Of a stretch of DNA of 24,421 nt, positions 1-24,421 are shown piece by piece. The notes beneath the pieces are model-generated. The model was not told the DNA's origin and searched no databases. It saw only the letters and a list, made by a program, of their open reading frames with translations. The translations under genes and the position numbers were made by a program. Numbering within the stretch: position 1 is the first letter of the stretch; each line of letters opens with the position of its first letter. The stretch is taken from IMG/VR virus record IMGVR_UViG_3300025429_000082, positions 1 to 24,421 of that record, one strand, 5' to 3'. The stretch comes from a virus (lineage: Duplodnaviria > Caudoviricetes).

Positions 1-36
1 AGCAGTCATAAACGGTATTTTGAGGGAGGTAGAAGT

Positions 37-375
37 ATGAACGCCGAAGACCGTCAAGCCCTACGAGAGAAGCATCGCACCGACAACAACATTTGGTGTG
101 TTGTTTGCGTGGAAGTGTTGCCGAACACGGAAGGTTTTCAAGGCCTGTCCGGAGCGGCGACGCCAGCGCGCTACCCCTGCGACGTAATCAAGGTGCTAGA
201 CGCCACCGAAAACCTAAACCCCAGCGACCTCAAAACTGAACCAGAAATCCGTGCAAGTGCCACTTCTGACGTGTTGCCCATAAATCAGTGCGAGCACCTA
301 TGGCTCAGTAGAGCCAATGCTAAATACCAATGGACTGTTTTCACCTACTGCCCTAAGTGTGGAGAGAAACTATGA
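37..375 (+). CDS. Hypothetical Cys-rich phage protein (CVVC near the N-terminus; CxH and CPKC near the C-terminus)
   Basis: SD GGAGG upstream of ATG37. Visibly lower GC than the rest of the window. Stop overlaps the next start (ATGA at 372-375). Confidence 0.7.
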   Translation: MNAEDRQALREKHRTDNNIWCVVCVEVLPNTEGFQGLSGAATPARYPCDVIKVLDATENLNPSDLKTEPEIRASATSDVLPINQCEHLWLSRANAKYQWTVFTYCPKCGEKL

Positions 376-461
376 CCGACCACGCCGTGACCTGCCCCAC
401 CTGCGATCGCCTCCGGCCCCCCAACGCCGAGCCCTGCCCGAACTGCGGGGAAGTGGCGTGA
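372..461 (+). CDS. 29-aa zinc-ribbon microprotein MTDHAVTCPTCDRLRPPNAEPCPNCGEVA
   Basis: Below the ORF-track cutoff. ATGA overlap with the upstream stop, GTGA overlap with the downstream start, GGAGAG SD at 361-366, two CPxC knuckles. Confidence 0.7.
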   Translation: MTDHAVTCPTCDRLRPPNAEPCPNCGEVA

Positions 462-958
462 CCGTCGTCGCGGGCATGGTGAGCCCCTCGGGCTGGCACT
501 ACATCGGCGCGGACACCGCGGCCACGACCGACGACCTCTACAGCCTCGTCGCCACGCCAAAGGTCGCACGCTTCGGCAACACCCTGGTCGGCTTCGCAGG
601 GGACTGGCGTTCGGGCGCCAAAGCCTTCCGGCTGCTGGAACGCTCCACGAGCCACAGCCTCGTCCACTACTTTGAGAGCCTCTGGCGCAAGGACGACTAC
701 CCCGAGACGGAGTTCCTGTTCGTCGAGCACGGTCGGATCTACGAGCTCACGCAGGACGGCGCAATCCTCGAGGCCGTCAAACACGACGAAGGCACCTGCT
801 ACGGCGCAATCGGCACGGGAGCCAGCGTGGCCCTCGGAGCCCTCTACGTCGAGCGCATCGACCTGAACAGCCTGCTCCAAGCACTCAACGCGAGCGCGGC
901 ACACAGCCCGCAGATCCGTTCGCCGTTCCTCGTCCTTGAGAGCGAACCGGACTTCTAG
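458..958 (+). CDS. HslV/proteasome beta-subunit-like Ntn-hydrolase protease (166 aa; GTG start at 458, not 317)
   Basis: Starting at GTG458 gives M-TVVAG...IGADT...PKV...VGFAG...GAIGTGASVALGAL. Met removal exposes Thr1. Asp18/Lys34 and the G-[ST]-G motif match the HslV/20S beta pattern. Confidence 0.8.
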   Translation: MTVVAGMVSPSGWHYIGADTAATTDDLYSLVATPKVARFGNTLVGFAGDWRSGAKAFRLLERSTSHSLVHYFESLWRKDDYPETEFLFVEHGRIYELTQDGAILEAVKHDEGTCYGAIGTGASVALGALYVERIDLNSLLQALNASAAHSPQIRSPFLVLESEPDF

Positions 959-982
959 TGCAACCCACCGTTTGACCCACAC

Positions 983-1012
983 TTGCAAGGGTGTAGCCCA
1001 TTGTGGTACTAT
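983..1012 (+). promoter_or_regulatory. Putative sigma70/SigA-type promoter for the packaging/structural operon
   Basis: TTGCAA (983-988), 18-nt spacer, TGn-TACTAT (TG 1004-1005, -10 at 1007-1012), in the AT-richer gap before the terminase small subunit. Confidence 0.5.
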
Positions 1013-1065
1013 TCTCACTACATTGGGTTTCGTGCGCATAGACGCGAACGCCTAAGAGACTGAAC

Positions 1066-1521
1066 ATGACCCAAACCTCAAAGGCCGGATACATCCGCAC
1101 CGAAGCCGACGCAATCAACGACACCGAGGCGCTCAAACTGCGCTCGCTTGGCTGGTCGTATCGTCGAGTGGCCGAACACATGGGCATTTCCGTATCGGGC
1201 GCCTACCAGCGCGTCCAGCGTGCCCTCGCGGCTATCCCCGCCGAGGCCGTGGACGAGTACCGCACCATTCAGCGCCAGCAGATGGACGACCTCATGGCGA
1301 CCTACCTGCCGAACGCCCTGGCGGGTGACCTCAAGAGCGCCGAACTGGTCATGAAAATCCTCGACCGCCGCGCCAAACTGGAAGGCATCGACGCCCCCGC
1401 CAAGCACGAAGTCATCACGATCGACTACATCGACTCGGAAATACGGCGCCTTGAAGCCGTCTTAGGGGAACAAGATGACGACACCAGCCGAGAGACGGCT
1501 AGCGGAACTCCGCAGGCTTAG
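1066..1521 (+). CDS. terS: Terminase small subunit (N-terminal HTH)
   Basis: HTH ALKLRSLGWSYRRVAEHMGISVSGAYQRV and C-terminal RRAKLEGIDAP. Lies directly upstream of, and overlaps, TerL. Confidence 0.8.
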   Translation: MTQTSKAGYIRTEADAINDTEALKLRSLGWSYRRVAEHMGISVSGAYQRVQRALAAIPAEAVDEYRTIQRQQMDDLMATYLPNALAGDLKSAELVMKILDRRAKLEGIDAPAKHEVITIDYIDSEIRRLEAVLGEQDDDTSRETASGTPQA

Positions 1522-2911
1522 GGCGCTCAAACTCGCCGAACAGCAAGCGCAGGCCGACGAGGCCGTCAAGCAACTGGCCTTCAGCGACTACCGGACGAAA
1601 GCCCGCCCCCAACAACTGCCCCCCGAAGGCGACTGGCGCATCTGGCTCATCCTCGCGGGCCGTGGCTTCGGCAAGACGTGGACGGGCTCCAAGTGGCTTC
1701 TCGAGAAAGCCCTCCAGCAACCCGAGACCGAGTGGGCAGTCGTTGCCCCGACCTTCGGTGACGTGCGCCGTATCTGCGTCGAGGGCCCGAGTGGCATCAT
1801 CAAGAGCGCACAGCCTGGACAAATCAAGTTCTACAACAAGTCCAACGGCCAGATAACGCTCGCCAACGGCTCGGTAATCCACATGATTTCCGCCGACGAA
1901 CCAGACCGCGCCCGTGGCCTCAATCTGGCCGGAGCGTGGTGCGACGAGTTCGCCGCCTGGCGCTACGAAGAGACCTGGACAGAGGGCCTCGTTCCCGCCC
2001 TTCGTATCGGCAACCCGCAGGTGGTCATCACGACGACCCCGAGGCCGACGCGGTTGATCCGCGAGCTCATCAAGCGCGACGACGGTTCAGTCTCCCTGAC
2101 CCGAGGCTCGACCTTCGACAACGCCGCGAACCTCTCACAAGCCGCCCTCGCTGAACTGCGAGCCCGCTACGAGGGAACGCGCATCGGTCGCCAAGAACTC
2201 TACGGCGAAGTCCTCACCGACATCGCCGGAGCCCTGTGGACGTGGGACAGCATTGACGCGGCCCGCTGGCACCAAGCGCCCGAACTCTCGCGCATCGTCG
2301 TCGCAGTCGACCCCGCCGTCACTTCGGGCGAGGACAGCGACGAAACCGGCATCATCGTGGTCGGCAAAGGCATGGCAGACGGACGTGGCTACGTCCTCGC
2401 CGACCGTTCCTGCCGAGACACGCCGTTTGGCTGGGCGAAGCGAGTGGTGCAGACCTACCACGAGTTCAACGCCGACCGCGTGGTGGCCGAAAAGAACCAG
2501 GGTGGCGACTTCATCGAGCAGACGCTACGAAGCGTGGATGCGACCCTGCCGTTCAAGGGCGTCATCGCCAGGCAAGGCAAGCGCCTCCGCGCCGAGCCAG
2601 TCGCCGCGCTCTACGAGCAAGGCCGTATCAGCCACGTCGGCAACCTCGACGAACTCGAGAACCAGATGACCGAGTGGGTGCCCGACAGCGGTTCCTCACC
2701 CGACCGCATCGACGCCCTCGTGCACGGACTGGTCGAACTCGGCCTCGCTACCGGCGCGTCCGCGGATCGCTTCTTTGCGAGCATCTCAAAACCCTGCGAG
2801 CGTTGCGGTATGCCGATGGCAACCGACGCGCAGAACTGCTCGTCCTGCGGTCACCTAGTCCCGCAGACAGTCCTCGCAGACGCAACCATTTCGCTCCCGT
2901 ACTTCCCGTAA
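1475..2911 (+). CDS. terL: Terminase large subunit with a C-terminal zinc-ribbon extension
   Basis: Walker A LAGRGFGKT, Walker B AWCDEFA, motif III ITTTP, RNase H-like nuclease VVAVDPA...SDETGI...SPDRIDA. C-terminal CERC...CSSC. Confidence 0.96.
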   Translation: MTTPAERRLAELRRLRALKLAEQQAQADEAVKQLAFSDYRTKARPQQLPPEGDWRIWLILAGRGFGKTWTGSKWLLEKALQQPETEWAVVAPTFGDVRRICVEGPSGIIKSAQPGQIKFYNKSNGQITLANGSVIHMISADEPDRARGLNLAGAWCDEFAAWRYEETWTEGLVPALRIGNPQVVITTTPRPTRLIRELIKRDDGSVSLTRGSTFDNAANLSQAALAELRARYEGTRIGRQELYGEVLTDIAGALWTWDSIDAARWHQAPELSRIVVAVDPAVTSGEDSDETGIIVVGKGMADGRGYVLADRSCRDTPFGWAKRVVQTYHEFNADRVVAEKNQGGDFIEQTLRSVDATLPFKGVIARQGKRLRAEPVAALYEQGRISHVGNLDELENQMTEWVPDSGSSPDRIDALVHGLVELGLATGASADRFFASISKPCERCGMPMATDAQNCSSCGHLVPQTVLADATISLPYFP

Positions 2912-3010
2912 GAAGCGAGAGAACGCCAAGTCGACGAGCTCACACTCGGCGCACTTCCACACCAGGCGACTTCCCGTCTCCCACCTGTGGTCAGTCCATT
3001 TTTCACACAC
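2855..3010 (-). CDS. Possible antisense 51-aa Cys/His-rich protein MCEKWTDHRWETGSRLVWKCAECELVDLAFSRFLREVRERNGCVCEDCLRD
   Basis: Occupies most of the terL-portal gap on the - strand. Metal-ligand pattern C..H..CxxC..CxCxxC. GTG start with no well-spaced SD. Confidence 0.35.
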   Translation of the reverse strand: MCEKWTDHRWETGSRLVWKCAECELVDLAFSRFLREVRERNGCVCEDCLRD

Positions 3011-3031
3011 GCCTCATCTTAGGAGCCTCCG

Positions 3032-5281
3032 TTGGCACGCTTTGGTCGCAAGAACAAGACAGCGGAACTCGCGAAGGCCGTAGCGGCAGAACTCGCGAAG
3101 GGTCAGGTCGGCCCCTACTCGGACGCCGCCTACTCGCAGAGCGCCGCGGCTATTCCATACGCGAACATGACCGGCCAAATCCAGGTCGCGGGCGAAGTGG
3201 TCGCCATGCCCCGACCAGGTGGCGCGTTCGGTGCCATCCTCGGCCCGAGCGCACCGCTGGTTCCCGCAGCCCTTGACGTAGTTGACCCCGACACTGGTCG
3301 GGCGATGCCGCGCAAGTACGAGTACCAAGTTGCGCAGAACCTCAACATCACCCAGACGAGCGTTCCCTTCGCCATCCTGCGCCAACTCGCCGAACAATGC
3401 GACATTATCCACCGTTGCATCGAGATCCGCGTCAGCGAAATCGTCAAGCAGGACTGGTCGTTCGCGGTCGCCCCGCAGGCCATCGCCGAAATCATGGAGA
3501 CCGAGAACTGCTCGCACGCGAAGGCCGCCAAGATTGGCCGCGAGAAGTTCGGCGAGGAAATCGTCCGCCTCACGCAGTTCTGGGAGAACCCCTACGTCGC
3601 CAGCGACCGTTCCTTCGTCGAGTGGATGACCGAGGCGCTGTGGCAGGTGTTCGTCTTTGACCAACTCTGCGTCTACCCCCGCTACAGCCTCGGCAAGAAG
3701 TTGCTCGGCTTCGACATTATCGACTCGCCGACCATCAAAATCCTGCTGGACAACCGAGGCGACATTCCTCACCCGCCAGCGCCCGCGTTCCAACAAATCC
3801 TTCACGGCTTCCCACGCGGCGAGTTCACCGCCAGCCCCGACGCGGACGGCGAGTTCTTCTCGGGCGCTGGGCGTGCCGACCAGTTCCTCACGGATCAACT
3901 GTTCGTCAGCGTCCGCAACCGTCGCAGTTGGAGCGTCTACGGCTACAGCCCCGTGGAGCAGTCCATTCCAAGCGCGACGGAGTACCTCGAGCGCCAGCGT
4001 TGGCGCCGGAGCGAGTACCAGGACGGCTCCACGCCGAAGACCTGGATGCGCACGAACTCAATGGAACTCGACGCGCTGAAGTTGGCCGCCTACGAGCGCA
4101 TCCTCAACGACAAGTTGACCGGCTCGACCGCCGAGCGCCACCGCATCAAGGTTCTGCCGGACGGCTTTGAACCGATTGCCATGCCCCAGGTGGACTCGTA
4201 CTTCAAGCCGGAGTACGACGAGTTCATCATCAAGCGCATCGCTTCGTGCTTCGGTGTCTCACCGGCCGCCCTCGGCGTCATGCCCCGTTCCGGCCTCGGT
4301 GGCTCGGGCGAGCACAAGGGCCAGCAGGAGAGCGCCGAAATCGTCTCACAGCGCCCGATGGAGAACTACGTCGTCGAGTTCGTCAACGCCCTCTGCCGTC
4401 GCTTCCTCGACGCGGACAAGAACGTCACCTTCGTCCTGAACGACGAGCAGGCTGGCGAGAGCGAGCAGACCCGCCTCAACGCCTACAAGGTCGCCATCGA
4501 GTCCGGCCAGATGACCCTCAACGACGTTCGCGGTGAACTCGGCCTCGCCCTCTACGACGACCCGAGCGCCGACGAGCCGTTCATCGCCACCCCGCAAGGC
4601 CCCGTCTACTTCCGTGGCACGCTTGAAACGACCACGTCGGGGGAAACCACCGGACAAGTTGGAGAGCCCCATGAACAAGTTGCACAAGGCACACAAGGCA
4701 GCGCACAAGGCCCACAAAGCAGCGAAGAAGGGCCACAAGGCGAAGGTCAAGCACCAGTCAGTCAGGGCGAAAACGCCGAAGATCGTGTGAAGGCCGAACT
4801 GGCCGCGTTCAACAAGTTCGTCAAGGCTCGCACCAAGACCGGCGCGTGGCGCGACTTTCACTTCTCGGCCATCAACGAGGACGACGCCTACGCACTGAAT
4901 CAAGACGCCCAAGCAATCATCAAGGGCGAGACCTACACCCCTCCGGCTGGCGTGCAAGAAGCCGCCAAGCGTGCCCTCGAGTGGATCGCCGACGGCAAGG
5001 CAGGTTCCGGCTTCACCGACGTAGGGCGCAAGCGTGCCTCTGACCTCGCTCGTGGCGCTGGCGTCTCAATGGCGACCGTCCGACGCATGAAGGCCTACTT
5101 CGACCGCCACCAGAGCGACAAGGACGCCACGGGCTTCACCTCGGGCGAAGAGGGCTTCCCCTCACCTGGTCGTGTCGCGTGGGACGCGTGGGGCGGTGAC
5201 GCTGGCTACTCGTGGGTCAAGCGCCTCGTCGGAAGCGAGAAGGCCGCGGAGCCTGACCGCCCTTTTTACTCGGGGCTCTAG
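3032..5281 (+). CDS. Portal protein with a long C-terminal extension (acidic linker plus extra domains)
   Basis: Follows TerL. AGGAG SD (3021-3025) before TTG. Portal motifs VYGYSPVE, IASCFGVSPAALG and GQMTLNDVRGELGL. The extra C-terminal domain spans about 4925-5230. Confidence 0.92.
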   Translation: MARFGRKNKTAELAKAVAAELAKGQVGPYSDAAYSQSAAAIPYANMTGQIQVAGEVVAMPRPGGAFGAILGPSAPLVPAALDVVDPDTGRAMPRKYEYQVAQNLNITQTSVPFAILRQLAEQCDIIHRCIEIRVSEIVKQDWSFAVAPQAIAEIMETENCSHAKAAKIGREKFGEEIVRLTQFWENPYVASDRSFVEWMTEALWQVFVFDQLCVYPRYSLGKKLLGFDIIDSPTIKILLDNRGDIPHPPAPAFQQILHGFPRGEFTASPDADGEFFSGAGRADQFLTDQLFVSVRNRRSWSVYGYSPVEQSIPSATEYLERQRWRRSEYQDGSTPKTWMRTNSMELDALKLAAYERILNDKLTGSTAERHRIKVLPDGFEPIAMPQVDSYFKPEYDEFIIKRIASCFGVSPAALGVMPRSGLGGSGEHKGQQESAEIVSQRPMENYVVEFVNALCRRFLDADKNVTFVLNDEQAGESEQTRLNAYKVAIESGQMTLNDVRGELGLALYDDPSADEPFIATPQGPVYFRGTLETTTSGETTGQVGEPHEQVAQGTQGSAQGPQSSEEGPQGEGQAPVSQGENAEDRVKAELAAFNKFVKARTKTGAWRDFHFSAINEDDAYALNQDAQAIIKGETYTPPAGVQEAAKRALEWIADGKAGSGFTDVGRKRASDLARGAGVSMATVRRMKAYFDRHQSDKDATGFTSGEEGFPSPGRVAWDAWGGDAGYSWVKRLVGSEKAAEPDRPFYSGL
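4671..4790 (+). CDS. Overprinted (+1 frame) 39-aa Lys/His/Ala-rich basic peptide MNKLHKAHKAAHKAHKAAKKGHKAKVKHQSVRAKTPKIV
   Basis: Own SD context GGAGAGCCCC-ATG (4661-4673). Codons are mostly G/C-ending in this frame, while the portal frame turns to A-ending codons here. 12 K, 6 H, 1 R, no D/E. Confidence 0.6.
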   Translation: MNKLHKAHKAAHKAHKAAKKGHKAKVKHQSVRAKTPKIV

Positions 5282-5299
5282 CGAAGGCTGGGGCCGCCG
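5260..5299 (+). promoter_or_regulatory. Putative programmed -1 ribosomal frameshift signal (portal to MuF)
   Basis: X XXY YYZ heptamer C CCT TTT (5260-5266) in portal phase, then hairpin GGCTCTAGC-GAAG-GCTGGGGCC (5274-5295, extendable to 5271-5299). The -1 frame opens right after TGA at 5254-5256. Confidence 0.75.
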
Positions 5300-6093
5300 A
5301 CCTCCCGCACCACGGCAAGAAAGTGACGATTGAGGACTACTACCGTCCGGTCATCGCCGAAGCCCTGCGTCAGCTCGTCACCAACCCCGACGAGATTGCC
5401 AAGCACGCCGTCGAAGTCGCGAGCCACTACAACAAGGCCGCCGACCCCGACAAGAAGGCCATCGCACGCAACGCGGTAGACCACACGGCCAAGACCGACC
5501 CAGAGGCCCTCGTAAAGGCTCTGAAGCGCCTCTACGGCGACGCTGGCATGACCGGCGCTAAGACCGCGCTCGACGACATGGGTGGCGCTGCCAAACTCGG
5601 CTCGGGCATGAGTGGCCTCGTCGGTGGCGTGGACTGGGCGAACTGGAAGCCTGGCAACCCCGAAGCGGCCGAGAAGGTCGCGGGCAAGCGCCTCGGCGAA
5701 ATCTGGTCGAACGCGGGCTACACCGTGGACGGCATCACCAAGACCACCACGAATCGCATCGGCACCATTATCGCCGACGGACTGACCGCTGGCTCGACGT
5801 GGCAGGAAATCTCGGCGGGCATCAACGACCTGCTGAACAACCCAGGTCGCGCCGACATCATCGCCATCACCGAAACCAACCGCGCCTTCATCGGCGCCTC
5901 GGTGGACGAGTACCAGAACTCCGGCATGGACGGCTTCACTTGGCTGGCCTACGACGGAGCGTGCCCCGAGTGCGAAGAGCAAGCGGGCGACCACTCCTTC
6001 GGTGACGACTACCCACCGGCGCACCCCGCCTGCCGTTGCGCCGTCATCGCGATTATTCCCGACGAAACCCTACCCCTTCCCTCGGAGGACTAA
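5260..6093 (+). CDS. MuF/SPP1 gp7-like minor head morphogenesis protein (ORF-caller start 5323; frame open from 5257, probably reached by -1 frameshift)
   Basis: RADIIAITETNRA, W...D..CPEC and the hallmark PPAHPACRC motif. Lies between portal and protease. GTG5323 lacks a good SD. Confidence 0.88.
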   Translation, partial: PFLLGALAKAGAADLPHHGKKVTIEDYYRPVIAEALRQLVTNPDEIAKHAVEVASHYNKAADPDKKAIARNAVDHTAKTDPEALVKALKRLYGDAGMTGAKTALDDMGGAAKLGSGMSGLVGGVDWANWKPGNPEAAEKVAGKRLGEIWSNAGYTVDGITKTTTNRIGTIIADGLTAGSTWQEISAGINDLLNNPGRADIIAITETNRAFIGASVDEYQNSGMDGFTWLAYDGACPECEEQAGDHSFGDDYPPAHPACRCAVIAIIPDETLPLPSED

Positions 6094-7757
6094 TGACTAA
6101 CGAAATCAAGCACGTCTACTTCGGCAACCTGACCGTCAAGCGCGGTGAGGACGGCTACTTGCGCGTCAAGGGTCTCGCGACCGACGACACGCTCGACCTG
6201 GACGAGCAGATCTGCGACCCCGAGTGGCTGAAGACCGCCATGCCGAAGTGGATGGAAATCGGGAACATCCGCGAGATGCACGGCGCGAAGGCCGTTGGCA
6301 AGGCCGTCGAGATGGAGCAGTCCGGCAACGGGTTCATCGTCGAGGCCAAGATTGTCGACAAGGACGCCGCGCTGAAAGTCGAAGAGGACATCTACACCGG
6401 CTTCTCGGTTGGTATCAAGAACGCCCGAGTGGTGAAGGACGCAGCTGCCCCAGGTGGTCGCATCGTGTCCGGCCAAATCGTCGAGGTATCCCTCGTCGAC
6501 CGACCCGCTAACCCCAGCGCGGTCATCGAAATCGCTAAGTCAGTCGACGGCGAATTAGTGAAAGGTTCAGCCGTGTCTGACGAAATCAAGTTCGCGGAGG
6601 GCGCCACGCTCAACGCCGAAGCCGAAATGATTGAAACCCCCTTGCAGAACGCCGAAGCGGCCGCCCGCGACAAGCAGATGCAACCCTGCAACGCCTGCGG
6701 TGGCACCGGCTTCAAGGGCAACGTCGCCGAAGAGGACATGACGAGCGTCCCCTGTGAGAACTGCCACGGCACGGGTGTCCAGCCCGAGCACTCGAACGAG
6801 GACATCATTCAGTCCAGCCCGACTCAGCCCGCCAACGCGGACGACGCGAACCACGACGTGAAGGGCGCGGACGCCGAGGTCGAGAAGAAGGACTACTCCG
6901 ACAAGGAGCGCCAGGCTCTCGCCGACGCCGGTCAGGCTCTGCCCGACGGCTCGTTCCCCGTCAAGACCGTCGCCGACCTCAAGAACGCAATCCAGTCCTA
7001 CGGTCGCGCGAAGGACAAGGACGCCGCCAAGAAGCACATCATCGCTCGCGCGAAGGCTCTCGGCAAGGAAGACCTCATCCCCGACAACTGGAAGGGCGCG
7101 GACGCCGACCTGACGAAGGCCGACGACCTCATGCACGACCCCGCCGACCTCGTGGCCGTGCGTGCGTCACTCATCGCGCTCATCAAGGCCGAACTCGACG
7201 AGATGCTCGCGGGCACCGAGAACGAAGTCGCGGACGTGACGCAGTTGCTCTGCACCCTCTCGATGTTCCTTGACTGGTGGACGAGCGAGGCTTCGGAAAA
7301 CGAAACCGACGCCCCCTTCACCGGCTGGGACATGGACAACAAAGAACCGTCAGGAGACGACATGGCTTACATTGGACTCGGCGTGAGCGCCGACCTCATC
7401 AAGGCTGCCGCCGCGGACACCGCGAGCGACACCGACAAGACCGCACTCCGCGACGAGATCCGCAAGGCTCTCGGCGTGGACGAGGAAATCGCCACCTACA
7501 AGGCGGCTCTGACCAAGTACGAGGAGGACATCACCGTCCTCAAGGGTGCTTTGGATGAGATCCGTGAGATGGCGGCACCTGGTGGGCCGGCCCTGCGCCA
7601 GACCACCGTTCAGGCTACGAAGTCAGCAAAGGCCGAGGCACTCCGCATCGAGGCCGAAGGCTTGCGCTACAAGGCCGCACAAATCACCGAACCGAACCTG
7701 CGCAACGAGTACCTCGCGACTGCTAGCCGTCTCGAGCGTCAAGCCGACCAGGCCTAA
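6093..7757 (+). CDS. HK97-family prohead maturation protease fused to a DnaJ-like Zn finger, a DUF6582-like domain and a C-terminal scaffold (554 aa; start ATG6093)
   Basis: GGAGGA SD and TAATG overlap at 6091-6095. Protease motifs IREMH, TGFSVG and EVSLVDRPANP. CNACGGTG/CENCHGTG, then ALPDGSFPV...HIIARAKALG...LIPDNW, then a helical C-terminus. Confidence 0.9.
   Translation: MTNEIKHVYFGNLTVKRGEDGYLRVKGLATDDTLDLDEQICDPEWLKTAMPKWMEIGNIREMHGAKAVGKAVEMEQSGNGFIVEAKIVDKDAALKVEEDIYTGFSVGIKNARVVKDAAAPGGRIVSGQIVEVSLVDRPANPSAVIEIAKSVDGELVKGSAVSDEIKFAEGATLNAEAEMIETPLQNAEAAARDKQMQPCNACGGTGFKGNVAEEDMTSVPCENCHGTGVQPEHSNEDIIQSSPTQPANADDANHDVKGADAEVEKKDYSDKERQALADAGQALPDGSFPVKTVADLKNAIQSYGRAKDKDAAKKHIIARAKALGKEDLIPDNWKGADADLTKADDLMHDPADLVAVRASLIALIKAELDEMLAGTENEVADVTQLLCTLSMFLDWWTSEASENETDAPFTGWDMDNKEPSGDDMAYIGLGVSADLIKAAAADTASDTDKTALRDEIRKALGVDEEIATYKAALTKYEEDITVLKGALDEIREMAAPGGPALRQTTVQATKSAKAEALRIEAEGLRYKAAQITEPNLRNEYLATASRLERQADQA
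6860..7108 (+). repeat. Perfect 18-bp direct repeat GAAGGGCGCGGACGCCGA (6860-6877 and 7091-7108)
   Basis: Read directly. The copies are 231 nt apart (in frame) and bracket the DUF6582-like domain. Confidence 0.9.
7362..7757 (+). CDS. Probable nested in-frame scaffolding protein (131 aa) from an internal start
   Basis: AGGAGA-CGAC-ATG GCT TAC at 7352-7370 closely resembles the capsid start AGGAGA-AAACA-ATG GCT TAC. The product is helical and Ala/Glu/Lys-rich. Same arrangement as lambda C/Nu3 and Mu I/Z. Confidence 0.6.
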   Translation: MAYIGLGVSADLIKAAAADTASDTDKTALRDEIRKALGVDEEIATYKAALTKYEEDITVLKGALDEIREMAAPGGPALRQTTVQATKSAKAEALRIEAEGLRYKAAQITEPNLRNEYLATASRLERQADQA

Positions 7758-7766
7758 GTTCACCCC

Positions 7767-7782
7767 CATCCATCCATCCATC
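7767..7782 (+). repeat. (CATC)4 tandem repeat just upstream of the major capsid SD
   Basis: CATCCATCCATCCATC read directly, followed by TAGGAGAAAACAATG. Confidence 0.85.
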
Positions 7783-7794
7783 TAGGAGAAAACA

Positions 7795-9429
7795 ATGGCT
7801 TACGCCGCCCCCTCCATTGACGACCTGTTCGGTGGGCTTCCCGCCGACCAGCGCGTCGAGCGCTTTGAGGCTTACAAGTCTGCCTTGAGCGCCGTCCACA
7901 CGAAGTCCCTCACCGCTGCCGCGCGTGGCGAAGTGCAGTTCGACGCCTCGAAGGGCGCCGTCTTCACCGAGAACCCCGTCGCGAAGTTCCGTGGCGAAAT
8001 CACGAAGGCCATGTCGGGCGACCAGTTGGCCGCCGCTGAGAGCGCCCTCGCGAACATCGAGAAGGACTTGACCCTCACCAGCCCGCTGAACAACAGCACC
8101 TCGGGCGTCACGGGTCTCGTTCCCTACAACCTCGACCCCGTCCTGTCGCTCCTCGTGCCGAAGGAACTGTACCTGCGCAACTCGACCAGCCGCATCAAGG
8201 CCATCGGTCAGGCGCTTGAGTTCCGTCGCATCACGGGCGTCACGAACTCCGGTGTCGGTGGCGTTGCCTCGGCCACGGGCTTCTTCCAGTCCTCCAGCGC
8301 GAGCACCGCGTTCGGTGGCGTGAACCTCAACCGCCCTGGCAAGATTGCCTACGCGGCCGACAAGTTCGTGCTCCCGTTCAACGAGTTCGGTTTCTCGGAC
8401 AGCGTTTCGATGCAGGCCGAGTTCGCGGGTCAGGGCTACACCGACCTTCGTCAGCTCAGCCACACGGCGTTGATCTGGGCGCACTTCCTCGGTGAAGAGC
8501 GTGCCCTGCTCAACTCGTCGGCTTCGGCTCTGCCGGTCTCGGGTCTGTCCTTCACGGCCGCCAACGACGCCACGGCTCCGGCCACCGGCGCCGCCTCGGG
8601 CACCGCGACGGTCTACGTGACCCTGTCCTCGTCCTACGGTGAAACGGCTCGCATCAGCGCCGGTACGGTGACCCTCGTCGCCAACCAGGGCGTCAAGGTG
8701 ACCTACACGGGCACCGTGGACAACAACGCTGTGGCGTTGAACATCTACATCGTGGACAGCGCCTCGGCCAACTTCAAGGCCACCTCGGCGTTGACGACCT
8801 CGGGCCAGACCGGCTTGACCTTCGCGTCGTCCTCGGCCGCCCCGACCGTTGACGGTTCGTTCCCGAACACCTCGGGCACGGCTCTCGGCTACGACGGCTA
8901 CATCAACACCATCATCAACAACGGCGGCTACGTCGTGAACAACTACGGTTCGGTCTCGGGTGCTTCCGAGGCGGGTGCCTTCGCTCAGGACGCGTTCATC
9001 TCGCTGTTCAACAGCGTCATGGCCGACCCCGAAGCGGTTGTGACCACGGCTGCCGTGCGCCGCGCCATCTCGAAGCAGGTTCAGGTGAACTCCTCGACCG
9101 CTTCGTACCGCCTCAACTACGAGACGGGCTCGGACGGCATGGTGATCGGTTCGCTGGTCTCCGGCATCCAGAACGAGGCGACCGGCAAGATGGTCGACCT
9201 CATCACCCACCGCTTCATGCCCGCTGGCGTTGCCATCGTGCTCCAGAAGCAGTTGCCCTTCCCCGACAGCGGCGTGAGCCAGTGCTGGGAAGTGCACAAC
9301 GTGGTCGACGCGATGGTCATTGACTGGCCGCAGATTGGCCTCACCTACGACACCTCCACCTACAGCCAGACCACCCTCGCGGGTCGCGCTCCGGCATGGT
9401 CGGGTGTCATCACGGGTCTGACGGCCTAG
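7795..9429 (+). CDS. Major capsid protein (HK97 fold likely) with an internal Ser/Thr/Ala-rich beta-sandwich insertion
   Basis: Follows the protease/scaffold gene, has a strong SD and biased codons, and is followed by a terminator. Motifs GLVPYNL..., FGFSDSVS and C-terminal APAWSGVITGL. Confidence 0.85.
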   Translation: MAYAAPSIDDLFGGLPADQRVERFEAYKSALSAVHTKSLTAAARGEVQFDASKGAVFTENPVAKFRGEITKAMSGDQLAAAESALANIEKDLTLTSPLNNSTSGVTGLVPYNLDPVLSLLVPKELYLRNSTSRIKAIGQALEFRRITGVTNSGVGGVASATGFFQSSSASTAFGGVNLNRPGKIAYAADKFVLPFNEFGFSDSVSMQAEFAGQGYTDLRQLSHTALIWAHFLGEERALLNSSASALPVSGLSFTAANDATAPATGAASGTATVYVTLSSSYGETARISAGTVTLVANQGVKVTYTGTVDNNAVALNIYIVDSASANFKATSALTTSGQTGLTFASSSAAPTVDGSFPNTSGTALGYDGYINTIINNGGYVVNNYGSVSGASEAGAFAQDAFISLFNSVMADPEAVVTTAAVRRAISKQVQVNSSTASYRLNYETGSDGMVIGSLVSGIQNEATGKMVDLITHRFMPAGVAIVLQKQLPFPDSGVSQCWEVHNVVDAMVIDWPQIGLTYDTSTYSQTTLAGRAPAWSGVITGLTA

Positions 9430-9442
9430 TCGTCAGCAAGTC

Positions 9443-9475
9443 GCTAGGCGCGTTTCCTTCCTTTCCGCGCCTGGC
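9443..9475 (+). other. RNA hairpin with a 13-nt pyrimidine loop
   Basis: GCTAGGCGCG / CGCGCCTGGC 10-bp stem (one G-U), loop TTTCCTTCCTTTC. Confidence 0.6.
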
Positions 9476-9480
9476 AAACC

Positions 9481-9537
9481 GAGAGTGCAGGGCTGGGGTT
9501 CCCCTCCCCTGGCCCCAGCCCTGCCTCTCATCTTTTT
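9481..9537 (+). terminator. Intrinsic terminator after the major capsid gene
   Basis: GAGAG(T)GCAGGGCTGGGGTT / GGCCCCAGCCCTGCCTCTC long stem, loop CCCCTCCCCT, then ATCTTTTT. Confidence 0.75.
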
Positions 9538-9552
9538 CAATCAGGAGAGAAC

Positions 9553-9807
9553 ATGACCCGCCTCGTTGGATCCGACCGCAGTCAGGCCGAAATCAGCATC
9601 AACGACGGCAAGGTGCACCAGCGTCAAAAGGACGGCACCTTTCACGTCGACGGCCCCGAAGCGAAACTGCTCGTCAAGTCCGGTGACTTCGCGGTCGCTG
9701 GCACCAACTTTCAAAGCGCCCGCGGCTACCGCTGCCAAGACTGCAACTTTCTCGCGCTTCTCAAGACCTGCAAGTGCGGGTCAACCAACACCGTACCGGA
9801 GGACTAA
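9553..9807 (+). CDS. Small post-capsid protein with a C-terminal zinc ribbon (CQDC...CKCG)
   Basis: AGGAGAG SD and TAATG coupling to the next gene. Confidence 0.8.
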   Translation: MTRLVGSDRSQAEISINDGKVHQRQKDGTFHVDGPEAKLLVKSGDFAVAGTNFQSARGYRCQDCNFLALLKTCKCGSTNTVPED

Positions 9808-10730
9808 TGGGCGTCGTCGCTCCCTACATCTTGCAAGAGGGCTCCAGCACCGCCTACGTCTCGCTGGACGAAGTCAAGTTCAGCCCCACCGCCTCGGCTG
9901 TTGACTTCTCCAACCTCGTCGCGAACGGATCGCAGGCCGTCCAAGACCGCGCTCTCTACGAGCTCATCGACCGCGCCTCGTCAATGGCCGACGTGTTCGT
10001 CTACGGTCGCCTCGGCACCCTCTCGGCCACGGTCAACACCGAAAACGGCCGCTACCGCCCGAACCGCATGGGGCAGTTCATCATCAGCCCGAACTACACC
10101 CCCATCCTCGAGGTGCAGTCCTTCTCGGTCGGCACCCTGCCTGGCGTCGGTCTCACGGCCACCACGCTGTCGAACAACAACTGCTTCATCGAGCGCGACC
10201 AGTTCATCGTGACCGCGGCCTCTGGCCTGTCGAACGTCACGACCACCTACGGCTCGCTGTCGACGGTTGGCGCGGGCTGGAACTACGACCAGCAGTGCTT
10301 CTGCCAGTGGACATACGTCAACGGCTTCGCTAACACCTTCCTCACGGCCAACGCCTCGGCCGGTTCCACGACCCTCTCGGTGACGAGCACCACGGGCATC
10401 TACACCGGAACGCAAATGACCATCTGGGACGGCATGAACGACGAGGACGTGACCATCGCGAGCGTCGGCACGAACACCGTGACCCTGACCTCGGCGACCA
10501 AGTACGCCCACGGCCCGAACACCAACATCTCGACCCTGCCCCCCGCGGTCAAGCAAGCGGTGATCCACATCGTCGTCGGCCTCATCAAAGAGCGCGGTCA
10601 GGGCGGTCTCGTCCTGTCCGAAATGGGCGAGGTCGCTGGCGCGTCTCCGCGTGCTGGTCTCGGCATGGACGACATCCTCATGGGCTACGACCTCCTCGAG
10701 CCCTTCAAGGCCATCTGGGGTCGTTCGTAA
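9807..10730 (+). CDS. Head-to-tail adaptor/connector with an inserted beta domain (307 aa; start ATG9807)
   Basis: GGAGGA SD and TAATG overlap. N-terminal YVSLDEVK, LIDRASSMAD and C-terminal LPPAVKQAVIHIV...LLEPFK, typical of gp6/gp15-like adaptors. Confidence 0.72.
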   Translation: MGVVAPYILQEGSSTAYVSLDEVKFSPTASAVDFSNLVANGSQAVQDRALYELIDRASSMADVFVYGRLGTLSATVNTENGRYRPNRMGQFIISPNYTPILEVQSFSVGTLPGVGLTATTLSNNNCFIERDQFIVTAASGLSNVTTTYGSLSTVGAGWNYDQQCFCQWTYVNGFANTFLTANASAGSTTLSVTSTTGIYTGTQMTIWDGMNDEDVTIASVGTNTVTLTSATKYAHGPNTNISTLPPAVKQAVIHIVVGLIKERGQGGLVLSEMGEVAGASPRAGLGMDDILMGYDLLEPFKAIWGRS

Positions 10731-11248
10731 TGTCTCGCGCCGCCGTTCGCTCGTCCATCGTCACCTACCTGACGAACTACGGCGTGACCAACCTGTCCAA
10801 CGTCTTCGGCTTCCCCGCAAAGTTCACCCCCGAGATGGAGTTCTTCTCGGGTGAAGACCCTGGACACAGTTCCGGCGCGGTCATCTTCATCTACTTCGCC
10901 GGACAGCGCGAGACGCGCATCGCCCTCGGTGGCCTCCACAACGGTCGCAAGTCCGTCGAGTACGAGGTAGTCCTCGACTGCTTCATGCGCTCCACCCAGC
11001 CAAAGGCCGAGGACGCGGGAAGCGACAACGAGGCGTTCCTCGACAGCCTGATTACGGCTATCCGCGCCGACCGCCAAGCGGGCACGGCGGGCAACCCCAT
11101 CTTCCAATGGGGCGAAGGCACCATCAACGGCGGGCCGGACATCGAGGTCATCTCGTACTACCCCCGCACGCTGTCGGGTGCCATCAGCGCCACGCAGATC
11201 TACTCACAAATCCGCCTCACGGTTCTTGAAGAACTCGAAGGCTACTAA
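10730..11248 (+). CDS. Neck / tail-terminator-like protein
   Basis: Position between adaptor and tail tube. N-terminal helix (SRAAVRSSIVTYL) and alpha/beta pattern ending FLDSLITAIRAD. Confidence 0.55.
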   Translation: MSRAAVRSSIVTYLTNYGVTNLSNVFGFPAKFTPEMEFFSGEDPGHSSGAVIFIYFAGQRETRIALGGLHNGRKSVEYEVVLDCFMRSTQPKAEDAGSDNEAFLDSLITAIRADRQAGTAGNPIFQWGEGTINGGPDIEVISYYPRTLSGAISATQIYSQIRLTVLEELEGY

Positions 11249-11257
11249 GGAGACCCC

Positions 11258-11506
11258 ATGCCACAGCTCACCTACACCGGCGACCAGCCCCGCGTCTACT
11301 GCGAAGTTCTCGACCAGACCACCGGCGCGACCCTGTTCGCCGAGCCTGGCAGTTCCTACGACCTGCTCGCCGACCCTGGCGATGGACTGTTTGAGGCCGC
11401 GGCGAGTGCTATCAGCACGCCCGCACAGCCCGTTGAGAGCGCCCCAGAAGCCCCTGTAGCGCCCGCAACACCCGACACCACCCCAACCACCCCCACCAAC
11501 AACTAA
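11258..11506 (+). CDS. Small hypothetical virion-associated protein with a Pro/Thr-rich tail
   Basis: AAGGAG SD. Fills the gap between the neck and tube genes. Confidence 0.7.
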   Translation: MPQLTYTGDQPRVYCEVLDQTTGATLFAEPGSSYDLLADPGDGLFEAAASAISTPAQPVESAPEAPVAPATPDTTPTTPTNN

Positions 11507-11515
11507 GGAGAGCCC

Positions 11516-12571
11516 GTGGCTACCTTTCTTACCAGCAATAGTTATTTCGGGCTCGCGGCCGAAACGACCCGAGGCACGGCTGCTACGTCGGGCTTCGTGT
11601 ACGTTCCGGTCGACACCCCGCAGGTGACCCCGATGCAACGCTTCCTCCGCGACGAGGCTCTGCGCGGTTCGCCGGTTCAGACCTACGACCAGATCCAGGG
11701 CGTTCGCCACGACGAGTACGACTTCAAGACGTACCTCTACGCGGACACCTTCCCGAACCTTCTCACGAGCGTTCTGGGTGGCAACGACCTCAAGACCGGC
11801 GCTGGCCCCTACACGCACGTCATCGCGCCCTACATGAACGCGTCCAACGGTTCACAGCCGAAGTCCTACACGCTCGTCGACTTTGACGGTGCCAACTACT
11901 TCACGATGGCTGGCGCCCAGGCGAGTGACCTCACCATCACCTTCGGTGCCGAGAAGGCGGCCGACGCGACGGTGAAGTTCATCGCGAACCCCTACACCTC
12001 CGGCACGACTGCCCCGACCGGCTTCAGCCCGACCTACTCGACCGAGCACATGGTGCCAGGCTGGGACGTGTCGGTCTCCATCGGCGGTACCGCGTCAAGC
12101 CAGACGGTCACGGGTGGCACGACGATCAACTACGTGCAGGACGGCGAAATCAAGATTGACCGCAAGACGGCTCCCATCTTCACCGTCAACTCGACGAACG
12201 GCCCGCGTCAGAACTTCGCTGGCCCGATTGAGGTCACCGGCCGTCTGCTCATGGTCGTCGACTCCAACGCCGACCTGTTCTCGACTGGCTCCACGGCCTA
12301 CGGTCTCGGCTACCAGCCCCAGCCGTTGGTCATCACGCTGGCCGACCCCAACGACGCCGGTCACTCCATCGCGTTCCAGATGAGCGCGGTGCAGTTCCAG
12401 GACATCAAGCGTCAGCGCGGCAAGGCGTTCACCGAGATTGAGGTAAACTACGTCGCAACCGCAAACGCGAACGACGTGGCCGGTGGAAGCACCACGCACG
12501 ACACGGTCTACTCACCGATCCGCACCACCACCATCAACAGCCAGACCGCCGTTTACCAGTCCGGCTACTAA
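11516..12571 (+). CDS. Major tail tube protein
   Basis: AAGGAG SD before GTG. N-terminal YFGLAAETTRGTA, GPYTH and KSYTL, beta-rich. Precedes the tail chaperone. Confidence 0.85.
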   Translation: MATFLTSNSYFGLAAETTRGTAATSGFVYVPVDTPQVTPMQRFLRDEALRGSPVQTYDQIQGVRHDEYDFKTYLYADTFPNLLTSVLGGNDLKTGAGPYTHVIAPYMNASNGSQPKSYTLVDFDGANYFTMAGAQASDLTITFGAEKAADATVKFIANPYTSGTTAPTGFSPTYSTEHMVPGWDVSVSIGGTASSQTVTGGTTINYVQDGEIKIDRKTAPIFTVNSTNGPRQNFAGPIEVTGRLLMVVDSNADLFSTGSTAYGLGYQPQPLVITLADPNDAGHSIAFQMSAVQFQDIKRQRGKAFTEIEVNYVATANANDVAGGSTTHDTVYSPIRTTTINSQTAVYQSGY

Positions 12572-12590
12572 GAGCACCTAAGGGGACACC

Positions 12591-12995
12591 ATGCCAGCCA
12601 TCGAACTACCGAACGGCGCCTCGGCCATCATCCGCACCAAAGCGGAGGTGTCCGAGCGCACCACTCGCAACATCTCACGCGCCTACATGAAGGCCGCGGG
12701 TACTGCCGCCAAACTCGCCACCAGCGGGTTCGACGACACCAAGCCCGAGACGTGGGGCGTGTTCGCCGACCTGTCTGACGAAGACCGCGCCAACCTGGAC
12801 GGCTATCAGGCGGCTCTCATCGTTGGCATGGTGTCCTCGTGGTCGCTCGGTGACCTCCCGACTGACGACACGGCTCTCGATCTACCGAAGGCCGTGTTCG
12901 ACGCCCTAGCTGAAGCCTGCGCCGCGGAGTTTGCCAAGACCGAGGAGTTCGGCCCCGACGGGGTGAACGACCCAAAAGCGCCTACCGCCGACTGA
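12591..12995 (+). CDS. Tail assembly chaperone (gpG-like)
   Basis: Between tube and tape measure, AAGGGG SD, ends D-P-K-A at the slippery site C CCA AAA. Confidence 0.82.
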   Translation: MPAIELPNGASAIIRTKAEVSERTTRNISRAYMKAAGTAAKLATSGFDDTKPETWGVFADLSDEDRANLDGYQAALIVGMVSSWSLGDLPTDDTALDLPKAVFDALAEACAAEFAKTEEFGPDGVNDPKAPTAD

Positions 12996-13189
12996 ACGCA
13001 CTCCGCGCTCAACTCAAAGGCCACACGGCCGAGGTTGACCGTGAACTCATGGACTACTGGCGCGAGTACCTATTCCGCAAGACCTTCGGCGGTACGCACG
13101 AGGACTTCCTCGACCAGCCCACGATGACTACCGAGTGGTTGATTGCTATTCACAACACCGTGGAGGCCATCCGTGGCGAACAGCCCTGA
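12971..13189 (+). CDS. -1 frameshift extension of the tail chaperone (gpGT-like, fusion about 199 aa)
   Basis: Heptamer C CCA AAA (12971-12977). The -1 frame reads PKSAYRRLNALRAQLKGHTAEVDRELMDYWREYLFRKTFGGTHEDFLDQPTMTTEWLIAIHNTVEAIRGEQP* and is absent from the ORF track. Confidence 0.8.
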   Translation, partial: PKSAYRRLNALRAQLKGHTAEVDRELMDYWREYLFRKTFGGTHEDFLDQPTMTTEWLIAIHNTVEAIRGEQP

Positions 13190-13646
13190 AATCGCCATTG
13201 AGACCAACACCGCCGAGGTCATCGCCCGCTTCAAGGCCAAAGCCGAAGCCGTCGAGCGTGCTTCGCGGTCTATCGTCGTCAAGGGTTCGGCCGTCATCGA
13301 GGCCGAGGCGAAGCAAGGGTTCCGACCCCGACCTACTGGCACACAGCGCACGTCCAAGAACGGGCGTGTCTGGTTCGACACCCGAGGCACGGCGGCTCCC
13401 CAGCCCCCTATCCCGACCCAGCGCACCGGCAATCTGCGCAACTCCATCAAGCGCATCGAGGTTCGCCGTATCGGCCCTGGCGCGTGGTTGAGCACCACCG
13501 GCCCCACGATGCTGTACGGCCGTCGCGTCGAACTAGGTGGCGGGCCAGCTCGAGCCTTCCCCTACATGGAGCCCGCCGTTCAGCGAGCCACCCCCGAACT
13601 ACAACGGATCTACCGAGAGGAGTGGGCGAAAGCCCTTGAAACCTAA
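13173..13646 (+). CDS. HK97 gp10-like tail completion protein (start GTG13173)
   Basis: GGAGG SD at 13162-13166. Motifs RTGNLRNSI, YGRRVELG and FPYMEPA. Confidence 0.8.
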   Translation: MANSPEIAIETNTAEVIARFKAKAEAVERASRSIVVKGSAVIEAEAKQGFRPRPTGTQRTSKNGRVWFDTRGTAAPQPPIPTQRTGNLRNSIKRIEVRRIGPGAWLSTTGPTMLYGRRVELGGGPARAFPYMEPAVQRATPELQRIYREEWAKALET

Positions 13647-15436
13647 TGGCTGAAAGCAACGTTGTAGTAAGTCTCATCGCGGACATCCGCGAGTTCACCG
13701 CGAAGATGGACGAGGCCGAGGGCAAACTCAAGTCGTTCGGCAAGACCGCCGAGGGCGCGTCGGGCAAGTTCAACTCGGCCGTCTCAAAGGCGTCTAGCGC
13801 CGTCCTGCTCGGCTTCGGTGGCGCCGCGGTCTACGCCGTCAAGTCGGCCTACGACTTCCAAGACGGACTCGAAAAACTCAAGAACGCCGCCGGTCTCACC
13901 GAAGAGCAGATGCAAGCCGCGGGCAAGGCCATCCTCAACGTTTCTAACCAGACGGGTGTCTCGGCCAAGAACATCACCTCGGCCTACACCGTCGCAGCCC
14001 AAGCTGGACTTCGCAACGCGGCCGCCACGGACGCAGTTAGCGCGGCCGCGAAGGCCTCGGTCATCACCGGCCAGAACGTCGCGGACATCACCAAGACCAT
14101 CGTCGGTATCCAGACGCTACAGATCGCGAAGGGCGAGAGCGTCGCGCAAATCACCGGCCAGTTGGTCAAGGCCAACCAGATGCACGTCGGAAGCCTCGAC
14201 CAGTTGAGCCGAGTCCTCACGGGCAAGGCTGGCGCGGCTCTCGCAAACTTCGGCGTCAACCTCTCGACGGCCGCGGCCATCTCGGACGTGACCTCTAAGG
14301 CTGGCCTGACCTCGACTCGCTCGTTCACCAGCCTCACCGCCGCGGTTCTCAAAATGGAGAACCCGACGAAGGCGATGGACGCCGCGATGAAGAAGTACGG
14401 CGTCAACCAAGAGCAAATCGCCCGTGACGCGAAGAAGCCAGGTGGCTTCATCAACGTACTGCAAGACGTGAACAAAGCGGCCGAGAAGGCTGGCGCGGGC
14501 AAGGGCGCGTTGATCCAAGCCCTGTTCGGTTCGCAAGGCGCTGGCACGGTCAACGTCTTGCTGAACAACCTCGGCCAGCTCAAGACCATTCAGGGTCAGA
14601 TTGGCGCGGCCGGTTCGACGAGCCTCAATCAGGGCTTCAAGGAAGTCATCACGACACAACTCGCCCCGCAGTTGAACCTCCTGAAGACCAACCTGCAAAA
14701 CACCTTCATCGAGGCGGGCAAGGTTCTACTCCCCGCCGTGACCACGGTCGTCGGTTGGGCTAGCTCGTTCTTCAAGGCGCTCAAGGACAGCCCAGGACTG
14801 CGCGACGTGTTCGGCGCTACCGCGGCCGGTATCTTCGCTGCCGCCATCGCGGTCAAGATTGCGGGCTTCGTGTCCAAAATCAAGGGCGTGGTCGACACCG
14901 TGCTCAAGACCGGCGAAGCGGCCAAGACAACCGCCTGGCAGGGCGAAGTGGTTGCGCTGTTGGAGCAAATCGCCGTGAACACCGGCGGGCTCGGGAAGTT
15001 GGGAACAATCGGCGAAGCGGGCATTCCATCAGCAGAACTCGCAGGCGGCGCTACCGTCGGTGGAACCGTCGCGGTTGCTGGCGCAGTCCTCGCCGTTGGC
15101 GCAGCCGCCGCGCTGTCGCTGGCTGAAGACGCGGCGCAGGCTCACAAGGACTTCAACAACCTGCACGCCAGCGTCGGCTACGTCAAGCAAAACTTTGGCA
15201 AGAAGTCCGACGTGGTGCTCAACGAAATGCAACGCCTACAGTCGCTCGGCTACACCTTCTTCAAGGTGAAGGGCGGTGGCCTTGAAGCCATCAAGGGAAG
15301 CACGGCCAAAGACCTTATGAGCGCCAAGAGCGCCTACACCTTCGCCCCTGGCTCGTCTCAAGAAGTGTTCAGGAACTTCATGACCGGCCAAAAGACGACG
15401 AAGCAACTCGGCACCGTCAAAATCAAGGTGCACTAA
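13646..15436 (+). CDS. Tape measure protein (596 aa, short)
   Basis: N-terminal VVSLIADIREF, long Ala/Gly/Lys-rich helical sequence, TP901-like core (...IQALFGSQG..., LKTNLQNTFIEAGKVLLP). Confidence 0.9.
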   Translation: MAESNVVVSLIADIREFTAKMDEAEGKLKSFGKTAEGASGKFNSAVSKASSAVLLGFGGAAVYAVKSAYDFQDGLEKLKNAAGLTEEQMQAAGKAILNVSNQTGVSAKNITSAYTVAAQAGLRNAAATDAVSAAAKASVITGQNVADITKTIVGIQTLQIAKGESVAQITGQLVKANQMHVGSLDQLSRVLTGKAGAALANFGVNLSTAAAISDVTSKAGLTSTRSFTSLTAAVLKMENPTKAMDAAMKKYGVNQEQIARDAKKPGGFINVLQDVNKAAEKAGAGKGALIQALFGSQGAGTVNVLLNNLGQLKTIQGQIGAAGSTSLNQGFKEVITTQLAPQLNLLKTNLQNTFIEAGKVLLPAVTTVVGWASSFFKALKDSPGLRDVFGATAAGIFAAAIAVKIAGFVSKIKGVVDTVLKTGEAAKTTAWQGEVVALLEQIAVNTGGLGKLGTIGEAGIPSAELAGGATVGGTVAVAGAVLAVGAAAALSLAEDAAQAHKDFNNLHASVGYVKQNFGKKSDVVLNEMQRLQSLGYTFFKVKGGGLEAIKGSTAKDLMSAKSAYTFAPGSSQEVFRNFMTGQKTTKQLGTVKIKVH

Positions 15437-15684
15437 TGGCAGACGGTCAGGGAAGTTTCAACGCGGGCAACGTCTCGGACATCGAAATCGACATCGACGT
15501 ACAGATGATTGTCGCGGCCATTTCCAAAAGCCCCGCGGCACTTGATAAGTTGACCCTGGCACTCATCGCCCACGACGACTTCATCCGCAAACTCGCGGTG
15601 GTCGTTCGCAACCAGATGCTCCGCAACGGTCGGCCGTATCAGAACATCTTTGGCAAGTACGCAGGAGGGTCACAGTCGCGATGA
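15436..15684 (+). CDS. Small hypothetical tail protein
   Basis: TAATG coupling to the tape measure gene and ATGA coupling to the next gene. Confidence 0.7.
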   Translation: MADGQGSFNAGNVSDIEIDIDVQMIVAAISKSPAALDKLTLALIAHDDFIRKLAVVVRNQMLRNGRPYQNIFGKYAGGSQSR

Positions 15685-18008
15685 GTAATCCGTCCGTCCC
15701 CGCCGTCAACTTCTACATCCAATACACCCCGAGCCAAGTCACGCCCCCGCAGGTGGCGGCCATCGTCACGACCGGCACCTCGGCCAGCGGATCCAACACC
15801 CTCACGGTGGCCTCGGGTCTGACCATCTGGACGAACTCCGTCATCGTCGGCCCTGGCATCGCGGCGGGCACCACGGTCACGTCCTACTCAAGCACGACCG
15901 TCACCCTCTCGGCCAACCTGACCGCTTCGGTGGCCTCGGGCGCGGAGTTCACCGTGGTCGGCCCCCAGAGCAACTCGGCCGCGTGGACGGGCTACAACGA
16001 CTGGATTGAGAGCATCTCTATCCGCATGGGTCGCCAGCACTACCTCGACCGCATGGAAAGCGCCACGCTGGAACTGAACATCGACGACCGCACGGGTGCG
16101 TTCTCATCCCTCGGCACGACCATCACGCCCCGCGTGCCCATTCTCGTCACGGCGACGTACAACAACTACACCTACGCGGTGTTCAACGGCATCATCGAGA
16201 GCGTCGACACGCGCCTCCAAGACCAACTGAACTCCGACCTCATGATCCGAGCGACGGACAACCTCAAGTTTCTGGCGCTGAAATACGTCAACAACACGGC
16301 GTTCTACTCGACCTACGTCCCACAATACAACGCCTCGACGAACACCACGGGCGCTATCAACTGGTTCCGAATGAACTCCAACTCGTCGTTCAACGGCACC
16401 TTGCTGGACAACCTGACCTACAACGCCACCACGGCTCCGGCCTCGGGCGTCAACGGCTCGTCCATCGGCAACGTCCCCCTGAACCAGCCTGGCGTCTTGC
16501 TCTACGATAACACGACCTGCGCCGACCTCACGGGTGGCACCGGCACGACCAGTTCAACGCCCGCTGGCGCCCTTTCGCTGTTCAGCACTAGCACCTCGGT
16601 CTTTGCGATTGACTTCTGGCTCATGGGTGAGGGCGTGTACGGCCAACCAATCACGGCCAACCTCTCGCTCACGTCCAACAGTTCGGCACCCCTTGACTTG
16701 AGCGTCAACGCCCAGGGTAAGGTCGTGTGGAACATCAACGGAACGAGCCTGACGCACCCCACGCCCATCTCGGACGGCCTCTGGCACCACATCGCGGTTC
16801 GCAAGACCACCTCGACGACGCTCTACCTCTACGTCGACGGCATCTCGGTCAGCGCGACGGTGGCGGGAACGACCGGCTCTATGGGTCTCGCCGAGGGCAC
16901 GTCAAACCTCTGGTTCGGCTACGACGGCGTAAACTACACCCTCTCGGCCTACATCGACGAAGTCGTGGGCTCGGATATTGGCGGTGAGTCCAACAACAAC
17001 GCCATCCTCGACGGCCAAATCAAGGCTCGCTACCTCGCTGGCCGCTTGCTCCGCAAGGCGCAGAACTCGGGCGACCGCGTGGCTGAAATCCTCGTCGCTG
17101 CCGGTTTCGGATCGCTGTCCATCAGCAACGCCACCTTCCCCGCCTCGGTTGCGGTGAACCCGAACAACCTGTTCATCGACAGCTCGTGGTTCGGCGTCTC
17201 GGCCTACGCCTACACCCCGAACGCGGCGCTGAACGGCACCATCTGGGTTCAGGGCATGACCTCGCCGGTCACCAAGAACACTTGCCAAGACCTTATCCTC
17301 GGCATCACGGACACCGAGTGCGGGAACTTCCACCAGAGCCCTGCGGGTATGTTCATGTTCCGGTCGCGGGACTACCCCTACACGGTGGCAAACGCCACGA
17401 CCAGCCAGGGCAAGTTGAGCGACACCTCAACGGCCGGTGCCACGAACTACGACCCGCGCAGTTTCGACTTCTCGCGTGACGACGTGGACACCTGGACAAC
17501 GGTCATCGTCCAGCCCCAGAACGGCATTGAGCAGGTTTACAACACCGGCCTCGGCTACCTCTACGGCGACAGCACCTACACGAAGTCGGGCACGCAGAAC
17601 AACGACCTTGTCAGCGCGAAGCAGACCGCGAACTACCTCGCGTACATCTTCCAAAGCCCCCTGCCCCGCGTGACGGCCGTGGAAATCCACTCCGAGAACT
17701 ACAAGGGTGGCGGGACGAACGCGGCAATCTACCAGTCGCTCAATCGTTGCCTAGAAGACCGCGTCACGCTCTACTACACCCCGACCGGCGTGGCTTCGCC
17801 TGTCTGGTCGCCGACCGCCAGCCCGACGCGCAACTACTCGGACTTCCTCATCGAGGCCATCACGCACACCTTTGAGGCCGACCCTGGGCGCTGGACAACG
17901 AGTTTCACGCTCGACCCCTACCCGCTTCGCTTCGACCAGCAGAACGGCAAGACCGTCGCGCAGTTCGGATCTACGGGCGTCGTCGATAACAACTACGTTT
18001 TTCTCTAG
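15681..18008 (+). CDS. Tail tip/hub minor tail protein with a LamG (concanavalin A-like) domain
   Basis: ISIRMGRQ...LELNIDDRTGAF and VFNGIIE hub-like N-terminus; ISDGLWHHIAV, LYVDG and AYIDEV LamG motifs; C-terminal IEAITHTF...WTTSFTL. Confidence 0.78.
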   Translation: MSNPSVPAVNFYIQYTPSQVTPPQVAAIVTTGTSASGSNTLTVASGLTIWTNSVIVGPGIAAGTTVTSYSSTTVTLSANLTASVASGAEFTVVGPQSNSAAWTGYNDWIESISIRMGRQHYLDRMESATLELNIDDRTGAFSSLGTTITPRVPILVTATYNNYTYAVFNGIIESVDTRLQDQLNSDLMIRATDNLKFLALKYVNNTAFYSTYVPQYNASTNTTGAINWFRMNSNSSFNGTLLDNLTYNATTAPASGVNGSSIGNVPLNQPGVLLYDNTTCADLTGGTGTTSSTPAGALSLFSTSTSVFAIDFWLMGEGVYGQPITANLSLTSNSSAPLDLSVNAQGKVVWNINGTSLTHPTPISDGLWHHIAVRKTTSTTLYLYVDGISVSATVAGTTGSMGLAEGTSNLWFGYDGVNYTLSAYIDEVVGSDIGGESNNNAILDGQIKARYLAGRLLRKAQNSGDRVAEILVAAGFGSLSISNATFPASVAVNPNNLFIDSSWFGVSAYAYTPNAALNGTIWVQGMTSPVTKNTCQDLILGITDTECGNFHQSPAGMFMFRSRDYPYTVANATTSQGKLSDTSTAGATNYDPRSFDFSRDDVDTWTTVIVQPQNGIEQVYNTGLGYLYGDSTYTKSGTQNNDLVSAKQTANYLAYIFQSPLPRVTAVEIHSENYKGGGTNAAIYQSLNRCLEDRVTLYYTPTGVASPVWSPTASPTRNYSDFLIEAITHTFEADPGRWTTSFTLDPYPLRFDQQNGKTVAQFGSTGVVDNNYVFL

Positions 18009-18016
18009 GAGGGAAA

Positions 18017-18703
18017 ATGCCAACAAACATCACGTCAGTCGCCGGATGGGTGACGCCCCAGACCGTCTCGACTGGTGACGCCATCAGTTCGACGGTGTGG
18101 AACAACCTCGTGGGCGACGTAGCCATGCTGTACGGCAAGCCGTGGTTCATGGCCTACTACACAACCGACGGCACAACCAGCCCCTTCTCGGCCAGCACCA
18201 ACGCGCACGCGGGCACCTACAACTTCTTCAACACCGCCTCGACGGGTGGCACCATCAGCACCCTGCAGAACTCCCCGAGTTCCGGCCTCGGCGCGTTCAG
18301 CATTAGCGGCGGTGTCGTCTCGTTCTCGACCCCGCCTGCTACGCCGGTGCCTGGTCTCTACCGCATCACCGTTCAGGCCACGACCGCGTCCAACTCGACG
18401 GCCTTCCAGCGAGCCATCATCCGCACGCAGAACAGCAGTGGCACCATCCTGTCCTACCACCCTGGACAATGGTCGCAGTCCTCGAGTTCCGTTCTGCCAA
18501 CCGTCACCGCCTCGGCCATCATTCCGGTCGGCTACGGCACCTGGGCGGCCTGTACGGGCTTCTACGTCACCGGAGGCACCACGTCGGGCACCCCGAACAT
18601 TCTGGCGAACGACAGCGGTTCCTACGGCCCCTCGTCAACCCCGCCGGTCTACAACACCTTCGTCATGGTCGAGTACCTCGGCACCAGCACCGGAACCTTC
18701 TAA
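18017..18703 (+). CDS. Minor tail protein / receptor-binding fibre candidate
   Basis: AGGAGG SD. N-terminal WVTPQTVSTGDAISSTVWNNLV anchor-type motif and a beta-sandwich-like C-terminus (PGLYRITVQ). Confidence 0.7.
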   Translation: MPTNITSVAGWVTPQTVSTGDAISSTVWNNLVGDVAMLYGKPWFMAYYTTDGTTSPFSASTNAHAGTYNFFNTASTGGTISTLQNSPSSGLGAFSISGGVVSFSTPPATPVPGLYRITVQATTASNSTAFQRAIIRTQNSSGTILSYHPGQWSQSSSSVLPTVTASAIIPVGYGTWAACTGFYVTGGTTSGTPNILANDSGSYGPSSTPPVYNTFVMVEYLGTSTGTF

Positions 18704-18714
18704 GGAGACATGAA

Positions 18715-19236
18715 ATGACCGACCTGCGTCAGCAAATCGTGGCGGCCGCCCGCTACTTCCAAGCCCACCGGCACCAGTTCATTTACACCGAAGGCCCCCA
18801 GCGCATGAACTTTGAGCGCCTTCACGGCACCTCGTGGCCTATCACGACGGACTGCTCGGGCTTCGTGACCCTCTGCTACCTCGCGGCGGGTGCACCGGAT
18901 CCGTCCGGCCTCGGCTACAACGGTCAGGGCTACACCGGCACCCTGCTCGGCAACCACGCGAACCAGCACATCCCCCTGAACCAAGTCCAGCCTGGCGACC
19001 TCGTGGTCTACGGCGGTGGCACCGGCGAGCACACGGCCATCGTGGTCGAGGTGCACGGCACCGACATCCTGACGGTCAGCAACGGCGACGCCAATGGCCC
19101 TATCTGGTGCTGGGTGAACAAGCCGGTCAACCCTCCGGCCAACGAGCTTACGATTACGACCTTTGACGGTCGCACCCCGCAGACCTTCCTTCGCTGCCAG
19201 ACCTCGCAGAGCCGTCCGGCGTGGAACCTCGCATAG
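18715..19236 (+). CDS. NlpC/P60-family peptidoglycan endopeptidase (probable endolysin; 173 aa, start ATG18715)
   Basis: AAGGAG SD 7 nt upstream. Catalytic TDCSGFV and QPGDLVVY...EHTAIV. Followed by membrane proteins. Confidence 0.88.
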   Translation: MTDLRQQIVAAARYFQAHRHQFIYTEGPQRMNFERLHGTSWPITTDCSGFVTLCYLAAGAPDPSGLGYNGQGYTGTLLGNHANQHIPLNQVQPGDLVVYGGGTGEHTAIVVEVHGTDILTVSNGDANGPIWCWVNKPVNPPANELTITTFDGRTPQTFLRCQTSQSRPAWNLA

Positions 19237-19240
19237 TGCC

Positions 19241-19588
19241 ATGCTCGGTATCGCTCTCAACACGTCCAACTGGTGGGTGCAGTTCGCGGCCGGCATAGCC
19301 GTCGCGGGCGGTGGCGTCTGGGCAGTCTTACGCTTCCTCGGCCACCGTATCGCCACCATCGCGGCCGACAAGTCCGGCGTCAACGAAGTCAACCAGCGTC
19401 TCGACCGCATCGAGGCGCAGTACCGCACGAACGGCGGGGGCTCGCTGAAAGACGCCATCAACCGCATCGAGCGAGCGTTGGACGCGACCAGCGACGAGTT
19501 CCGCCTCATGCGTCGAGACTTGCAACGCTTAGAGATTGAGACCAGCCACATCAAGGGCTACCTAGAGGGCAAGAGCAATGAAGCGTGA
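19241..19588 (+). CDS. Single-TM lysis-cassette membrane protein (holin-like) with a coiled-coil C-terminus
   Basis: One hydrophobic helix (WWVQFAAGIAVAGGGVWAVLRFL) and NGGGSLKDAINRIE, a motif I recognise from actinophage lysis cassettes. Confidence 0.65.
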   Translation: MLGIALNTSNWWVQFAAGIAVAGGGVWAVLRFLGHRIATIAADKSGVNEVNQRLDRIEAQYRTNGGGSLKDAINRIERALDATSDEFRLMRRDLQRLEIETSHIKGYLEGKSNEA

Positions 19589-19991
19589 GCAGATCAACGG
19601 CCGGAAGGTCTACCGCGACCCCATGACCGGCGACCTCCTGACGCGCTCGGACTGGATTTCGTGGCAGTTGCAGACCAACGTCATCCGGCGCTGGTGGTTC
19701 CTCATCCTGTTCACCCTCATCACCCTGACCTGCGTCCTGACGTTCAGCATCACCGTCATGGCGTGGTGGAACGTCCTCGCGTCGTACCTCGCCATTTTCG
19801 TCGAGGCCATCGTTGGCCGGTACATGGCCGGACAAACGCGTCGTGACGCGGCCGTGCTTCGTGAGATCCGCAAGATTGAGGTCGAAGACCACTCGCACCA
19901 CCTTGAAGAAGAGCAACTAGAGGGCGACCTGCACCGCATGGTCAAGACGCTCTACGAGGCGCACCTTGCAAGCAACAACAAAATCAAGTAA
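19578..19991 (+). CDS. Two-TM membrane protein, DUF1003-like (holin candidate)
   Basis: WWFLILFTLITLTCVLTF and WNVLASYLAIFVEAIVG helices, followed by QTRRD. Confidence 0.6.
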   Translation: MKREQINGRKVYRDPMTGDLLTRSDWISWQLQTNVIRRWWFLILFTLITLTCVLTFSITVMAWWNVLASYLAIFVEAIVGRYMAGQTRRDAAVLREIRKIEVEDHSHHLEEEQLEGDLHRMVKTLYEAHLASNNKIK

Positions 19992-20005
19992 ACTAGGAGA
20001 CTGTT

Positions 20006-20533
20006 ATGGCATCCACCTCGCAATACGTATGGCCCCAGGAGGGTCTCGACTACCTCATGGGCGTTGTCCCGAAGGGTGGCTCGGCCCCCTCGACGCTCTA
20101 CATGGGTCTTTTCACGACCGCGTGGAGCACCGTGCAGGGCTACGGCCTCGCCAACATCAACGTCACGCTGAACGGTGGAACCTACTCCGTGACCGAACTC
20201 TCGTCGGCCACCGGCTACACCACGCGCCCTAGCCTCGCCGCGGCGACGTGGGGAGCGCAGGCCGCTGGAACCGTGACCATCGGATCCAACACCATCAACG
20301 TCCGTCAGAGCACCTACGGCTCGGCCGTGACGATTACCAACTCGTCAGGTTCGACGTGGACTGGCGTCAACGGCATCTTCGTCGCGACCTCGGCCACCGT
20401 CGGTCAGGCGTCCGGTTCGGGTACGACCGTCCTGTGGTACGCGCCGTTCTCGGACAGCTCGACGGTCACGCTCGCCAACGGCGACAGCATCTCGGTCACG
20501 CCCGTCTGGCAGTCCGCACCGTACCCCGCGTAG
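20006..20533 (+). CDS. Small beta-rich virion fibre subunit
   Basis: AGGAG SD. Pattern LDYLMG...STLYMGLFT...TELS..GY..R...TVLWYA...VTLANGDSISVT, typical of small phage fibre/structural proteins. Confidence 0.65.
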   Translation: MASTSQYVWPQEGLDYLMGVVPKGGSAPSTLYMGLFTTAWSTVQGYGLANINVTLNGGTYSVTELSSATGYTTRPSLAAATWGAQAAGTVTIGSNTINVRQSTYGSAVTITNSSGSTWTGVNGIFVATSATVGQASGSGTTVLWYAPFSDSSTVTLANGDSISVTPVWQSAPYPA

Positions 20534-20547
20534 TCGGGTAGCCGGTC

Positions 20548-22479
20548 ATGGCTATCTCGGTTCGCGGCACGGCCTCGGGTAACAAGACCACCACGTCAAC
20601 GTCGGCGACCAACCTCGCCCTCACCCTGTCCGCCGCGCCTCAGGCAGGGGACGTTGTCTTTCTCGCGATTACCGACAATCAAGGCGGAGCGGCGGTCACG
20701 CACCTCACCCTCGCGCCGGTCGTCTCGTCCTCGCCGTCAAACTTGCTTATGTCGCAACTTGACTACACCGGACTCATTAGCCGCTACACGATTACCTACG
20801 TTGTGCCTATCGTCTCGGGCAACACTCCGACCACGACGCTGACCATCAACTACCAGCCGTCCACGGCCACCTCGACCACGCTGGCGGCCGTTGCGGTGAT
20901 TGTGACCGGCCTCGCCTCGGTTTCGTCCTACGGGAACACGTGGAACGGCCTTCGATCGGTTTACGGCTACGGCATTATTGAAGGCTCCTCATACGGTAAC
21001 GGCGCGCTTGGAACGTCGTCCGTCCAAGACGGAACCGGCGGTGTTCCTGCTGGTGAAATCTGGCTTTCTCAGAGTTTTGGCGGCGGTGGAACGTCCTCTC
21101 CGATTCTGACGGAGTACGACAGCCCCACGCCCTTCGTTGCCGTTGCGACGGTTGCGTCCTACGGAGTTTCAAACTCGCTTCGCACCCTTAGCGGTGCCGT
21201 CACGGTCGACACCTCGGGCAACGTCACCACGTCCGGCCAGAGCACCGGAACGGTGGTCTACACGCCAACCGGCCTCTCGACCAACGGCTCTGCGGCGGTA
21301 GTCCACGCTCCAACCGGCAACATCATTGTCAAGTTCACGGGAACGGGAACGGGAACGCTTACTGGCTGTACGGTCACCAACGCTCCGTCCGTCTCCTACA
21401 CCATTCCCTCGGGAACTTCTATCATCGGCAACGGCGTCGCGTTGCTTGCGAGTAGTTCGTCGACGAGTTCGGTCACGGGTGGCTGGTACACCGGCACGGG
21501 CTCGTCGGCTGGAGTCGTCCAAATCTCAACAACGGGTAGCGGCACTACGCCGTCCAACCTCTACATAATGGTTGGAACAGCCGCGAGTTCGGCACTCTCA
21601 ACACCGGCCTACGTCTCGATTCGTGGCGCAGGGCCAGCGACAGGCACGGGCTACGCGTGTCTTTATACCTTCGTCCCGACCACGCGTACGCAGTCCAAGA
21701 CCTCGCGAGCCGCGGCAGTCCTGACGGAGAAGGCCAGTAAGACGGTCAACCGTGTGAAAACGGCGGTTGCAACGCTCTCTCTCAGTTCCCGTGTCTCAAA
21801 GGTCGTGGGTCACGCTCGCAACGCCCTAGCGGTCGTTTTAGCCCCCTCTCAGGCCAGCAAGACCGCGTCCTACCTCCGCAGAGCCACGGCGACCATGTCG
21901 CGCTCGGCGCGGTCGCTGAAAATCGTCGCCTGGTACGTCATCTCGGCAGCCCTCGCGGTTCTCGCCGACTACGACATCAAGACGGTCAACCGTGTGAAAA
22001 CGGCGGTTGCGACGCTCTCTCGCGCTTCCCGTGCCTCAAAGGTCGTGGGTCACGCTCGCAACGCCCTAGCGGTGGTTTTAGCTCCCTCTCAGGTCATCAA
22101 GGCGGCAACCTTCCGGCGCTCTGCAAAGGCATCGGCCACCAACGTCGCGGTCGTTTCAAAGGCCGTTGTCCGCAACAAGCGGGTCGTGGGAACGGCGGTC
22201 TACGCCATCAGTTCGTCGAAGTCTCGCACCTTCGTCCGGCGCGTCATCGCCACGGCGATTGCCAACGCGAAGGCCACCGCGGTCTACCAACGCTACGTCT
22301 CGCACCCTGGCACCGTGTCCAGCGACGTGCTCGCCCCGAGCGTGCGTGGATCCGTGAAGGTTGCGACGGTCTCGGCCGACGTGCTCGCCCCGAGCGTGCG
22401 TGCCAAGACCTTGACCGCGTCCGTATCTGCAACAACTGAAACCGCCTCGGTGAAAACTAAGGCCGAACCACTCGTCTAG
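20548..22479 (+). CDS. Fibre-like protein: Ser/Thr/Gly-rich N-terminal domains plus a basic C-terminal shaft of 20-aa repeats
   Basis: 643-aa ORF; 10 x 20-aa repeats at 21697-22296, then 18-aa repeats. Confidence 0.7.
   Translation: MAISVRGTASGNKTTTSTSATNLALTLSAAPQAGDVVFLAITDNQGGAAVTHLTLAPVVSSSPSNLLMSQLDYTGLISRYTITYVVPIVSGNTPTTTLTINYQPSTATSTTLAAVAVIVTGLASVSSYGNTWNGLRSVYGYGIIEGSSYGNGALGTSSVQDGTGGVPAGEIWLSQSFGGGGTSSPILTEYDSPTPFVAVATVASYGVSNSLRTLSGAVTVDTSGNVTTSGQSTGTVVYTPTGLSTNGSAAVVHAPTGNIIVKFTGTGTGTLTGCTVTNAPSVSYTIPSGTSIIGNGVALLASSSSTSSVTGGWYTGTGSSAGVVQISTTGSGTTPSNLYIMVGTAASSALSTPAYVSIRGAGPATGTGYACLYTFVPTTRTQSKTSRAAAVLTEKASKTVNRVKTAVATLSLSSRVSKVVGHARNALAVVLAPSQASKTASYLRRATATMSRSARSLKIVAWYVISAALAVLADYDIKTVNRVKTAVATLSRASRASKVVGHARNALAVVLAPSQVIKAATFRRSAKASATNVAVVSKAVVRNKRVVGTAVYAISSSKSRTFVRRVIATAIANAKATAVYQRYVSHPGTVSSDVLAPSVRGSVKVATVSADVLAPSVRAKTLTASVSATTETASVKTKAEPLV
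21739..22101 (+). repeat. 123-bp imperfect direct repeat (21739-21861 and 21979-22101; 9 mismatches by my count)
   Basis: Read directly. The 240-nt offset equals four 20-aa repeat units. Confidence 0.92.
22323..22402 (+). repeat. Perfect 26-bp direct repeat CGACGTGCTCGCCCCGAGCGTGCGTG (22323-22348 and 22377-22402)
   Basis: Read directly. The 54-nt offset encodes DVLAPSVR twice. Confidence 0.92.
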
Positions 22480-22488
22480 GGAGACACT

Positions 22489-22833
22489 ATGAGCACCGTC
22501 TACGAAGGCAGCACCATCCGCTTCTACACCAGCCAGCCGTTCACCAGCATCTCGGGCACGGTTGTCGACCCCGACGTGGTGACGTTCTCGTACCAAGTGC
22601 AAGGCCAGACGAAGCAGACCTACACCTACACCCACGGCACCGGCGACCCGACGAGCACCATCGTCAAGGACTCGACCGGCACCTACCACGCCGACATCGA
22701 CACGACCGGCCAGCCTGGGCTCTGGGCGTGGCGCTGGGCTGGCGCACCGCAGTCCTCGGGTGGCGCGGACACGACCAAGACGAAGGTCGCGACCGAAGGC
22801 TCCGTGAACGTTAGTGGCGTGGGTATCCAATAG
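22489..22833 (+). CDS. Small Ig-like (BppU-N-type) virion anchor protein
   Basis: GGGGAG SD. YEGSTIRF...VVDP..VTF...KDSTGTYHAD...GLWAWRW beta-sandwich pattern. Confidence 0.6.
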   Translation: MSTVYEGSTIRFYTSQPFTSISGTVVDPDVVTFSYQVQGQTKQTYTYTHGTGDPTSTIVKDSTGTYHADIDTTGQPGLWAWRWAGAPQSSGGADTTKTKVATEGSVNVSGVGIQ

Positions 22834-22835
22834 CC

Positions 22836-24038
22836 CTAGAGGATCTGCAGGTCGCCCCAGCCGCGGAGGCCTGCGTTGACCCCGACGTTCAGGGTGAGCA
22901 TCCCAGCGGGTGAGCTCTGTCCGGTGGTACTCGTCCACCACTTGCTCCCGCCGTCCATCGCTGGCGCCTGAATAACCGTGCGCCCCGTGCTCTCGCTCAT
23001 CATGAAGTGGTGGCCGTGACCCGCGAGCAGTATTTCCGCGTCAGCCACGCCGGTTCGCCCGAGCGCCTGACCCTTCCACCAGCCCTCAACCTTCGCCTGC
23101 GTTGACCCGCCAGTTCGGAACTGGTGGCCGTGCGCCAGCGCCAGAGGGATACCCCCGACCTTTAGCGTGGCCGTCAGGTCGTCGGGGTTGATTGCCCCGA
23201 GTGGCACCGTGACGTTCTCGTAGCGCGAAGGGTTGGCCGCCATAATCTCGGCGACCGTCTCAAAGCAGGACACGTCGCGGTTGTCGCTGAAATCGGTGAA
23301 GGCCTTGCCGTCCTTGCGGTTCTCGCCGTGGTTCCCTGGCACGCAGGGCGCGACCACCATGAACTGCGCGTCGACGAAGGCGTCGATCACGGTCAGAAGC
23401 AACCGCCTCGCCAGCCTGTCCTGCTCGCGCTGGTTCAGGTCGGTCTGCCATTCCTGCATCGCGTACCACCCCGAGCACCCCTCGACGATGTCCCCGAGAC
23501 TGGCCAGAACCACGGTGTCGGTGCCTCGGCCTACCTTGCGAAGTTCCTTCGCCCTCGCGACGGCGCGGTCAAAGGCCCCGAGAATACGCTCGACGGTCGC
23601 CTCGGTGCCACCCCCCTCACCCTTGCCAAGTTGCCAGTCCGAGAGGGCGACCACGAAGGCCCGCCCGCCGTCGTGCGTTTCGACCGGCTTCGGCTTGCGC
23701 TTCTCGACCAACTTGCACAGCGCCTCTACGTCGGCGCGGTCAATGGTCGAAGTCCGCGCCTTGATACTGGCGCGGTAATACTTCATGCGGATTGTCTCGC
23801 CGTCGCGGGTGGTGTCCCACGCGCGGATCTGCAACGAGCCGTCCACGACCTCGGTGCGGAGTGGGTCAAGACCCCAGTCCTCGATGAGCACCTGCCACAT
23901 GGCGGGGTCGGGCTCGCCGGACGAGAGGGTCGTAATAACGCCCTCCTGTCCGTTCCACGCGACACCAGGCTCCCAGCCGGTCGGGTGTTTCTGGACGTGG
24001 CGGGGCTTGCGAGCGAACTCGCTCAAGTCAGCGGCCAC
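22836..24038 (-). CDS. Calcineurin-like metallophosphoesterase (actinophage type)
   Basis: Motifs LSDWQLGK, LGDIVEG, PGNHGE, AHGH and LAGHGHH. GGGAG SD before GTG. Confidence 0.88.
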   Translation of the reverse strand: MAADLSEFARKPRHVQKHPTGWEPGVAWNGQEGVITTLSSGEPDPAMWQVLIEDWGLDPLRTEVVDGSLQIRAWDTTRDGETIRMKYYRASIKARTSTIDRADVEALCKLVEKRKPKPVETHDGGRAFVVALSDWQLGKGEGGGTEATVERILGAFDRAVARAKELRKVGRGTDTVVLASLGDIVEGCSGWYAMQEWQTDLNQREQDRLARRLLLTVIDAFVDAQFMVVAPCVPGNHGENRKDGKAFTDFSDNRDVSCFETVAEIMAANPSRYENVTVPLGAINPDDLTATLKVGGIPLALAHGHQFRTGGSTQAKVEGWWKGQALGRTGVADAEILLAGHGHHFMMSESTGRTVIQAPAMDGGSKWWTSTTGQSSPAGMLTLNVGVNAGLRGWGDLQIL

Positions 24039-24270
24039 AGCAGCACTCCCCTACGCGGTGGAGCCGGACTGCGTCTCGGCTAACCTTGACGCCCCTGCCA
24101 AGCATCCAGTCGGCGATGGCCTGATTGGTAATGTCTTTCTCCGCACACGCCGCCGCGAACTTGAGTTTGTCCTCGGGGCCCAGTTCTTGACTTTTTCTAG
24201 CCGCGATACACGGCGTCGACTTCTTGACGCGAAACTCGGATAAATCTATTGGTGTAGTTCGTCCTGGCAT
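24028..24270 (-). CDS. Small HTH/Zn-binding protein (80 aa, start ATG24270)
   Basis: GAGGAGAG SD. PC...ITNQAIADWMLGRGVKVSRDAVRLHRVGECCC. Overlaps the phosphoesterase start. Confidence 0.75.
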   Translation of the reverse strand: MPGRTTPIDLSEFRVKKSTPCIAARKSQELGPEDKLKFAAACAEKDITNQAIADWMLGRGVKVSRDAVRLHRVGECCCGR

Positions 24271-24357
24271 GGCTCTCCTCTGTCCTGCGAAGTCTGCCAC
24301 ATGAACAAGTTTTGCGCAAGCATTCCACAACCTTTTCTCGGTAGGCTGGTTAGCCCT

Positions 24358-24421
24358 ATGGCACAGATTATTTACTACTGCGAACTCTGCCGGACGACCG
24401 TCACCCTCTACCGCGGGGAAG
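24358..24421 (+). CDS. Partial ORF MAQIIYYCELCRTTVTLYRGE... running off the window (CxxC)
   Basis: ATG24358 with an open frame to the window end. TAGGCT (24342-24347), a possible -10, lies upstream. No SD. Confidence 0.4.
   Translation, partial: MAQIIYYCELCRTTVTLYRGE

What the first reader, a model, noticed from the sequence alone, without database searches (positions are those of the whole stretch)
5254..6093. Programmed -1 frameshift predicted to fuse the portal to the MuF minor head protein
Seen: the portal ends ...GAC CGC CCT TTT TAC TCG GGG CTC TAG, with a perfect X XXY YYZ heptamer (C CCT TTT, 5260-5266). A 9-bp GAAG-looped hairpin starts 7 nt downstream (5274-5295, extendable to 5271-5299) and contains the portal stop. 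The -1 frame is closed by TGA at 5254-5256 and then stays open (PFLLGALAKAGAADLPHHGKKVTIED...) into MuF. The called MuF start GTG5323 lacks the AGGAG/GGAG SD found before most other structural genes here. Known: heptamer plus 3' structure is the standard -1 frameshift signal, and phage frameshifting is well known for tail chaperones and some capsid/tail proteins. I do not know a characterised portal-MuF case. Inference: a minority of portal subunits are about 1020-aa portal-MuF fusions, which would set MuF copy number and tether it at the portal vertex.
Basis: partly seen in the sequence, partly recalled or inferred. Interest (0 to 1): 0.88.

Follow-up and report, generated by a model that had tools for sequence, protein, structure and literature searches.

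The report
Two-way frameshift switch at portal-MuF junction
This phage's portal gene ends in a slippery sequence and a predicted RNA hairpin that likely make some ribosomes slip back one base and add the MuF head protein, while relatives with the two genes fused in frame keep a slippery site at the same spot, where the same slip would instead cut MuF off.

Summary
Observation confirmed: in-phase C CCT TTT (5260-5266), a predicted hairpin 7 nt downstream (z -4.7), an open -1 frame into MuF, no SD at GTG5323, and no indel in 4 of 4 runs. A conserved K..DLP segment of MuF lies upstream of the first start codon.

Among distinct split junctions, 16 of 20 carry an in-phase slippery heptamer near the portal stop, in five variants. 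Unexpectedly, 55 of 59 distinct in-frame portal-MuF fusions keep C CCA AAA at the junction, against 0 of 75 Pro-Lys sites elsewhere, mostly with a -1 stop close behind. There the slip would truncate. These include the cultured Arthrobacter phages Sonali and Mufasa8. The layout changes at least 5 times on the portal tree.

Best reading: one -1 switch gives portal with and without MuF in either layout. Shifting and its ratio are unmeasured, and most fused sites lack a 3' hairpin. Ten literature searches found no portal frameshift. This scan noted the split form on other DNA before (six notes); I found no note of the truncating form.

The parts
3032..5281 (+). Portal gene, 749 aa; 0-frame (short) product
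   Evidence: PF04860 62 bits; phrog_2662 and phrog_12
4934..5236 (+). Extra domain of about 100 aa in the portal tail (aa 635-735), absent from many relatives
   Evidence: phrog_2859, unknown function, E 6e-41; many homologues cover only about 84% of the query
5248..5251 (+). GGAG 8 nt before the heptamer; possible 5' SD-like stimulator, uncertain
   Evidence: Anti-SD duplex -6.4 kcal/mol; 12 of 23 split junctions reach -5, against 27% of background
5254..5256 (+). TGA closing the -1 frame just before the heptamer
5260..5266 (+). Slippery heptamer C CCU UUU in portal phase
   Evidence: one of only 2 in 7037 codons
5270..5300 (+). Predicted 3' hairpin (core 5274-5295) holding the portal stop TAG 5279-5281
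   Evidence: z -4.72 for the core; z -3.0
5284..5307 (+). Conserved K....DLP segment of the MuF N-terminus in the -1 frame, upstream of any start codon
   Evidence: K in 36 of 46 rows, L 30 of 46, P 43 of 46; residues 11-20 have mean pLDDT 95
5260..6093 (+). -1 frame encoding the MuF (SPP1 gp7-like) domain, 277 codons; predicted C-terminal extension of the portal
   Evidence: PF04233; phrog_2662 portal profile positions 457-706 match this ORF; model pLDDT 88
5323..5325 (+). Called MuF start GTG, without SD and not conserved
   Evidence: -1.7 kcal/mol; V in 5 of 46 rows of that column
6093..7757 (+). Head maturation protease gene, SD-led (context)
   Evidence: phrog_80, phrog_9427; SD -9.5
12971..12977 (+). 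C CCA AAA at the end of the likely tail-chaperone gene (12591-12995), -1 frame open 72 codons; internal control
   Evidence: position between tail tube and tape measure genes

Best explanation
The portal gene ends in an in-phase slippery heptamer and a predicted hairpin, and some ribosomes likely slip back one base there, so the phage would make both a 749-aa portal and a 1020-aa portal-MuF fusion from one start. Shown: the signal, the open -1 frame, the missing SD, and a conserved MuF segment reachable only by a shift. Inferred: tandem slippage of tRNA-Pro and tRNA-Phe from CCU UUU to CCC UUU, with the hairpin pausing the ribosome; both forms co-assemble in the portal ring, which brings a fixed fraction of MuF into the prohead. 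Across the family the switch occurs in two mirror layouts. In split genes the shift adds MuF. In genes fused in frame, C CCA AAA sits at the same junction with a -1 stop a few codons on, so the shift would remove MuF (about 0.7 likely). What selection keeps is probably a mixed ring of portal with and without the passenger domain. The ratio is unknown in both layouts.
For: (1) Split relatives: 30 of 30 loci (redundant) are in -1 phase. 16 of 20 distinct junctions have an in-phase heptamer within 70 nt of the portal stop: CCCTTTT 5, CCCAAAA 5, CCCTTTA 3, AAAAAAG 2, TTTAAAA 1 (window and L001 are near-copies). The XXXYYYZ shape is kept while letters and amino acids change. L017 and L023 (no portal core on the contig) and L015, L167, L168, L217, L239 (MuF C-domain not detected in the held DNA) show the same. 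(2) Of 17 split junctions examined, the K..[DE]LP-like MuF segment lies before the first usable start in most; L168 and L174 have no start within 200 nt. (3) Natural in-frame fusions exist: 74 of the 120 listed homologues are long forms, 69 of them with D[TNI]PK at the junction. (4) Fused: 55 of 59 distinct junctions carry C CCA AAA, against 0 of 75 Pro-Lys sites elsewhere in 64 ORFs and 48 in-phase heptamers per 52,365 codons. The -1 product stops within 11 codons in 55 of 58 and ends in Tyr in 50 of 58; a stop within 7 codons occurs at 31% of background positions. The -1 stop survives 0-frame changes TK to TR, TD and SK. (5) Cultured Sonali and Mufasa8 (20-22% identical to the window portal) have C CCA AAA G, a 6-bp hairpin and a -1 stop. 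In Sonali it is 1 of 27 Pro-Lys sites, with CCA 20 of 561 Pro and AAA 25 of 387 Lys codons. (6) The window uses C CCA AAA G at its likely tail-chaperone shift, and Sonali has C CCT TTT at the end of gene 13 in the chaperone position. (7) Split versus fused changes 6 times on a 48-row tree, 5 after relabelling. (8) The site is kept when another domain follows the portal (L134, L237, L007, L110).
Against: No translation data; shifting is not observed. The -1 phase alone is no evidence, since ATGA and TAATG coupling give it too (L083/L084, L134, L237). The L006/L086/L087 family has an ATG right behind the heptamer, which could start MuF on its own. A 3' structure with z <= -2 is found in only 8 of 23 split and 3 of 59 fused junctions, and SD-like pairing in fused sites (13 of 59) is no higher than background (27%), so fused sites may shift weakly. 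The signal is not universal: L016/L170, Polewnik and MMB025 are fused without a junction heptamer, THSA-485A is equivocal (9 heptamers in an AT-rich ORF), and 5 of 74 long proteins lack D[TNI]PK. One of 46 unfused proteins (P0028) has no compatible dipeptide. Junction sequences are related, so counts are not independent; about 30 of the unfused proteins are near-copies. Tree changes may reflect recombination rather than new switches. The two layouts predict opposite majority products unless efficiencies differ greatly.
Confidence: 0.87

Rival explanations
1. MuF is a separate protein started at GTG5323 (or by re-initiation after the portal stop), and the heptamer is incidental.
For: A GTG exists and gives a 256-aa ORF holding the whole PF04233 match. 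Coupled portal and MuF genes in -1 phase exist in the distant L083/L084, and one split family has ATG behind the heptamer. Separate muf genes after the portal are the rule in print (PMC5576092, passages).
Against: No SD; the GTG lies 42 nt past the stop and is not conserved; a conserved, confidently modelled segment lies upstream of it; 16 of 20 split junctions carry heptamers.
Confidence: 0.06
2. The two products arise by transcriptional slippage (one extra U or A added by RNA polymerase), not by ribosome slippage.
For: All sites are short runs, and L174 and L203 have A9 runs. Most fused sites lack a 3' stimulator.
Against: The window run is only T5 (homopolymers of about 8-9 are usually needed; recalled). 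Sites are in X XXY YYZ codon phase, with a hairpin at ribosomal spacing in the window.
Confidence: 0.05
3. The window frameshift is real, but in fused relatives the conserved junction DNA is a relic or another signal (a protein-binding site, or a hairpin that encloses the heptamer) and yields no meaningful short portal.
For: Fused sites mostly lack a 3' hairpin or SD. GATA before the heptamer is invariant in 42 of 42 rows. A stem pairing the flanks around the heptamer has 79.9% of cells paired and exceeds 500 of 500 shuffles. A few fused genes have lost the site.
Against: RNAalifold finds no consensus structure, and related sequences can beat those shuffles. The heptamer is kept in Streptomyces prophages and Arthrobacter phages whose flanks differ entirely. 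The -1 stop is kept through amino-acid changes.
Confidence: 0.25
4. The window holds a fused gene broken by a sequencing or assembly deletion in the T run.
For: Most relatives are fused in frame, and indel-like breaks occur in some contigs (L223, L236).
Against: No indel in contigs of 4 of 4 runs; same run in L001; diverged split relatives break at the same place with different heptamers.
Confidence: 0.01

Closest known systems
Tail assembly chaperone G/GT -1 frameshift (lambda and most long-tailed phages)
   Same: X XXY YYZ site near the end of a morphogenesis gene; short and long products in a fixed ratio (30:1 in lambda; PMC5009743, passages). The window likely has its own such site at 12971.
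   Different: Acts on the portal, a head component; the extension is MuF; relatives use the mirror layout, in which the shift would truncate.
Capsid and tail C-terminal extensions by frameshift (T7/T3 gene 10, Lactobacillus phage A2, Listeria phages A118/A500/PSA, SPP1 gp17.1*)
   Same: A fraction of a virion protein gets an extra domain by a shift at the gene end; in-frame versions of such extensions also occur (PMC5009743 and PMC6316719, passages).
   Different: Those add mostly Ig- or FN3-like domains to capsid or tail tube. The held part of the review has no mention of portal or MuF. In-frame versions keeping a truncating site are not mentioned in the passages seen.
Single-ORF portal-MuF fusions (Microbacterium subclusters EA3/EA5/EA8 and cluster EB; Arthrobacter Sonali gp3)
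   Same: Same domain order; the predicted long product equals such a fusion (PMC7302621, passages; annotation).
   Different: They are described or annotated as one constitutive protein. Sonali and Mufasa8 gp3 carry an unannotated in-phase C CCA AAA, hairpin and -1 stop at the junction. The Microbacterium genes were not examined.
E. coli dnaX tau/gamma (and copA/CopA(Z)) truncating -1 frameshift
   Same: A -1 shift meets a near stop and gives a short subunit of an oligomer (dnaX site AAAAAAG seen in a search abstract; the rest recalled). This is the logic inferred for the fused relatives.
   Different: dnaX has 5' SD and 3' stem-loop stimulators (recalled), which most fused portal sites lack. 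The window itself is of the extending type.
SPP1 gp6-gp7 pair
   Same: The MuF protein gp7 binds the portal, enters the prohead in 1-2 copies and aids infection; only about 25% of virions lacking it are infectious (PMC5576092, PMC6316719, passages).
   Different: gp7 is a separate protein recruited non-covalently; here the link would be covalent and set by translation.

Membership tests
Programmed -1 ribosomal frameshift (X XXY YYZ type) | Slippery heptamer in the phase of the upstream ORF | tested here: met
   C CCT TTT 5260-5266
Programmed -1 ribosomal frameshift (X XXY YYZ type) | 3' structure a few nt downstream | tested here: met
   Predicted hairpin 7 nt downstream, z -4.72; only 8 of 23 split junctions reach z <= -2
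Programmed -1 ribosomal frameshift (X XXY YYZ type) | Coding -1 frame without a start of its own | tested here: met
   Conserved K..DLP upstream of the first GTG; no SD
Programmed -1 ribosomal frameshift (X XXY YYZ type) | Signal conserved beyond protein constraint | tested here: met
   Five heptamer variants in 16 of 20 split junctions; C_CCA_AAA in 55 of 59 fused junctions against 0 of 75 elsewhere
Programmed -1 ribosomal frameshift (X XXY YYZ type) | 5' SD-like stimulator (bacterial cases) | tested here: inconclusive
   GGAG 8 nt upstream, -6.4 kcal/mol; 12 of 23 split against 27% background
Programmed -1 ribosomal frameshift (X XXY YYZ type) | Shifted product demonstrated | not testable with these tools
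   No proteomic, reporter or profiling data
MuF / SPP1 gp7 family | PF04233 domain above the gathering score, directly after the portal | tested here: met
   32 bits against 29.6
MuF / SPP1 gp7 family | Binds portal and DNA, present in the virion | not tested
   No complex was modelled; no solved homologue found by Foldseek
Single-ORF portal-MuF fusion | Portal and MuF in one uninterrupted frame | tested here: not met
   The window has TAG at 5279-5281; met in relatives
dnaX-type truncating -1 frameshift (fused relatives only) | In-phase heptamer with a near -1 stop | tested here: met
   Stop within 11 codons in 55 of 58
dnaX-type truncating -1 frameshift (fused relatives only) | 3' stem-loop and 5' SD stimulators | tested here: not met
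   3 of 59 with z <= -2; 13 of 59 SD-like against 27% background; Sonali and Mufasa8 do have a 6-bp hairpin
Transcriptional slippage site | Long homopolymer run (about 8-9 or more; recalled) | tested here: not met
   T5 in the window; A9 in L174 and L203

The most novel reading that the evidence does not exclude
A whole portal family, from freshwater phages to Streptomyces prophages and cultured Arthrobacter phages, builds mixed portal rings with one -1 frameshift switch whose polarity has flipped repeatedly. In split genes it adds MuF; in genes annotated as constitutive portal-MuF fusions it removes MuF or whatever other passenger follows. Many annotated fusions would then hide a second, short portal, and the switch would meter cargo domains into the head.
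Probability: 0.62. Interest if true: 0.86.

Novelty: new variant of a known kind. Interest (0 to 1): 0.76.

Why it matters
If true, the portal joins the tail chaperone, capsid and tail tube as a recoded phage structural gene, and portal rings in this family are hetero-oligomers. It addresses a standing puzzle of portal-MuF fusions: how a 12-mer (recalled) can carry a domain that SPP1 packs in 1-2 copies. The same signal working as extender or truncator in sister phages is a rare natural test of frameshift evolution. Sonali and Mufasa8 make it directly testable in a harmless laboratory host. Gene callers mis-start MuF in the split layout and miss the short portal in the fused one.

Tried and rejected
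1. Assembly indel: rejected.
2. Expression: no RNA holder listed; this says nothing either way.
3. -1 phase as proof: rejected, because coupled starts give the same phase.
4. Protease cleavage after the conserved linker Lys (K in 36 of 46), which would release MuF: K[AGS] is not enriched in portal (0.30 against 0.27 expected) or MuF (0.25 against 0.29), only somewhat in the protease (0.43 against 0.26). One literature search gave nothing relevant. Left as speculation.
5. Hairpin enclosing the fused heptamer: weak support, no RNAalifold structure. Not adopted.
6. DNA pattern scan: 120 loci, 68 distinct. All 50 in the portal family have TACTAA in the -1 frame, against 9 of 18 outside it. This is not independent of 0-frame PK..TK conservation, so it is not counted as separate evidence.
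7. Foldseek of the MuF model against PDB: no match at E <= 0.001.
8. Genus-wide search around a Streptomyces genome: 2 of 401 genomes matched, one being the centre. The fetched loci were too short for the junction.
9. Plasmid search: 3 weak partial hits, not followed. No tRNA genes in the window.
10. Junction DNA was not found for P0087, and was not sought for P0059, P0061, P0116 or P0028, so alternative heptamers in those proteins stay untested.
11. Rows dropped: L163 (copy of the window). From the tree: L223 and L236 (apparent indels), L050, loci without a junction, and 7 short cores including Mufasa8. From the relabelled count: L083, L252, L253. Many loci are the same contigs fetched repeatedly, so distinct-junction counts are used.
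Full report
1. Setting. The window is a 24.4-kb, 63% GC siphophage structural operon: terminase, portal (3032-5281), MuF, head protease, capsid, tail tube, chaperone and tape measure. It is a virus record on its own. The 7 runs holding at least half of the sampled words are labelled freshwater metagenome. The host was not determined.

2. Observation. All stated features are present: the in-phase C CCT TTT at 5260-5266, the -1 frame closed at 5254-5256 and open for 277 codons, and a 9-bp hairpin 7 nt downstream that holds the portal stop (z -4.72). GTG5323 is the first start in the -1 frame and has no SD (-1.7 kcal/mol). Only two in-phase XXX(AAA|TTT)N heptamers occur in 7037 codons of 22 ORFs: this one and C CCA AAA at the likely tail-chaperone shift. 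Contigs of 4 of 4 runs bridge the site without indel.

3. The -1 segment before the GTG is coding. In an alignment of 46 MuF parts taken from the heptamer onward, K9, L15 and P16 are kept in 36, 30 and 43 rows, while the GTG column is variable. The model is confident from about residue 11 on (block mean pLDDT 95; whole model 88) and its first long helix starts at residue 18, before the GTG at residue 22. A portal profile (phrog_2662) covers both ORFs end to end.

4. Split relatives. Of 270 redundant loci with a portal core, 194 are fused, 30 split and 46 show no MuF domain, mostly at contig ends. All 30 split loci are in -1 phase. Phase alone proves little, because ATGA and TAATG coupling give it too. 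The heptamer is the discriminating feature: 16 of 20 distinct split junctions have one within 70 nt of the stop, in five variants. The four without are L083 (distant, ATGA-coupled), L134 and L237 (portal fused to another domain, MuF with its own ATG) and L223 (apparent indel in a fused gene); the last three carry C CCA AAA at the internal junction. Hairpins are common among the closer split relatives but not general (8 of 23 at z <= -2). One family has an ATG right after the heptamer. At protein level, 45 of 46 unfused homologues among the 120 listed (of 628 found) have P[KFL] in their last 22 residues; about 30 of these are near-copies.

5. Fused relatives: the mirror layout. 55 of 59 distinct fused junctions carry C CCA AAA in phase at the boundary. 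The same codon string is in 0 of 75 Pro-Lys sites elsewhere in 64 ORFs. The following base is G in 58 of 58, the -1 frame stops within 11 codons in 55 of 58, and the short product ends in Tyr in 50 of 58 (the 58 include 3 with no MuF domain in the held DNA). The stop is kept when the 0-frame changes from TK to TR, TD or SK. The site is present in six loci from bacterial genome assemblies, four of them Streptomyces at 70-71% GC. It is also present in the cultured Arthrobacter phages Sonali and Mufasa8, whose portal-NUDIX-MuF genes add a 6-bp hairpin and a -1 stop after 11 codons; the Sonali annotation shows no shift there. Against: most fused sites have no 3' structure (3 of 59) and no excess SD pairing, and L016/L170, Polewnik and MMB025 lack the site while THSA-485A is equivocal.

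6. Evolution. On a 48-row tree of the portal core the split/fused label needs 6 changes, all forced by well-supported branches, and 5 after relabelling L134 and L237 as fused and leaving out three distant rows. The window's closest rows are one split and then one fused locus. An indel just after the heptamer would swap which frame is default (inference). Recombination could explain some changes, and the root is not fixed.

7. Mechanism. Inferred: ribosomes pause at the hairpin with CCU in the P site and UUU in the A site, and both tRNAs re-pair one base back on CCC UUU. Unshifted ribosomes stop 4 codons later (749 aa, 82 kDa); shifted ones make 1020 aa, 111 kDa. Both forms would enter the portal ring and carry MuF into the prohead, as SPP1 does non-covalently with 1-2 copies of gp7. 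The fraction shifted is unknown. The two layouts predict opposite majorities unless efficiencies differ, so 'a mixed ring' is better supported than 'a low copy number'. Whether MuF stays tethered or is cut off at the linker Lys is open (one search gave no support for a Lys motif).

8. Literature. Ten full-text searches listed no paper on a portal frameshift; the library lacks most subscription papers. I read passages only, found by term search, of PMC7911831, PMC7302621, PMC5576092, PMC10885494, PMC5009743 (first 300,000 of 449,034 characters held, no 'portal' in them), PMC6316719, PMC4493119, PMC2628397 and PMC10299305. The closest hint is PRFect, which lists MuF-like genes among its 'false positive' frameshift calls in SEA-PHAGES genomes; its supplement was not read and may bear on novelty. 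The A2, T7 and lambda papers were seen only as cited in the review. Details of dnaX and copA are recalled.

9. Earlier notes of this scan. Six AI notes report an extending portal-MuF shift on other genomes; I did not check their DNA, and they are not counted as support. Look-ups for the truncating layout, for this protein and for this genome showed nothing; one note names Sonali gp3 as a fusion only.

10. Verdict. A real and strongly conserved -1 recoding signal at the portal-MuF junction (0.87), a new variant of a known mechanism. Its most interesting feature is the two-way layout (about 0.6-0.7), which is testable in cultured phages. Interest 0.76.

Noticed in passing
window 12971-13189: C CCA AAA G 24 nt before the stop of the gene after the tail tube, with the -1 frame open 72 codons: a likely G/GT chaperone frameshift that the ORF list does not show.
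   Followed up: partly
window 12971-12986 and L452:4354-4369: The window's chaperone site and Sonali's portal-MuF site share 16 identical bases from the heptamer on, while Sonali gene 13 ends with the window's portal heptamer C CCT TTT, unannotated.
   Followed up: no
L134, L237, L007, L110 after the portal junction: Other domains are inserted right behind the heptamer and TK, several starting with a short D(E)xGRF-like motif. L237 and L110 look ADP-ribosyltransferase-like by eye (untested). The site behaves as an insertion point for cargo.
   Followed up: partly
window 4934-5236: A 100-aa domain of unknown function (phrog_2859) in the portal tail; it also matches capsid, protease and other genes of unrelated phages.
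   Followed up: no
fused junctions, e.g. L131:4994-5049: Invariant GATA before the heptamer and a frequent ATA Ile codon; the flanks can pair around the heptamer with some compensatory changes, but there is no consensus fold.
   Followed up: partly
portal C-termini, window 5260-5281 and relatives: The short product usually ends in an aromatic-rich tail in both layouts (FYSGL, WERL; RFSY, RFDY), although it is read from different frames.
   Followed up: no
window 6093-7757: The head protease is long (554 aa) and carries a CxxC..CxxC zinc-finger-like insert (weak DnaJ_CXXCXGXG hit) and further segments.
   Followed up: no
window 13646-15436: The tape measure gene is short (596 aa) and has no SD; it overlaps the upstream stop.
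   Followed up: no
P0107: A fused portal-MuF homologue has a C-terminal PF15644 domain, fitting the MuF polymorphic-toxin pattern.
   Followed up: no
L241: A split locus with C CCA AAA lies on a contig binned in an archaeal MAG; probably a phage contig, not checked.
   Followed up: no

Follow-up and report, generated by a model that had tools for sequence, protein, structure and literature searches.

Portal genes are among the most conserved and most used markers of tailed phages, and annotation treats each of them as a single gene. The locus described here raises the question of whether a portal gene may contain a second gene, read in another frame, and what the product of that gene would do. 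The initial annotation had proposed that a histone H1/protamine-like basic peptide for neutralisation of DNA inside the head is encoded in the +1 frame of the portal gene and co-expressed with the portal.

The portal locus and its nested open reading frame

The window (the whole stretch of 24,421 nucleotides that was analysed) is the structural half of the genome of a tailed phage, at about 63% GC, and contains terminase, portal, MuF, protease, capsid and tail genes. Among 24 listed sequencing runs, all seven that contained at least half of the sampled words were freshwater metagenomes, and no RNA dataset was seen in that list. The group has no cultured member, the portals of the nearest isolated phages being only 20-27% identical. 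Since the closest portals in named bacterial genomes belong mostly to Actinomycetota prophages, the host is likely actinobacterial. The features of the portal gene are:

3032..5281, + strand: portal gene, host of the nested ORF (749 aa, TTG start)
4637..4789, + strand: variable acidic Q/E/G/S linker, portal residues ~536-586, hosting the nested gene (alignment)
4661..4665, + strand: Shine-Dalgarno-like GGAGA preceding the nested start, within portal codons G544-E545 (sequence)
4671..4790, + strand: nested +1-frame gene for a 39-aa K/A/H-rich peptide, net charge (K+R-D-E) +13 (sequence, comparison)
4790..4930, + strand: conserved portal segment after the linker, ELAAFxKFVK...WRDFxF (alignments)
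4934..5236, + strand: optional C-terminal domain in the portal ORF (phrog_2859, residues 635-735, E 6e-41)

The portal matched Pfam PF04860 at residues 292-504 (E 6.6e-17) and PHROG 2662, a portal family (E 9e-42); many loci match the phrog_2859 domain alone. No invariant column was present between portal L531 and E589 in the alignment (A1), and the linker, judging from its composition, is presumably disordered. Rfam searches gave no match in the window, and no sigma70-like promoter was found in 2900-6200.

The nested ORF lies entirely within the portal gene, with a start and a stop of its own: GGAGAGCCCC at 4661-4670 is followed by ATG at 4671, and the stop codon TGA (4788-4790) is placed just before the conserved portal segment. 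The encoded peptide, with a computed mass of 4343 Da, contains 12 lysines, 6 histidines and 1 arginine (19 basic residues out of 39) and no aspartate or glutamate, and rechecking reproduced exactly the sequence, translation and counts given by the initial annotation. The upstream contexts with which the nested start had been compared, AAGGAGAGCCC-GTG for the tail tube and AAGGAGACCCC-ATG for ORF11258, were likewise as described; pairing with the anti-Shine-Dalgarno sequence was stronger for these two genes than for the nested start (-8.2 vs -6.4 kcal/mol), and terL (-6.4) and the portal gene (-6.5 kcal/mol) equalled the nested start. By the rule applied, this was the sole Shine-Dalgarno-led short basic ORF on the + strand of the window, and there was no notable RNA structure at its start (z -0.52). 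The codon bias reported for this stretch was also found: of the 39 portal codons over the nested ORF, 20 end in A and 13 in G or C, as against an A3 of only 0.05 in the upstream portal, and 33 of the +1 codons end in G or C.

Chance expectation given the portal residues

The initial annotation had cautioned that the codons of a QG-rich linker are read as lysine and alanine in the +1 frame by default. The portal amino acids were kept fixed and the codons redrawn (4000 draws), and this caution proved right: the redrawn linkers contained a mean of 17.0 K+R+H against the 19 observed (p=0.17), the +1 frame was open in 88% of them, and acidic residues were lacking in 85%, so that basic content, openness and absence of acidic residues are near default. 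Basicity by itself is largely a by-product of the Q/E/G linker. The start (P=0.07), the stop (P=0.17), the number of lysines (12 vs 3.4 expected from the redrawn codons) and that of histidines (6 vs 0.6) were not default, and start, open frame, stop and basicity occurred together in 13 of the 4000 draws. One sequence could not settle the question, and the decisive evidence is comparative.

Conservation of the nested frame in homologous linkers

A total of 239 sequences were screened, 159 of which matched the region before the linker. After dropping 11 without the anchor motif and 8 that were too short, the remaining 140 sequences yielded 73 distinct linkers, with the window and its own record (L159) counted once. 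Stops, or lack of the start, in relatives had been named in the initial annotation as the outcome that would speak against a nested gene. The comparison came out in favour of the gene: in 66 of the 73 distinct linkers the start, the basic ORF and the stop were kept, the +1 start lying 30-34 codons past the anchor, the basic ORF measuring 27-56 aa and the stop falling just before the conserved segment. Seven linkers, classed by eye, lacked the nested ORF (L095, L168, L150, L235, L120, L121 and L137). The portal stop lay downstream of the nested stop in all 71 linkers in which it was visible. Thirteen further distinct basic linkers, their C-termini similar, came from a later scan; their charge is no independent test because the scan rule required at least +10. 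No comparable ORF was present in four cultured phages with distant portals.

Among 33 representatives sharing less than 80% identity, the nested start was ATG in 22, GTG in 10 and TTG in one. The median anti-Shine-Dalgarno energy was -6.2 kcal/mol in these homologues vs -1.7 for 692 other out-of-frame starts, and pairing of -5 or better was found in 24 of the 33 vs 14.9% of the 692 out-of-frame ATG/GTG codons in portal bodies, a comparison that is somewhat inflated, the homologue start being the best-pairing one among up to ten codons. Pairing was weak in the other nine representatives. In 12 of the 33, a +1-frame stop lies no more than 6 codons upstream of the nested start.

Features of the peptide family

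The peptides share a C-terminal motif, approximately V[KR]AKRR[KR]Lx followed by the stop, present in 23 of the 33 representatives vs a mean of 0.2 in recoded linkers. Alanine at -7 (27/33) and arginine at -5 (25/33) and -4 (26/33) are its most regular positions, together with an aliphatic residue at -2 (L in 25, I in 5 and V in 1 of the 33). The peptide of the window is a divergent member, which ends in VRAKTPKIV and lacks the family RR. Net charge ranged from +11 to +18 over lengths of 27-56 aa, with a mean of 13.9 and a SD of 1.3, narrower than the SDs of 2.7 (recoding) and 3.8 (binomial) of the null models, and its slope on length was 0.13 vs 0.38 expected at constant density; these charge statistics are partly circular, since the seven non-basic linkers were removed by eye and the members are related. 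The idea that histidines make DNA binding sensitive to pH or metals fails as a family trait: the 33 representatives have 0-6 histidines per peptide, none in nine of them and four or more in only seven. The hydrophobic fraction is 0.18, and an amphipathic helix was rejected, the hydrophobic moment at 100, 120 and 170 degrees being no higher than in shuffles.

Selection on the nested frame

Over the final 12 codons, the nucleotide entropy at the three positions of the +1 codons was 1.23/1.15/1.51, so that the most variable position is the wobble position of the +1 frame, whereas in four portal-only blocks it is that of the portal frame; the shift was seen in 9 of the 12 codons (p=0.027). Over the same codons amino acid identity was 0.40 in the +1 frame vs 0.21 in the portal frame. 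The initial annotation had called for an examination of synonymous variation in the portal frame. Ten close pairs, each from a different cluster, had 29/7/10 substitutions at the three portal codon positions inside the nested region vs 18/3/61 outside (p=1e-7), and synonymous/non-synonymous codons were 24/15 in the +1 frame vs 12/29 in the portal frame (p=0.007), the lineages compared in these and in the charge statistics not being independent. The closest pair (the window and L001) showed the opposite, its two changes being portal-synonymous and non-synonymous in the +1 frame. A strain in sequencing run X8 gave 7/3/3 inside vs 2/1/12 outside (p=0.010; counts covering 28 of its 31 differences). 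A 3-nt deletion in this strain and a 12-nt deletion in run X6 both kept the two frames, and a change at position 4699 of the X8 strain appears to put one glutamate in the peptide. Across genomes, GC3 of the +1 frame tracks that of the portal body (rho 0.50, p=0.003), whereas GC3 of the linker in the portal frame does not (rho 0.23, p=0.2).

These statistics follow the +1 frame, and the portal linker is thus largely a passive read-out of the nested gene, which is under purifying selection across the phage clade. The proposal of a nested gene with its own start gained strong support, with Shine-Dalgarno sequence, start, ORF and stop kept and substitutions following the +1 frame, and we regard it as highly probable that the gene is real and translated. 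There is very little probability that no separate gene exists and that the basic +1 frame is a by-product of the Q/E/G linker or the tail of a frameshifted portal. Given the portal residues, the basicity, openness and lack of acidic residues are indeed largely default, and a database protein (P0003) joins portal-like residues to the family peptide. A by-product would leave unexplained that the wobble shift, the synonymous excess, the conservation of start, Shine-Dalgarno sequence and stop, and the motif all follow the +1 frame, and that the same ORF rule gave no positive among 20 outgroup rows with similar linkers. As to a frameshifted tail, the +1 stops lying close upstream of the start in 12 of the 33 representatives argue against it, and P0003 looks scrambled over much of its length and resembles an indel-ridden assembly.

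Searches for stand-alone copies

Stand-alone homologues were searched for among 6696 word-sharing candidates (E up to 0.01), and none was found. A search of 1.84 billion protein representatives gave two matches: P0001, nearly identical to a nested member, and P0002, which looks nested too because it clustered with a protein bearing portal-like residues upstream; such searches are weak for short low-complexity peptides. P0001 is a family member annotated de novo by a gene caller on a short contig. No stand-alone copy was seen in four ORF-negative records, a set 12-84% complete that excludes L235 and was searched with no positive control. Tryptic proteomics and gene callers would both miss the peptide, and standard annotation misses such genes.

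Origin, losses and possible reuse of the linker slot

A FastTree phylogeny of 77 portal cores was built with midpoint rooting, leaving out six low-scoring representatives and all incomplete loci. The basic ORF was confined to one group of 41 rows (34 with the ORF and 7 without) with a support of 93, which is below the star threshold of the tool. In an IQ-TREE phylogeny of 38 rows (L006, L012 and L235 skipped), three separate changes were needed for the four negative rows, which we read as loss of the nested basic ORF in at least three lineages. In 10 of the 16 rows of the sister group, the same place and frame are occupied by Shine-Dalgarno-led leucine-rich helical ORFs, unrelated to the basic peptides, that also show a +1 wobble excess (small samples of 8 and 4 sequences). 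A resemblance of these helical ORFs to a tape-measure N-terminus was rejected (probability 1.2%). The 20 outgroup rows, which come mainly from actinobacterial prophages, all possess a linker followed by a similar segment, and none of them contains such an ORF.

The comparison favours an older linker that became overprinted, rather than a free gene that was engulfed, since the outgroups are ORF-less, no portal end precedes the peptide and no stand-alone copy was found; it suggests that the nested peptide is an overprinted accessory gene. The pre-existing linker would have supplied it with a basic reading, its Q/E/G codons being K/R/A in the +1 frame by default. With ORF-less outgroups, different ORFs in two sister clades and repeated loss, this clade constitutes a natural experiment on de novo gene birth.

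A predicted frameshift between portal and MuF

The end of the portal gene contains two further features:

5260..5266, + strand: in-phase slippery heptamer C_CCT_TTT, at which a -1 frameshift from portal to MuF is predicted (sequence, comparison)
5257..6093, + strand: MuF (SPP1 gp7-like) frame, -1 to the portal (PF04233, E 2e-7)

The first GTG of MuF, at 5323, lacks a good Shine-Dalgarno sequence (energy -1.7). The -1 frame is open from 5257, and slippage is predicted to give a product of about 1020 aa, close in length to several fused relatives; a hairpin is predicted after the heptamer at 5270-5300 (z -1.41, by itself not significant). In 15 of the 73 linker groups MuF is in the -1 frame after the portal stop, in 56 portal and MuF are fused in frame, and two groups are incomplete. 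All 15 split loci have an in-phase heptamer (CCCTTTT in 10, CCCAAAA in 3 and an A-run ending in AAAAAAG in 2) and an open -1 frame. We predict that a conserved programmed -1 frameshift joins the portal to MuF. Tail assembly chaperones G/GT use a programmed -1 frameshift of the X XXY YYZ type, and the accessible part of the article describing it (PMC7911831) contains no portal frameshift. The site found here resembles that of G/GT in having an in-phase heptamer shortly before the stop and an open -1 frame beyond, and differs in that it joins portal to MuF and in that relatives have a hard in-frame fusion instead. No portal-MuF frameshift was found in the literature searched on portal frameshifts in tailed phages, in which subscription journals are little covered. 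A link between peptide and frameshift was rejected, since the slippery site occurs in L150 and L235, which lack the peptide, and in-frame fusions prevail among the loci that have it. One portal locus probably yields three products: the portal, the portal-MuF fusion and the hidden peptide.

Possible functions of the nested peptide

Profile searches assigned the peptide to no known family. Pfam and NCBIfam gave no match to histone-like, H1 or ribosomal families, eS30 and bS22 included, nor to ArfA, for 32 members at E up to 1, and searches of PHROGs and PDB profiles with the peptide family gave nothing significant and no homology to phiX174 J or the T4 internal proteins; the best PDB profile matches were all to ribosomal eS30, at E 0.06 or worse. 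No usable match for the nested peptide was found in the ESM Atlas.

As its most likely role, to which we give about an even chance, we propose a nucleic-acid-binding head peptide; because of the head operon and the narrow net charge, a DNA-neutralising head peptide, as suggested initially, would be the best available reading. On the mRNA of the head genes, ribosomes would bind at a site belonging to the nested ORF and initiate there independently, without portal frameshifting, and the ORF would be co-expressed late with terminase, portal, MuF, protease and capsid. Its product, unstructured, rich in lysine and with a charge of about +14, would attach to nucleic acid inside the head, either during assembly or after filling, in a two-part design: a K/A-rich polycation of variable length and a fixed C-terminal motif that may dock on a head protein or DNA site, in the manner of phiX174 J and the T4 internal proteins. 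A 30.8-kb record of a relative, rated 84% complete, implies a genome of about 37 kb with 74,000 phosphates, of which a 5% screening would take about 280 copies (arithmetic). Since a +13 peptide needs hundreds of copies for even partial neutralisation, bulk neutralisation is unlikely, and charge screening would be local or partial instead. The role may be accessory, since several lineages lost the nested ORF. According to one account (PMC7096446), motor-packaging tailed phages have capsids without the typical positively charged arms, and ions and polyamines may serve to balance the charge, so that it is not established that such phages need a peptide of this kind. Moreover, since the sister clade fills the slot with unrelated ORFs, the head-gene position may mark a permissive linker and not the site of action. 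Presence of the peptide in virions would bear on charge handling in motor-packaged dsDNA heads, and the narrow charge range of the peptide makes the head-charge idea directly testable with synthetic peptides.

Three other functions were weighed against that of a head peptide. The peptide might act in the cytoplasm, as a nucleoid-type or concatemer-coating polycation or as a small ribosome-binding peptide tuning late translation, which we consider rather unlikely. Its size and charge fit small rRNA-binding proteins, eS30 among the PDB matches included, and a conserved charge would suit any nucleic-acid partner. These eS30 matches are probably compositional, the absence of ribosomal, ArfA and histone-like families from the Pfam and NCBIfam results speaks against such a binder, and so does the fact that the peptide does not track the portal-MuF frameshift (L150 and L235). 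It is improbable that the conserved C-terminus is a protease-recognition signal, the peptide being short-lived or a decoy or inhibitor of the host Clp protease. In most members, the end of the peptide is a run of 2-4 basic residues with an aliphatic residue after it, at -2, and resembles the MuA C-motif-2 ClpX degron, which ends in RRKKAI (PMC12723719). Such a signal would leave the narrow net charge of the whole peptide unexplained; besides, the window peptide lacks RR, and the motif is known from Escherichia coli ClpX, whereas the host here is probably actinobacterial. Finally, we attach the least probability of all to a membrane-active cationic peptide, a lysis helper or antimicrobial-like: the length of 27-56 aa and the charge of about +14 would suit it, and the low hydrophobic fraction, a moment no higher than that of shuffles and the distance of about 14 kb between the nested ORF and the putative lysis genes all count against it.

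Comparison with known systems

Out-of-frame nested genes are known in phages, such as lambda Rz1 in Rz and phiX174 E in D, and phiX174 J is a short peptide with C-terminal docking. Gene overlaps of phiX174 are treated in bioRxiv 10.64898/2026.07.25.740675, which also presents J as a basic, flexible peptide proposed to bind DNA in the capsid. Like Rz1 and E, the ORF described here is small, has a start of its own, and lies entirely within an essential gene in a shifted frame. It differs from these lysis genes in its host (a portal linker), in its polycationic product, in selection on the nested frame overriding that on the host frame, and in that sister lineages fill the slot with unrelated ORFs. 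The nested peptide is short, basic and presumably flexible like J, with a conserved end that may dock; J, in turn, is encoded by a free-standing gene of an ssDNA phage, whereas the phage here is tailed, has dsDNA and a terminase motor, and belongs to a clade in which several lineages lost the ORF. T4 IPI-III are small, basic and non-essential proteins of the head, which are poorly conserved and bind to DNA when salt is low (PMC9026906); they measure 8-20 kDa, are separately encoded and have a cleaved N-terminal targeting sequence, whereas the nested peptide has 4.3 kDa and its conserved part is C-terminal. Genes nested in others and small basic proteins of the head are both known kinds in phages, and a portal-nested polycation was not found in the literature searched; nor was any nested portal gene, in a body of work on nested genes, basic head peptides and portal frameshifts in tailed phages that covers subscription journals little.

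Tentatively, and with more doubt than conviction, these observations may be joined in one reading. The linker would be a reusable gene-birth slot that overprinting has filled on at least two occasions, with selected microproteins unrelated to each other. Among them would be a charge-calibrated DNA-binding peptide of about +14 inside motor-packaged heads, a J-like component thought to be absent there, and the same locus would also give portal and portal-MuF by frameshifting.

The nested peptide resembles the C-terminal domain of histone H1 (PMC6069787) in being K/A-rich and of low complexity and in the presence of S/TPK, and differs from H1 in lacking a globular domain and any family match. There were 19 [ST]PK motifs in 16 of the 33 members, as against 2.2 in shuffles and 13.3 in recoded linkers (p=0.057). 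Of the initial designation as histone H1/protamine-like, the likeness in composition stands, and neither a family match nor a significant S/TPK excess over recoding came to its support. Protamines are arginine-rich, unlike the nested peptide family, which is lysine-rich (26% K, 16% A and 13% R over 1180 residues).

Other +1 ORFs in the portal linker

The linker, a variable acidic portal segment rich in Q, E, G and S that hosts the ORF of the basic nested peptide, carries a different SD-led +1 ORF in portals of the sister clade, and an amphipathic stretch around the motif D[AT]SQ is conserved in these ORFs. This ORF and the basic peptide are unrelated. The same linker slot contains a further type of +1 ORF that is leucine-rich and bears the motif LM[ND]LLDL; in four sequences of this type, identity was 0.63 in the +1 frame versus 0.45 in the portal frame.

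Other +1 ORFs in portal linkers of homologous phage loci
Sister-clade, SD-led (D[AT]SQ):
L049:2127-2438
L050:3314-3625
L239:3309-3626
L048:5505-5792
L241:4200-4352
L243:4074-4355
L272 and L275
Leucine-rich (LM[ND]LLDL):
L246:4185-4502
L247:4197-4481
L251:4143-4463
L260

In L246 alone, the portal has an in-frame stop at codon 119 after the anchor (the conserved motif preceding the linker), within the conserved post-linker segment; either an error in sequencing or readthrough may account for it.

Variants of the basic peptide

Subfamilies of the nested peptide differ in their N-terminal extensions, which contain aromatic residues (W..GP.V; YYTY.TKK) and may constitute a second binding element. 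Peptides extended in this way were found in L013, L149, L233, L291, L319 and L327, and in L015, L153 and L158. The nested peptide of L340 is 44 aa long, very His-rich and has a net charge of +13; it comes from a 14.7-kb contig, probably of a phage and mis-binned, in a MAG labelled Micrarchaeota.

Portal C-terminus and portal-MuF junction

Features at the 3' end of the window portal gene
4934-5236, domain of unknown function (about 100 aa, phrog_2859), portal C-terminus
5257-6093, MuF frame, -1 relative to the portal, lacking a good SD
5260-5300, C_CCT_TTT plus hairpin, predicted -1 programmed frameshift site

The phrog_2859 domain is present or absent depending on the relative, and is also found in many other phage loci. 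At the junction, the heptamer and hairpin are predicted to join portal to MuF by -1 programmed frameshifting. An in-phase heptamer, of one of three kinds, occurs in all split relatives (15/15), those with MuF in the -1 frame after the portal stop; in 56 other relatives both proteins are fused in frame.

Other genes of the window

6093-7757, head protease ORF
12591-13135, gene following the tail tube

The head protease ORF has a long, scaffold-like acidic tail. It also contains a zinc-finger-like CxxC..CxxC insert, whose matches to DnaJ and anti-TRAP were weak and below the cut-off. Between the gene following the tail tube and the next gene with an SD lies a gap, in the position where the tail-chaperone frameshift is usually located.
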